This document shows positions 1 to 64,000 of a stretch of DNA of 64,000 nucleotides, one piece after another. The stretch is from contig DVIT01000015.1 in assembly GCA_018711005.1 (NCBI GenBank), positions 1,801 through 65,800 of the forward strand. The letters run 5' to 3'. Numbering within the stretch: position 1 is the first letter of the stretch; each line of letters starts with the position of its first letter. The stretch is from Candidatus Scybalocola faecigallinarum (GTDB taxonomy: Bacteria > Bacillota > Clostridia > Lachnospirales > Lachnospiraceae). The notes under the pieces are model-generated. The model had not been told where the DNA came from and did not search any database. It was given only the letters and a program-made list of their open reading frames with translations. Made by a program: the position numbers and the translations under genes.

Positions 1-7115: not shown

Positions 7116-8243
7116 TCACAGGCCGTAAGCGCGGGCCTCAAGGAGACTGCAGATCTGCCGCCTTCCTGCGGCCGCAACTGTAAGACCGCTAAAAATCAAA
7201 GCAATGATCACGCCCCCTGTTCCGATCACTGCAAGAACGGCGGCATTATATTCCAGGGAAAAGGGGAATACCTTTCCCAGAACGCCGGCAGTGATCCCGG
7301 CATCTATGACTAAAGCGGCAGCCACAAGAATAAGGTTCTGCACCAGGGCTTCCAAAAACAGCCGCCACTTTCCTGCGCCTGCGCTGCGCCGTATACCGTA
7401 GCTGTATTGTTCATTCATGATACAGCCCATAAGGATGAGTCCCACACTAAGGAGCGCAAAGATCATCACAATACCGCCAATGATCAGCCAGCCTGACAGG
7501 GATGCCCGGATGGACGCGTTGATCTGCTCATCTTCCTCAAGGGCCGTCATGGGATCCGACACGCTAAGACCGCCAATGCGATTCAGGCGTGTGACCATAA
7601 GCTCCACACCATCCTCATTCCACGGCTCAGAAGCAGCAATAACCAACCGGTGCTGCATGGCATTTTCCCCGGAAATTTCTCCCATAACAGGGTAGGGGAC
7701 GATCACTGAGGCCAGGATGCGGGTACTGTCAAACATGCCCACCACTTCAAACTCATGTCCCAGGATCCGCAGCTTATCCCCAATACCGCCGCCCCGGGCC
7801 GCAAAATCCGAGGTTGTCTTTACCATACATACATTTGTTCCGGCATCCTCAAGCTCCTGATCGGTAAAGAGCCGTCCGGCTTCAAGGGTATATGGCGACA
7901 AACGAAAAATCTCCGCCGTGGCCCCGCCAACGGTACTGATCAATGTGGTTCCCTGCCAGTCTATAGTTGTCTGGCGCAGACACTCATAGCCGTACTCATA
8001 ATCGCTTAATGCACGGGCTGTATTTTCAGCCGTATAATCCTTTATCACTTTTCGGCTGTCGCTGACAATCAGCACATTTTCAGGAGCATCATAGGCAAAC
8101 TGCCCAATGTCGCTGTAAAGTGCGGATATATGTCCCAACACATAAATGGGGCACAATAGTCCCGCAGCAATGGCCAATACAAGGATCACCTGGATCTTAA
8201 CCTGGTACTTCATATGCCCCAAAGCGCTTTTCAGTAAAAACAT
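7116..8243 (-). CDS. MacB/FtsX-like ABC permease, short type B (copy B3)
   Basis: GRLFTDQEL and FEVVGMF (MacB periplasmic core motifs), GIRRSAGA; 1+3 TM layout. Confidence 0.85.
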   Translation of the reverse strand: MFLLKSALGHMKYQVKIQVILVLAIAAGLLCPIYVLGHISALYSDIGQFAYDAPENVLIVSDSRKVIKDYTAENTARALSDYEYGYECLRQTTIDWQGTTLISTVGGATAEIFRLSPYTLEAGRLFTDQELEDAGTNVCMVKTTSDFAARGGGIGDKLRILGHEFEVVGMFDSTRILASVIVPYPVMGEISGENAMQHRLVIAASEPWNEDGVELMVTRLNRIGGLSVSDPMTALEEDEQINASIRASLSGWLIIGGIVMIFALLSVGLILMGCIMNEQYSYGIRRSAGAGKWRLFLEALVQNLILVAAALVIDAGITAGVLGKVFPFSLEYNAAVLAVIGTGGVIIALIFSGLTVAAAGRRQICSLLEARAYGL

Positions 8244-8294
8244 AACATCCCTCCCCCTTATAAAACCATGTTAAGGCAAATTAAAATCTGACCT

Positions 8295-9683
8295 CTAAAC
8301 CTGTTCCTCCGTATCGTGAACCCCTGCCGCGCCAATGGCACAGCAGATCAGGGCTGCTGCCAGGCAAAAAGCAATGGCAGGCACGATCAGCTCCGGATAA
8401 AAAACCGCCCGGGTCGGCTCTGTTATAGGCAGAGGCGTTAATATCCGATATGGATTGTAAGAAATGGATTCTGTCACCCCGGCGCCAATGGTTTGAAGCA
8501 TTGGGGTCACCGCGGCTGCCCCAAAAATCCCCAGAATGCTTCCTGCCAAAAAGACCAGCGCTACTTCTCCAAACAGCTCCATAAAGCTTTGCCAGCGGGT
8601 GGCGCCGCAGCAGTAAGCAATTTTTAAAGACGCGCTTCTGCAAAAAATCTGCTTCTGGACGCGCCCGACAGTCCCGGCAAGGCAAATCGCCAGGATCACT
8701 GCCGCCACTGCCATATAGCGCGTGATCACTCCGCCCATATCCTGGGCCATGCTATCCATGGTGTACATTTTGCTGGATACGGAAAATTGATAATGATCCT
8801 CCCCTCGCTCACGGCCCAGCCAGTTGGCCATGTCCGGGGCGATCTTAGGATCAAAATTCTTTGTCAGATACCGGATCTGAAGAATGGAATCAAAAGGATC
8901 ATAATCCTCTGACACATAGGCCAGCATATCTGTGGAACCGATAATACAGTCCTGGATCTCAAAACGGGCCCCATCTGCCGGATCCAGCATCTCACATATG
9001 GAAAGACGGTCAATATAGGGCGTCTGTTCTTCATTGGGAATAGGTTCCCAGGACAGGGCATGATCTTTTGATAATACGATCTTGTTATTCTCTATCTTAA
9101 AATCATAAAATACAAGCTTCGTCTCCTGGGATTGAAATACTTCCGGATTCAAAGATTCCTCATGGCCAATACAATACACCGGATAATCATCCAGATGTCC
9201 GGCCTTTTGCAGAACAGCCGCGGCGCGGCTCCCTGCATACAGCCGGTCATCCTGACGTTTAAAGGAGAACATGTCTTCAAACATAGCGTCATTCATAAAA
9301 ACAATTTCCAACGGCGTTGACTGCTCATCTTCCCCTTGGGAAAACAGGCGGGCCGATGCGAAATAAATGGCCCCGTAATAAATTTCCGCCTGATCGCCGT
9401 ACATTTCCGAAAGCTTCAGGTAATCCTCATACCGGACTGCCATAGTATCCGCATAGGCCCCCGGATCCATGGAACCGCCCGCCTGATTATGGTAGATCAC
9501 TGTCTTTTCCATGGTCATATCCTCCCGGTAGCTGTCTAAAATCCTCTGGTTGGTAAACAGCAGATTCATTCCTGAAACAAGAATACCGATCCCCGCGGCC
9601 AGTTCAAGGATCGTCAGCCAATAAACATTTTTATGGCTCCAAAGCAACCGGCAGATCCGATACCATGTATATTTCATTTGCAT
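8295..9683 (-). CDS. MacB/FtsX-like ABC permease, long type A (copy A3)
   Basis: Homologous to A1/A2 (VRYEDY, FMND.MFE..FSF, DRLY.GSR, EPIPNEE.TPYIDR); YCCGATRW. Confidence 0.85.
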   Translation of the reverse strand: MQMKYTWYRICRLLWSHKNVYWLTILELAAGIGILVSGMNLLFTNQRILDSYREDMTMEKTVIYHNQAGGSMDPGAYADTMAVRYEDYLKLSEMYGDQAEIYYGAIYFASARLFSQGEDEQSTPLEIVFMNDAMFEDMFSFKRQDDRLYAGSRAAAVLQKAGHLDDYPVYCIGHEESLNPEVFQSQETKLVFYDFKIENNKIVLSKDHALSWEPIPNEEQTPYIDRLSICEMLDPADGARFEIQDCIIGSTDMLAYVSEDYDPFDSILQIRYLTKNFDPKIAPDMANWLGRERGEDHYQFSVSSKMYTMDSMAQDMGGVITRYMAVAAVILAICLAGTVGRVQKQIFCRSASLKIAYCCGATRWQSFMELFGEVALVFLAGSILGIFGAAAVTPMLQTIGAGVTESISYNPYRILTPLPITEPTRAVFYPELIVPAIAFCLAAALICCAIGAAGVHDTEEQV

Positions 9684-9689
9684 CCTCTC

Positions 9690-10997
9690 CTATCCCCGAA
9701 AAATGGCCGCTGCCTCAAAACACCCGGCATCATATTTTAAACTCAGCTCTCCCCCGTGGCCCTCCACAATGGCCCGGACACTTTCCAGTCCCCAGCCGTG
9801 TTCCCGGGTATACCCCTTTGTGGATATGAATTTTCCATCCTTCTCCACCGGCGGACGGCCACAGGAATTTTTTATGCTTAAAATAAGGATTTTCCCCTGC
9901 TGGGTCATGCGAACCTCCACCCACCGTTCTTTCGGCGCTTTTCCTGCCGCCTCAAAGGCATTGTCCAAAAGATTTCCAAAAAGAACGCACATATCCGCAT
10001 CCGGCAAAAATGTACAAAGAAATGCTCCCTCAATATGAAAATCAATATTCTCCTGCCGGGCCAGCTCTGTCTTTTCACCAAGCAGGCTGTCCACCACCGG
10101 ATTTCCCGTCCACCGCCGGATCCGGTTCTGGCTTTCAGACACTGAAGCTAAAAGCCCTTTTACATGCTCCAGGGCCTTTTCATCCTCCCCATTCTCCAAA
10201 TAAACCTGAATGGGGGCAAGGCGGTATTTCATATCATGAAGCTCCCGGCTCTTTTGCTCATAATCGCTGCGTATTTCTTTATAACGCAGTTCCCGCTGCT
10301 TTTCCTCCAGCTGCTTTTGCTGCCGCTGGATCTCTGCCTGCCGGAAAATAATATAGCCGGCAAACACAACCACAAGGACAAGGATCAATACAATGGAGGA
10401 AATACTGTAAATCAGCACATCCAGCGTACTCTCCTGAAACCCCAGCCTTAGAAAATAAGTGCAGATCCACCACTGGATCACACCAAAACCGATCCATAAA
10501 AGGGCGTTTTTCGCCACGATCACCTGGCTTATATAGGTCCGCGCCTTTGCGCCCCATTTTCTTTCCAAAAACAAAAGCCTGGCCCACAAAAGGGCAAGAT
10601 AAATATAATCCACAGCCACAGGCTTGTGGATACATTCAATAAAGGGTTCGCCGGTAATCCAGCCGCTGAGCACGATTCCCGGAAGCTCCAGGAGACTGAT
10701 GGTTCCAAAATAAATGGCCGGCCAGGCCAAAGCGCACAAAACACACTTTTTTGTAAAAATAATTGCTGCCAGGAAAAAGATCATAACAAGGGAAATGGTC
10801 TGTATATTGGAAAAACGTATCTCCATGACCCGGTTGAGCATAATATTGGCAGCGGGCAGCGCCAGAAAAGCTCCATACTCCGCCCAAACGGCCCATTTCC
10901 CATGAAATCTCCGGTCCGGGACCGTCTGAAACAAGGTATAGCCAAGCCAGGCCTCTGCCACAGCATTAAATAAATCCACGAACCATCCAACGATCAT
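9690..10997 (-). CDS. AgrC-like GHKL sensor histidine kinase (HK2), paralogue of HK1
   Basis: ELHDMKYRL, LFGNLLDNAFEA, EHGWGLESV. The sensor domain shares RRFH, RFSN and GTISLLELPGI.LSGW.TG.P with HK1. Confidence 0.9.
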   Translation of the reverse strand: MIVGWFVDLFNAVAEAWLGYTLFQTVPDRRFHGKWAVWAEYGAFLALPAANIMLNRVMEIRFSNIQTISLVMIFFLAAIIFTKKCVLCALAWPAIYFGTISLLELPGIVLSGWITGEPFIECIHKPVAVDYIYLALLWARLLFLERKWGAKARTYISQVIVAKNALLWIGFGVIQWWICTYFLRLGFQESTLDVLIYSISSIVLILVLVVVFAGYIIFRQAEIQRQQKQLEEKQRELRYKEIRSDYEQKSRELHDMKYRLAPIQVYLENGEDEKALEHVKGLLASVSESQNRIRRWTGNPVVDSLLGEKTELARQENIDFHIEGAFLCTFLPDADMCVLFGNLLDNAFEAAGKAPKERWVEVRMTQQGKILILSIKNSCGRPPVEKDGKFISTKGYTREHGWGLESVRAIVEGHGGELSLKYDAGCFEAAAIFRG

Positions 10998-11734
10998 GCC
11001 TGTTCCCCTCCGGAAAGCCGTTCAAGACAATACTCCATCACCTTCTGCCGCACATCCGTCAAATGACTTTTGCTGGCCTCCGCCTCCAGGCCGCAGCTTA
11101 AATGAAGGATGCGGCTGGTATCAATATCATGAATGTGGCCTACATTGACCAGGATCCCTTTATTAACCACAACAAATGCCCCGGACTTTAGCTGCTCCAT
11201 AAGACTTCGTATAGAGCTGCGCACTTTATACTCCCCCTCACGGGTATAAATAAGGGAATACTTATTATCTTCCTTCACAATCTTTATAATATCCTCATAG
11301 GGGATCTTCCGTGTTCCTGAGGCGTTTCGCACCACAAAATACCGGCCCTTCTGGTTTTTGATCCTGGACAGGGCATAGGCCAAATCTCCGGGAAGCTTTT
11401 CTTCCAGCTTCTCCTTTAAAATATACCGCAGCGCCCCGACCTCATAGCCTTCCGGACAGTATTCAATATGACTGGTCACAAAAATAATGTACGAAGCCCC
11501 GCAGTTTTCCTGGATAAGCCTTGCCAGCTCCATCCCCGTATACCCTGGCATTTCCACATCCAGCAAAAAAATATCATAATGGATCCCTTCTTCAATATCC
11601 GCCTTTAAAAAAGAAGGATCCCCCATAGGGGTCACTTTCAGCTCAAAATGTTCTTTTTTCACCGTTTCCTTTACGATCTTACAGATCCGGTCCCGGTCCT
11701 TTGGATTGTCATCCACAACAGCCAGGCTGATCAT
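10994..11734 (-). CDS. AgrA-like LytTR response regulator (RR2)
   Basis: VVDDN, DIFLLDVEMP, RYILK, FVVVNKGILVNVGHI. Start is probably the ATG at 11734 after GGGAGG. Confidence 0.9.
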   Translation of the reverse strand: MISLAVVDDNPKDRDRICKIVKETVKKEHFELKVTPMGDPSFLKADIEEGIHYDIFLLDVEMPGYTGMELARLIQENCGASYIIFVTSHIEYCPEGYEVGALRYILKEKLEEKLPGDLAYALSRIKNQKGRYFVVRNASGTRKIPYEDIIKIVKEDNKYSLIYTREGEYKVRSSIRSLMEQLKSGAFVVVNKGILVNVGHIHDIDTSRILHLSCGLEAEASKSHLTDVRQKVMEYCLERLSGGEQA

Positions 11735-11870
11735 ATCCATCCTCCCTCTCCACACTTTTCTCCTTTAAGTGTAGCATAAAGCTGCTGTGGATGTCAGTCT
11801 TCATTTTTCATTAAAGTATTCTTTTATAATCATTGGCCAGATCAGCGAGAAGCGCCATCCGGCTCACCTG

Positions 11871-12542
11871 TCACTCCATTTGTTCTTCCAGCTTTCCATC
11901 AGACATATGCAGCAGCCGGTGGGCGTAGTCCGCCACCTTAGCGTCGTGGGTCACTAATACGATGGTTAGTCCCTGGTCATTTAGTGTTTTTAACATATCC
12001 ATAACTTTTATGCCATTTTCTTCATCCAGGCTTCCTGTGGGTTCATCGGCCAAAAGCACATCCGGATCCGCGGCAATAGCCCGGGCGATAGCTACACGCT
12101 GCTGTTCCCCGCCGGAAAGCTGGGATGGTTTCCGCCTGGCCTTGTCCTTTAATCCTACTTTTTCCAAAAGCTCCATGGCCCTGGCCTTCCGCTCCTTTGC
12201 CCCGGCCCCGCCATAGCCTAAAGGCAGGGCTACATTATCCATCACATTAAATTCCGGAAGGAGATGAAAGGATTGGAACACAAAACCTACCTTTTTATTT
12301 CTGAAATGAGCCAGCTGCCGGGCGTTCATGGCGGACACCGGCTCGTCCTCAAACAGATACGTTCCCTCATCCGAGCTGTCCATGCCGCCTAAAATATTGA
12401 GCAGCGTACTTTTACCGCAGCCGGATCTGCCCATAATGGCTACAAACTCTCCCCGCTCCACATCCAGGCTGACATCTTTCAACACCTGGGTGACCACATC
12501 TTTGGTTTTATAGGACTTAAATAAATGTTCTACTTTAATCAT
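11871..12542 (-). CDS. ABC transporter ATP-binding protein, MacB/LolD family
   Basis: Walker A GRSGCGKS, signature LSGGEQQRV, Walker [10 protein letters not shown]-loop VTHD. Confidence 0.95.
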
Positions 12543-12554
12543 GAAGAATCCCCC

Positions 12555-13874
12555 CTATAATTCTTTTAGATTTTTCACCGGATCTTTATTATCCACCCCG
12601 GCCAGAGCCGCCCCGCAGCACAGCAAGGCTGCCGCCAGGCAAAAAAGAATGACAAAAACAATATTCACCGGATAAAAATCCGCTGCGGATTCTACCGCGG
12701 ACAGCCTTGGGGTGATCCCCCCGGATAAGGCCAATCCTAAAATCCCCCCTGCTAAAAATACACTGGAAATTTCACCGTAAAGTTCCAGAAAACTTTTCCA
12801 GGGGGTGGCGCCGCAGCAGTAGGCTACTGCCATGGACTTTTTTCTTTGGTTCAAAATAACAAGCAGAATACCCACTGTCCCAATTAACACAATAGCTACA
12901 ATCGCCAGGGAAACGATCATATATTTAAAAATCCGGGCATTCATTTCGCTGGAATATTTTTCCATAGAAAGAGCCTTATCCGTCAGATTAAACTTATATC
13001 CCGCTGTCCCCCGCTCCCGGTTCAGCCAGTTTACAAGTGTAGGAATAACGCTGGGATCCTGGGCATCCTCCCGGTACTTTGCTTGTAAAATGAAATCAAA
13101 GGGATAGTATTCCCGGGATATATAAGGAAGCATATCCACCGTACCGATAATACAGTCCTCAATATACAGTCTCGCCCCGTCTTCCGGATCCATATATTGA
13201 GTAAAGGACAGACGGTCAATGTACGGTGTAGTTTCTTCATTTGGAATAGGCTCATATTCCAGGGTATTCCCTTGGGAAAGCTGTATTTTTCCATCTTTAA
13301 CCAGAAAACACCGGCAAACCACGTTCACCTTTTCCTGGCTAAATCTGTCAGGATCCTCTTCTTCACCATATCCCCAGCATACAAGATTGTAATTATCCAT
13401 ATCCGCCGCTTTGCTAAGAAGGTCCGCCGCCCTGCTCCCTACATACAGACGATCTGGCTGCCGTTCAAAGGAAAATATAGACTCAAACATTGTATCATTC
13501 ATAAAGAGGAAATTGATGTTTGAAAGTTCATTGACCTGACCGTAAAGAAACAGGCCAATAGAAGCATCATAATAAGCTGTATAATACAGGTCTACAGAAT
13601 TGCCAAATTGTTCTTCAAGATACTGGTAATCCTGGTATCTTACCGCAAGTTCCGGTTCACTATCAAAATCCTTGTTAGACGTATTATAGTAAATTACTGT
13701 TGGGGATTCTGCCATCATTTTCTGGTGTTCATGTAAAATATCCCTATTGGTAAGCATAATATTCAAACATACCACAAAAATTGTAACACCGACTGCCATC
13801 TCCAGCACAATGAGTCCGTATATTTTTTTATTTCCCCACATTAATTTTAAAAGACGGTAAAACATATATCTCAT
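12555..13874 (-). CDS. MacB/FtsX-like ABC permease, long type A (copy A2)
   Basis: 1+3 TM layout; YCCGATPW; C-terminus nearly identical to A1. Confidence 0.88.
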   Translation of the reverse strand: MRYMFYRLLKLMWGNKKIYGLIVLEMAVGVTIFVVCLNIMLTNRDILHEHQKMMAESPTVIYYNTSNKDFDSEPELAVRYQDYQYLEEQFGNSVDLYYTAYYDASIGLFLYGQVNELSNINFLFMNDTMFESIFSFERQPDRLYVGSRAADLLSKAADMDNYNLVCWGYGEEEDPDRFSQEKVNVVCRCFLVKDGKIQLSQGNTLEYEPIPNEETTPYIDRLSFTQYMDPEDGARLYIEDCIIGTVDMLPYISREYYPFDFILQAKYREDAQDPSVIPTLVNWLNRERGTAGYKFNLTDKALSMEKYSSEMNARIFKYMIVSLAIVAIVLIGTVGILLVILNQRKKSMAVAYCCGATPWKSFLELYGEISSVFLAGGILGLALSGGITPRLSAVESAADFYPVNIVFVILFCLAAALLCCGAALAGVDNKDPVKNLKEL

Positions 13875-13887
13875 ACATCATTCCCCC

Positions 13888-15000
13888 TTATCCCCGTCTT
13901 TCAATCAGCCGGCTTACAGGCTTTTTGCATCCATGAACGGAAAATAAAGTTAAAATCAAAGCCAGGATCATTCCTATACCGATAATCTGTACAATACATA
14001 GGACACTGTATTGTACTTCCATTTCCATGACTTTTTCCCAGGGCAGGCATAAAATCGCACCATCTACGATTAAAGCCGCCATAACCAGTATAATATTCTG
14101 CATAAGAGCCTCAAAAAAGAGCTGGCTTTGAGTCGCACCTATGGCCTTATGCAGTCCCATAAGCTTTCGTTCCTCCAGACTCCGCCCGGCAGAAATTGCA
14201 GATATACTTAAAAAAGCAAAAAAACATACAACAAATCCGATCAAAAGCCATTTCTGGTTTTGCTGGTCAATGATTTCATTTGCTGCTTTTTCTTCCTCAA
14301 CCATAGAGGTTACGGAATAAATATTCACATCAAACATGGATTGAGTTTTAGCCATAATGGACGCTTCTAACCCTTCATCGCCTTTTGGAATAATAAAACG
14401 GTGCTGTATGGAACTATTTCCGGAAACGTAATACATTTGGGGATAGGGAATAAGGATTGCTCCGATCAGGTTAGAGCCCCAGCCATCAATGACGCCGATA
14501 ACCTCATAGGTATTGCCCATAAAGAAAATTTCATCTCCTACCCTTGCCCCTGCCAGATATAAAGCGCTGTTATCCGCTAATATACAGACACTCCCCTGTT
14601 CATCTCCATAGTCATTTTCATCAAATAAACGTCCCTCTTTAACATACACCGGCACCCTGGAAAGGATGCCGGCGCTTACACCGCCTATAAAAGCAACACC
14701 ATTAACGTCCCCCCAACTCACTGTGGTTTGATACGCGCACTCATAATCATCCAGGGTTCCGCCAACAATATATTTCATATTTTCCAAAGCTGCCTGATCC
14801 ATAAAGGGCATTGATCCATTGACCAGCAGATAATCTTCCGGTGAAGAAAACCGGTGCATCTCTTCCATCTTTGCGGAGGTATGGATATACCCTAAAACAT
14901 AAACCGGGCAAAGCAGCCCAGCCGCAATAGACAGGACAAAGATCAGACAGATTTTTCTGCTGTAAATCAACTTTTTTAATGCGCACTTTATAACAAACAT
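13888..15000 (-). CDS. MacB/FtsX-like ABC permease, short type B (copy B2)
   Basis: EGRLFDENDY, YEVIGV, GLHKAIGA. Confidence 0.88.
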   Translation of the reverse strand: MFVIKCALKKLIYSRKICLIFVLSIAAGLLCPVYVLGYIHTSAKMEEMHRFSSPEDYLLVNGSMPFMDQAALENMKYIVGGTLDDYECAYQTTVSWGDVNGVAFIGGVSAGILSRVPVYVKEGRLFDENDYGDEQGSVCILADNSALYLAGARVGDEIFFMGNTYEVIGVIDGWGSNLIGAILIPYPQMYYVSGNSSIQHRFIIPKGDEGLEASIMAKTQSMFDVNIYSVTSMVEEEKAANEIIDQQNQKWLLIGFVVCFFAFLSISAISAGRSLEERKLMGLHKAIGATQSQLFFEALMQNIILVMAALIVDGAILCLPWEKVMEMEVQYSVLCIVQIIGIGMILALILTLFSVHGCKKPVSRLIERRG

Positions 15001-15018
15001 ATGGACACCTCCATAACA

Positions 15019-16344
15019 TTACAATTCTTTTAGATTTTTCACCGGATCTTTATTATCCACTCCGGCTAGCGCCGCCCCGCAGCACAGCAAGGCTGCCGCC
15101 AGGCAAAAGAGAATGACAAAAAAGATATTCACCGGATAAAAATCCGCTGCGGATTCTACCGCGGACAGCCTTGGGGTGATCCCCACGGATAAGGCCAATC
15201 CTAAAATTCCCCCTACTAAAAACACACTGGAAATTTCACCGTAAAGTTCCAGAAAACTTTTCCAGGGGGTGGCGCCGCAGCAGTAGGCTACTGCCATGGA
15301 CTTTTTTCTTTGGTTCAAAATAACAAGCAGAATACCCACTGTCCCGATCAGCACGACTGCCATGATTGCCAGAGAAACCGCCATGTATTGATAAATCGTT
15401 ATACTCATATCTCTGGCCTGTTTTTCCAGTTTTAATGCCCGATCTGTAAGGGTAAATTGATAATTATCCCCACTGCGCTCACGGTTCAGCCAGTTTACTA
15501 TAGCAGGGATGATACTGGAATCTTCCGCCTGGTCTAAATACTGAACCTGCAAAAGAGAATCTAATGGCCCATAGTCCTCAGACAGTAAGGGGAGCATATC
15601 CGCCGTACCAATCACACAGTCTTCAATATAAAGCCGCGCTGCTTCTTTGTCTGTGCCATAATACTCAAAGGAAAAACGGTCAATATATGGCGTACTTTCT
15701 TCATCCGGAATTGGCTCACAGTATAACTCATGCCCCTGGGATAAGACAAACTTTCCATCCTTAATCCGGAAACTATCGCAAACTGCATTGGTCTTTTCCT
15801 GGCTGTATACGCTTGTATCATATTCTTCCATATTGCCCCAGCATACTAAATTGTACGCTTCCTGATCTGACGCCTTTTTCAAAAGATCAAGAACACGGCT
15901 TCCTGCATATAACCGGTCCTCTTTGGGTTGAAAATCAAAAAGACTTTCAAACATGGCGTCATTCAAAAAAAGAAAATTTATTGCGTATATATCTGCCCCG
16001 GCATTGTTTCCAAAAAAGAAATAGCTGCCGGAATAAATGGCCCCATAATATATTTTTACGGAATCCCCATATTTTTCTTCCATATCAAGATAATGTTCGT
16101 ACCGGACCGGCAAATCGTCCGGGAGTACCTCATCCCCTGCAAACCGCACATGATATATAGTCGTCTGGTCTTGCGCCATCGATTGCCTAAGATCGTCTAA
16201 AATGTCTTTATTGGTAAGCATAAGGTTCAGGCATGAGACAAAAATCGTTATACCTATGGCAAGCTCCAGCATAATAATACTGTAAGCCCCTTTGCTTCCC
16301 CATATCATCTTCCTTATGCGATACGTCATATATTTCATCCGCAT
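15019..16344 (-). CDS. MacB/FtsX-like ABC permease, long type A (copy A1)
   Basis: 1+3 TM layout; YCCGATPW; ends DPVKNLKEL. Confidence 0.88.
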   Translation of the reverse strand: MRMKYMTYRIRKMIWGSKGAYSIIMLELAIGITIFVSCLNLMLTNKDILDDLRQSMAQDQTTIYHVRFAGDEVLPDDLPVRYEHYLDMEEKYGDSVKIYYGAIYSGSYFFFGNNAGADIYAINFLFLNDAMFESLFDFQPKEDRLYAGSRVLDLLKKASDQEAYNLVCWGNMEEYDTSVYSQEKTNAVCDSFRIKDGKFVLSQGHELYCEPIPDEESTPYIDRFSFEYYGTDKEAARLYIEDCVIGTADMLPLLSEDYGPLDSLLQVQYLDQAEDSSIIPAIVNWLNRERSGDNYQFTLTDRALKLEKQARDMSITIYQYMAVSLAIMAVVLIGTVGILLVILNQRKKSMAVAYCCGATPWKSFLELYGEISSVFLVGGILGLALSVGITPRLSAVESAADFYPVNIFFVILFCLAAALLCCGAALAGVDNKDPVKNLKEL

Positions 16345-16353
16345 CCCCTCCCG

Positions 16354-17469
16354 CTACCGTCTCTGCCGATCAAGCATCTGACGCACATTTTTTGCGGCCG
16401 TAACAACCGAGAAAATACTCATCATTAATGCTAAAACAAGACCTATACCTACAGCCTGCATCACACACATAAAGCTGTACTGAACCTGGGTCACAAATAT
16501 CTTTTCCAGGGGTAAGGATAGGAGTATACGATCAACGGCCAGGGCCGCCGCAACAATGACAATATTTTGTATTAAGGCCTGAGCAAAAAGCATACTTCCT
16601 TTTGCCCCGACAGCTTTATGGATTCCTACGATCTTTTGTTCTTCAAGGCTCCTTCCTAATGTAATGGCAAAAAGGCTAAAAAATGCAAACAAACATACGC
16701 ATCCCCCGGTTAAAAGCATTTTTACATTTTGCTGGGCATAAATTTCCTCCGCGATACGGTCTTCCTCTGCCAAAGTCGTTACTGTAAAAATATGAATATA
16801 CGGGTTCTCCTTGGATTTTGCTACAAGGCCTTCCCCATGCTCCAGCTCCTTAATAGGGATAATAAACCGGTGCTGAATCTCCCGGACGCCGGAAACATAG
16901 GACATGGCTGGATACGGCACCAGGACGCCGCCAAAAAGTTTTGACGACCGGCCTTCAATAATCCCTACAACCTGATAGCTGTTCCCCATAAATTCTACGG
17001 TATCTCCAATCCGGGTGCCCTGAATATACATTTCACTGGTGGATTTTAAAATACATACAGGCATTGCGTCCTGCTCATAATCTTTTTGCTCAAAAAGGCG
17101 GCCTTCTTTTAAATAAACAGGGACTCTGCCTAATATTCCTAAACTTACGCCTCCAACAGAATCTACGCCGTCCCCATGTTCCCAGCCCATTGTTGTCTCA
17201 TAAATACATTCATAGTCTTTTAAAGGGGTTCCTATAAAATCCTCCACATCATTATAGAAACTCCCTTCCATGACTTTAAGACTTCCATTGACCAGCCAGG
17301 ACTCATCCGCAGATTCATACCGGTTCATTGCATCCATAGCCGCTGATGTATGGATGTATCCCAGGATGTAAAACGGACAGATCAGCCCGGCGGCTATGGA
17401 CAGAATGAATATGAGGCTTATCTTTTTGTTGTATAACAGCCGTTTTAAGGCACACTGAATCACAAACAT
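16354..17469 (-). CDS. MacB/FtsX-like ABC permease, short type B (copy B1)
   Basis: EGRLFEQKDY, YQVVGII, GIHKAVGA. Confidence 0.88.
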   Translation of the reverse strand: MFVIQCALKRLLYNKKISLIFILSIAAGLICPFYILGYIHTSAAMDAMNRYESADESWLVNGSLKVMEGSFYNDVEDFIGTPLKDYECIYETTMGWEHGDGVDSVGGVSLGILGRVPVYLKEGRLFEQKDYEQDAMPVCILKSTSEMYIQGTRIGDTVEFMGNSYQVVGIIEGRSSKLFGGVLVPYPAMSYVSGVREIQHRFIIPIKELEHGEGLVAKSKENPYIHIFTVTTLAEEDRIAEEIYAQQNVKMLLTGGCVCLFAFFSLFAITLGRSLEEQKIVGIHKAVGAKGSMLFAQALIQNIVIVAAALAVDRILLSLPLEKIFVTQVQYSFMCVMQAVGIGLVLALMMSIFSVVTAAKNVRQMLDRQRR

Positions 17470-17527
17470 AAGAGCCTCCCCCCAATCAAAATTATGTAAT
17501 TCCCCATCCGTTTTTTATTACAATCTA

Positions 17528-17588
17528 ATTATACTATATCTAGGCTTTTGTGCCCGTCCTGTCCGTTAAATCGACTTTTATGTACATT
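17528..17588 (-). promoter_or_regulatory. Putative LytTR-activated promoter of the permease array
   Basis: TATAAT at 17528-17533 with no recognisable -35; AATGTACA/AACGGACA repeats with 21-bp period upstream. Confidence 0.45.
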
Positions 17589-17610
17589 TCCCGAAAAGGC
17601 CAGGTTCTGC

Positions 17611-17767
17611 CCGCGCAAGCGCGGCTTGGGCTCATTAAGTGGTCCTGACGGGTAACATCCCTCCACTAGGTTCGGTCCGCGCCTGCGGCTTGACCTCTCC
17701 AAGGGTCGGGATGTGCGTTCCCACTAAATTCCCCCGGCGCCTTACGGCTTGGGCTCATTAAGTGGTC
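17611..17767. repeat. Palindromic element bracketed by a 23-bp direct repeat
   Basis: CGGCTTGGGCTCATTAAGTGGTC at 17622-17644 and 17745-17767. The interior folds as GGGTAACATCCC...GGGATGTGCGTTCCC, and a hairpin CCGCGC-AA-GCGCGG lies at 17611-17624. Confidence 0.75.
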
Positions 17768-17772
17768 ACAGC

Positions 17773-17816
17773 AAAAAGGCAGCCCCATGAGAAAATTTAT
17801 TTCTCATGGGGCTGCC
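17773..17816 (-). terminator. Rho-independent terminator of the alpha operon (after rplQ)
   Basis: 17-bp stem GGCAGCCCCATGAGAAA/TTTCTCATGGGGCTGCC, 5-nt loop, T5 tail on the minus strand. Confidence 0.9.
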
Positions 17817-17872
17817 CTTATCTTTCGTTCAGCCAAGCGTGCCTGTTTACAGGCCGCCTGGCGTTTTTCTTA

Positions 17873-18409
17873 TTAAACTAACTCAATAAGAACTTCCATC
17901 GCTGCATCGCCTTTACGCTGGCCGATCTTTACGATACGTGTGTAGCCACCGTTGCGGTCTGCATACTTAGGAGCAAGTTCATCGAATAATTTCTTTGTCA
18001 GGTCAACAGACTTTGTGTTTGCTTTCTTCTTAGCGGCTTCCTTTGGAACTTCGGTTACCGGATAAAGAACTTTAAGCATCTGTCTTCTGGCATGAAGTCT
18101 GGAAGCGCTGTCCTTCTGGATCTTCTTCTCTACAGTATCAAATACTGTAACTTTCTTACCGTCAACAACTTCTTTGACTCTCTTGCCGTCTTTATCTTTA
18201 CGAGCGACCTTTGCCTGTACAGTTACTGTTTCAAAATTATCTTTTTCCTTCACAGCAAGGGCAATAAGGCCTTCTGTAATTCTTCTGATTTCTTTTGCTT
18301 TCGCTTCAGTTGTGCGAATCTTGCCATTATATAAAAGGCTTGTCACCTGACTTCTAAGCAAAGCTTTTCTCTGGTTGGAAGTTCTTCCAAGTTTTCTATA
18401 GCCTGCCAT
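17873..18409 (-). CDS. rplQ: 50S ribosomal protein L17 (long form with internal insertion)
   Basis: [45 protein letters not shown]. Confidence 0.97.
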
Positions 18410-18433
18410 GGTGTATCCTCCTTCTTACTTATA

Positions 18434-19390
18434 TCACTCGTCGCTTGGATGTAACTGGAGACCCAGCTCTTTTAACTTCGCCAGGACTTCCTCCAAGGAC
18501 TTACGTCCAAGGTTTCTGACTTTCATCATATCTTCAGCAGTTCTGTTGGTCAATTCTTCAACCGTATTGATACCTGCTCTCTTGAGACAGTTATAGGAAC
18601 GAACAGATAATTCCAGTTCATCAATATTCATCTCAAGAACTTTTTCCTTTTCATTGTCTTCCTTTTCTACCATAACTTCTGCAGTCTTGGCATTTTCGGA
18701 AAGGTCAATGAACAAATTCAAATGTTCGCTTAACACCTTTGCAGCCAGGCTGACGGCTTCATCCGGTGCCAATGTACCATTTGTGTAAACGTCTAATGTC
18801 AGCTTATCAAAATCAGTGATTTGACCCACACGAGTATTTTGCACTGTAAGATTTACTCTTTCTACTGGAGTATAGATGGAATCTACCGGAATCACACCGA
18901 TAGGCAAATCTTCTTTTTTGTTCTTATCTGAGCTTACATAGCCCCGGCCCTTTGTAATGGTCAGTTCCATGTAAAGTCTGCTGTCTGTTCCGCTTAAGGT
19001 GGCAATCACCTGATCCGGATTGAGGATCTCAATATCCGGGTCTGTCTGAATGTCTGCCGCCGTTACAACACCTTCGCCTTCAAACTCAATATAAGCTACC
19101 TTTGGCTCTGATGTTTCGCTTGTATTCTTAATTGCCAGGCTCTTAATGTTCATAATGATCTCAGTAACATCTTCCTTTACGCCGGGAATAGAACTGAACT
19201 CATGAACTACGCCGTCAATTTTTACGTGGCTGACTGCCGCACCCGGTAAGGAAGAAAGCATGATCCTTCTCAAAGAATTACCAAGTGTTATTCCGTAGCC
19301 TCTTTCCAGAGGCTCTACAACAAAGCGTCCGTATCTATTATCATCTGAAAGCTGTGCAATCTCGATTTTCGGTTTTTCAAAGTCAAACAC
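18434..19390 (-). CDS. rpoA: RNA polymerase alpha subunit
   Basis: [17 protein letters not shown]; alpha-[18 protein letters not shown]. Confidence 0.98.
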
Positions 19391-19444
19391 TCTAGGGCCC
19401 TCCTTCTTTGGGTTAATTGTTGATTGAGGGTATTATATATAACT

Positions 19445-19660
19445 TCGGCTGTCGGCTTGCAGTGCCGCTGCATCAGGCTCCGGCCTGGCACCATACGGGC
19501 TTCGCTTGTCCTACAGGACTTGCGCAGTGCCCAGCTGTAAGTCCTGGCGGACTTACAGCTCGCGGGCTTCGCCCTATGCATCCAAAGATAAATCACCTTA
19601 TGTGAGCAAGCTCCCAACGGTGCTTTATCTTCGTCTGCGCACTGCTCATGCCTTACGCGC
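19445..19660. repeat. GC-rich multi-hairpin palindromic element between rpsD and rpoA
   Basis: Perfect 12-bp stem AGCTGTAAGTCC-tggc-GGACTTACAGCT (19533-19560); stem AAGATAAATCACC...GGTGCTTTATCTT; GGGCTTCGC twice. Confidence 0.6.
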
Positions 19661-19663
19661 ACC

Positions 19664-20257
19664 TTATTTAGAATACAACTCAACGATAAGCATTTCGTTT
19701 ACTGGAACATCAATCTGCTCTCTTGTAGGCAGTTCTTTTACTGTACCGGAAAGAGCTTCCTGATTTGCTTCAAGCCATTCGGGAACGAGTCTTGCGCCTG
19801 CAACTTCCAGAATGTCTTTGTATCTCTGAGATGTTTTATATTTCTCACGGATTTCAACCACATCTCCGGCTTTTACTAAGTAAGAAGGAATATTTACTGT
19901 CTTGCCGTTGACGCTTACATGCTTATGACCAACGATCTGTCTTGCCTCTTTACGAGTTCTTGCAAAACCAAGTCTGAAGATCACGTTGTCCAGTCTTCTT
20001 TCAAGCATGATCATCAGGTTTTCACCGGACTGACCTTTCATACGGCTTGCTTTTTCATAGTAATTTCTGAATGGCTTCTCTAAAACGCCATAGATAAATT
20101 TAGCTTTCTGCTTTTCCTGAAGCTGCTGGCCATACTCGCTCTTTTTGCGTGTACCGCGGATCAGCTGTCTATTGGATTTTTTATCAACACCCAGGTAGAT
20201 CGGATCAAGTCCAAGACTTCTGCATCTTTTTAAAACCGGGACCATATCTCTTGCCAT
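19664..20257 (-). CDS. rpsD: 30S ribosomal protein S4
   Basis: [36 protein letters not shown]. Confidence 0.97.
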
Positions 20258-20274
20258 ATCTAACTAACCTCCTA

Positions 20275-20670
20275 TTAGACTCTTCTGCGTTTCGGTGGGC
20301 GGCATCCATTATGAGGAACCGGAGTCACATCTCTGATACTTGTAACTTCAATACCGCATGCCTGAAGAGCACGGATTGCGGCTTCACGGCCTGAACCAGG
20401 ACCTTTAACCATAACCTCTACGGATTTTAAACCATGTGGTAAAGCTGCCTTTGCAGCTGTCTCTGCAGCCATCTGTGCTGCATAAGGAGTGGACTTTCTG
20501 GAGCCACGGAATCCAAGTCCGCCGGCGCTTGCCCATGAAATAGCATTGCCTTCGGAATCTGTAAGTGTAACTATTGTATTGTTAAAAGATGACTGAATAT
20601 GTGCCTGACCGCGCTCAATGTTCTTTTTAACACGCCTCTTAGTCACTTTTTTTGTCACTTTCTTAGCCAT
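20275..20670 (-). CDS. rpsK: 30S ribosomal protein S11
   Basis: [31 protein letters not shown]. Confidence 0.98.
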
Positions 20671-20699
20671 TGACGAAAACCTCCTGTCAGGATATTAAA

Positions 20700-21068
20700 T
20701 TACTTCTTCTTATTTGCAACTGTTCTCTTAGGACCTTTTCTTGTTCTGGCGTTTGTCTTTGTTTTCTGACCACGAACAGGAAGACCTTTTCTGTGTCTGA
20801 TACCTCTATAACAGCCGATTTCCTGCAGTCTCTTAATATTCATTGCGATTTCACGACGTAAATCACCTTCAACTACCTGAGACGCATCAATAATATCACG
20901 GATTCTGGCCACTTCTTCGTCAGTTAAATCTCTGACACGTGTATCCGGGTTAACATTCGCTTCCTTAAGGATACGATTTGAGCTTACTCTACCGATACCA
21001 TAAATGTAAGTAAGTCCGATTTCAACACGCTTTTCTCTTGGTAAATCTACACCACTGATACGAGCCAT
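20700..21068 (-). CDS. rpsM: 30S ribosomal protein S13
   Basis: [32 protein letters not shown]. Confidence 0.98.
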
Positions 21069-21462
21069 GTAATTACACCTCCACTGGTTATTCCATATGA
21101 GTTTCTTCTATATAACATGTGCGTCTGGCACACGGTGAAATGCTTATACAGATCTTCTCATATTTTGATTATTTCGTTTCATAATAAAATCAAGAAGCTA
21201 TAATTGGGTATGTACAATTATAGCAAAGGCATGAAATCCATGCCATGTCTGCCTTTATCTTTAGACATGCAGACAAGTCCCGTAAATTTGACGGGATTTA
21301 CGGAACCTTCGCGACGTACGCCAATATTGCGCATAAAGGCGCACAATACACGTATATAATAAAGTGATACAACACACCCTGGTGTTTCTCACTGCAGCCG
21401 CATAAAAAATTTTAATGACGTTGTCATTAAAAGGGTAACAATACAAAAGCCAAGCCTGAAGA
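21069..21462 (-). ncRNA. Highly structured rpmJ-rpsM intergenic region / candidate ribosomal-protein leader
   Basis: About 390 nt with a chain of hairpins, e.g. GCTATAATTG/CAATTATAGC, GGCATG/CATGCC, TCCCGT/ACGGGA, TTTTAATGAC/GTCATTAAAA. Confidence 0.45.
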
Positions 21463-21576
21463 TCAGCCTTGTCTTTGTTTGTGTTTAGGATTTTCGCAGA
21501 TAATACGAATACTGCCTTTTCTTTTGATCACTTTGCACTTTTCGCAAATAGGCTTTACGGATGATCTAACCTTCAC
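21463..21576 (-). CDS. rpmJ: 50S ribosomal protein L36 (Zn-binding C+ form), 37 aa
   Basis: Hand translation from the GTG start: [37 protein letters not shown]; AAGGAG SD; not in the ORF track. Confidence 0.97.
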
Positions 21577-21609
21577 AACAAATCTCTCCTTTCAAAACGT
21601 CCGCTCCAT

Positions 21610-21639
21610 ATTATAGCACCGTGATTTGGCATATGTCAA
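21610..21639 (-). promoter_or_regulatory. Internal sigma-A promoter for rpmJ-rpsM-rpsK-rpsD-rpoA-rplQ
   Basis: TTGACA-18 nt-TATAAT with extended TG. Confidence 0.8.
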
Positions 21640-21647
21640 GCGAAAAT

Positions 21648-21866
21648 TTATTTATCTCTCCAAATAATTCTTCCTTTTGTCAGATCGTAGGGAGACAATT
21701 CAATGGTTACTTTATCACCAGGTAAAATCTTAATAAAATTCATACGCAGCTTTCCGCTGATGTGAGACAGGACCTTATGTCCATTCTCCAGTTCCACCTG
21801 AAACATTGCGTTGGGAAGCTTCTCCACAACAACACCTTCAACTTCAATAACATCCGCTTTCGACAT
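21648..21866 (-). CDS. infA: Translation initiation factor IF-1
   Basis: [25 protein letters not shown]. Confidence 0.98.
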
Positions 21867-21868
21867 TC

Positions 21869-22150
21869 TTATTCCTCCTGATTTTCAAACTTGGACAAAT
21901 ATGTTTTTATGGCTTTTTTGATCATAGGGTCAGTCAGAGACTCCGATGATGTACATGCGGCAAGATCAGCCGCAAATACATTGATGGTCTGAACATGCCG
22001 GACATTCTTTTTCTTAGGCTTTTCACTGAACCTGACCTGCCCGTCAGCCAGACAGAGCCATTTCTCCCCAACCCCGACAACAACAAATACTTTCCCCTTG
22101 TCATGCCCGGCTTTTGACCGGACAAGCTGACCGATTACTGCTGACATCAT
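21869..22150 (-). CDS. KOW-domain RNA-binding protein (L14e-like) typical of the Clostridial map-infA interval
   Basis: [13 protein letters not shown]...ADG...KPKKKNVRH. Confidence 0.85.
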
Positions 22151-22917
22151 TACTGTTCTTCCTCCGGCAATAAAGTCAAAATCTCACAGCCTTCTTTTGT
22201 GACAAGGATCGTATTCTCATAATGCGCTGAAAGGGAACCATCTTCGGTAACAACGGTCCAGTCATCATCAAGCCACTCCACATCATATCTTCCGGCATTG
22301 ACCATAGGTTCAATGGCCAGTGTCATCCCCGCCTGCAGCCGTATACCTCTGCCGCGCTGTCTGAAATTAGGGATCTGTGGGTCTTCGTGAAGATGTGTTC
22401 CTATGCCATGGCCTACCAGGTCCCGTACGACACTGTAGCCATGGGCCTCCACGTAATCCTGAATCGCAGCGGAAATCTCATATAAATGATTTCCTTCTTT
22501 TGCCAATTTTATACCTTCAAAAAAACTTTGTCTGGTCACATTCATCAAGCGCTGTGCATCGGCAGATACCGTACCTATACCCCAGGTACGGGCAGCATCG
22601 GAATGCATCCCCTGATAAATAAGACCGCAGTCCAGGCTGACAATATCACCTTCCCGGATCAGATGTTTTTTAGAAGGGATCCCGTGAACGACTTCATCAT
22701 TAACCGATACACAGATGGATGCCGGGTATCCGTTATAATTTTTAAAATTAGGAATACAGCCGAAATCACGGATCATGGTTTCACCCAGCCGGTCAATATC
22801 CCAGGTTGACATTCCCGGCTTAAGGGCGCTGTGCAGTTCTTTGTGTACGAGGGCCAGCAATCTGCCGGCCTCCCGCATCAGTTCAATCTGCCTTGGTGAC
22901 TTTATACTCACTGACAT
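22150..22917 (-). CDS. map: Methionine aminopeptidase type I
   Basis: NDEVVHGIP, DCG...DAART, GHGIG..LHEDP, AIEPM, AHYENT. Confidence 0.97.
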   Translation of the reverse strand: MSVSIKSPRQIELMREAGRLLALVHKELHSALKPGMSTWDIDRLGETMIRDFGCIPNFKNYNGYPASICVSVNDEVVHGIPSKKHLIREGDIVSLDCGLIYQGMHSDAARTWGIGTVSADAQRLMNVTRQSFFEGIKLAKEGNHLYEISAAIQDYVEAHGYSVVRDLVGHGIGTHLHEDPQIPNFRQRGRGIRLQAGMTLAIEPMVNAGRYDVEWLDDDWTVVTEDGSLSAHYENTILVTKEGCEILTLLPEEEQ

Positions 22918-22918
22918 A

Positions 22919-23566
22919 TCAGCAAACTCCTATCACTTTGCAAATATCAGTAAATACATCGTCCATGTTCTTTGTGCCATCCACTTCTACAAGAATGCCT
23001 TCATTCTTATAGTAGTCGATGAGCGGCTGTGTCTGTTCATGGTACACATCCAGACGGTTTTTAACGGTTTCCGGTTTATCATCATCACGAAGAATGAGGG
23101 CTTCACCGCACGCATCGCAGATGCCTTCAACCTTGGTAGGATTATAAACCACATGGTATGTTGCTCCGCATCCAACACATGCACGGCGGCCGGACATTCT
23201 CTGAATAATATTTTCGTCAGGAACTTCAATATTAATCGCATAGTCCATCTTCTGGCCGATGGCATTCAGGGCATTGGTCAAAGCTTCAGCCTGAGGGATT
23301 GTTCTTGGGAAGCCGTCTAAAATATACCCTTTTTCACAGTCGGATTGTTGAATTCTATCAACAACGAGATCGCAGACCAATTCATCCGGTACTAAAAGAC
23401 CTTTATCCATGTACTCTTTGGCTTTAGCGCCAAGCTCTGTACCGTTCTTGATATTTGCTCTGAAAATATCTCCGGTTGATATATGAGGAACATTGCATAC
23501 TTCTGCAATTTTCTTTGCCTGTGTGCCTTTTCCGGCACCAGGAGCACCCAGCATAATTATTTTCAT
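22919..23566 (-). CDS. adk: Adenylate kinase
   Basis: [21 protein letters not shown], Zn-lid CxxC...CxxC. True start MKIIML at 23566. Confidence 0.97.
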
Positions 23567-23703
23567 AATAATTATCCTCCATTCATATGTCCAACAATTT
23601 CCTCCCCAGCGATCCTGTAAGCACTGGGGCAAACTGCCTGCTTTACGCAGGAACTACGTGTTTCTGTCATACCTTTATCTTATAGGGATCAAGGCACTGC
23701 TTT

Positions 23704-23734
23704 AAGTATAATACAAAAAGTTTTTTTAAACAAT
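23704..23734 (-). promoter_or_regulatory. Promoter upstream of adk
   Basis: TTGTTT-17 nt-TATACT, followed by a leader of about 135 nt with hairpins CCTGC/GCAGG and CCCCAG/CTGGGG. Confidence 0.55.
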
Positions 23735-23764
23735 ACCTAAATTAAAAAGAATCCGGTAAAAAAT

Positions 23765-23812
23765 AACAGTTCAGCCAGTCCGGGCATTTGGCCCACGTAC
23801 CTGGCTGAACTG
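23765..23812 (-). terminator. Hairpin downstream of the inserted lipoprotein gene
   Basis: 12-bp arms CAGTTCAGCCAG/CTGGCTGAACTG; TTATTTT follows on the minus strand. Confidence 0.6.
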
Positions 23813-23878
23813 CTGTCTTTCTTTTACAGCCGGTATAAATACCGGCCAATATTCATCTAAATGGTTTTCTGCCTGCAA

Positions 23879-24457
23879 TTAAAAAGTAAATTCCTGAGTA
23901 ATAAGTTCGCTTCCGTCTGGTGCCAGGAACTGTACCACAACTGTTACACTATCCACAGATACAACAGACTTCACGCTGTCTGCAACATCAGCTAAAGTTG
24001 ACTCCTGAGACTGAAGATAACTTTCAAGTGTTGCACTGTCCATAGCAGATGCCGTTTCCTCATCCTGGATCGTATAAATATAGTACAGTGTATTTCCTTC
24101 ACCCTGAATATCAATAGTCAGGCCTGAAGATGCCAGACTTTCATTAAGAGTTGCGATCTGTTCCTGCATCATATCGGAAGCAATAAAATCTTCCACAGAT
24201 TCAAACAAACCAATGGATGCTGATGAATCTGATGTTTCTTCAGCAGCTGCAGTTTCTTCTGTTGTCTCTGCCATAGCAGATTCTGTTTCAGCCACAGTTT
24301 CAGGGCTCTGAGTATCCGATTCAACAGGTGCAGCGGTTTCAGATTCAGACTGTTCCCGCACACCGCTCTCAGTGGTGTTGCCGCCGCAGGCAGCTACACA
24401 CATAGCCAGGATCAACGCAACCATTAATACAGATAATTTTTTGAATAAGCTTTTCAT
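23879..24457 (-). CDS. Acidic secreted lipoprotein (resembles the DUF4854-type Clostridial lipoproteins), inserted between secY and adk
   Basis: Signal peptide MKSLFKKLSVLMVALILAMCVAA-C, Glu/Ser/Thr-rich linker, compact C-terminal domain. The family label is from memory and unverified. Confidence 0.75.
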   Translation of the reverse strand: MKSLFKKLSVLMVALILAMCVAACGGNTTESGVREQSESETAAPVESDTQSPETVAETESAMAETTEETAAAEETSDSSASIGLFESVEDFIASDMMQEQIATLNESLASSGLTIDIQGEGNTLYYIYTIQDEETASAMDSATLESYLQSQESTLADVADSVKSVVSVDSVTVVVQFLAPDGSELITQEFTF

Positions 24458-24636
24458 TTCATACTCCTCCATAAATTTGCCGTGCTTTACACACCTGATC
24501 ATACCGGGTTAAAACATTTTTCCCGGAAACTTTGTACACATTTATCATAAAAGATAAATGTAAAAAAAATGTTTCTTTCTTGTAAAAGCAGCAGCAAATT
24601 TTATAATAGCCGCCCAACTAAATGAGCGGCCAAGAA

Positions 24637-25962
24637 TCAATCATCCAGGAAACCTTTATAGTGACGCACCAGCATCATAGATTCAATCTGTTTCATTGTC
24701 TCTAAAACAACACCGACGATAATGATCAGTGATGTGCCGCCGAAAGATACGCTGGCCCCAAATACACCATTAAAGAAGATTGGGATAAAGGCAACGATCA
24801 CAAGACCGCAGGCACCGATAAAGATGATATTATTTAAGATTTTAGTCAGATAATCTACAGTTGGCTTGCCCGGGCGGATACCTGGAATAAAGCCGCCCTG
24901 CTTTTTCATATTATCAGCGATTTCCATAGGATTAAAGGTAATCGATGTATAGAAATAAGCAAAGAAGATTACCATGACAATATAGACGATCAAACCAATA
25001 CTATACCAGGGTGTTGACGGAACACACCAGTTATTGCTGTTTAAACCGTTTAAAATATGTCCCCACACGCCTCCGGGATTGGTACCGATAAAGTTCACGA
25101 TAATTCCCGGCAATGACATAATCGATGAAGCGAAAATGATCGGAATAACACCGGCAGTATTGACCTTTAAAGGAATATTTGTTGACTGGCCGCCCATCAT
25201 ACGGCGTCCAACAACCTTTTTGGAATACTGAACCGGTATACGTCTTTCACCGCCCTGGAGATAAACAACCAGGATAATCGTGAAAAGGATCACTGCAATA
25301 ATAATCACAGCTGCCAGAATGGCCGTTACAATATTGCTGGCGCCGGCAATAAACTGATCATAAAGGGTAGTGAAATCCTGAGGGATCCTGGATACGATGT
25401 TGACCAGAAGGATAATGGAAATACCATTACCTACACCCTTCTCTGTAATCTGTTCTCCCATCCACATAACAAGGGATGAACCGGCAGTCAGTGTGAACAT
25501 AACAATGATCACACCTAAAGCATTATTGTGTGTCAGATAATTGGATCTGGCAAAAGTGATACCCATGGCAAGGCCTTCGATGACTGCCAGGGCAATAGTA
25601 ACATAACGGGTAACTTCACGGATTTTTTTCCTTCCATCTTCTCCGTCACGCTGCATTTCTTCCAGTTTTGGAATCGCAATGGTCAAAAGCTGCATGATAA
25701 TGGAGGATGTGATGTAAGGGGTAATACTCAATGCGAAAACCGACATCTGCGTAAATGATCCGCCGGTCATGGCATTAAAAAAATCCAGAGCACCACCTGT
25801 GTTTGCAGTTTGATTTGCAAACCAGGCGGCGAATACCTCCGTGTTTACTCCCGGTGTAGGGATTGCTGCTCCAAGTCTGACAACGATGAGCATTACAAAG
25901 GTAAATAAAATACGAGAACGCACATCTTTAATTTTAAACGCATTTTTAAGCGTTGTCAGCAT
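24637..25962 (-). CDS. secY: Preprotein translocase subunit SecY
   Basis: SVFALSITPYITSSIIMQLL, GNGISIIL, GGFIPGIRPG, FGGTSLIIIVGV. Confidence 0.98.
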   Translation of the reverse strand: MLTTLKNAFKIKDVRSRILFTFVMLIVVRLGAAIPTPGVNTEVFAAWFANQTANTGGALDFFNAMTGGSFTQMSVFALSITPYITSSIIMQLLTIAIPKLEEMQRDGEDGRKKIREVTRYVTIALAVIEGLAMGITFARSNYLTHNNALGVIIVMFTLTAGSSLVMWMGEQITEKGVGNGISIILLVNIVSRIPQDFTTLYDQFIAGASNIVTAILAAVIIIAVILFTIILVVYLQGGERRIPVQYSKKVVGRRMMGGQSTNIPLKVNTAGVIPIIFASSIMSLPGIIVNFIGTNPGGVWGHILNGLNSNNWCVPSTPWYSIGLIVYIVMVIFFAYFYTSITFNPMEIADNMKKQGGFIPGIRPGKPTVDYLTKILNNIIFIGACGLVIVAFIPIFFNGVFGASVSFGGTSLIIIVGVVLETMKQIESMMLVRHYKGFLDD

Positions 25963-26402
25963 TAGATCACCTCTACTGTTCCACCAAGAGCCTGAATTTT
26001 CTCTGCTGCACCTGCACTGAAGGCATTTGCTTTCACAGTTAATTTTTTAGTAAGCTCACCATTTCCAAGAATTTTAACGCCGTCTTTAGGATTTTTAACA
26101 ATGCCGGATTCGATAAGTGTTTCCACTGTTACCTCAGCACCATCTTCAAAACGGTTCAGAGCATCAACGTTGATTCCTACGATTTCTTTACTGTTAATGT
26201 TTGTAAAGCCTCTCTTAGGAATACGTCTGTATAAAGGCATCTGGCCACCTTCAAAACCTGGTCTTGGAGCTCCGGAACGAGCTTTCTGTCCCTTATGGCC
26301 CTTACCTGCGGTCTTACCGTTACCGGAAGCGTGTCCACGGCCTCTTCTGAAATTATTGCTGTGCTTAGAACCAACGGCTGGTTTTAATTCTGATAAATTC
26401 AT
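25962..26402 (-). CDS. rplO: 50S ribosomal protein L15
   Basis: [42 protein letters not shown]. Confidence 0.98.
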
Positions 26403-26433
26403 CTTTGCACCTCCTTACATTTTTACAGGGAAA

Positions 26434-26616
26434 TCAGATTTCTTCAACTTTTACAAGATGTTTAACCTGGTTTACCATGCCTTTTACTGCTGCGTTGTTT
26501 GGCAATTCTACTGTGTGATGAAGCTTCTTAAGACCGAGAGCTTCTACAGTTTTCTTATGCTTAGGAACTGCACCAATTGTAGATTTAACTAAAGTGATCT
26601 TTAATTTATCTGCCAT
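26434..26616 (-). CDS. rpmD: 50S ribosomal protein L30
   Basis: LKITLVKSTIG, TVEALGLKK. Confidence 0.96.
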   Translation of the reverse strand: MADKLKITLVKSTIGAVPKHKKTVEALGLKKLHHTVELPNNAAVKGMVNQVKHLVKVEEI

Positions 26617-26632
26617 TTTTTATGCCTCCTTA

Positions 26633-27142
26633 TTACCCGCGAATCTCATCAACAGATTTGCCGCGCTTTTTGGCAACTTCTTCAATGGTTGTCAGGTTTG
26701 CAAGACCATCGATTGTTGCAAGTACAACATTCTGTTTGTTACTGGAACCCAGAGATTTTGTACGGATATTCTTATAGCCGGCAAGTTCGAGAACCGCACG
26801 GGCCGGGCCACCGGCGATGATACCAGTACCCAGAGGAGACTGTTTAAGTAAAACAGTTGCACTTCCGAATTTACCTAAATTATCATGTGTTACGCTGCCG
26901 TTTTCATCAACCGGCACTTCGATCAGTTTTTTGATAGCGTCTTCCTTGCCTTTGCGGATAGCTTCAGGAATTTCAGTAGCCTTTCCCAAGCCTGCGCCGA
27001 CATGTCCGTTGCCATCACCAACGACAACTAAAGCTGCGAAACGGAAGTTACGGCCGCCCTTAACAACCTTAGTTACACGTTTGATTGATACTACTTTTTC
27101 TGTTAATTCTAATTGACTAGCATCAATGATTGTACGTTTCAT
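26633..27142 (-). CDS. rpsE: 30S ribosomal protein S5
   Basis: [22 protein letters not shown]. Confidence 0.98.
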
Positions 27143-27157
27143 GTGTTTTCCTCCTTG

Positions 27158-27526
27158 CTAGAATTGTAATCCAGCTTCTCTAGCTGCATCAGCTAATGCC
27201 TGAACTTTACCCTGATAGATAAATCCGCCTCTGTCAAAAACAACCTGTGTAATACCTTTTTCAAGAGCCTTTTTAGCAATAGCTGTGCCTACAGCAGCAG
27301 CAGCTTCAACATTGTTTGTCTTTTCAAGGCTTGCTTTGATCTCTTTTTCTACTGTAGAAGCAGCTACGAGAGTATTACCAACCGTATCGTCGATGATTTG
27401 AGCGTAAATATGATTATTACTTCTGAATACAGCTAAACGAGGACGCTGCGAAGTGCCTGCAAGATGATGGCGCAGACGTCTGTGTTTATTTTCGCGAATT
27501 TTACTTCTTGACTCTTTGCTAACCAT
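27158..27526 (-). CDS. rplR: 50S ribosomal protein L18
   Basis: [31 protein letters not shown]. Start is probably MVSK at 27526. Confidence 0.97.
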
Positions 27527-27543
27527 TATATTCACTCCTTTAC

Positions 27544-28086
27544 TTATTTCTTACCAGTCTTACCAACTTTACGTCTGATAACTTCGTCAGCATACTTGAT
27601 ACCCTTGCCCTTATAAGGTTCAGGTCTTCTCTTGTCTCTGATCTCAGCCGCATACTGGCCAACCTTTTCTTTATCGATACCAGAAACTGTAATTTTGGTC
27701 TGACCATCAAGTGTGGTAGTAACGCCTTCCGGATCTACCATCTCAACAGGATGTGAATATCCTAAAGATAAGATTAATTTGTTGCCCTGTTTCTGAGCTC
27801 TGTAACCAACACCGTTGATTTCAAGATCTTTCTTGTAGCCCTCAGTAACACCAACAACCATATTATTAATAAGGGTTCTTGTAAGACCGTGTAAAGATTT
27901 CATTTTCTTTAAATCGTTCGGTCTTGTAACCACTACGTGTCCGTCTTCAATTTTAATGTCCATTTCAGCAGGTAATACTCTTTCAAGAGTTCCCTTAGGA
28001 CCTTTTACAGTCACTTTATTATTTTCTGCTATGTCTACAGTTACACCTGCAGGGATAGCGATTGGCATTCTTCCTATACGTGACAT
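27544..28086 (-). CDS. rplF: 50S ribosomal protein L6
   Basis: [20 protein letters not shown]. Confidence 0.98.
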
Positions 28087-28135
28087 GCCCGTACCTCCAT
28101 AATATATATGATAAATTTAATAGATTCTAAGTGGA

Positions 28136-28280
28136 AGTTCTGCTCATATCTGCAGAACGGGTATGTTCGTTCGACTAAGCTCATCTCTCGCCTTTGGCTC
28201 GGATTCGCTAAGGCTCACGAACGATCTCGCACTAACCTCGGCCGCGCCCTTTGGGCTTGCCTCGCTAAGTGCTTTCGATC
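28136..28280 (-). repeat. Tandem pair of homologous hairpins plus a third small hairpin between rpsH and rplF
   Basis: Two 39-nt units (28174-28212 and 28231-28269) share CTTAGCGA...CCAAAGG...GAG.TTAGT, with compensatory stem changes. Confidence 0.65.
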
Positions 28281-28680
28281 ACCATACAAACGCTAAAACT
28301 TCGCCGCCTACGTGAAGTGCTCTGGCTTCTTTGTCTGTGATCACGCCTTTGTTTGTGGAAACAATGGCTACACCAAGACCGCCAAGTACCTTAGGCATTT
28401 CTTCTGCGTTTGCATAGACACGAAGACCCGGTTTGGAAATTCTCTTGATACCGGAAATTGTCTTCTGGTTCTTATCCTGACCATATTTTAATGTCACTTT
28501 GATGGTGCGTGTTACACCTTCGCCAGTGATCTCATAGCTTTTAATATAACCTTCATCAAAAAGGATCTTTGCAATAGCTTCTTTCATCTTTGATGCAGGA
28601 ATATCAACTGTATCATGTTTTGCAGTGTTTGCATTACGGATTCTTGTAAGCATATCTGCAATAGGATCGCTCATTGTCAT
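28279..28680 (-). CDS. rpsH: 30S ribosomal protein S8
   Basis: [32 protein letters not shown]. Confidence 0.98.
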
Positions 28681-28822
28681 GGAATATGTTCCTCCTTTTC
28701 AAACGTCTGATATACTGTCTTCAATTTCGGCGTTGGACACTTCATTTTGAAGTGTTCCCCGCCCGCATCGAAGATCAGCCTCACACCTTTTGACTGCTGA
28801 CTGCAGCTCAGGCGTCAAGGAA

Positions 28823-29008
28823 TTACCAGCTTGCCTTTGTAACACCAGGAATCTGGCCCTTATATGCTAATTCACGGAAGCAGATTCTGCAGATACCATA
28901 TTTTCTTAAGTAAGCATGTGGACGTCCACAGATTCTGCAGCGGCTGTATTCTCTTGTGGAAAATTTAGCAGGACGCTGCTGTTTAACTTTCATTGCTGTT
29001 TTAGCCAT
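28823..29008 (-). CDS. rpsZ: 30S ribosomal protein S14, type Z (Zn-binding)
   Basis: [10 protein letters not shown]...RCRICGR...[10 protein letters not shown]. True start at 29008. Confidence 0.97.
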
Positions 29009-29024
29009 GAAATTTCCCTCCTTA

Positions 29025-29573
29025 TTATTTCTTGAATGGCATGCCAAACAATCTTAACAGTTCACGAGCTTCTTCGTCTGTATGAGCGGTTGTAACAAAA
29101 ATTACATCCATACCTCTTACCTTATCTACTTTGTCATACTCGATCTCGGGGAAGATCAGCTGTTCTTTAATACCTAAAGCATAGTTGCCTCTGCCGTCGA
29201 AGGAATCTGCGCTGACGCCTCTGAAGTCACGTACCCGGGGAAGGGCAAGATTGATCAGACGATCTGCAAATTCATACATTTTTTCACCTCTTAAGGTGAC
29301 TTTGCAGCCAATAGGCATACCTTCACGAATCTTGAAGTTAGCCACAGACTTTTTAGCTCTGGTGATCACAGCCTTCTGTCCGGCAATGATCTCCATATCC
29401 TTAACAGCTGCATCAAGAGTTTTTGCATTATCCTTTGCTTCACCAACGCCCATGTTGATGACGATCTTGTCAAGCTTAGGAACCTGCATAACGTTTTTAT
29501 ATCCAAATTTTGCAGTCATTGCTGCAACAATTTCATTATTGTAAGTTTCCTTTAATCTACTCACGTTTTGCAT
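29025..29573 (-). CDS. rplE: 50S ribosomal protein L5
   Basis: [27 protein letters not shown]. Confidence 0.98.
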
Positions 29574-29587
29574 CCTCCTTCCTGCGA

Positions 29588-29908
29588 TCAGTCGATGATC
29601 ACTGCTTCAGCATCCTTCACTTTAGCAGCACGAACTTTCTTTCCGTCCTTGATCTGATACTGGATCCGGGCAGGTTTTCCATTGTAAAGATACATTACAT
29701 TGGATACATGAAGCGGGCCTTCCTGATGGATGATGCCGCCCTGCTGATTTGCAGCTGAAGGTTTTGTGTGCTTTGTGATCATATTAACGCCTTCAACCAG
29801 CACTGTATTTTTCTTGTGGTTGACTGCGATAACTTTACCGTCTTTACCTTTATCTTTACCAGCGATCACTCTTACAAGGTCGCCTTTTTTAATCTTAATA
29901 CTAGACAC
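29588..29908 (-). CDS. rplX: 50S ribosomal protein L24
   Basis: [22 protein letters not shown] start at 29908 after AAGGAGG. Confidence 0.97.
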
Positions 29909-29921
29909 AGCCGATACCTCC

Positions 29922-30290
29922 TTACAGTACTTCCGGTGCCAGGGAAACAATCTTCATGAACTGTTTCTCTCTTAATTCCCGGGCTACTGGTCCAAAAATA
30001 CGTGTTCCTCTCGGGTTTAAGTCGTCTTTGATGATCACTGCTGCATTTTCATCGAACCGGATGTAGGAACCATCTTTACGACGAGCGCCTTTTACAGTAC
30101 GAACAACAACAGCTTTAACAACATCGCCCTTTTTAACAACTCCGCCTGGTGTTGCATCTTTGACCGAAGCAACAATAATGTCACCTATATTCGCATATCT
30201 TCTGGTGGAACCGCCTAATACACGGATGCAAAGAAGTTCTTTTGCACCGGTATTGTCAGCCACACGAAGTCTGGTCTCCTGTTGAATCAT
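29922..30290 (-). CDS. rplN: 50S ribosomal protein L14
   Basis: [28 protein letters not shown]. Confidence 0.98.
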
Positions 30291-30320
30291 GACTTTTCCT
30301 CCTTATTGGCCTGATCTAAA

Positions 30321-30575
30321 TTATTTAGCTCTTTCGATAATTTCTACAAGTCTCCATCTCTTATCTTTAGATAATGGTCTTGTTTCCATAACTCTTACTC
30401 TGTCGCCAATATTGCACTCATTCTTTTCATCGTGAGCTTTTAATTTATACGTTCTATCAACGATCTTCTTATAAAGTGGATGTCTTACACGGTCCTGCAC
30501 AGCAACAACGACTGTTTTGTCCATCTTATTGCTGACAACGATACCCGTTCTTACTTTTCTAAGATTTCTTTCCAC
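30321..30575 (-). CDS. rpsQ: 30S ribosomal protein S17
   Basis: [21 protein letters not shown]. Confidence 0.98.
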
Positions 30576-30670
30576 AACAATGCTCCTTTCTTATGCCGTC
30601 ATCTTTCGGGTGATGCTCCTGACGATCCAGTCACATCACTGCGCTCTGACATGATAGAAGGCTGGCCGTA

Positions 30671-30880
30671 TTATTCGGCAGCGTTTGCCTTTTCAGTGAT
30701 GACTGTCTGGATTCTCGCAATGTTTTTGCGAACTTCCTTAATTCTGCTTGTGTTGTCTAACTGATTGGTTGCATTCTGGAATCTTAAGTTAAAAAGTTCC
30801 TTCTTTGCACTTACTAATTCTGTTTGCAGTTCTGCAACTGTCTTTGCCTTTAATTCTTTAACATAAGTATTAGTTTTCAC
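30671..30880 (-). CDS. rpmC: 50S ribosomal protein L29
   Basis: [21 protein letters not shown]. Probable GTG start at 30880. Confidence 0.95.
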
Positions 30881-31307
30881 TGTTATCACCGCCTTCTAAG
30901 TCTGCGCGAGAAACAACTTTGCATTTCACCGGAAGCTTGTGTGTAGCAAGACGAAGAGCCTCTCTGGCAACTTCTTCGGATACGCCGGAGATTTCAAACA
31001 TTACTCTGCCTGGCTTAACAACGGCTACCCAGTATTCCAGTGTACCTTTACCGGAACCCATACGTGTTTCAGCTGGTTTAGTAGTTACAGGTTTGTCAGG
31101 GAAAATTTTAATCCAAACTTTACCGCCACGTTTGATGTAACGTGTCATAGCGATACGGGCTGCCTCGATCTGGTTGGATTTGATCCAAGCCGGCTCAAGT
31201 GCCACAATACCATATTCACCGTAAGTGATTTTATTACCACGCTGTGCAGTTCCTCTCATTGAGCCGCGGAACTGTTTACGACGCTTAACTCTTTTTGGCA
31301 TTAACAT
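30870..31307 (-). CDS. rplP: 50S ribosomal protein L16
   Basis: [18 protein letters not shown]. Confidence 0.98.
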
Positions 31308-31963
31308 TATTTATCGCTCCCTTCCTTGTTGCCCTTCACTGGAAGAACTTCGCCATGATAGATCCATGTTTTAACACCGATCTTACCATATGTTGTGTCG
31401 GCTTCAGCAAATCCATAATCAATGTCAGCACGAAGTGTCTGAAGTGGAATAGTACCTTCGCTGTAGAATTCTGTACGAGCCATATCAGCACCGCCAAGAC
31501 GTCCGGAAACAGAAGTCTTAATACCCTGGCAGCCGGCGCGCATTGTTCTCTGCATTGCAGATTTCATAGCACGTCTGAAGGATACACGGTTTTCAAGCTG
31601 TGTTGCAATGTTTTCAGCAACAAGCTGAGCATCCTTGTCAGGTCTCTTTACTTCTTTGATGTCAATAAGAAGCTTCTTGTTTGTGAATTTGGAAACTTCT
31701 TTCTTTACTTTTTCGATCTCAGCGCCGCCTTTACCGATCACAACACCAGGTTTTGCTGTATGAACGATAACTTTTAAACGGTCAGATGCTCTTTCGATCT
31801 CAATTCTGGCAATGCCAGCATTATATAATCTCTTTTTAAGATATTTACGGATATTGTAGTCTTCTACCAGATTATCGGCAAAGTCTGCTTCCGCATACCA
31901 TTTGGAGTCCCAATCTTTAATAATTCCGACTCTCAATCCGTGAGGATTAACTTTCTGTCCCAT
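31307..31963 (-). CDS. rpsC: 30S ribosomal protein S3
   Basis: [25 protein letters not shown]. Confidence 0.98.
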
Positions 31964-31974
31964 GATTCTCCTCC

Positions 31975-32361
31975 TTATCTTTCATTGAGCACTACTGTGA
32001 TGTGGCTCATTCTCTTTTCGATTCTGTATGCTCTGCCCTGTGCTCTCGGCTGAACGCGCTTCATCGTAGGTCCTTTGTTTGCGTAGCATTCCTCGATGTA
32101 AAGGTTGTTTCTGTTCATGCCGTTATTGTTCTCTGCATTTGCAATGGCAGATTCCAGTAACTTTTTGATAATGCTGGATGCATATCTTGGATTATATGAT
32201 AAAATAGCTAATGCTGTCTGCACATCTTTGCCTCTGATTGCATCAAGGACGAAGCATGCTTTCTGTACAGACACTCTTGCGTATGATAATTTTGCGCTTG
32301 GTCTTGTATCTTTGTTGGCATTTCTTTCTCTTTTAATCTGGGATCTATGTCCTTTAGCCAT
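31975..32361 (-). CDS. rplV: 50S ribosomal protein L22 with basic N-terminal extension
   Basis: [23 protein letters not shown]. Confidence 0.97.
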
Positions 32362-32387
32362 GGATACAGCCTCCTTTCAACCTATCC

Positions 32388-32666
32388 TTAACGTCTTGCT
32401 TTCTTTTCGTCTTTACCATGGCCTCTGTAGGTTCTGGTAGCAACGAACTCGCCTAATTTATGTCCAACCATATCTTCGGTAATATATACAGGAACATGCT
32501 TTCTGCCGTCATGTACTGCGATTGTATGTCCAACCATTTGTGGGAAGATTGTGGAACGACGGGACCAGGTTTTGATTACGCTCTTGTCCCCTGCTGCGTT
32601 CATGGCATCTACTTTTTTAAGTAAATGAGCATCTGCAAATGGTCCTTTTTTAAGTGATCTGGCCAT
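32388..32666 (-). CDS. rpsS: 30S ribosomal protein S19
   Basis: [25 protein letters not shown]. Confidence 0.98.
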
Positions 32667-32688
32667 TGATCTAACCTCCTTAGATTAA

Positions 32689-33534
32689 TTATTTAATAAT
32701 GCTTCCGTCGCGTCTTCTTACGATCATCTTATTGGAATGCTTATTCTTCTTACGAGTCTTAAGACCCAGTGCCGGTTTGCCCCATGGAGTTAATGGGCCA
32801 GAGCGACCGATCGGAGCGCGTCCTTCACCACCACCGTGTGGATGGTCGTTGGGGTTCATAACAGAACCACGTACAGTTGGGCGGATGCCCATGTGACGTT
32901 TACGTCCAGCTTTACCAATGTTGATCAGTTCATGGTCGCCGTTGCCAACAACGCCGATAGTAGCTCTGCCGGAAATAGGCACCATTCTCATTTCGCCGGA
33001 AGGTAATCTAAGGGTTGCATACTTGCCTTCTTTTGCCATCAGCTGTGCAGAGTTTCCTGCGGAACGAACAAGCTGTCCGCCTTTACCAGGATGCAGCTCG
33101 ATGTTATGAAGCTCTGTACCTACAGGAATAGAAGAAAGAGGTAAGCAGTTACCGATTCTTACTTCTGCCTCAGGTCCGTTCATGATCTTCATGCCGACTT
33201 TCAGGCCTTCAGGAGCAAGGATATATGCTTTTTCGCCGTCTGCATAGCAGATCAGAGCGATATTTGCTGTTCTGTTCGGATCGTATTCAATAGCTTTAAC
33301 TGTAGCAGGAATACCATCTTTGTGATTTCTCTTGAAATCAACGATTCTGTATTTTTTCTTAGCGCCGCCGCCGTGATGTCTTACTGTGATTTTTCCCTGA
33401 CTATTACGTCCGGCATGTTTTTTAATAGATACTACAAGGGATTTCTCGGGAGTGGACTTTGTGATCTCAGAGAAATCAGAGCCGGTCATATGTCTTCTGG
33501 AAGGTGTATATGGGTTATAGGTTTTGATACCCAT
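32689..33534 (-). CDS. rplB: 50S ribosomal protein L2
   Basis: [21 protein letters not shown]. Start MGIKTY at 33534. Confidence 0.98.
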
Positions 33535-33631
33535 TATATTCACTCCTTTCAAGTGTCAATTTATTATCACGCTTTTATTGCGTTTAAGGCGGAACGCATC
33601 CGGGCGTTCCTTATATAGTTACGATAAGGCA

Positions 33632-33931
33632 TTATAAGCCCTGGAAGATTTCAATATCTTTGCTTTCAGCTGTCAGTTTAACGATCGCTTTTTTAGTCTT
33701 AGCTGTACGACCAAATGTCATACCTCTTCTTTTTACCTTGCCATCGTTGTTCATTGTGTTTACAGAAGCAACCTTTGTTCCTTCAAACATCTTTTCAACA
33801 GCTTCTTTGATCTGGTTCTTTGTAGCGTCCGGATGAACGAAGAATGTGTACTTCTTTTCAGCCATAGCGTTCATGCTTTTTTCTGTAACAACCGGTTTAA
33901 GGATTACATCATAATATTTTAAATCTGCCAT
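33632..33931 (-). CDS. rplW: 50S ribosomal protein L23
   Basis: PVVTEKS, KKAIVKL. Confidence 0.97.
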
Positions 33932-34551
33932 TATGCGTACACCTCCTGGATTGTATCAACAGCATCTTTTGTTACAACAACAGTGTCGTATTTTAAGATG
34001 TCATATACGTTGATTGTGTTTGTCAGAGCTGTTTTAACAGTAGGAATGTTTCTTGCAGATAATGTTACATTGTCATTTTTCTCATTGAGAACGACTAAAG
34101 CCTTTGTAACCTTCAAGTTGTTCATAACAGCCTGGAATTTTTTAGTTTTGATCTCATCCATGTTGAAAGAATCAAGGACGATAAATTTATTTTCATTCAC
34201 TTTGGAAGTAAGAGCAGACTTAAGAGCAAGTCTTCTTTCCTTCTTGTTGATCTTAAATTCATAGTTTCTTGGCTTCGGAGCGAATACTACGCCGCCGCCT
34301 GTCCACTGAGGAGCTCTCGTTGAACCCTGTCTTGCGTGGCCTGTACCCTTCTGTCTCCAAGGTTTCTTTCCGCCGCCGGATACTTCGGAACGGGTTCTGG
34401 CACTCTGTGTGCCCTGACGTTTTGCAGCAAGATGATTGACTACTGCCATATGAACTAAATGCTCATTTACTTCAACACCGAAGATCGCATCGTTCAGTTC
34501 CATTTCGCCAACCTGATTGCCTTCAATATTGTAAACAGATACTTTTGCCAT
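33931..34551 (-). CDS. rplD: 50S ribosomal protein L4
   Basis: [26 protein letters not shown]. Confidence 0.98.
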
Positions 34552-34573
34552 CTGTATATCCTCCTTCCAGCAA

Positions 34574-35203
34574 TTACGCTTTTACTGATTCTTTAAGCAT
34601 TACCAAAGACTTCTTCGGTCCAGGTACAGAGCCTTTAACCAGGATCAGATTCTGATCAGCATCAACTCTGACAACTTCCAGATTCTGAACAGTAACTTTT
34701 ACAGCGCCCATATGACCAGGCATGTGTTTGCCCTTGAATACGCGGCCCGGAGTTGTTGCAGAACCGTTGGAACCTGCATGTCTGTGGTATTTGGAACCGT
34801 GAGCCATAGGTCCTCTGGACTGTCCGTGTCTCTTAATAGCGCCCTGGAATCCTTTACCTTTGGATTTTGCAGTGGCATCGATCTTATCACCAGCAGCAAA
34901 AATGTCTGCCTTGATTTCCTGGCCTAATGTATAGCTTTCTGCATCTTCCAGTCTGAACTCTTTCACAAATCTCTTTGCAGAAACACCAGCCTTGGCAAAA
35001 TGACCTTTCTGAGGCTTATTTACCAGTTTTTCTCTGATGTCGCCATATCCAACCTGGATCGCACTGTAACCGTCATTTTCAACAGTTTTAACCTGTGTTA
35101 CCACACAAGGTCCAGCCTGAAGAACGGTTACCGGAGTTAAAACCCCATCTTCATTAAAAATCTGAGTCATTCCGACTTTTGTCGTTAAAATTGCTTTCTT
35201 CAT
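34574..35203 (-). CDS. rplC: 50S ribosomal protein L3
   Basis: [25 protein letters not shown]. Confidence 0.98.
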
Positions 35204-35331
35204 TCTAAGAATGCACCTCCTGTTTTAATCTACAGCGGAACGCTTTCGCGCTCATCCTAGACGGTCTACTATGAGTATTCGGTGTATCCCGATCATCTAT
35301 ATAAACCCTAAGGATCATTAACTTAAATTAA

Positions 35332-35649
35332 TTATTTTGTTTTCATCTTGATGTCGATGTAAACGCCTGCAGGCATCTCCAGTCTGGATAATGCATCTAC
35401 AGTTTTCTGTGTCGGCGTAATAATGTCGATCAGTCTCTTGTGTGTTCTCTGCTCAAACTGCTCTCTGGAATCTTTGTATTTGTGAACAGCTCTTAAGATT
35501 GTAACAACCTCTTTCTTTGTCGGTAACGGCACCGGTCCGCTCACCTTAGATCCAGTCTTTTTAACAGTTTCAATGATTTTGCCAGCGCTCTGATCGATCA
35601 GTTTGTGATCATACGCCTTGAGAGTAATTCTCATTACTTGACTTGCCAT
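35332..35649 (-). CDS. rpsJ: 30S ribosomal protein S10
   Basis: [22 protein letters not shown]. Confidence 0.98.
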
Positions 35650-35875
35650 AAAAAAAGCCGCCTCCTTTTCGCACTTTCAATCAGTACGACAAGCGGTGAC
35701 TGTACACTCACCCGTGTGTATCCAAAACTTTCTCACACGCGTTTCTGCTCTCTCGACAGATGGTTTACTTGGTACAGTGACTTGTCGCCAGTTTTCTTAA
35801 CTTGACATTCGCTCCACGGAACACCTGCAAACACCTTGCAGCAACCTCACGCTTCATCGCTATCATGTCACAACA
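35650..35875 (-). ncRNA. Structured S10-operon 5' leader
   Basis: About 225 nt between the promoter and rpsJ. It opens with TAGCGATGAAGCGTGAGGTTGC, has long-range pairing CGACAAG..CTGTAC / GTACAG..CTTGTCG, and inner hairpins TCTG/CAGA and CGTGTG/CACACG. Confidence 0.7.
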
Positions 35876-35881
35876 TCAAGT

Positions 35882-35910
35882 ATTATACACGAAACACCCG
35901 GGTATTTCAA
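35882..35910 (-). promoter_or_regulatory. Sigma-A promoter of the S10 operon
   Basis: TTGAAA-17 nt-TATAAT with extended TG and an AT-rich UP-like tract. Confidence 0.85.
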
Positions 35911-36034
35911 GGATTTTTTTATTTTTTCGGAAATATTTTTTTCACAAATTTTACGAAGTTACATTATGTTTTTTATTCAATATGCTGTAGGGGGACCGAG
36001 GGTTCCCATCCAATAAGCCCCACATCATTATTAA

Positions 36035-36754
36035 TCAAAGCTGCCACAACCGATCTGGGATTGTAAACTCTCTCGCCGTATTTTGTACTGTACCCATCAT
36101 ACCATTGGCCAGGGATACATAAGCTTTTCCCTTAAGAAGATTGCTCAAAAAATCAATATAGGCTTTTTTATCCTGCTCCTTTATAAAATCCCTGTGAAAG
36201 ATGAAATCCCACTCATCCAGTATAAAAATAAATCTCTTAGAATCATACGCATTATATATAGAAGAAAGAGCATCCCAAACCGCATCATCCGGACGTATAT
36301 TGGCCTTTGGATAAGCAGATTTTAAATCTTCCAGCAGGCGGTCCTCAATACGGGTAATATAGCTTTCATAGTCCTGACACTTCCGGGGCAGCTCATTTAA
36401 TGAAATAAATATAACATCATACTTACCAATATAATCCTCATACTGTTTAAAATCTGAAATTTTAAGGCCACTAAATACTTTCCGGGTATCACGGGCCCGG
36501 GAGAAAAAGGCAGCAAGCATATTGGCAGCAACAGTCTTTCCAAATCTTCTCGGTCGTGTAATACAAATATAATTAGCGTTTGTTTCAATTCTGGGGATCA
36601 ATTCTCCAATCAGCAAAGATTTATCCACGAAATACGGACTGTTTGCGTCTTGAACAAAGGCATCACCTTTTATCAAGGAAACTCCAATAATCGAAAAGAT
36701 TCTTGATAACGATTCAGCCATGGGCCTTTTGGTGAATATTTCCTTATTACACAC
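36035..36754 (-). pseudogene. Truncated AAA-ATPase-like protein (family normally fused to a C-terminal PD-(D/E)XK domain)
   Basis: YFVDKS, ITRPRRFGKT (Walker A) and FILDEWD (Walker B) are present. Family-like sequence stops at KGKAYVSLA, where the TGI motif would follow, and the ORF is only 239 aa. Confidence 0.65.
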
Positions 36755-36830
36755 ATTTTACACAACCTTAATCCAAGGTTCATAGCATTTTAGGATTGGA
36801 ATGTTATGCTTTATATAAAGTTGATTTTTT

Positions 36831-36859
36831 TTGACGCTTGTACCATTTTATCATATAAT
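36831..36859 (+). promoter_or_regulatory. Sigma-A promoter for the PLC-family/MFS pair
   Basis: TTGACG-17 nt-TATAAT. Confidence 0.7.
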
Positions 36860-36928
36860 AATACAGTCAGCAGTCCCTGCGTTGGACCTGACATTTTGTA
36901 ACCTTATATAAAAAGGAGGGGACACCTC

Positions 36929-37795
36929 ATGCCATCCACGTATGCTCATTATATTTTTGGTCAGAAGATCTACCGCAATCTTACCGGAAATTTGAAAAAT
37001 ATTGTGGGTGAACATCCGCAGCTTTATAACATCGGTCTCCACGGTCCGGATATATTTTTTTATTATAAACCTTTGAGAAATAATCCTGTAAATTCCCTTG
37101 GGTTTCAAATGCACAATCAGCCCGCTTCGGACTTTTTTGCAAAAGCGGCCTATATCCTCCGGGACTTGCGATCCGATCACGCGCTGCGCAATGCGGGATT
37201 GGCTTATATTTTGGGTTTTATCTGTCACTTTGCGCTGGACAGCACATGCCATGGATATATTGAAAACAAGATCCGCAAGACAGGCATTACCCACACGGAA
37301 ATCGAAGCAGAATTTGACCGGTACCTGATGATCCGGGATCACCTGAATCCGTCAACACACCATTTAGCAGATCACATTCATCCTACCCGCAAAAACGCAC
37401 AGGTCATCCAGTCCTTCTTCGGGCAATTCAGCCAGCACCAGATCCGGAAAGCCTTATCTTCCATGGTCTGGTATAGTGATCTTTTGGCCGCTCCTGGTGC
37501 GTTTAAACGCCAGATCCTTTACATGGTCTTAAAGCTTTCCGGAAATCCACTGGAAATATGCCATCGGATCATGACCAGGGAAGCCCGTCCGGAATGTCAG
37601 GACAGCTGCCTCCGTCTGGAAAAGCTTATGGGAAAAGCATCTGTATGCTGTCTCTCCCTTATCGACAGTTATATAGATTTTCTTTATGATGATATTCCTT
37701 TGGATAAATATTTTGTAAGGACCTTTGGCCCTGAGATGAATTGGCAGTCTATACCGGTCTATTCTTATCAGGAGGAACTGAACTATGAAATTTAA
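36929..37795 (+). CDS. Zinc-dependent phospholipase C family protein
   Basis: N-terminal MPSTYAH, GLHGPD, H...HFALDSTCH, H..IEAEFD. Confidence 0.8.
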   Translation: MPSTYAHYIFGQKIYRNLTGNLKNIVGEHPQLYNIGLHGPDIFFYYKPLRNNPVNSLGFQMHNQPASDFFAKAAYILRDLRSDHALRNAGLAYILGFICHFALDSTCHGYIENKIRKTGITHTEIEAEFDRYLMIRDHLNPSTHHLADHIHPTRKNAQVIQSFFGQFSQHQIRKALSSMVWYSDLLAAPGAFKRQILYMVLKLSGNPLEICHRIMTREARPECQDSCLRLEKLMGKASVCCLSLIDSYIDFLYDDIPLDKYFVRTFGPEMNWQSIPVYSYQEELNYEI

Positions 37796-39050
37796 ACTAA
37801 ATAAACTGGAACTGAAATGGGTACTCTATGATGTAGGTAATTCAGCATTTACATTGCTTATATCCACCATCATGCCCATTTACTTTAACTTTCTCGCGGA
37901 AAATGCCGGTATTTCCGACGTAGATTATTTGGCTTACTGGGGATATGCCACCTCCATTTCAACGATCATCGTTGCGGTTTTAGGGCCTACCCTTGGAACT
38001 GCCTCGGATCTGAAAGGCTGGAAAAAGAAAATATTTATGGCCTCCCTGCTTTTTGGCGCCGTGGGCTGCGTACTTCTGGGCTTTATGTCATCATGGCTGT
38101 GGTTTCTGCTTTTATTTGTGATCGCAAAATCCGCCTATTCTTTAAGCCTTGTGATCTACGATTCCATGCTGACGGACGTTACTACAAAAGACCGTATGGA
38201 CGAAGTTTCTTCCCACGGTTATGCCTGGGGCTATATTGGCAGCTGCATTCCTTTTATTTTAAGCCTGCTCCTTGTGCTTTTTTATGAAAGCCTTGGACTG
38301 ACTATGGAAACAGCTATGAGCATTGCCTTTCTGCTGATCGCTGTGTGGTGGTTTTTACTGGCACTGCCCCTTTTTCGCTCTTATGATCAGAAACACTATG
38401 TCTCTGTTGAAAGCCATCCGGTTCGGGAAAGCTTCCGCCGCCTTGGCCGGATTTTTAAAGAATTGAAAAATGACCAAAAGGTACTTTTTTTCCTTATTGC
38501 ATTTTTCTTCTATATTGATGGTGTGTATACCATTATTGATATGGCAACAGCCTATGGTACAGCCCTTGGCCTGGACACCACCGGACTTTTGCTGGCGCTG
38601 CTCCTGACACAGATTGTTGCATTTCCCGCAGCTTTATTCTTTGGAAGGCTATCACGGAAAGTTGCCATTTCCCGAATCATCCTTGTATGTATCGGCGCCT
38701 ACTTTTTGATTGCCCTTTATGGCATGGGAATGAACCAGCAGTACCAATTCTGGATCCTGGCCGTATGTGTAGGTATTTTCCAGGGCGCTATACAGGCCAT
38801 GTCCCGTTCATACTTTGCCAAGATCATCCCGGCCGACCGTTCCGGCGAATACTTTGGCATTTATGATATTTGCGGCAAAGGCGCATCTTTTGCAGGAACG
38901 ACCCTTGTGTCTGCTGTCAGCCAGCTGACCGGCAACGTAAACCTGGGCGTAGGTGCTCTTTCCGTTATGTTTGCTATCGGATTCTGCTTTTTCATTCTGG
39001 CAGACCGTAAGCCTGCTTTAAACGCACATTTAGATTCCGCTGTCCGGTAA
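37785..39050 (+). CDS. MFS transporter, UMF1/Atg22-like family
   Basis: WVLYDVGNSAF, about 12 TMs, GWGYIG-like AWGYIGS, FFYIDG, SGEYFGIY. Confidence 0.85.
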   Translation: MKFKLNKLELKWVLYDVGNSAFTLLISTIMPIYFNFLAENAGISDVDYLAYWGYATSISTIIVAVLGPTLGTASDLKGWKKKIFMASLLFGAVGCVLLGFMSSWLWFLLLFVIAKSAYSLSLVIYDSMLTDVTTKDRMDEVSSHGYAWGYIGSCIPFILSLLLVLFYESLGLTMETAMSIAFLLIAVWWFLLALPLFRSYDQKHYVSVESHPVRESFRRLGRIFKELKNDQKVLFFLIAFFFYIDGVYTIIDMATAYGTALGLDTTGLLLALLLTQIVAFPAALFFGRLSRKVAISRIILVCIGAYFLIALYGMGMNQQYQFWILAVCVGIFQGAIQAMSRSYFAKIIPADRSGEYFGIYDICGKGASFAGTTLVSAVSQLTGNVNLGVGALSVMFAIGFCFFILADRKPALNAHLDSAVR

Positions 39051-39108
39051 ATTATCCACGCCGCAGAGTATGCGGCAGTATCTAACATGCACGAGGTGAA
39101 ATAAGGTT

Positions 39109-39252
39109 ATGAAATTGAAACAATTTAAAGTGTGGAAACGTTGTTTTATCATTCTGAGTTCTGTTGTCCTGCCTGTTCTGACAGCACTTATCGTTCTTCC
39201 GGTTTCTGTTGCATCGAAGATTGCTGACTCAGAAGATGCACAAATGATCTGA
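39109..39252 (+). CDS. Small membrane/secreted peptide, 47 aa: MKLKQFKVWKRCFIILSSVVLPVLTALIVLPVSVASKIADSEDAQMI
   Basis: ATG 39109 with AAGG and GAGGTG upstream, TGA at 39250-39252; basic N-terminus, hydrophobic helix and acidic tail; terminator follows; not in the ORF track. Confidence 0.55.
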   Translation: MKLKQFKVWKRCFIILSSVVLPVLTALIVLPVSVASKIADSEDAQMI

Positions 39253-39273
39253 ATGGGACAAGGAAAGCTTCAC

Positions 39274-39309
39274 AAAGCCCTCCGGTTTGCGGTAACCAGG
39301 GGGTTTTTT
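39274..39309 (+). terminator. Rho-independent terminator
   Basis: AAAGCCCTCCGGTT...AACCAGGGGGTTTTTT. Confidence 0.7.
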
Positions 39310-39450
39310 AATTTTAGGATTGGATGGACATCCCCCCAAAAATTTTTCTTGAAACACAAATAGCAAAATGATACTATGGTATGGAAATAGAAAAATACAG
39401 CCGTTTTTCATTCTGATTCGTCAACGGCTGTCTGAAATGAGGTAAATTTT

Positions 39451-40317
39451 ATGTGGATAGCCAATCAATGGAAAGATTATGAAGTGATCGATACATCCGG
39501 CGGCGAAAAGCTGGAGCGCTGGGGACGTTATCTCCTTGTGCGGCCGGATCCCCAGGTTATATGGAACACGCCAAAGAAGCATAGAGGATGGACAAAAATG
39601 AACGGCCACTATCACCGCAGCAGCAAAGGCGGCGGCGAGTGGGAATTTCACGACCTGCCCCAGCAGTGGAGCATTGATTATGATTCCCTTGGCCTGACCT
39701 TTCACTTAAAGCCCTTCAGCTTTAAGCATACCGGGCTTTTCCCGGAGCAGGCCGCCAACTGGGAATGGTTTTATAAAAAAATTAAAAATGCCGGACGGCC
39801 TGTAAAGGTATTAAACCTTTTTGCCTATACCGGCGGTGCATCCTGTGCAGCAGCGGCGGCAGGAGCTTTTGTAACTCATGTGGACGCATCCAAAGGCATG
39901 GTGGGCTGGGCCAAGGAAAATGCCCGCGCTTCCCATATTCCTGAAACATCCATCCGATGGATCGTTGATGACTGTGTTAAGTTTGTGGAACGGGAAATCC
40001 GCAGGGGCAATACTTATGATGCCATTATTATGGATCCCCCGTCTTACGGCCGGGGCCCTAAGGGGGAAATATGGAAAATCGAGGATTCTATCTATCCCTT
40101 TATAGAGCTTTGTACAAAGGTTTTATGTGAAAAGCCTTTGTTTTTCCTGATCAATTCCTATACAACAGGCCTTCAGCCGGCAGTTCTGACCTACATGCTC
40201 TCTACCCAGCTCCTGCCTAAATATAAGGGCCATGTAGTTTCTGATGAAGTCGGACTCCCCGTCAGTGAAAGCGGTCTCATCCTTCCCTGCGGCGCCAGCG
40301 GACGCTGGGAGGCGTAA
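39451..40317 (+). CDS. Class I SAM-dependent methyltransferase (RlmI/RlmK-like)
   Basis: HTGLFPEQ, VLNLFAYTGG, VDAS, IMDPPSYG. Confidence 0.88.
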   Translation: MWIANQWKDYEVIDTSGGEKLERWGRYLLVRPDPQVIWNTPKKHRGWTKMNGHYHRSSKGGGEWEFHDLPQQWSIDYDSLGLTFHLKPFSFKHTGLFPEQAANWEWFYKKIKNAGRPVKVLNLFAYTGGASCAAAAAGAFVTHVDASKGMVGWAKENARASHIPETSIRWIVDDCVKFVEREIRRGNTYDAIIMDPPSYGRGPKGEIWKIEDSIYPFIELCTKVLCEKPLFFLINSYTTGLQPAVLTYMLSTQLLPKYKGHVVSDEVGLPVSESGLILPCGASGRWEA

Positions 40318-40402
40318 GCTTTGGCAGCATAAGCCTGCCGTTTCGTGCATAATTTTCTTATTATAAGGGCATCCTGTCTTTAACTAATGAAAGGAGGCCC
40401 TT

Positions 40403-40597
40403 ATGAAATCTCAAGATCCCCATAAGAAAAAGGAAAAAACCCCTCCGATTCCTGAACGCCCGGACTTTGATCTGGAACAGGAACCGGAGGAATTTATTAA
40501 GGAAAATTCCAGCTATATTTCCGGCGGCAAGTGCGCACCGGACAACAATCCCTTCTGGGAGGACGGACATAATCCTTTAAGCAGCAAAGGCAACTGA
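40403..40597 (+). CDS. Small hydrophilic hypothetical protein (64 aa)
   Basis: Strong SD AAAGGAGG 5 nt before ATG; fills the intergenic space. Confidence 0.6.
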   Translation: MKSQDPHKKKEKTPPIPERPDFDLEQEPEEFIKENSSYISGGKCAPDNNPFWEDGHNPLSSKGN

Positions 40598-40620
40598 CAC
40601 TTCGATCATCGGCCATGACA

Positions 40621-41577
40621 TTATCGTTTGACATATCCGGTACGCATGTCAATAACATTGACCAAAGGCTGCCCGTTTATAAAGCGCTCCAGATTTTGGG
40701 CGCACAGATCCAATATTTTTTCCAGGGTCACATCCAGAGCAAAGCCGCCGGAAGCATGGGGCGTAATGATCGCGTTCCTTGCTTTCCACAACGGATGATC
40801 CGGCGGCAGCGGCTCCGGATCGGTCACATCTAAGCATGCGCCGCCCAGACGGCCTTCATTTAAAGCCCGGCACAAAGCCATCGTATCTACACTCATTCCC
40901 CGGCCCACATTGACCAGTACAGCAGACGGCTTCATCCGCCGTAGCATTTCTTCATTAATAATATGCCTTGTCTCGTCATAGCCCGGAAGGCTCATGGCCA
41001 CAATATCGGCTCTGGGAAGCACCTGGGCAAGGGCATCCATCGTATACTGCTCCCCGACAAAATCCGGCTTTGGACGTTTACTTCGGCGGATCCCGATAAT
41101 ATAGCTGCCCATGGCATGCATTTTTTTTGCAAAGGCAGTGCCAATATCCCCCATCCCCAAAACAAGAGTGGTGCTTTGATCTGCCACGGTCATGGGGCCA
41201 AGCCGCTGCCACTGGCAGGACTGCTGCTGCATATAATATTCATGGAGATGCTTATGGAGCATAAATACCATGGCGATCATATGCTCAGAAATGGCTGTCC
41301 CATAGGCCCCGGTGGCATTGGTAAGAACCGTCCCTTCCGGCAGGGCGCCAGGCTCACAAAAGCCTTCCGTTCCTGCATTATTGAGCTGGATCCACTTTAA
41401 ATGGCTGCACCCTGAAAGCATACTGACGGGAATATTGCCCAGGATCACATCGGCTGTGGCCGCCAGATCCGGGGTGACCTCAGACGCCAGGCAGTACACC
41501 AGCTCATGGCCCGGCGCAGCCTTTTGAAATCTTTCCTTATGCCTGTCCTTTACAGGCAGTACCACCAATATACGCAT
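40621..41577 (-). CDS. D-isomer-specific 2-hydroxyacid dehydrogenase
   Basis: GMGDIG Rossmann motif, NVGRG, DVTDPEPL, TPHASG. Confidence 0.92.
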   Translation of the reverse strand: MRILVVLPVKDRHKERFQKAAPGHELVYCLASEVTPDLAATADVILGNIPVSMLSGCSHLKWIQLNNAGTEGFCEPGALPEGTVLTNATGAYGTAISEHMIAMVFMLHKHLHEYYMQQQSCQWQRLGPMTVADQSTTLVLGMGDIGTAFAKKMHAMGSYIIGIRRSKRPKPDFVGEQYTMDALAQVLPRADIVAMSLPGYDETRHIINEEMLRRMKPSAVLVNVGRGMSVDTMALCRALNEGRLGGACLDVTDPEPLPPDHPLWKARNAIITPHASGGFALDVTLEKILDLCAQNLERFINGQPLVNVIDMRTGYVKR

Positions 41578-41592
41578 GATAAGCTCCTGTCT

Positions 41593-42414
41593 TTACCACT
41601 GTTTATTTTCAAAATTATCCGGGCTTGTCCCAAAATGCATATCCTTATTCAGTCCGTCTAATTTAGCCATATCTTCCGGATCCAGTTCAAAATCAAAAAT
41701 CCGGCTGTTTTCTGCAATACGTTCCTGATGCACGGACTTAGGGATTACGATCCAGTTTTCCTGTAATTCCCAGCGGAGGACGACCTGAGCCGGCGTTTTT
41801 TGATGTTTTGCGGCAATTTCTCCGATCACCGGATCATCCAGGACACGGCCACGGCCTAACGGCGACCATGCTTCCATAACAATGCTCAGATTATTGCAGA
41901 ACGTCCGCAGCGGCTTCTGGCTCAAATAAGGATGGCACTCCACCTGGTTCACTGCAGGAACGATCTTGGCTACAGCCATAACCCGCATCAAATGCTCCAT
42001 ATGGCAGTTGCTTACACCAATAGCACGGGCACGGCCTTCCTTATAAATCTGTTCCAGTACCTTCCAGGATTCTTCCAGGGCAGAGGATACGGGCCAGTGG
42101 ATCATATAAAGGTCCACATAATCCGTTCCAAGGAGCTCCAGGCTCCGCTCAAAAGCTTCCATCTGCTTTCCGCTGCGCATATCGTCATTCCACAGCTTCG
42201 TTGTAATAAAAATTTCTTCTCTGGGAATACCGCTTTCCCGGATCGCTTCTCCTACCATAGCCTCATTTTTATATAAAGCTGCCGTATCAATATGACGGTA
42301 GCCAGCGGCCAGGGCGTCCAGTACCGCCTGCTTTGTATCTTCTCCGGATTTGTAGACACCAAGTCCCAGCACCGGCATTTTAACACCATTATTTAAAATC
42401 TTATACTGCTCCAT
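41593..42414 (-). CDS. Aldo/keto reductase (2,5-diketo-D-gluconate reductase-like)
   Basis: GYRHIDTA..Y.NE, FITTKLW, IHWP, IGVSN, NQVECHP, IPKS. Confidence 0.94.
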   Translation of the reverse strand: MEQYKILNNGVKMPVLGLGVYKSGEDTKQAVLDALAAGYRHIDTAALYKNEAMVGEAIRESGIPREEIFITTKLWNDDMRSGKQMEAFERSLELLGTDYVDLYMIHWPVSSALEESWKVLEQIYKEGRARAIGVSNCHMEHLMRVMAVAKIVPAVNQVECHPYLSQKPLRTFCNNLSIVMEAWSPLGRGRVLDDPVIGEIAAKHQKTPAQVVLRWELQENWIVIPKSVHQERIAENSRIFDFELDPEDMAKLDGLNKDMHFGTSPDNFENKQW

Positions 42415-43192
42415 TGTTCATACTCCTTTCCTGGTTATCCTCCCGGATGACATCAAAGGCCAAAAGGGCGCCGTAATCCTTCAGCCACTGGCGGCACGCC
42501 TTATGCTCCGGGCACAGTGTTTCCACCAGCTTCCAAAAAGCGGCAGAATGGTTCATCTCTTTTAAATGGCACAGCTCATGGACAGCCACATAATCTACCA
42601 CTGAAGGCGGCGCCATGATCAGCTTCCAGTTAAACCGCAGCTCGCCCTTGCTGTTGCAGCTTCCCCACCGGCTTTTTTGCTCCCGCACCATAACCTTAGA
42701 CGGCTGTCGTCCCAAAAGGGGCGCATAAATGGCAACCCGCTGCTCCATCAGCCGCAGGGCATTTTCCCTGTACCATAAAAGCACTGCCGCTTCCATAGTC
42801 TTTACATCCACCACCGGAGTCTGTATTAAAAAGCAATCACCGGCCAAAGACACGCACACCCGGCGCACATTGGTATCATAATCCACATGGAGAGGATAGT
42901 TTTTGCCCAAATACAAAAATGGCTCTCCCTGGGCAAACCGGTGGCGGATCTTCTGACGGTTCACACGGGCTGCAGCATTGCACTTTTCCCGGATCCACGG
43001 GGCTTTCTCCAGCACAAGGGACAAAATTTCCTCTCTGCTCACATACGCCGGCGCCTTAACCAGCACCCGGCCGTCGCCATCGATCTGGATGCTTATGGTC
43101 TTTCGGCGCATACGCATCAGATCAAAGTCGATCCGTCCCTGAGTGTCCCGGACAAAATCTGCCACTGCCGGTGATCCGTTTTTCCCTTTCAC
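42401..43192 (-). CDS. YgjP/SprT-like (M48-related) metallopeptidase-family protein
   Basis: KSRWGSC, LRFNWKL, YVAVHELCH, NHSAAFW. Confidence 0.88.
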   Translation of the reverse strand: MKGKNGSPAVADFVRDTQGRIDFDLMRMRRKTISIQIDGDGRVLVKAPAYVSREEILSLVLEKAPWIREKCNAAARVNRQKIRHRFAQGEPFLYLGKNYPLHVDYDTNVRRVCVSLAGDCFLIQTPVVDVKTMEAAVLLWYRENALRLMEQRVAIYAPLLGRQPSKVMVREQKSRWGSCNSKGELRFNWKLIMAPPSVVDYVAVHELCHLKEMNHSAAFWKLVETLCPEHKACRQWLKDYGALLAFDVIREDNQERSMNNGAV

Positions 43193-43716
43193 TTAACCTC
43201 CACCTGGCACATGGCCATGGCCTTTAAAGCATTTTCATGGCTCTGGGGCGTTACCCCTGCGCAGCAGGAGCTGTCCACGGAGATCTTTGTATCCGGCAGA
43301 GCTGCCTTTAACAGCAATGCATTAGAAATCACACAAATATCTGTACATAAGCCGACCAGCTCGATCTCGTCAATAGAAGCCACCTTCTGGATGCCGTTTA
43401 AGCATCCCGCCAGGCTTAAGGAACCAAATGTAGGTTTATCAAAGATCATACTGCGCCGCTCTTTGGCCAAACGGTCAATGTCCTCCTGGAGCTGCCATCC
43501 GTCTGTATCCATAATACAGTGCTTCACCGGAAGATTTTTACCTTCCTGGGTTTCCAGATAATTTTCATCATGGGTATCTCTTGTATAAAAGATCTGGCCT
43601 TTAAAATTTTTAATTTTTTCGATCACCTTAGGTACAATGGCTTTGGCTTCCTCTGTGCCTAAAGCGCCGTCAATAAAGTCATTTTGCATATCAACGACGA
43701 CCAGCATTTTGCTCAT
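43189..43716 (-). CDS. Isochorismatase/nicotinamidase-family cysteine hydrolase
   Basis: VVDMQNDF, DTH, HC, GLCTDICV. Confidence 0.9.
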   Translation of the reverse strand: MSKMLVVVDMQNDFIDGALGTEEAKAIVPKVIEKIKNFKGQIFYTRDTHDENYLETQEGKNLPVKHCIMDTDGWQLQEDIDRLAKERRSMIFDKPTFGSLSLAGCLNGIQKVASIDEIELVGLCTDICVISNALLLKAALPDTKISVDSSCCAGVTPQSHENALKAMAMCQVEVK

Positions 43717-43848
43717 GCGCTATCTCCTCCTTAAGGCCTCATAAGGGCCGTACTGTCGCTTGTCTCAATCATATCATACCCGTTTCCGTCCGGCAAGTCT
43801 CCGGTATGCTTATGCTCCCGGAATGTAACCGTTCAGCTGGTCGAACGG

Positions 43849-44163
43849 TTACCCGCAAAGAATAATCTCTGTTACATACACTGCGACGATCGCTGCCACA
43901 GCTACCACCACCAGGCTCTTTTTAAAATATCCCAGGATAATGGCTGTCACTGTCCCGGCAATGGCCGATGCATAGTGGCCGGTGGAATAAATGATTTCCG
44001 GAAATGTCAGGGCCCCCAGCACGGCATAGGGGGTATAATCCAGGAAGGAACGCCAGAAACGGGACTTAATAGTCTTTCTGAAAAAAGTTACCGGAAGGAC
44101 TCTGGGAATGTAGGTCACCAGCGCCATAATGCCGATACATATTAAAATCCTTGTATTACTCAT
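43849..44163 (-). CDS. azlD: AzlD-family branched-chain amino acid export small subunit
   Basis: VTYIPRVLP, FLDYTPYAVLGAL. Start MSNTR at 44163. Confidence 0.85.
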   Translation of the reverse strand: MSNTRILICIGIMALVTYIPRVLPVTFFRKTIKSRFWRSFLDYTPYAVLGALTFPEIIYSTGHYASAIAGTVTAIILGYFKKSLVVVAVAAIVAVYVTEIILCG

Positions 44164-44863
44164 TTTCTTCTTCCTCCTTTTTGGGGAACAGCCACGCCCC
44201 GACAGCGGCAGCTGCCACTGTGGCAACAATGATCCGAAACCCTGACGATACAAAGGACAGAAACGGCATATATCTGAAAATACAGGTAATGACTACTGCA
44301 ATAATGATGATCAGCAGCACCTTCGCCGATTCCCGCGCCGCCGGGATGATAATGGCAATAAACATGGCATACAGGGCGATCCCCATGGCATTTTGCAGCG
44401 CCTGAGGCAGCAGTCCGGAAATACAGCAGCCGCATAATGTTCCTGCGTTCCATCCCACAATGGGAAGAATGATCAGGCCAAACATATATCCGGCCTTTAT
44501 GGGCGGCTTTTCCATGGACGCCACAACAAAGGTCTCATCCGTGATCCCAAAAGCAAAGATCAGCCTTTTCCAGATGGGGATTTTCCCGTCAATCTTTTGA
44601 GACAGGGCCAGAGACATAAGCATATATCTTAAATTGATCACAAAAGTTGTCAATCCCAATTCTCCGTAACCGGCGCCGGCCAGCATCAGGTTCATGCCGG
44701 CAAACTGCCCGGCGCTGGTCAGATTTGTTAATGAGATCATAAATCCCGCCCATATGGGCAGGCCGCTGGAAACTGCCAGAAATCCAAAAGTAAAAGACAC
44801 CGGGAAATAACCGATGCCTATAGGCAGTCCACTTTTTAAACCACGTTTAAATCCATCCTGCAT
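44156..44863 (-). CDS. azlC: AzlC-family branched-chain amino acid export permease
   Basis: SAGQF, INLRYMLMS, FGITDETF. Start MQDGF at 44863. Confidence 0.88.
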   Translation of the reverse strand: MQDGFKRGLKSGLPIGIGYFPVSFTFGFLAVSSGLPIWAGFMISLTNLTSAGQFAGMNLMLAGAGYGELGLTTFVINLRYMLMSLALSQKIDGKIPIWKRLIFAFGITDETFVVASMEKPPIKAGYMFGLIILPIVGWNAGTLCGCCISGLLPQALQNAMGIALYAMFIAIIIPAARESAKVLLIIIIAVVITCIFRYMPFLSFVSSGFRIIVATVAAAAVGAWLFPKKEEEENE

Positions 44864-45021
44864 CTTTCTCTCTCCTACAGTATTTTTCCGCAACGATCCG
44901 GCCATGAGACCAGGTTGGCACGGCCGGATCATTACTTTTCTCCCACTGGGACGGACCGCCCGCCTTGTATTTCCTGAAGGGGTTTGATATACTTAGGGCA
45001 TACTCAGGAAGGAGATCCTTT

Positions 45022-45948
45022 ATGAAATACTATTTTATCCTTAATCCCAATTCCCAGACCGGCAAAGGACGCCTCATCTGGAAAAAGCAGCTTCTGCCCT
45101 GTCTTAAAGCGTCCAAAAGCCACTGGAAAGCATTTTATACACGCTATCCCGGCCACTGCACCCAGATCGTGAGCCAGCTGACAAGCACCGGCTCCGAGCC
45201 TGTAACCATTGTGATCCTTGGCGGCGACGGCACTTTAAACGAAGCCGTCAACGGCATAAAGCATTTTGAAAATGTGACACTGGGTTATATTCCCACAGGC
45301 TCCAGCAATGATTTTGCCCGGGGCATGAAGCAAAACTCCGATCCTTTGGAGACCCTTCACAATATCCTGCAAAACAAACATGAGCTTTGGCTGGATTACG
45401 GCGTTGTCCAGGCGCCTGGCAAAGCGCCCCAGCGTTTTATCGTCAGCAGCGGCATCGGCTTTGATGCCTATGTAACCGACGAAGCGCTGACCTCTCCTAT
45501 AAAAAATGTGTTAAATGCCATCCATATGGGCAAGCTGACCTACGCCCTTATCGCCCTGAAAAAGCTGGTTACCATTTCTCTCCAGCCGGTTGTGCTGACC
45601 ATTGACGATACATACACCTTAAAGCTGCCGCGGTTTTACTTTGCCTCCAGCCACAATCTTCCCTATGAAGGCGGCGGCTTCAAATTCACGCCCCAGGCAC
45701 GGCCGGATGACGGAAAGCTGAATGTTTGCGTGGTCCACGGATTTTTAAAATGCCTGATCCCTGTCCTGCTGCCAACAGCCTTTTTCGGGCTCCACAAATA
45801 TTTCCCCGGAGTCACGCTCCTGTCCTGCAAAAAGCTTATCGTCCGCCTTGCCCATCCTTTTCCGGTCCACACAGACGGTGAAACCTATCATCCTCAGACA
45901 AAGCTTCGCATATGGTGCGAGCCTGGCAAAATCCGTTTCGTCTATTGA
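45022..45948 (+). CDS. Diacylglycerol kinase family lipid kinase (YegS/BmrU-like)
   Basis: ILNPNS, GGDGT, IPTGSSNDFA, GIGFDA, TDGE. Confidence 0.9.
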   Translation: MKYYFILNPNSQTGKGRLIWKKQLLPCLKASKSHWKAFYTRYPGHCTQIVSQLTSTGSEPVTIVILGGDGTLNEAVNGIKHFENVTLGYIPTGSSNDFARGMKQNSDPLETLHNILQNKHELWLDYGVVQAPGKAPQRFIVSSGIGFDAYVTDEALTSPIKNVLNAIHMGKLTYALIALKKLVTISLQPVVLTIDDTYTLKLPRFYFASSHNLPYEGGGFKFTPQARPDDGKLNVCVVHGFLKCLIPVLLPTAFFGLHKYFPGVTLLSCKKLIVRLAHPFPVHTDGETYHPQTKLRIWCEPGKIRFVY

Positions 45949-46457
45949 TGATTTTCTTCGCTGCCGCCGTCTTCCGCCACTGCAACAGGTGCGGTAGATG
46001 CCCGGGCAGCCTTTAACAGATCCCCGGGCGCCATTAACAGGGTCGAGCCGATGCGGCCGCCGCTGACAGCAATCTGCTTAAAATCCGTCAGCCGCACATC
46101 CATAACGGTCTTATAGCTTTTCTTCATGCCCAAAGGACTGCAGCCGCCTCGGATATATCCGGTAACTGCCTGTATATCCCGGACATGGATCATTTCCACA
46201 GACTTTTCTCCCACAGCCCTTGCCGCGGCCTTAAGATCCAGGGCCATAGCCACAGGGATCACAAAAACGTAATATTCTCCGCTCTTTCCCCGGCTCACCA
46301 GGGTTTTAAAAGAACGTTCCGGATCAACGCCTGTCTTTTGGGCTACAGTGAGCCCATCGGAAAATGTATCACACTCATACTGGATCACCTCATAAGGGAT
46401 CTTATTCTTATCTAAAAAACGCATGGCATTTGTTTTAATCTCCTTTACCTTCGCCAT
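45942..46457 (-). CDS. ybaK: Cys-tRNA(Pro) deacylase
   Basis: KTNAMR.L, FKTLV, TGYIRGGCSPLG, SGGRIG. Start MAKVK at 46457. Confidence 0.88.
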   Translation of the reverse strand: MAKVKEIKTNAMRFLDKNKIPYEVIQYECDTFSDGLTVAQKTGVDPERSFKTLVSRGKSGEYYVFVIPVAMALDLKAAARAVGEKSVEMIHVRDIQAVTGYIRGGCSPLGMKKSYKTVMDVRLTDFKQIAVSGGRIGSTLLMAPGDLLKAARASTAPVAVAEDGGSEENHQ

Positions 46458-46516
46458 GTAGTTTCCTCCTTTCCCGGCCTGCCTTTTAAGGCCATACAGG
46501 TATCCCCGAAGGGGGG
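46458..46516 (-). repeat. Dispersed 5'-UTR repeat, copy 1 (upstream of ybaK)
   Basis: 20-bp exact block ACAGGTATCCCCGAAGGGGG (46496-46515) plus TTTCCCGGCC, shared with 62409-62462. Confidence 0.75.
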
Positions 46517-46606
46517 TTCCTCCTTTCCGGCCTGCCCTTAGCGTACAAGCAGCCCGCACCGGCATGGCCGGAGCAGGCTGCGCATTTCATCATTCATTAT
46601 GATCCA

Positions 46607-47101
46607 TCAGGAAATCTTGATCGTCTTAGCCCATTCCTGGAAGTCGCTCTGAAGACCTTCATAATCCTCGCTCATGCAGAAAAACTGCACAAGCCAGAAA
46701 GCGTCAGAGCCTTCAAAAATCGTTGCATAGTAAGTAAAATCCTGGCCCTCGGAACCATTTTCATAAGTAAAATACTTAATACCGTCAGCCTCCTGAAGAT
46801 CAGTCGTTAAGCTGTTGGCATCAATGACCACCTGCCCATACTCATCCAGAGTCATGTCCGAAGAAAATCCGGCAGCTTCCAGATCTGAAAAGGTTTCTTT
46901 CAGGATGATCACCCCGGCATTGTTAGACATATAGCAAGCCGTGGCGCCTGTATCTACATCATTTTCTTCCTGGAAATTTCCCGGCAGCGTAATGGTCATC
47001 CCCGCACCTGTATCAAAGGATTTCTCCGGGGCGCCGCAGCCGGCCGCCAGTGCCATGATCATTGTCAGCGCGCATACAAAAGCAATGAATCTTTTCAACA
47101 T
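46607..47101 (-). CDS. Lipoprotein of unknown function
   Basis: Signal peptide with lipobox LAAG-C; acidic mature domain. Confidence 0.75.
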   Translation of the reverse strand: MLKRFIAFVCALTMIMALAAGCGAPEKSFDTGAGMTITLPGNFQEENDVDTGATACYMSNNAGVIILKETFSDLEAAGFSSDMTLDEYGQVVIDANSLTTDLQEADGIKYFTYENGSEGQDFTYYATIFEGSDAFWLVQFFCMSEDYEGLQSDFQEWAKTIKIS

Positions 47102-47417
47102 AATCCCTCCAACTCATAAAATTTAACTCCCACACCGCAGCGCCTTTGCCTGGGATAAAATCCCTTACCCAGGCGCAATGCCGGCAAAAACAAGTTAATT
47201 TTACTATACATCACTCCTTCCGGGGTGTCAAGTATTAACAATACGCACAATAACCCCGGATTCCTTTGCCGCACCTCTGGTTTTTTTCCGGAGATTGCGG
47301 TACAATACCCTCATCAGATTCTATGATACCAGGGTCAAAAGGTCATGCTTTTCATGCTCGCATGAAAAAGCACGACTTTGAGACCCGTGAAAGCACTGAA
47401 AATTTAAAGGAGTTCCT

Positions 47418-48464
47418 ATGAAAACAGCAGCGATCATTGATGAATTTAATAACAATAATCCTGCCCGCCGGCAATGGCTGGCGCAGATCCGCCAGCTTCA
47501 CGGCCCATGCCACATTATTGCCGTGATGAGCGGGGATTTTACCCAGCAGGGCCTTCCTGCATCTGTGGACAAATACCGGCGCGCAGCCCTGGCCATCGCC
47601 GAAGGCGTTGACATGGTCATCCAGCTGCCGGTCTACTGTACCCTTTCAAGCCCGGATACATATGCTTTTGCCGCCGTATCCCTCCTTGAAAATCTCCACT
47701 GCGTGGATGAGCTTTATGTAGCCTGTGATACACCGGATCCGGGCCTTTTAATGCAGACCGCCCATTTTCTCTTTGCAGAAAATATCCAGTACCAGAAAAA
47801 ATTAAAAGGGCTGCGCCAGACCGGCATTTCCTTTTATGAGGCCCAGGCCCGGGCCGCTGAAAGCTTTATTCCCGGTGCCGGGGCCTTGCTGGAAACAAAG
47901 CTTAATGCATTTTCCGCAGAATATCTCCGGGCCTTAAAGCGTATGTACAGCCGCATCCGGCCCTGCCTGATCCCGTTTTCCGGCTGGCAGGAGCCGACAG
48001 AGACGACGCCTGCCGCCCAGGGGTATTTAAGCACCCTTCTTAAATATACCCTGACCTGCGGCCCTAAGGATCTGGATCAGATCAGCGGCGGTACCGCTGC
48101 CCTGACCGCAGCTATCCGCCAGGCGCAGGATCAGTATAACGGCTTTGAGGACTTTTGCCGCAGCCTGGCTACGTCCACCCGTTCTCCGGCCAATATCCGC
48201 CGCTTTATGCTCAGCGCCATTTTAAATCTGCGAAAGTCCGACATGGCCCTGTGCCGTCTGTACAGCTTTGCCCTGTATGCACAGATCCTGGCAGTAAGCC
48301 CGGACGCAGCAGAGCTGCCCCCATACATCAGCAGCCATACACGGCTGCCTGTCCTTGGCCTTGATCCTGAGGCAGCAGCGGCCATGACTCCCCCTATCCG
48401 GCGGATGACCCATTTTGATGACCGGGCCCATGTGCTTTACACACTGGCCGGACAGCAGAATTGA
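47418..48464 (+). CDS. TmcAL/YlbM-like HIGH-nucleotidyltransferase paralogue with degenerate active site
   Basis: IAVMSGDFTQQG.PA, GVDMVIQLP and Y..R++R scaffold of the family are recognisable; EYNPFHNGH is replaced by EFNNNNPAR. Confidence 0.75.
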   Translation: MKTAAIIDEFNNNNPARRQWLAQIRQLHGPCHIIAVMSGDFTQQGLPASVDKYRRAALAIAEGVDMVIQLPVYCTLSSPDTYAFAAVSLLENLHCVDELYVACDTPDPGLLMQTAHFLFAENIQYQKKLKGLRQTGISFYEAQARAAESFIPGAGALLETKLNAFSAEYLRALKRMYSRIRPCLIPFSGWQEPTETTPAAQGYLSTLLKYTLTCGPKDLDQISGGTAALTAAIRQAQDQYNGFEDFCRSLATSTRSPANIRRFMLSAILNLRKSDMALCRLYSFALYAQILAVSPDAAELPPYISSHTRLPVLGLDPEAAAAMTPPIRRMTHFDDRAHVLYTLAGQQN

Positions 48465-48481
48465 CCGGCGGATCCGGACGG

Positions 48482-51049
48482 TCAGGCCTGAGGCTTATAA
48501 GCCAGCACAAGAGCTTCCAGTGTTTTACAAAGAAGCTCAAAATTAATAGGCTTTGAAATATGGGCGTCCATCCCTGCTTCTGTTGTGGCAGCCACATCCT
48601 CCGCAAAGGCATTGGCTGTCACAGCAATAATGGGGATCGCACCGGCATCTTTCCGGTTCATCCTGCGGATCTCCCGCGCCGCGTCACATCCGTTTTTCTC
48701 AGGCATCTGCATATCCATCAAAATCGCGTCAAACGCATATTCCTCAGAACTGCTGAACAGGTCTACCGCTTCCTGGCCATTCCATGCCTGGACAACATTT
48801 ACCCCGCTGGCCTCCAGGATTTCTGTGGCAATCTCCATATTAATCTCATTATCCTCTGCCAGAAGGATCTTGCGGCCTTCCAGGCTAAACGATGGATCTT
48901 CCCGTTTTTGGCCAGGCGCATCCGATATAGCACGAGGACTGTCCTGGTCAGAAGCAATCACAAACGGAATCGTCACAGTAAAGCAGGAGCCTTCATGGAG
49001 CTGGCTTTCCACAAGGATTTCCCCGTCCATTTGGGTCACAATGCTTTTTACAATGGCCATGCCCAGTCCTGTTCCTGCCACATTTTTGGCCCCAAAGCGG
49101 GTCTCCCTTTCATATGGGATAAATATTTTTTCCAAAAAAGCCTGGCTCATACCCACGCCGTCATCTTTAACAATAAACTGATAGGTTCCATGGCTTTGAT
49201 TTTCAATCTGAAGGGCCTGGAGCCGGATATGTCCGCCGGGTGATGTAAACTTAAAGGCATTGGACAAAAGATTATTTAAAATCTGAGTCAGACGGAAGGC
49301 GTCGCCAATGACCATCCGGTCGGTCATTTCAATGGAAATATCATAGGACTTTCCTTCCTTTTGAGCCTGATGGTCAAACACTGCCGCTGCATCTCTAACG
49401 CACTGGTTCAGGTCAAAGCGCCTGCTGTTTAAAGTGATCTCCTTTTGTTCCAGCCGGGACATTTCCAAAATATCATTAATCAGCCCTAAAAGCTGCCGGC
49501 TTGAGAAGTTAATCTTTTCCAGATATTCCTCCATCTTCTCCGGATGGGACACCTGGCCTTTTGCCAGCTCGGATAAGCCGATAATGGCATTTAAAGGCGT
49601 GCGCATGTCATGGGACATGGAAGAAAAGAACCGTTTCTGGGATTCTTCACTGTTTTTGGCATTTTCCAGGGAATTTTTCAAAAGCTCCAGCTGACGCAGC
49701 TGGCCTTCCCGCTCCTGCCCCACTTCCTTAAAGCATAAAACAACTTCATTATCATGGCTCAGGGACTCGTCAAAAAGCATATGGACAGATACCCATCGGT
49801 ATTCATTTCCAAAGCGGCGCAGAAAGTCCCCGCCAAAATCCCGTACTCTTTTTTTCACCAGCTGACGGATATTATCAATGGAAAAGCTTTCCATAAAATC
49901 CGTATAAGCAGCCGTCTCAATAAATTGCCCTGCAATCTTAATAAACTGACTATAATCACCGATTTTCGGCAAAAGCCCCCGGACATCATCAGATGCTTTG
50001 ATCATATCGTAAGTCGATTCCCGGACGCCTACCCGGTATATGGCATAGTAGGAATTTCCAAGAACACGCACCGTTTCATTGGTCTTTTCCACATCCCGGC
50101 TAAGACGGTAATCCCGTATGCTCATGGCAACAGTAAATGTCAGAAAAGCCAGAAAAACAATCACAAGGATCACGGCAAGTTCCCGAAGATCCTGCAGAAT
50201 GGTACGGTATGGAATGGTAATAATGGACATCCATCCGTTTTGTGCCTCATTGTAGTAAACGCCACGGCGCTCTCCGTTCAGATCTATAATATATGCGTCC
50301 GGATCACTCATTTCCCCATTTTGGATCCTTACGTAAAGATTGCTTACAAATGCCTGAAGGCTATCTTCAGTCACATCCAGGCTGGTTTCATAATACAGCA
50401 GCTGTCCGCTTTTATCACACAGGAAGTAGGAGCTGCTTTCCGGCAGCTGCACAGAATTAGAATCAATATGAAAATTTTCCGGAAAAACATCAAACGCAAT
50501 CACATTTTCCGAATCCTGGCACCGTGCGGCAATGGTAATAACCGGACGATTATAGATACTATCCTGATATGTATCCGTAAAAATCACTTCACCGTCGGCT
50601 GCCATAGCTTCCTGATACCACCCGGCCTGGGAAATGTTAAACTCTGCATCCCCCGTCCAGGGGTTGGCGGCAATAATCGTTCCATCGACAATCGCATATG
50701 GATCGATCACATCATCCCCCATAATATCGCCAATAGACTCCAAAAAACCCTGGATCCAAAGTGTCAGCTCCGTTTCACCGGCGCCCGCCTTAATCAGCCG
50801 GTCTATGGAATCTGCTCCCATCCGGATCAGCATTTCATAGGCATTAATATTGCCTTCTTCTTCAATGGAATAGTTTTCTGACAGGGCCTGGCCAACCTGC
50901 TGGGCATTGTTCAGCAGACTTTTCTGGAGTACATGAAGAAAGGCCACTGAGACGCCCAAAAGCAGTATGATGATCAGAATATTGACCCGGGATTCCTTCC
51001 AGATTTTTTTCATCACCCTGCCAATTTTTTTCTTACCTTTATTTTTCAA
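48482..51049 (-). CDS. Hybrid sensor histidine kinase/response regulator with extracellular Cache-like domain
   Basis: Two TMs, WY..A Cache motif, SHDMRTPL, NLLSNAFKFT, DDGVG, GTGLGM, C-terminal receiver LAEDN/ILMDMQMP. Confidence 0.92.
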   Translation of the reverse strand: MKNKGKKKIGRVMKKIWKESRVNILIIILLLGVSVAFLHVLQKSLLNNAQQVGQALSENYSIEEEGNINAYEMLIRMGADSIDRLIKAGAGETELTLWIQGFLESIGDIMGDDVIDPYAIVDGTIIAANPWTGDAEFNISQAGWYQEAMAADGEVIFTDTYQDSIYNRPVITIAARCQDSENVIAFDVFPENFHIDSNSVQLPESSSYFLCDKSGQLLYYETSLDVTEDSLQAFVSNLYVRIQNGEMSDPDAYIIDLNGERRGVYYNEAQNGWMSIITIPYRTILQDLRELAVILVIVFLAFLTFTVAMSIRDYRLSRDVEKTNETVRVLGNSYYAIYRVGVRESTYDMIKASDDVRGLLPKIGDYSQFIKIAGQFIETAAYTDFMESFSIDNIRQLVKKRVRDFGGDFLRRFGNEYRWVSVHMLFDESLSHDNEVVLCFKEVGQEREGQLRQLELLKNSLENAKNSEESQKRFFSSMSHDMRTPLNAIIGLSELAKGQVSHPEKMEEYLEKINFSSRQLLGLINDILEMSRLEQKEITLNSRRFDLNQCVRDAAAVFDHQAQKEGKSYDISIEMTDRMVIGDAFRLTQILNNLLSNAFKFTSPGGHIRLQALQIENQSHGTYQFIVKDDGVGMSQAFLEKIFIPYERETRFGAKNVAGTGLGMAIVKSIVTQMDGEILVESQLHEGSCFTVTIPFVIASDQDSPRAISDAPGQKREDPSFSLEGRKILLAEDNEINMEIATEILEASGVNVVQAWNGQEAVDLFSSSEEYAFDAILMDMQMPEKNGCDAAREIRRMNRKDAGAIPIIAVTANAFAEDVAATTEAGMDAHISKPINFELLCKTLEALVLAYKPQA

Positions 51050-52007
51050 TGAGATGCTCTCCCTGTTCCTTAATATCTAAAGCTTCGTATTCCTCTTTAA
51101 CCTTTTGTATCTCAGCCTTATCCACAGGCCGTATAATCTTAATCGCCTGCTTTATATTTGAAAGCTCCACTTCACGCCAGCAGCCCCCTTCTTCTCCGTC
51201 CAGAGTCCAGGATATTTCTTCTTCACTGGAAAAATGCACATGATCCACCTTGGCAGAAAACATATACCGCTCATCCACCTTCTGAAGAAGGAAGGCACTC
51301 ATAATGGCCTGAAGCTCAAACAGATTTTTAGGCATACGCACAAGAAGCATTTCAAATAAGCCGTCATCCAGCTCCATATCCTTGCCGTTAATACTTTTAA
51401 ACCCGCCGACAGATACTGAATTTGTCACCATGCCATAGGCAAAGCTGTCTGTGATCACTTCGTCATCAAATTCCACGGTCATGCGATGGGGGGTAATGCT
51501 TGGCAGACTTTTCAGTCCTTCCATTAAATAAGCCAGATGGCCGAATGTATTTTTAAGCTGCTGAGGCGTCTGCCAGGAAACATCGGTAAATGCCCCAAAG
51601 GCAGCCACATAGGCAAAATTCCGGTCATTAAACACACCTACATCAATAGCAAAGGGCGCACCGTGAAGCACATTGGCCGCCGCTGCGGTCATATTTGAAG
51701 AAATCCCCAGACTTTTGGCAAAGTCGTTGGTAGTGCCGGCAGGAATATAACCTAACGGCGGACGTTTTTCCAGACAGATCAGCCCGGAAACAACCTCATC
51801 TAAAGTACCATCGCCGCCGCTGCATACGACCAGATCATAATCACTGCCCCTGTGAGCTGCGACCTCATAGGCATCCCGTACAGCCTGGGTTGTATGCACC
51901 GTTACTTCGTAGCCGGCGGCTACAAACATATCGATGATGGAAGAAAAATGAGGTTTTATCTGATTTTTACCGGATTTCAAATTAGAAATAAATAAAAGCC
52001 TTTTCAC
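51039..52007 (-). CDS. Diacylglycerol kinase family lipid kinase
   Basis: SGGDGT, IPAGTTNDFA, LDGE. Confidence 0.9.
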   Translation of the reverse strand: MKRLLFISNLKSGKNQIKPHFSSIIDMFVAAGYEVTVHTTQAVRDAYEVAAHRGSDYDLVVCSGGDGTLDEVVSGLICLEKRPPLGYIPAGTTNDFAKSLGISSNMTAAAANVLHGAPFAIDVGVFNDRNFAYVAAFGAFTDVSWQTPQQLKNTFGHLAYLMEGLKSLPSITPHRMTVEFDDEVITDSFAYGMVTNSVSVGGFKSINGKDMELDDGLFEMLLVRMPKNLFELQAIMSAFLLQKVDERYMFSAKVDHVHFSSEEEISWTLDGEEGGCWREVELSNIKQAIKIIRPVDKAEIQKVKEEYEALDIKEQGEHLIEK

Positions 52008-53362
52008 TTGGACGCCTCCCGTCTGCGCTGCAACAGCACAATATTTTCAATGCCCGCAGTCATTGGGAACATATCCACCGGGCAGATCCCGCGGATACCA
52101 TATCCATACCGGTTCATAAGCGCCACATCCCGTTTCTGGGTGATCGGATTACAGGAAATATAAACGATCCGCTCCGGCTTCATACGGGCAAGGGCTTTTA
52201 AAAATTCCGGATTGCTCCCACTTCTTGGCGGGTCCATAATGACAACATTATAATATTTCTCCCTCTTAAAATCAACGGCAATCTGCCCCATATACGCTGC
52301 AGCATCTGCGCAGACAAATTCCGCATTTTCCACATGGTTTTGAGCAGCATTAAAACGCGCGTCCTTTACAGCATCCCGGTTCAGCTCCACACCGGTCACA
52401 AAACCGGCATATTTTGCACTGATCAGGGTGATCGTCCCTGTGCCGCAATAAGTATCCAGCACCCGGTCATTTTTTGTAATCCCGGCCATGGCTAAAGCCT
52501 TCTCATATAAAACTTCTGCCTGGGGCGGGTTCACCTGATAAAAAGATTTGGGAGATATGCGGAACTTCATGCCGCAAAGTATATCCTCAATATATCCCCG
52601 GCCAAAAACGACCCGCTGCTGATGTCCCAGGACCATACTTGTTTTTCCGTTATTTTTGTTAAAAACAATGGTGGTGATCTTGGGGAAACGCTTTACAAGA
52701 AAATGTACCAGTGCGTCTCCCTGGGGAAAATCCAGGGATGCCGCGACAGGCACAACCATCATCTGCCCGGTCTTATATCCGGTGCGGATCAGCACATGGC
52801 GCAGCATTCCCGTTCCTGTATCCTCATTATAGGGCTGTATTTTAAAGCGTTCCATAGCTTCAAGAATAGCGCGGATCACTTCATTGGCCGCCGGATCCTG
52901 GATCCGGCACTGATCTACAGGCAGAAGACGGTGGGTCCCCTCCTCATAAATCCCTGCAATCACTTTGCCATGGCGGTCTTTTCCAAAGGAAGCATGGACT
53001 TTGTGACGGTAGCCATAAGGATCTTCCATGCCCAGAGTCCCCGGAATATTTTTAAATCGGTCAAACAGCCGGGCCACCTGACCTGTCTTGTAGTCCAGCT
53101 GGCAGTCATACTTCATATGATAGATCTGGCAGCCGCCGCATTTTTCAAAATAAGGGCAGATATTTTCTTCCCGCTCCGGTGACTTCTCCAGCACAGACTC
53201 CAGCCGCCCCAGGGTCTGCGGCCCTTTGCGGTACAAAGTGATCTGAGCCAGTTCCCCGGGCAAAAGGCCGGGCACCGGTATCATGGAATGGTTAAAACTT
53301 ACAACGCCGCGGCCATATTCATCTAAATATTTACCCCGGACACGATAAACTTTCTTCTTCAT
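52004..53362 (-). CDS. rlmD: 23S rRNA (uracil-C5)-methyltransferase, RlmD family
   Basis: C..CGGC Fe-S motif, SFYQVN, DTYCGTG, DPPRSG, YISCNP, DMFP.T. ATG at 53362 after AAGGAG. Confidence 0.9.
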   Translation of the reverse strand: MKKKVYRVRGKYLDEYGRGVVSFNHSMIPVPGLLPGELAQITLYRKGPQTLGRLESVLEKSPEREENICPYFEKCGGCQIYHMKYDCQLDYKTGQVARLFDRFKNIPGTLGMEDPYGYRHKVHASFGKDRHGKVIAGIYEEGTHRLLPVDQCRIQDPAANEVIRAILEAMERFKIQPYNEDTGTGMLRHVLIRTGYKTGQMMVVPVAASLDFPQGDALVHFLVKRFPKITTIVFNKNNGKTSMVLGHQQRVVFGRGYIEDILCGMKFRISPKSFYQVNPPQAEVLYEKALAMAGITKNDRVLDTYCGTGTITLISAKYAGFVTGVELNRDAVKDARFNAAQNHVENAEFVCADAAAYMGQIAVDFKREKYYNVVIMDPPRSGSNPEFLKALARMKPERIVYISCNPITQKRDVALMNRYGYGIRGICPVDMFPMTAGIENIVLLQRRREASK

Positions 53363-53377
53363 AAACAACTCCTTGCT

Positions 53378-53416
53378 AAAAAGAAATACCGGAATGAATC
53401 GCTATCCATTCCGGTA
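53378..53416 (-). terminator. Terminator-like hairpin immediately before the rlmD SD
   Basis: 10-bp stem TACCGGAATG/CATTCCGGTA followed by TTTCTTTTT. Confidence 0.7.
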
Positions 53417-53470
53417 CCTCTTTACTGGTAGTATATATGAAATCTCATGGGGAATGAGTATCTCATGCAT

Positions 53471-53500
53471 TTAAAAAGCAGCCGCAAGCGGCTGCTTAAA
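53471..53500 (-). terminator. Terminator-like hairpin downstream of the B12 aptamer
   Basis: AAGCAGCCG-cttg-CGGCTGCTT followed by a T run. Confidence 0.7.
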
Positions 53501-53594
53501 AGACCCGAAATGAAACAACAGTCCCAGTATAGATATACTCCGACCATCCTATCATCCGTCTTCCATACACCGCAGAATCAGGTTACTCCATATC

Positions 53595-53825
53595 CAGGCA
53601 GGTCTCCTGACTTCAGATCATTGCCAAAATACGCCTTCTCAGCCGGCAGACACCTCTGCCTTCATGCCAATGGACTCATGTATCCTGGCTCCCTGTACAC
53701 AGTGACGGGATCGTTCCGGACTTGCACCGGATTCCCTATTAATTTCTCGCGAAAACCTGGAATGTCTGCAGCTGCCTTTACTGCCGTCACTTACCGGCAC
53801 CAAAAGAACTGCACCAATCATTTAA
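53595..53825 (-). ncRNA. Cobalamin (B12) riboswitch
   Basis: Minus strand has TGGTGC..., AATAGGGAATCCGGTGCAAGTCCGGAACGATCCCGTCACTGT, ...GAGAAGG..., and the B12-box GTCAGGAGACCTGCC (53597-53611). Confidence 0.93.
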
Positions 53826-53836
53826 TTTCTATTAAA

Positions 53837-53865
53837 ACAATAGCACGGCTGCCGTGAATTGTCAA
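53837..53865 (-). promoter_or_regulatory. Promoter driving the B12 riboswitch, with a palindrome in the spacer
   Basis: TTGACA-17 nt-TATTGT with extended TG; the spacer contains CACGGC-A-GCCGTG. Confidence 0.65.
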
Positions 53866-53920
53866 TATGTGAACCACAGCAACAGTTCAGCCAGCTGAAC
53901 TGTTACTCAGCTGATCCTCA

Positions 53921-54943
53921 TCAGTTAAACTTAAAGATCTTCTGGGCCAGATGATAGCCTTTTACAATCACCGGTTCTGCCCATCGTCCCGGAGGATTGC
54001 TCACAATACCTCTGGCGCCCAGACGGATATGCCAGTACATCTCAGGATCTCTTGCCTTGAAATCGTGCCACAGTTTCTTAAGCTTTGCCCGGTTCTCATC
54101 GGTTCCGGAAATAATCAGCATAATGGAAGTCACGCAGCAGATCATAGCCAGATACTTCATCATATACCTGGCCAGACGGCGGTTCTTCACATCCTTTGGC
54201 AAGCTGTAGGCATTGATCATAAGATTATTTACATAAATCTGCTGATCAATACGGCCGATCATCACCTGTTCGTTTACCGACTGATCGGAACGGCCGATAT
54301 AATAACGGTAAAGATCCACATTCATATAGTACATGGACTTTACGTAAGGCAGCGGCACATATACAAAAAGATTATCTACATAAAACGTATGCTTCGGAAG
54401 CACAAGACCGCTGCGGCGCAGCACTTTTGTCCGATAGATCACAGAATGCATTAAAAGATTTTGATCCGGACGGAAATGTCCCACGGAGTTCCATCCGAAA
54501 ACTCTGTCCTGCGGCAGTGCCTGTTTGTAGCTGACTGTATGGGACGTACCATCCTCCGCATGCTCATAAACATAATTGCAGATCATCATATCCACACGGC
54601 GGCGTTCCTTCCGGAAATGCTTCAGCTTATCGATCACAGCAAGCAGGCTGTCCTTATCCAGCCAGTCATCGGAATCTACAACTTTATAATACATTCCTGT
54701 AGCATTGCGAAGCCCTGCGTTTACTGCCTCGCCATGACCGCCGTTTTCCTGATGGATCGCCCGGCAGATTCCCGGGAACCGCTTTTCATATTCATCGGCA
54801 ATGGCCGGAGTATTATCTTTTGTTGATCCATCATCCACAATAAGGATCTCCGCATCATCCCCTGCCACCAGCAGCGAATCAATGCACTTACGCATATAAG
54901 CTTCCGAATTATAACACGGAACAGCAAACGTTATGATTTTCAT
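53921..54943 (-). CDS. Glycosyltransferase family 2
   Basis: VPCYN, VDDGS, NGGHG..VNAG, VVDSDD. Confidence 0.92.
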   Translation of the reverse strand: MKIITFAVPCYNSEAYMRKCIDSLLVAGDDAEILIVDDGSTKDNTPAIADEYEKRFPGICRAIHQENGGHGEAVNAGLRNATGMYYKVVDSDDWLDKDSLLAVIDKLKHFRKERRRVDMMICNYVYEHAEDGTSHTVSYKQALPQDRVFGWNSVGHFRPDQNLLMHSVIYRTKVLRRSGLVLPKHTFYVDNLFVYVPLPYVKSMYYMNVDLYRYYIGRSDQSVNEQVMIGRIDQQIYVNNLMINAYSLPKDVKNRRLARYMMKYLAMICCVTSIMLIISGTDENRAKLKKLWHDFKARDPEMYWHIRLGARGIVSNPPGRWAEPVIVKGYHLAQKIFKFN

Positions 54944-55169
54944 CGTCTTAATATCCTTTCCTTGTTTTCGTCGTGCTATGGCACGACATTCAGGTTATCC
55001 CCTTCCCGGGAGCCTGATAAAGTTCTGCCTTTATCATATCCCAAAAGGCCATGAAATACAAGGGGGACATGGGGATTTTTCCCGAACCGGAACAGCCAAT
55101 GCACCATTGCTTTAGAGGAAATCCAGGCCTGCATCCCGGACCGCAAAACGGTGGAAGATGAAATCCAGG

Positions 55170-56003
55170 CTAAAGAGCTGGCTGCCGGCCAAAACGATCC
55201 ATGATCCGCCGGATCCCGAGAACAATAAGAAGCACTGCAATATTTACAATAACAATACTTGCCCCTGTAGGCAGGTTAATCTTAAAGGAGAGCAAAATGC
55301 CAAGGAAGAAGCAGGCCATGGACAGCACTACAGAAACCCCTACCACGGCTTTAAAGCTTTTAACAAGCTTTCCTGCAGTTACTGCCGGGAAAATGATCAG
55401 GCTGGAAATCAGCAGGCTTCCCATCATACGCATTCCAAGCACCACGGTGAGGGCTGTTAAAAGGGCAATAATAAACTGATAAAAGCCTACGCGGATGCCG
55501 CTGGCACGGGCAAAGGTCTCATCACAGGTCACAAGAAACAGCCGGTTATAGCAGCACACAAAAAGAATAATGATCACTGCCGACAAGATCAACGACAGGA
55601 TCACATCCAGATCGCTCATGGCCAGGATGCTTCCAAACATGTAATCGCTCACATCCACATTAAAGCCGCCGGACACTGCCGTGATCACAACACCTGTGGC
55701 CAGCGCTCCCGTAGAAACCATGCCAATGGCAATATCGCCGCTGCTTTTTACCTTCTGGCTGTAAAACATAATGGCACAGGCGGCCGCCACCACAATGGGA
55801 ATGGATACCGGCAAAATAGGCAGGCCTAAAGCCACAGCCAAAGATGTGGACGCAAATCCCACATCCCCCAGTCCGTGGCCAATAAGGGAATAACGCTTCT
55901 GCACAAGGATCACCCCTAACAGCGCCGCGCACAAAGAGATCAAAAGGCCTACGATCAGCGCCCGCTGTATAAAACTGTAAGAAAACATCACTAAAATATC
56001 ATT
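55170..56003 (-). CDS. znuB: Zn/Mn ABC transporter permease
   Basis: SLIGHGLGDVGF, DYMFGSIL, MMGSLLISSLIIFPA. Confidence 0.88.
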   Translation of the reverse strand, partial: NDILVMFSYSFIQRALIVGLLISLCAALLGVILVQKRYSLIGHGLGDVGFASTSLAVALGLPILPVSIPIVVAAACAIMFYSQKVKSSGDIAIGMVSTGALATGVVITAVSGGFNVDVSDYMFGSILAMSDLDVILSLILSAVIIILFVCCYNRLFLVTCDETFARASGIRVGFYQFIIALLTALTVVLGMRMMGSLLISSLIIFPAVTAGKLVKSFKAVVGVSVVLSMACFFLGILLSFKINLPTGASIVIVNIAVLLIVLGIRRIMDRFGRQPAL

Positions 56004-56748
56004 CATGGCCGCCATCTCCCTTCTTATGAGCCCCGTGGTTTTCATCTGCACCGCATACGCACCGGTGGGATTCTTCCATCATTTCCCGCCACTGCTGCAC
56101 CGTACCGTCAAACTCTACTGTCTGATCCATAACGATCACCCGGCCTGCATAATTTTCTACCTGGTCCATATCATGGCTGGCCATTAATACTGCAATTTTT
56201 TTCTCTTTATTCAGACGGTCCAAAATCTGGTAAAATTCTTTTGTCATCTCCGGATCCAGTCCGGCACAGGGCTCATCCAAAAGCAGCAGCTTTGGCTGGC
56301 GGCAAAATGCCCGGGCCAAAAGCACCCGCTGCTGCTGTCCGCCGGACAAATGACCGATACGCCGGTCCTTAAACTGGGTAACGCCAAACATTTCCATAGC
56401 TTCTGCAGCCAGTTTTTTGTCTGCCTTTGTATAAAAAGGCGACCATTTATCCCGCCGCTGTGTTCCTGACAAAATCACCTCATACACCGTGGCCGGAAAA
56501 TTCCGGTCGATGAGATGACTTTGGGAGAGGTAGGCATAGCCATCCTTATTTATCGGATACTCAATATTTCCCCGGGTTACCTTCACCAGTCCGGTAATAC
56601 CTTTAAGCAGCGTACTTTTCCCGGAACCATTGCTTCCGATGAGACAAATATACTCGCCCTCTCTTACCGTAAAGCTTACATCCTCCACCGCATAATCCCG
56701 CTCATTATCATAGGCGATGGACACATGATCAACTGTTAATAAATCCAT
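55999..56748 (-). CDS. znuC: Zn/Mn ABC transporter ATP-binding protein
   Basis: GSNGSGKST, FPATVYEV, LSGGQQQRV, LLDEP; C-terminal H/C cluster. Confidence 0.9.
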   Translation of the reverse strand: MDLLTVDHVSIAYDNERDYAVEDVSFTVREGEYICLIGSNGSGKSTLLKGITGLVKVTRGNIEYPINKDGYAYLSQSHLIDRNFPATVYEVILSGTQRRDKWSPFYTKADKKLAAEAMEMFGVTQFKDRRIGHLSGGQQQRVLLARAFCRQPKLLLLDEPCAGLDPEMTKEFYQILDRLNKEKKIAVLMASHDMDQVENYAGRVIVMDQTVEFDGTVQQWREMMEESHRCVCGADENHGAHKKGDGGHE

Positions 56749-56787
56749 AATCTACTCCGTTTCCGCACATATCCTGCACATGGCCCA

Positions 56788-64000: not shown

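Follow-up and report, generated by a model that had tools for sequence, protein, structure and literature searches.

A peptide-less AgrC/LytTR-type receptor pair within a MacB/FtsX transporter operon of a chicken-gut Lachnospiraceae bacterium and its possible role in lanthipeptide sensing

In a chicken-gut Lachnospiraceae bacterium, an AgrC-like histidine kinase (HK2) and its response regulator (RR2) lie inside an array of ABC transporter genes, and a related pair (HK1/RR1) sits beside a lanthipeptide precursor gene (lanA) in the same window (the whole 64,000-nucleotide stretch of DNA analysed here). What might HK2 detect, and what might the pair control? The initial annotation had described HK2/RR2 as a peptide-less paralogue of HK1/RR1 and had read it as a duplicated receptor for the same chemical class of ligand, perhaps a competitor's lanthipeptide, wired to switch on immunity pumps. 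The observation is confirmed, and the interpretation is partly supported.

Table 1. Features of the HK2/RR2 locus and of the HK1/RR1 comparison unit (positions in the window)
Feature	Positions	Strand	Remarks
lanA (comparison unit)	1896-2027	-	
HK1 (comparison unit)	2011-3351	-	
RR1 (comparison unit)	3451-4239	-	
P_RR1 operator, GGTCAA-N15-GGACAATTTATGC (comparison unit)	4281-4339	-	whole unit 1896-4339
A4, FtsX / MacB_PCD permease	5764-7119	-	Pfam
B3, FtsX / MacB_PCD permease	7116-8243	-	Pfam
A3, FtsX / MacB_PCD permease	8295-9683	-	Pfam
HK2, AgrC-like (HPK10-type) histidine kinase, GHKL	9690-10997	-	435 aa; HATPase_c_5 (PF14501) 7.1e-18
Mosaic tract in the HK2 sensor, codons ~68-170 (TM3-TM4, outer loop, TM5)	10488-10797	-	L019 vs L016
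RR2, LytTR-family response regulator (receiver + LytTR)	10994-11755	-	253 aa; Pfam Response_reg 4.9e-12, LytTR 6.5e-13
Candidate sigma-A promoter of RR2-HK2, CTGACA-18-TGcTACACT	11768-11797	-	also in S. faecavium as CTGTCA
Sole ABC ATPase of the transporter array, MacB/LolD-like	11871-12542	-	Pfam
B1-A1-B2-A2 permeases and ATPase, upstream of RR2	11871-17469	-	Pfam
Array head promoter, tandem half-sites GTACAT-N15-GGACAGGACG, 21-bp period	17528-17585	-	25 nt upstream of TATAAT

A receptor of the cassette family beside a permease gene

HK2 adjoins a LytTR-family regulator, as is characteristic of AgrC-like kinases, since RR2 carries both Response_reg and LytTR and its stop codon overlaps the HK2 start (ATGA); for RR2, an ATG at 11740, preceded by GGGAGG, is the likelier start. 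The HK2 stop is separated by only 6 bp (GAGAGG) from the ATG of A3, a 462-aa FtsX permease, and no lanA-like open reading frame was found at or after HK2, so that both the permease and the missing precursor are as initially described. The permeases of the array are MacB/FtsX units of about 370-460 aa, and those that follow HK2 (A3-B3-A4, 5764-9683, minus strand) presumably share its transcript.

HK2 and HK1 align without gaps over their full length, with 181 of 433 residues identical (42%; E=4e-136), as do RR2 and RR1 (117/239, 49%), and all of the motifs put forward as shared by the kinases (RRFH, RFSN and LAW..IY.GTISLLELPGI.LSGW.TG.P) and by the regulators (LARLIQE.CG and GYEVGA.RYILK.KL.EKLP) are found in these alignments. 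The similarity of the kinases extends over the membrane sensor. It is not generic to AgrC-like kinases: other such paralogues encoded in this genome resemble HK2 chiefly in the kinase half (29-31%, from residue ~182), one of them spanning residues 57-433 at only 26% (E=1.8e-15), and the sensor family comprises about 16 protein clusters that are at least 40% identical over their full length, the next match being at 26% (128 bits). HK2 falls within this family of HK1-type cassette sensors, with at least 40% identity over the 7-TM sensor, and the family is monophyletic (support 99/99). No family match at E≤1e-50 was obtained from 400 other genomes of Lachnospiraceae (nearly one per genus); a member is present in four of the eight genomes of the genus.

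In every family member other than HK2 whose neighbourhood was read (those of P0006, P0007 and P0014 not being among them), a gene for a ~43-aa peptide ending in CC directly follows the kinase, and LanM comes next wherever the downstream DNA sufficed. The HK2 locus is without this cassette hallmark and carries a permease there instead. The absent C-terminal tail of HK2 was considered as a deletion scar and discarded as not diagnostic, the 437-aa cassette kinase P0041 being likewise tailless and followed by a 43-aa open reading frame. At the scale of the 3.39-Mb genome, neither tblastn queries with four lanA variants nor a pattern scan recovered a second lanA besides that in Table 1, a single LanM is present, and no LanT/C39 exporter was found. 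Canonical agr genes (AgrB peptidase, AgrD thiolactone precursor) are absent from the HK2 locus, and across the genome the AgrB profile PF04647 scored only 18.4 bits, below threshold. With neither an AgrB above threshold nor a second lanA, no alternative cognate signal is encoded. The four lanA core alleles (SFSSYCGGYLTVICC, TFSESCGGFLTVICC, SFSESCGAHLTLICC and SFSESCGGFITLICC) differ at few positions only.

The claim of a duplicated receptor stands insofar as HK2 is peptide-less and shares the narrow sensor family of HK1, but not as a simple HK1 duplication: HK2 has a higher identity with cassette kinases from other organisms (50-52%) than with HK1 (42%), which argues against a simple or recent local copy. 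The GC content of HK2 is host-like (49%), and that of HK1-lanA is 29-33%. HK2 and its counterparts form an orphan clade of three lineages in one genus (the window, Scybalocola faecavium and G001/G408), with support of 87/78 for the kinases and 99/98 for the regulators, the latter nested among cassette regulators at 97/97. As to whether HK2 orthologues elsewhere sit beside a lanA, they adjoin an A3-type permease, and it is their close family relatives that are lanA-linked. Immediately downstream of each orphan pair is an A3-type FtsX permease (gap of 6-12 bp in Scybalocola), the order RR2-HK2-A3 is kept in S. faecavium and G001/G408 down to 53% protein identity, and every genome with HK2 also carries a separate RR-HK-lanA-LanM cassette. 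Among these three lineages, no genome had HK2 without a cassette (a non-producer), and a further search for homologues, starting from the distant orphan P0003, brought up no additional orphans. On sequence grounds, HK2/RR2 is thus an old orphan clade and not a recent local duplicate.

The catalytic residues of HK2 are intact. A 7-TM sensor (about residues 1-217) precedes the DHp and CA domains, and the family alignment shows no variation at H254/D255, N342/N346 and G401/G403 of the H, N and G boxes. A hydropathy scan and an AF2 model (pLDDT 74.5; helices 2-23, 34-57, 64-81, 86-115, 128-159, 162-186 and 192 onward) both describe a polytopic sensor at the N-terminus that lacks any large extracellular domain. 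Histidine-kinase cores, the cytoplasmic domain of AgrC (6e95/6e52) among them, can be superposed on the cytoplasmic half of HK2, and RR2 matches the ComE structure 4cbv along its full length; a PDB sequence search with HK2 gave no match, and a fold search gave generic kinase cores only and nothing for the sensor. Between HK2 and cassette kinases, identity reaches 65-67% in the predicted outer loops (56-64 and 102-128), as against 42% for the kinase core. No part is better conserved than these predicted loops, in agreement with a ligand of the same chemical class, as initially proposed, although the conservation may serve the fold and not ligand contact; the topology is drawn from hydropathy and a medium-confidence model. 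Residues ~85-157 are likely the specificity region of this receptor family.

Promoters and candidate operators of the array

The promoter initially proposed for RR2 is present in the sequence and kept in S. faecavium, and it is the only match with an extended TG in 5400-18000; promoter-like matches are no more frequent in the region than in shuffles (28 versus 21.7±5.2). We regard it as a plausible RR2 promoter. As the operator scan found no LytTR-type tandem operator upstream of RR2, this promoter is probably constitutive. A candidate element there (ATGGCG...TGGCCAAT) was rejected as an RR1-like operator, its spacing being wrong and the GGACA half-sites absent. No terminator-like hairpin was seen between the ATPase stop and RR2.

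The candidate operator lies instead at the head of the array. The pattern GKACA-N16-GGACAGGAYG has one match in the window and none in 100 shuffles, and among 115 loci it recurs only at the homologous promoter of S. faecavium and in the gap between the HK2-type gene and A3 of G001. This permease-type operator (GGACAGGAYG), located ~25 nt before the -10 element at the array head in the window and in S. faecavium, is confined to the three RR2-bearing lineages, and the cassette-type operator (GGACANTTTRTGC) occurs at P_RR1 and cassette-linked promoters. The composite pattern, searched across the 3.39-Mb genome, matched the array head promoter and P_RR1 only, with no match in shuffles. We therefore propose the tandem operator at 17555-17585 as the target of RR2, an assignment drawn from three lineages and from proximity in G001. 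A dedicated operator type would then tie RR2-type regulators to permease promoters, in line with the wiring to pumps that was first suggested. Both operator classes share the GGACA core, and RR1 could drive the array and RR2 something else. Rfam searches of the conserved stretch that precedes the array promoter yielded chance hairpin matches only.

No separate promoter precedes A3-B3-A4 downstream of HK2 in the window, and the only ATPase lies upstream. On both counts the regulatory logic of the array is regarded as incomplete.

Strain variation and the candidate ligand

The strains of this genus provide a comparison in which peptide and kinase alleles have been swapped. Between the window and L104/L105, HK2 is 99.5%, RR1 100% and LanM 98-99% identical, as against 57-61% for HK1 and 56% for lanA; across all strains with swapped alleles the values are 98-99.5% for HK2 versus 57-67% for HK1 and 56-60% for lanA. 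As HK2 keeps this identity despite swapped HK1 and lanA alleles, it does not track the resident peptide, and the co-variation of kinase and peptide alleles that is typical of the cassettes is absent; a response of HK2 only to the peptide of HK1 is unlikely on the same evidence. Further, HK2 is under purifying selection (dN/dS 0.12), and its dS (0.36) is close to that of the neighbouring ATPase (0.35), with values of 1.4-1.7 for HK1, lanA and LanM. Frameshifts in HK2 occur in two of seven assemblies (L008 and L015); other genes of those contigs are broken too, which suggests assembly errors.

One part of HK2 does vary. Between L019 and L016, 33 of about 45 differences in 6.8 kb sit in a ~300-bp tract of HK2, which is 89.4% identical between flanks at 99.5-99.9%. 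Its codon changes are 19 synonymous and 8 nonsynonymous, and those in the predicted outer loop are E117Q, H124R and E125R. L016 and L019 share the same lanA and differ in HK2, and L016 and L106 share HK2 and differ in lanA; the sensor segment has thus been exchanged among otherwise near-identical strains, independently of lanA. The mostly synonymous changes indicate the import of an old allele, positive selection not being demonstrated. The exchange may mean that the specificity of HK2 is itself variable, which sits uneasily with a purely generalist receptor. In addition, metagenome ERZ21564551 contains two lineages carrying the HK2 locus, and foreign peptide variants are therefore within reach.

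How far do these patterns favour one ligand over another? A dedicated eavesdropper, as the initial annotation had it, would be tuned to competitors' variants and not to its own, with immunity pumps raised solely in the presence of a rival. The lack of co-variation between HK2 and resident lanA agrees with this, as do the co-occurrence of two lineages in one sample and the exchange of sensor tracts among strains with the same lanA, which is expected if ligands come from outside; precedents exist in the mrsK2R2FGE locus of B. amyloliquefaciens FZB42, which lacks biosynthesis genes (PMC3141056), and in CprK, which responds to many lantibiotics (PMC5786555). However, all HK2 genomes also own a cassette and no HK2-only non-producer was found among them, excluding self would need fine discrimination among cores that differ at few positions, and the tract changes are mostly synonymous; we consider this reading improbable. 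The same holds for a redundant second receptor for the host's own peptide, with HK2 sensing the signal of HK1 and extending the regulon to the transporters. Membership of one sensor family and the conserved outer loops speak for it, and there are parallels in the peptide-less agr-like LamKR, for which a response to the LamD558 peptide of its paralogue has been reported (PMC12405376), and in MrsR2/K2, which controls mrsFGE immunity upon the producer's own mersacidin (PMC3141056). Yet a receptor for the own peptide only should have changed along with it, if alleles matter for HK1, and HK2 is nearly invariant where lanA and HK1 are not.

A sensor coupled to the transporter or to envelope stress, reading the state of the A3-type permease (Bce-like flux sensing) or membrane perturbation, is unlikely, though it would account for the strict retention of HK2-A3 adjacency in all orphan lineages and for the 20 substitutions in the A3 ectodomain, against 2 in HK2, between strains of different pherotype; FtsX-type permeases do take part in BceS-BceAB sensory complexes (PMC5786555). 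Against it stand the complete 7-TM AgrC-type sensor with family-invariant motifs (BceS-type kinases have 2 TM and are sensorless), the purifying selection on that sensor and the allele exchange in its loop region. The two frameshifted assemblies and the missing peptide gene would also agree with a decaying relic, a cassette remnant with no present signalling role after loss of lanA-lanM. The low dN/dS, intact catalytic motifs, translational coupling and long-kept synteny make this very improbable, and the frameshifted contigs have further broken genes.

We therefore prefer, with a probability of about 0.45, to read HK2/RR2 as a pherotype-independent, constitutively made receptor for this lanthipeptide class that would induce the MacB/FtsX array. 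Transcription of the pair would start at its own promoter, which has no operator, and read-through from the array promoter would probably contribute. HK2, as a membrane 7-TM AgrC-type receptor retaining the conserved outer-face motifs of the family, would detect mature xFSxxCGxxxTxxCC lanthipeptides, self and non-self, whichever allele the strain makes. RR2 phosphorylated by HK2 would bind the tandem GKACA-N16-GGACAGGAYG operator heading the permeases and ATPase, so that the transporters, for export and/or self-protection, and by read-through RR2/HK2 too, would be induced; HK1/RR1 would form the allele-specific circuit that auto-induces peptide production. The sequences show the homology, the orphan status, the kept synteny, the purifying selection, the missing co-variation with lanA, and how the operators are built and distributed; the HK2 ligand, the pairing of regulators with operators and the transporter role we infer. 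Descent of HK2/RR2 from an RR-HK-lanA-LanM cassette, with peptide and synthetase lost or never kept, is the best explanation of its origin. Somewhat doubtful is a two-tier design, with a private, allele-specific HK1 auto-inducing the lanthipeptide and a public HK2, through its exchangeable ~100-residue segment, sensing the class or foreign alleles and switching the array via its own operator variant.

Comparison with known receptor systems

Quorum-sensing receptors of the orphan kind have been described before, as have immunity regulators that sense lantibiotics; the literature searched yielded no AgrC/LytTR-type orphan with homology to a receptor linked to a lanthipeptide and with wiring to MacB-type pumps. 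Should the two-tier design be true, no orphan receptor of AgrC/LytTR type for lanthipeptides would precede HK2, and eavesdropping would be built into a producer. The strains offer a clean natural experiment, as peptide and cognate kinase are swapped with HK2 fixed and the HK2 sensor segment is swapped with the peptide fixed, and they pose the testable question of whether, in gut Lachnospiraceae, signalling of "who am I" is kept apart from sensing of "who else is here".

VirSR of Clostridium perfringens is likewise an orphan pair of polytopic kinase and regulator whose peptide is encoded at another locus, its signal being an AgrD-derived thiolactone from unlinked agrBD. The HK2 genome differs in having no AgrB above threshold, and a VirSR-style supply of HK2 by agrBD elsewhere was rejected on this ground. 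The mersacidin cluster, of a class II lanthipeptide, resembles our locus in devoting to an ABC transporter a two-component system separate from the regulator of biosynthesis. MrsK2/R2 is a classical EnvZ/OmpR-type pair, and MrsFGE is an ABC-2 (LanFEG) transporter. Set apart by description, HK2/RR2 is of AgrC/LytTR type and homologous to the production sensor, and its pumps are of MacB/FtsX type. MrsR2/K2 governs MrsFGE, and an immunity-only mrsK2R2FGE is found in B. amyloliquefaciens FZB42 (PMC3141056), a further likeness in that a sensor and pump module can stand without peptide genes.

Lantibiotic sensing is also wired to an adjoining ABC transporter in CprK-CprR/CprABC of Clostridioides difficile and in BceRS. 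CprK, with a 113-aa extracellular loop, has been proposed to recognise ring features common to several lantibiotics, and the sensorless BceS depends on its transporter BceAB, which has an FtsX-type permease (PMC5786555). These kinases and regulators belong to families other than those of HK2/RR2, and their sensing is of the non-producer type, whereas the host of HK2 is a producer. Bce-type modules combine a 2-TM sensorless kinase, an OmpR-type regulator and a 10-TM BceB, in contrast to the 7 TM, LytTR regulator and ~370-460-aa permeases of the HK2 locus.

LamKR of Lactiplantibacillus plantarum, paralogous to the agr-like LamCA, reportedly senses the peptide of LamC (PMC12405376). Like HK2/RR2, it is an AgrC-like kinase and LytTR regulator without peptide or processing genes of its own, beside a paralogous system that is complete and encodes a peptide. 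LamKR is part of a thiolactone AIP (AgrB/AgrD) system, whereas the peptides of the HK2 family are LanM substrates; and unlike LamKR, HK2/RR2 lies inside a MacB/FtsX transporter operon and is invariant across strains with swapped peptide and kinase.

The orphan pair and its family

The source genome is a 3.39-Mb Lachnospiraceae assembly, and its closest named relative at the locus of the orphan pair HK2/RR2 is Candidatus Scybalocola faecavium. All genes discussed are transcribed from high to low coordinates.

Features of the locus in the window, in order of transcription
Feature	Position	Strand	Description
rplQ	17873-18409	-	own terminator after
Intergenic region	17470-17872		403 bp
Conserved stretch	17600-17770	-	~170 nt, between rplQ terminator and array promoter
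Array-head promoter	17585-17528	-	permease-class operator
B1	16354-17469	-	MacB_PCD/FtsX permease
A1	15019-16344	-	FtsX permease
B2	13888-15000	-	MacB_PCD/FtsX permease
A2	12555-13874	-	FtsX permease
ABC ATPase	11871-12542	-	array's only ATPase
Gap ATPase/RR2	11756-11870		115 bp
RR2 promoter candidate	11797-11768	-	CTGACA-18-TGcTACACT
RR2	10994-11755	-	orphan regulator
HK2	9690-10997	-	orphan kinase
A3	8295-9683	-	FtsX permease
B3	7116-8243	-	MacB_PCD/FtsX permease
A4	5764-7119	-	FtsX permease
328-aa protein	4559-5545	-	GLEQ-repeat (Yae1_N) tail
RR1	3451-4239	-	cassette regulator
HK1	2011-3351	-	cassette kinase
lanA	1896-2027	-	43 aa
LanM	3-1829	-	extends past window edge

HK2 and HK1, the kinase beside lanA, align gap-free along 433 residues at 42% identity (E=4e-136), and RR2 is 49% identical to RR1. 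All the motifs that the initial annotation quoted as common to both pairs are present, and HK2 is, as claimed, separated by 6 bp from the A3 start codon, with no lanA-like ORF at or after it; the RR2 stop and HK2 start overlap as ATGA. Neither tblastn with four lanA variants nor a whole-genome pattern scan matched a second lanA.

The similarity is narrow. A search of 5.8 billion proteins returned 16 clusters at least 40% identical to HK2 over the full length (311-977 bits; full-length members at least 387), after which the score falls to 128 bits and identity to 26%. The other AgrC-like kinases of the genome match HK2 mainly in the kinase half, one reaching into the sensor at just 26% identity. 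A search of 400 other family genomes, close to one for each genus, gave no hit at E<=1e-50; within the genus itself, four of eight genomes have members. Together, these results exclude the generic AgrC-like resemblance that would have undermined the annotation.

HK2 is 50 to 52% identical to some foreign cassette kinases (P0004, 52%; P0005 and P0006, 50%) and only 42% to HK1 of its own genome. Its orthologues are 92-93% identical in S. faecavium-type contigs, and a more distant pair in the same GTDB genus (G001, the same genome as G408) is 53% identical in the kinase and 61% in the regulator. No peptide gene follows the kinase in any orthologue locus, and each HK2-bearing genome has a separate HK-lanA-LanM cassette. 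For the other family members, every neighbourhood read (L009, L012, L016/L017, L102 with the G001 cassette, L104-L106, G407, G403:C6, and P0041; the cassette-clade proteins P0006, P0007, and P0014 were left out) has an ORF of ~43 aa ending in CC directly after the kinase, then LanM wherever the downstream DNA read was long enough.

Further cassettes were observed. On S. faecavium L103 (G002:C21, 2712-8009, minus strand) lies a second, distant RR-HK-peptide-LanM cassette, with a peptide ending in ...ETIIGLCGFLTISGC and a kinase 36% identical to the HK2 kinase half. Outside the window, contig C55 (2747-5000, minus strand) of the source genome carries a third pair, of a LytTR regulator (267 aa) and an AgrC-like kinase (444 aa), then a small ORF ending in ...EELLEIQKFENTQEEVAESKFTNNPTYSVLCC, lanA-like in leader style and C-terminal CC (tblastn E=0.002); a secreted protein and a lipoprotein follow instead of LanM, which suggests a wider family of RR-HK-"CC" peptide cassettes, some LanM independent.

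In the whole genome (98.5% complete), no AgrB was found above threshold, and hence no classical AIP source, and no Peptidase_C39 domain, and hence no LanT-type exporter. The lanA leader has no GG/GA site. The sole transporter genetically tied to the peptide is the MacB/FtsX array, which may export it, protect against it, or both.

Array content is fluid, as S. faecavium L107 (G002:C5, reverse orientation, 8939-11286) has four extra genes between the operator-bearing promoter after rplQ and B1 (coding for a protein of 306 aa, a lipoprotein-like one of 270 aa, and a pair of small secreted ones of 85 and 95 aa), and an extra B1-A1-ATPase unit occurs in L107 and the same-lineage contigs L008 and L015. 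The 328-aa protein between the two modules, a putative Rpn-type nuclease or transposase-like protein, is full length in the window lineage (position-matched ORFs of 328 aa in L104 and 342 aa in L105); S. faecavium retains only a 108-aa remnant (81% identity).

Promoters and operators

Promoters of the family carry a pair of GGACA-type half-sites repeating at 21 bp, of which the proximal lies 24-27 nt 5' of the -10; they fall into two classes distinguished by the 3' flank.

Operators of the cassette and permease classes
Class	Promoter	Operator
Cassette	Window, RR1 promoter (P_RR1)	GGTCAA-N15-GGACAATTTATGC
Cassette	S. faecavium, P_RR1	GGCCAA-N15-GGACATTTTATGC
Cassette	L009	GGAAAA-N15-GGACAGTTTGTGC
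Cassette	L012, after LanM	GGACAA-N15-GTACACTTTGTGC
Permease	Window array head	GTACAT-N15-GGACAGGACGGGCAC
Permease	S. faecavium, homologous promoter after rplQ	GTACAC-N15-GGACAGGACGGGTAT
Permease	G001, between HK2-type gene and A3	GGACAG-N15-GGACAGGATGCGCAG

The permease-class pattern GKACA-N16-GGACAGGAYG matches once in the window (0 in 100 shuffles) and, among 115 fetched loci, only at the three permease-class promoters. A looser composite including the -10 has just two matches genome-wide, P_RR1 and the array head, and none in five shuffles, a count that measures specificity rather than independent discovery because the composite was derived from those two sites. At the array head, the window and S. 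faecavium agree in operator and -10 but have diverged in the intervening 13-nt spacer and in all sequence further downstream. RR2 would act at the GGACAGGAYG operator; cross-regulation by RR1 is possible from sequence, given the GGACA core common to both classes.

The RR2 promoter candidate proposed initially is present, conserved in S. faecavium, and the region's only promoter match with an extended TG, but consensus matches are not enriched over shuffles. An operator scan found no GGACA-type tandem at this promoter, and no terminator-like hairpin was found between the ATPase and RR2; RR2-HK2 would be expressed constitutively, possibly amplified by read-through. In S. faecavium (L019:2880-2925), a ~40-nt insertion with a perfect hairpin (GCTGTTCACGGCGTGAACAGC-like), absent from the window leader, lies between the RR2 -10 and ribosome-binding site and may be regulatory or insulating. 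The conserved stretch after rplQ (~95% with S. faecavium) holds two CCACTTAATGAGCCCAAGCCG copies ~123 nt apart, a paired motif also found at two other genome loci (C27 and C61); an Rfam search of the stretch gave no family match, and both a small repeated element and a new kind of RNA are conceivable.

Descent and allelic variation of HK2

The HK2/HK1 family is monophyletic in the kinase tree (99/99), with the three orphan kinases forming one clade (87/78) outside the HK1 clade (100/100). In the sharper regulator tree, the orphan regulators group together (99/98) within the cassette regulators, as sister to the L009/L012 type (97/97). We infer descent of the orphan pair from a cassette, through loss of lanA-lanM or capture of the pair beside a permease. 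The proposed duplicated receptor belongs to an old lineage rather than being a recent in situ copy of HK1, in agreement with GC content (RR2, 47%, and HK2, 49%, near the genome mean of 46.8%; HK1, 33%; lanA, 29%; RR1, 38%).

Between the window and S. faecavium, HK2 has a dN/dS of 0.12 (residues 1-100, 0.21; residues 101-215, 0.065; kinase half, 0.10) and a dS of 0.36, resembling that of its neighbors (ATPase, 0.35; RR2, 0.50), whereas the dS of 1.4-1.7 for HK1, lanA, and LanM indicates exchanged alleles. In the family alignment, HK2 keeps invariant catalytic His, Asn, and Gly boxes. Frameshifts in two assemblies (L008 and L015) are probable assembly errors, since both contigs carry further broken genes. 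By these measures, the gene is maintained, and it is very improbable that the pair is a relic.

Strain comparison bears on whether HK2 is a redundant receptor for the strain's own peptide only. Between the window and L104/L105, of the same lineage, the ATPase and RR1 are 100% identical, LanM 98-99%, and HK2 99.5% (two substitutions), yet HK1 is only 57-61% and lanA 56% identical (core peptides SFSSYCGGYLTVICC in the window and TFSESCGGFLTVICC in L104/L105). In the S. faecavium lineage, L019 and L106 are 98.2% identical in HK2, 67% in HK1, and 60% in lanA; L016 shares its lanA with L019 under different HK2 alleles and its HK2 with L106 under different lanA alleles. As HK2 stays nearly unchanged where lanA and HK1 are swapped, and differs where lanA is shared, HK2 does not track the resident peptide. 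Dedication to the strain's own product is unlikely on this pattern, barring recognition of the invariant scaffold (xFSxxCGxxxTxxCC) alone, and the redundant-receptor explanation is correspondingly doubtful.

The proposal of eavesdropping on foreign alleles is kept alive, without proof, by an exchanged sensor tract. In the 6.8 kb spanning the ATPase through A4, ~45 positions distinguish L019 from L016, 33 of them inside ~300 bp of HK2 (codons ~68-170, covering TM3-TM4, a predicted outer loop, and TM5), with 89.4% identity in the tract and 99.5-99.9% in the flanks. Codon differences comprise 19 synonymous and 8 nonsynonymous changes, among them E117Q, H124R, and E125R; H124R also separates the window HK2 from that of L104/L105. 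The tract represents imported variation, independent of lanA and limited to the portion of HK2 likely to face the ligand, which suggests that HK2 varies in specificity in its own right. Two lineages carrying the locus occur together in metagenome ERZ21564551, which makes an encounter with foreign variants realistic. Even so, eavesdropping in the strict sense seems a poor bet. A transporter-coupled or stress sensor, for which one might cite the gene order RR2-HK2-A3-type permease in all orthologue loci, is also unlikely.

HK2 is predicted to have seven TM helices with the N terminus outside (hydropathy and an AF2 model, pLDDT 74.5). Best conserved with cassette kinases are two segments predicted to lie outside, residues 56-64 (NRxxxxRFSN) and 102-128 (ELPGI..SGW.TG.P...C): identity is 65-67% here and 42% in DHp/CA, and 14 family-invariant columns fall within them. 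This conservation would fit a ligand of the same chemical class, although structural constraint could also produce it.

Between the window and L105, which carries a different lanA/HK1 allele, A3 has 20 substitutions, mostly in its predicted ectodomain (residues 90-348), in contrast to 2 in HK2 and at most a few in B3 (99-100% identical in L104/L105), which makes A3 a candidate for the transporter part whose sequence follows the peptide allele.

Overall reading and known systems

HK2/RR2 has the structure of an AgrC/LytTR system, without the peptide, LanM, and covariation of a cassette. We tentatively read it as a pherotype-independent lanthipeptide-class receptor that would induce the transporter array (probability about 0.45), with a presumptive ligand and DNA target. 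The initial annotation is thus confirmed in its observation and partly supported in its interpretation.

In Clostridium, some agr loci have LanM-like genes after them, with a LanM-like protein lacking catalytic residues and AgrD as the signal (PMC10301443). Closest in kind to HK2/RR2 is LamKR, an agr-like paralogue that lacks a peptide gene and coexists with a complete system; LamKR is reported to answer the same peptide and is not transporter linked (PMC12405376). Closest in wiring, from lantibiotic sensor to ABC pump, are MrsR2/K2-MrsFGE and the immunity-only FZB42 locus (PMC3141056), as well as CprK-CprABC and BceRS-AB (PMC5786555); their kinases and regulators, however, belong to families other than those of HK2 and RR2.

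What the first reader, a model, noticed from the sequence alone, without database searches (positions are those of the whole stretch)
53363..53865. Cobalamin riboswitch with its own promoter in front of rlmD, separated by two terminators, with no B12 gene attached
Seen: promoter (53837-53865), then a complete B12 aptamer, terminator-like hairpins at 53471-53500 and 53378-53416, and the rlmD SD immediately after the second U-tract. rlmD, the lipid kinase and the hybrid kinase overlap each other and look co-transcribed. I found no ORF with a good SD between the aptamer and rlmD. Established: B12 riboswitches normally control cobalamin synthesis or transport genes or B12-independent isozymes, and RlmD is SAM/Fe-S dependent. 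Inference: either an unreported B12 control of an rRNA methyltransferase-lipid kinase-sensor kinase operon, or an orphan switch left after deletion of its gene that may act as a stand-alone B12-binding RNA.
Basis: partly seen in the sequence, partly recalled or inferred. Interest (0 to 1): 0.65.

Follow-up and report, generated by a model that had tools for sequence, protein, structure and literature searches.

The report
B12 switch gating a conserved RNA module
A real vitamin-B12 riboswitch in a gut Lachnospiraceae genome controls no B12 gene; it decides whether a short, almost invariant RNA segment lying between two terminators is transcribed, so it is probably a B12-controlled regulatory RNA that also sits in the path of transcription into the rlmD operon.

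Summary
Present on the minus strand are a TG-extended promoter, a full-length cobalamin aptamer (95 bits), two intrinsic terminators (T1, T2) and the rlmD ribosome-binding site 4 nt after the T2 U-tract.

Five of the eight species in this uncultured genus carry the same unit. Three of them have a DNA-deoxyinosine glycosylase gene between the unit and rlmD, not a B12 gene. That gene is absent from this genome and its nearest relative. One species has cleanly deleted the aptamer. Two have no unit.

The unit is not a neutral scar. Synonymous sites of the flanking gene are near saturation (dS 0.9), yet the aptamer keeps its structure (12 compensatory pairs). A 45-nt stretch between T1 and T2 is the best-conserved sequence in the region (40 of 48 columns invariant).

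Best reading (about 45%): a B12-gated non-coding RNA with EutX/Rli55 logic. It has no ANTAR site and the genus has no eut genes.

Main rival (about 30%): a two-terminator leader that makes rlmD, a lipid kinase gene and a sensor kinase gene B12-dependent. In this genome some such dependence is hard to avoid.

The parts
53837..53865 (-). Promoter: -35 TTGACA, 17-nt spacer, TG-extended -10 TGcTATTGT
   Evidence: 10 of 12 matches, TG present. Homologous promoters in G001, G003, G005 and G006. Coordinates checked.
53580..53774 (-). Cobalamin riboswitch aptamer (RF00174), long form with peripheral extension
   Evidence: 95.1 bits, full model; 12 of 46 predicted pairs keep pairing through double changes across 5 species.
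53568..53575 (-). CTGCGGTG, predicted 5' strand of the antiterminator that pairs with the 5' arm of T1
   Evidence: when the T1 3' arm is withheld, this segment pairs with the T1 5' arm in the minimum-energy fold of all 5 species. Inference only.
53501..53567 (-). Expression-platform helix between aptamer and T1. The base is conserved and the apex is variable (a 100-nt insert in G001).
53471..53500 (-). Terminator T1, the presumed B12-controlled terminator. It would end a short RNA of about 360 nt.
   Evidence: -15.2 kcal/mol. Conserved in all 5 unit-bearing species and retained in G002 after the aptamer deletion.
53437..53466 (-). Hairpin A: 12-bp stem with one bulge and a UCCCC loop. It contains the direct repeat CAUGAGAU twice.
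   Evidence: -9.6 kcal/mol. All 12 pairs are kept in the 5 species, with a single one-sided change (A-U to G-U in G003). The stem therefore shows no compensatory change.
53421..53465 (-). Near-invariant 45-nt module (hairpin A plus AU-rich linker ..AUAUACUACCAGUAA)
   Evidence: 40 of 48 columns invariant, mean identity 90%. This compares with 78% for the last 150 nt of the GT2 gene and 63% for the aptamer. Single copy in the genome. No Rfam match.
53378..53423 (-). Terminator T2: perfect 20-bp stem, AGCG loop, U-tract. It would end a long RNA of about 450 nt.
   Evidence: -26.6 kcal/mol, z -8.9. (3 compensatory pairs, for example CCGG/CCGG to CCAG/CUGG in G006).
52004..53374 (-). rlmD (23S rRNA m5U1939 methyltransferase family) with SD AAGGAG at 53369-74 and ATG at 53360-62
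   Evidence: TIGR00479, 393 bits..
51039..52007 (-). DAGK_cat/YegS-family lipid kinase. Its start overlaps the rlmD stop.
48482..51049 (-). Hybrid sensor histidine kinase (dCache_1 below cutoff, HisKA, HATPase_c, REC). Overlaps the end of the kinase gene. Last gene of the operon.
53921..54943 (-). Family-2 glycosyltransferase, the conserved upstream neighbour. It is followed by a hairpin with no U-tract.

Best explanation
The locus is a selectively maintained, genus-specific transcription unit. In order it contains a sigma-A promoter, a cobalamin aptamer, intrinsic terminator T1, a 45-nt near-invariant module (a hairpin with a C-rich loop plus an AU-rich linker) and a strong terminator T2.

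Proposed mechanism:
- With B12 bound, the segment CUGCGGUG next to the aptamer is held back. T1 then forms and an RNA of about 360 nt is released.
- Without B12, that segment pairs with the 5' arm of T1. Polymerase reads on, transcribes the module and mostly stops at T2, giving an RNA of about 450 nt.
- B12 therefore decides whether the module exists as RNA. The module is the working part of a regulatory RNA that acts on a partner still unknown, either a protein or an mRNA. This is the logic of EutX/Rli55, without an ANTAR site.

The glycosylase gene that follows the unit in three relatives, and rlmD here, are neighbours rather than the reason the switch exists.

In this genome a deletion has brought T2 to within 4 nt of the rlmD ribosome-binding site. 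Transcripts that leak through T1 and T2 are therefore probably a main source of mRNA for rlmD, the lipid kinase gene and the sensor kinase gene. That would make the operon B12-dependent as a side effect.

What is shown: the anatomy, the conservation, the selection and the gene-content history. What is inferred: B12-dependence of T1, the two RNA lengths and any action in trans.
For: - The aptamer is full length and strong. Its structure is kept by compensatory change.
- The promoter, T1, the module and T2 are conserved in order in 5 of 8 species of the genus.
- No conserved promoter precedes the module. In three species it starts within about 10 nt of the T1 U-tract, so it can only be made by read-through of T1.
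- The module is the most conserved stretch of the region: 40 of 48 columns invariant, 90% identity against 78% for neighbouring coding DNA. Synonymous divergence of that coding DNA is 0.9 to above 1.
- T2 is a 20-bp terminator with a U-tract, kept by compensatory changes. No alternative pairing stronger than 7 bp exists, so it looks constitutive.
- The unit outlived the loss of the gene behind it. The glycosylase is absent from the whole G000 and G001 genomes, yet G000 and G001 share 88% identity in the aptamer and 95% in the module.
- The downstream gene differs between species, and inserts of 0-300 nt between T1 and the module and of 4-170 nt after T2 are tolerated.
- The module has the usual build of a small-RNA 3' domain: a stem-loop with a C-rich loop, an AU-rich single strand and a terminator.
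- Precedent for a B12-gated RNA whose extension is the active part: EutX/Rli55 (PMC5821096).
Against:
- No target was found. The module has no complement longer than 15 nt anywhere in the genome. Duplex energies are no better than for shuffled queries, genome-wide and against btuF/cbiM leaders.
- No second copy of the motifs exists, so nothing points to a protein regulon.
- The unit always lies on the same strand directly upstream of an operon. No sigma-70-like promoter is seen between T2 and the next gene in any species. In G000 (4 nt) and G006 (about 50 nt) there is no room for one. That fits a cis-acting leader equally well.
- Three congeners do without the unit.
Confidence: 0.45

Rival explanations
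1. The unit is a cis-acting leader with two terminators. The riboswitch promoter is the promoter of the downstream operon: glycosylase, rlmD, lipid kinase and sensor kinase in the ancestor, and rlmD onward here. Expression requires passage of T1, which B12 controls, and of T2. T2 would be controlled through hairpin A by an unknown protein, RNA or ligand. The operon would then be a genuine, unreported member of a B12 regulon.
For: - Same-strand adjacency in all 5 species. No promoter-like site lies between T2 and the next start codon.
- The SD sits 4 nt after the T2 U-tract in G000, and the spacer is about 50 nt in G006.
- In G003 the glycosylase stop overlaps the rlmD start, which indicates one operon.
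- The 7-mer UCAUUCC in hairpin A is identical to part of the T2 3' arm. It could pair with GGAAUGR in the T2 5' arm in all 5 species, a possible antiterminator. Chance expectation for such a match is about 0.04 (my estimate, from reading the alignment).
- The invariant hairpin would suit a binding site.
Against: - T2 is a perfect 20-bp stem (-26.6 kcal/mol), while the candidate antiterminator has 6-7 bp.
- Its 5' strand is already locked in the more stable hairpin A (-9.6 kcal/mol), so termination is the default and nothing obvious relieves it.
- No known aptamer or leader family matches the module.
- None of the operon's products has a known link to B12.
- G002, G004 and G007 run the same operon with no riboswitch, and in G004 the operon follows GT2 after 20 nt.
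- The promoter scan also finds no promoter in G002, where one must exist or T1 must leak. Its silence is therefore weak evidence.
Confidence: 0.3
2. The switch is a non-functional remnant. It once served a gene that is now lost, and is on its way out, as in G002. The conserved stretch and T2 serve only to end transcription from the upstream znu-GT2 genes.
For: A gene has been lost behind the switch in the G000/G001/G002 lineage. G002 has deleted the -10 box, the aptamer and the module, keeping only T1. G004 and G007 lack the unit. The genus-wide distribution is patchy.
Against: - Synonymous divergence between G000 and G001 is 0.92 (53% of synonymous sites differ), so neutral DNA would be unalignable. 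Yet the aptamer is 88% and the module 95% identical.
- The aptamer scores 95-108 bits in all five species and shows compensatory changes.
- The promoter is intact in all five.
- A plain terminator does not need 45 invariant nucleotides in front of it.
- The lost gene has no B12 link in 20 other genera.
Confidence: 0.08
3. The invariant stretch works as DNA, not RNA. It would be an operator (the palindrome ATGAG-ATA-CTCAT and the repeat ATGAGAT) overlapping a weak promoter (-10 TATACT at 53431-53436) that drives the downstream genes.
For: Direct and inverted repeats are present. A -10-like hexamer is retained in all five species as TATACT, AATACT or GATATT. It would give rlmD a promoter in G000.
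Against: - There is no acceptable -35 at 16-18 nt (read from the sequence), and the scan does not report the site.
- A transcript starting there would begin with the complete T2 hairpin and U-tract and would terminate.
- No further copies of the repeats exist in the genome.
Confidence: 0.07

Closest known systems
EutX (Enterococcus faecalis) / Rli55 (Listeria monocytogenes): AdoCbl-riboswitch-containing small RNAs
   Same: Own promoter, then a cobalamin aptamer, then a terminator that gives a short form when B12 is bound. The extension made only at low B12 carries the functional element. No protein gene is required (PMC5821096).
   Different: - The extension here has no ANTAR substrate. Its hairpin loops are 3-5 nt, or AGAUUU with U at position 4, where G4 is obligatory (PMC8934654).
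- The genus has no ethanolamine ammonia-lyase gene.
- The one ANTAR protein in the genome lies in a putative nitrogen-metabolism neighbourhood. The glnA and gltB labels there come from ORF size and N-terminal sequence, not a family search.
- The unit lies head-to-tail before an operon that may receive its read-through.
- The partner is unknown.
Ordinary cobalamin riboswitch leaders (for example btuFCD in this same genome)
   Same: Same aptamer family. Terminator-type expression platform with a predicted antiterminator.
   Different: All other cobalamin riboswitches in the 8 genomes precede lipoproteins resembling BtuF or a protein resembling CbiM. Those names come from N-terminal sequence only. 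This one precedes a second terminator and then genes with no B12 link.
Tandem riboswitch or attenuator leaders (for example SAM plus AdoCbl before Bacillus clausii metE; reviewed in PMC9481103, which I saw only in the listing and did not read)
   Same: Two successive terminators in one leader, each able to stop transcription. This would give two-input logic.
   Different: The second unit has no recognisable aptamer and no convincing antiterminator. The genes behind it are unrelated to B12.
AspocR (Listeria), a B12-riboswitch-controlled antisense RNA
   Same: A B12 riboswitch controls the length of a non-coding transcript (my own knowledge of the literature).
   Different: The next gene here is on the same strand, so read-through is sense, not antisense. 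No antisense match to any other locus was found.

Membership tests
Cobalamin riboswitch (Rfam RF00174) | Covariance-model score above the gathering threshold over the whole model | tested here: met
   95.1 bits against a threshold of 31.5, model positions 1-189, not truncated. Orthologues score 91-108 bits.
Cobalamin riboswitch (Rfam RF00174) | Conserved core including the B12 box (..AGUCAGGAGACCUGCC..) and a structure maintained in evolution | tested here: met
   The B12 box is invariant in 5 species. 12 of 46 predicted pairs show compensatory double changes.
Cobalamin riboswitch (Rfam RF00174) | Expression platform with mutually exclusive terminator and antiterminator | tested here: inconclusive
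   T1 is conserved. An antiterminator helix (CUGCGGUG with the T1 5' arm) appears in constrained folds of all 5 species. It is short and not proven by covariation.
Cobalamin riboswitch (Rfam RF00174) | Binds a corrinoid and changes termination | not testable with these tools
   Needs in-line probing or in vitro transcription.
Cobalamin riboswitch (Rfam RF00174) | Usual context: leader of a B12 synthesis or transport gene, or of a B12-independent isozyme | tested here: not met
   The downstream genes are rlmD, a lipid kinase gene and a sensor kinase gene here, with a deoxyinosine glycosylase gene first in three relatives.
EutX/Rli55-type riboswitch sRNA | Own promoter, aptamer and terminator, then an extension ending at a second terminator, with no ORF | tested here: met
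   Candidate small ORFs are broken by indels in relatives.
EutX/Rli55-type riboswitch sRNA | Extension carries an ANTAR substrate: hairpin(s) with hexaloops, A at position 1 and G at position 4 | tested here: not met
   Read from the alignment. The only possible hexaloop is AGAUUU, with U at position 4. Criteria are taken from PMC8934654. This was checked by eye, not by a systematic scan.
EutX/Rli55-type riboswitch sRNA | Genome has the eut locus with EutV/EutW | tested here: not met
   EutB (PF06751) is absent from all 8 genomes of the genus. The single ANTAR protein lies beside putative glnA and gltB genes, named from ORF size and N-terminal sequence only.
EutX/Rli55-type riboswitch sRNA | Two RNA isoforms whose ratio depends on B12 | not testable with these tools
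Tandem riboswitch / two-input attenuator leader | Second sensor domain with its own regulated terminator | tested here: inconclusive
   T2 and an invariant hairpin are present. There is no Rfam match. The only alternative pairing is 6-7 bp against a 20-bp stem.

The most novel reading that the evidence does not exclude
A B12-riboswitch-gated regulatory RNA of a new type. Its low-B12 extension is a 45-nt invariant module (a hairpin with a UCCCC loop plus an AU-rich linker) that acts on a partner other than an ANTAR regulator. The alternative form of the same novelty is that the module is a second, unknown sensor. Together with B12 it would then place an operon for an rRNA methyltransferase, a lipid kinase and a sensor kinase under two-input control. 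Either way, B12 would govern something outside the classical B12 regulon in a gut Lachnospiraceae genus.
Probability: 0.4. Interest if true: 0.65.

Novelty: new variant of a known kind. Interest (0 to 1): 0.5.

Why it matters
Outside EutX/Rli55 and AspocR, B12 riboswitches are treated as leaders of B12 transport or synthesis genes, or of genes for B12-independent isozymes. Here a riboswitch is kept by selection although the gene behind it was lost. It is tied to an extremely conserved RNA segment of unknown function.

If the segment acts in trans, it extends the riboswitch-gated small-RNA idea to bacteria without ethanolamine genes and to a new partner. If it acts in cis, it links B12 to ribosome modification, lipid metabolism and signalling.

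One relative appears from its record name to be a cultured human-gut isolate (MGYG-HGUT-00127). If so, the question can be tested at the bench.

The eight genomes also give a clear series of riboswitch decay: full unit with the gene behind it, orphan unit, then terminator only.

Tried and rejected
- **Rfam on the module alone, with lax filters.** Only chance-level hits driven by the terminators.
- **Wider search for the module.**
  - BLAST over 60 relatives and the genus.
  - Exact-pattern scans of genome contigs (only the four known relatives) and of metagenome contigs, twice with no hits.
  - A covariance model over 400 genomes of the family. Hits outside the genus scored 39 bits or less. 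The five best that I inspected were generic long terminators without hairpin A.
  - The module appears confined to this genus.
- **The glycosylase as the true B12 target, for example a cobamide-remodelling enzyme.** Rejected. None of 20 loci from other genera has a cobalamin riboswitch, and none is linked to rlmD or GT2.
- **EutX orthology.** Rejected. No ANTAR hexaloops and no EutB, and the only ANTAR protein is in a putative nitrogen-metabolism context.
- **Trans-target prediction.**
  - Seed-and-duplex scan of the whole genome: no better than shuffled queries (an earlier full scan timed out).
  - blastn-short for antisense matches: longest 15 nt, within chance.
  - Duplexes with btuF/cbiM leaders of six species: no better than shuffles.
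- **Extra copies of the hairpin motifs, which would indicate a protein regulon.** None.
- **A small peptide.** The 22-codon frame is broken by indels in the C-run. An 8-codon frame, MRFH[I/K/R]YYQ*, is conserved but has no ribosome-binding site, and its AUG lies inside hairpin A. Rejected.
- **Mimicry of the RlmD rRNA substrate.** There is no 23S gene in the assembly. From memory, only a 5-nt resemblance exists. Dropped.
- **Correlation of the unit with B12-dependent enzymes.** All 8 genomes have two to five B12-binding-domain proteins, most often three, whether or not they carry the unit.
- **GT2-rlmD synteny in other genera, to date the insertion.** The synteny is genus-specific and so uninformative.

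Full report
**1. What is in the sequence**

All features are on the minus strand.
- The promoter is TTGACA (53865-60), a 17-nt spacer and TG-extended TATTGT (53842-37).
- RF00174 matches 53774-53580 at 95.1 bits, E 2e-23, over the whole model.
- A long platform helix follows (53567-53501).
- T1 lies at 53500-53471. It is a 9-bp GC-rich stem with U5, -15.2 kcal/mol.
- A 30-nt hairpin with a UCCCC loop lies at 53466-53437 (-9.6 kcal/mol). A 13-nt AU-rich linker follows it.
- T2 lies at 53423-53378. It is a perfect 20-bp stem with a U-tract, -26.6 kcal/mol, z -8.9.
- The rlmD SD AAGGAG (53374-69) begins 4 nt after the last U of T2, and the ATG is at 53362.
- The three downstream genes overlap one another: rlmD (TIGR00479, 393 bits), a DAGK_cat/YegS-family lipid kinase gene and a hybrid histidine kinase gene.

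**2. B12 context of the genome**

- The assembly has only two cobalamin riboswitches. The other one precedes three genes that look like a btuFCD-type ABC transporter, named from ORF sizes and N-terminal sequence, not from a family search.
- Across the eight species of the genus, every other cobalamin riboswitch precedes a lipoprotein resembling BtuF or a protein resembling CbiM.
- All eight genomes have two to five B12-binding-domain proteins, most often three. By size these look like a MetH-type protein, a small corrinoid protein and a B12-binding radical-SAM protein.
- None has EutB.

**3. Relatives**

Four congeners (G001, G003, G005, G006) carry the same series between the same glycosyltransferase gene and rlmD: promoter, aptamer, T1, module, T2.
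- In G003, G005 and G006 a gene of about 175-195 codons lies between T2 and rlmD. It is a DNA-deoxyinosine glycosylase (TIGR04274, 137 bits). In G003 its stop overlaps the rlmD start.
- That family is present in 84 of 151 genomes of the bacterial family but absent from the whole G000 and G001 genomes.
- In 20 loci from other genera it has no riboswitch and no rlmD or GT2 neighbour.
- G004 and G007 have no unit. In G004, rlmD follows GT2 after 20 nt.
- G002 keeps the -35 box fused directly to the sequence just upstream of T1. It also lacks the module and T2. These are two clean deletions.
- Protein identities group the species as (G000, G001, G002), then G007, with G005/G006, G003 and G004 further out.

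The unit spans the deepest splits of the genus. The simplest history is an ancestral unit with the glycosylase behind it. The glycosylase was then lost in the lineage leading to G000/G001/G002. The unit itself was later lost in G002, and also in G007 and G004 (or G004 never had it).

**4. Selection**

- Between G000 and G001, 53% of synonymous sites of the GT2 gene differ (dS 0.92). Against G005, G006 and G007, dS is 1.3 or above.
- Unconstrained intergenic DNA should therefore be unalignable. The spacers are indeed unalignable. They carry 100-300-nt inserts, including a tandem GC-rich repeat in G003.
- Yet the G000 and G001 aptamers are 88% identical and the module plus T2 is 95% identical.
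- Across five species, 12 of 46 predicted aptamer pairs are kept through double changes, and T2 has 3 such pairs.
- The 45-nt stretch in front of T2 has 40 of 48 invariant columns and 90% mean identity. The last 150 nt of the well-conserved GT2 gene have 78%, and the aptamer 63%.

The switch and the module are therefore functional in this genome. The gene behind them is not the reason they are kept.

**5. How the switch probably works**

- T1 is conserved in all five species.
- When its 3' arm is withheld, the invariant CUGCGGUG right after the aptamer pairs with the T1 5' arm in the best fold of every species, enclosing the platform helix.
- This is the usual OFF-switch layout, in which ligand binding withdraws the antiterminator strand. 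It is an inference.
- No conserved promoter precedes the module. In G000, G001 and G006 the module begins within about 10 nt of the T1 U-tract. It can therefore only be made when T1 is read through, that is, at low B12.

**6. What the module is**

- It matches no Rfam family.
- It is single copy.
- It is confined to this genus.
- It is not coding. Indels in the C-run shift every longer frame. The one conserved 8-codon frame has no ribosome-binding site, and its AUG is paired.
- Its build is that of a small-RNA 3' domain: a stem-loop with a C-rich loop, an AU-rich single strand and a strong terminator.
- It is not an ANTAR substrate by the criteria of PMC8934654. The only ANTAR protein lies in a putative nitrogen-metabolism neighbourhood.
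- I found no target. There is no antisense match longer than 15 nt, and no duplex better than shuffled controls, genome-wide or against B12 transporter leaders.

**7. Cis or trans**

For a cis-acting leader:
- The unit is always head-to-tail with the next operon.
- No promoter-like site follows T2 in any species.
- In G000 and G006 there is no room for one, so those genes must be transcribed through T2.
- The 7-mer UCAUUCC in hairpin A equals part of the T2 3' arm and could pair with the T2 5' arm.

Against a regulated T2:
- A 6-7-bp alternative cannot compete with a perfect 20-bp stem.
- Its strand is already held in hairpin A.
- None of the operon's products has a B12 link.
- Three congeners run the operon without the unit.
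- The same scan finds no promoter in G002, where T1 stands alone in front of rlmD. Its silence therefore carries little weight.

My weights are about 45% for a B12-gated regulatory RNA, with read-through into rlmD as a by-product in this genome. The cis leader gets about 30%, a functionless remnant about 8% and a DNA-level operator or promoter about 7%. The rest is unassigned. The first two readings are not mutually exclusive.

**8. Comparison with known systems**

- The aptamer is an ordinary member of RF00174.
- The unit works like EutX/Rli55 (PMC5821096) but fails two defining features of that family, the ANTAR site and the eut genes. It is a variant, not a member.
- A full-text search found no paper linking a B12 riboswitch to rlmD/RumA or to hypoxanthine DNA glycosylase.
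- Earlier notes of this scan describe orphan B12 riboswitch units with two terminators in other uncultured Clostridia. These are unchecked leads. I tested one of their ideas here, that the extension is an antisense copy of a distant leader, and it does not apply to this locus.

**9. Verdict**

- The locus is a new variant of a known kind, with the mechanism of the module unresolved.
- Interest is moderate (0.5).
- It becomes testable if the isolate behind MGYG-HGUT-00127 can be grown; I infer that it is a cultured isolate from the record name only.

Noticed in passing
window 53880-53915 (-); also L030 (G001, two copies) and L032 (G005): A palindromic element, core GTTCAGCTGGCTGAAC, follows the GT2 stop codon. 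It recurs in the same intergenic region of relatives, in G001 both before the promoter and after T2. It looks like a small REP-like repeat. It has no U-tract, so the GT2 gene may not be terminated before the riboswitch promoter.
   Followed up: no
L031 (G003) between T1 and the module; L032 4855-5004 (G005): G003 carries about three tandem copies of a GC-rich unit of roughly 95 nt, inserted between T1 and the module. G005 has GC-rich inserts as well, and a Clostridiales-1 RNA (RF01699, 51 bits) just upstream of the riboswitch promoter. These insertions are tolerated inside the unit.
   Followed up: partly
window 53843-53856: The palindrome CACGGC-A-GCCGTG in the promoter spacer, flagged in another note, is not conserved in any of the four orthologous promoters. 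A conserved repressor site there is unlikely.
   Followed up: partly
window 53421-53447 (-): An 8-codon frame, AUG AGA UUU CAU AUA UAC UAC CAG UAA (MRFHIYYQ*), is kept in all five species. It has one non-synonymous site (I/K/R) and one synonymous change (UAC to UAU). It ends exactly at the foot of T2. It has no ribosome-binding site, and its AUG is paired in hairpin A. It is probably not translated, but it would place a ribosome on the T2 5' arm if it were.
   Followed up: partly
window 53448-53456 (-) versus 53730-53738 (-): The loop region of hairpin A (AUUCCC) is complementary to the universally conserved GGGAAU of cobalamin aptamer cores. In G001 the match to its own aptamer extends to 9 nt (AUUCCCUAU with AUAGGGAAU). 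Six nucleotides could be chance. The match hints that the module might pair with B12 aptamers.
   Followed up: no
G000 contig C7:21500-35000 (outside the window): The only ANTAR-domain protein of the genome (183 aa) sits between ORFs that look like a glutamine synthetase gene and a 481-aa gene. ORFs resembling gatA/gatB and a 1507-aa glutamate synthase gene are nearby. This would be a nitrogen-regulation antiterminator of the clostridial type. The gene names come from ORF size and N-terminal sequence only.
   Followed up: no
L027 (G002) around 2950-3100: In G002, T1 survives alone between GT2 and rlmD after precise loss of the -10 box, the aptamer, the module and T2. This is a natural example of a riboswitch terminator retained as a plain terminator. 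The search also reported one in-frame TAA within the rlmD match of G002, which I did not examine.
   Followed up: partly
window 60718-63787 (-): ORFs that another note of this scan reads as a cobU-cobS-cobC-cobT nucleotide-loop assembly operon lie 7-10 kb upstream on the same strand, with no riboswitch of their own. I saw the ORFs but did not run a family search on them. I also did not examine whether the module RNA could act on them beyond the genome-wide scans.
   Followed up: no
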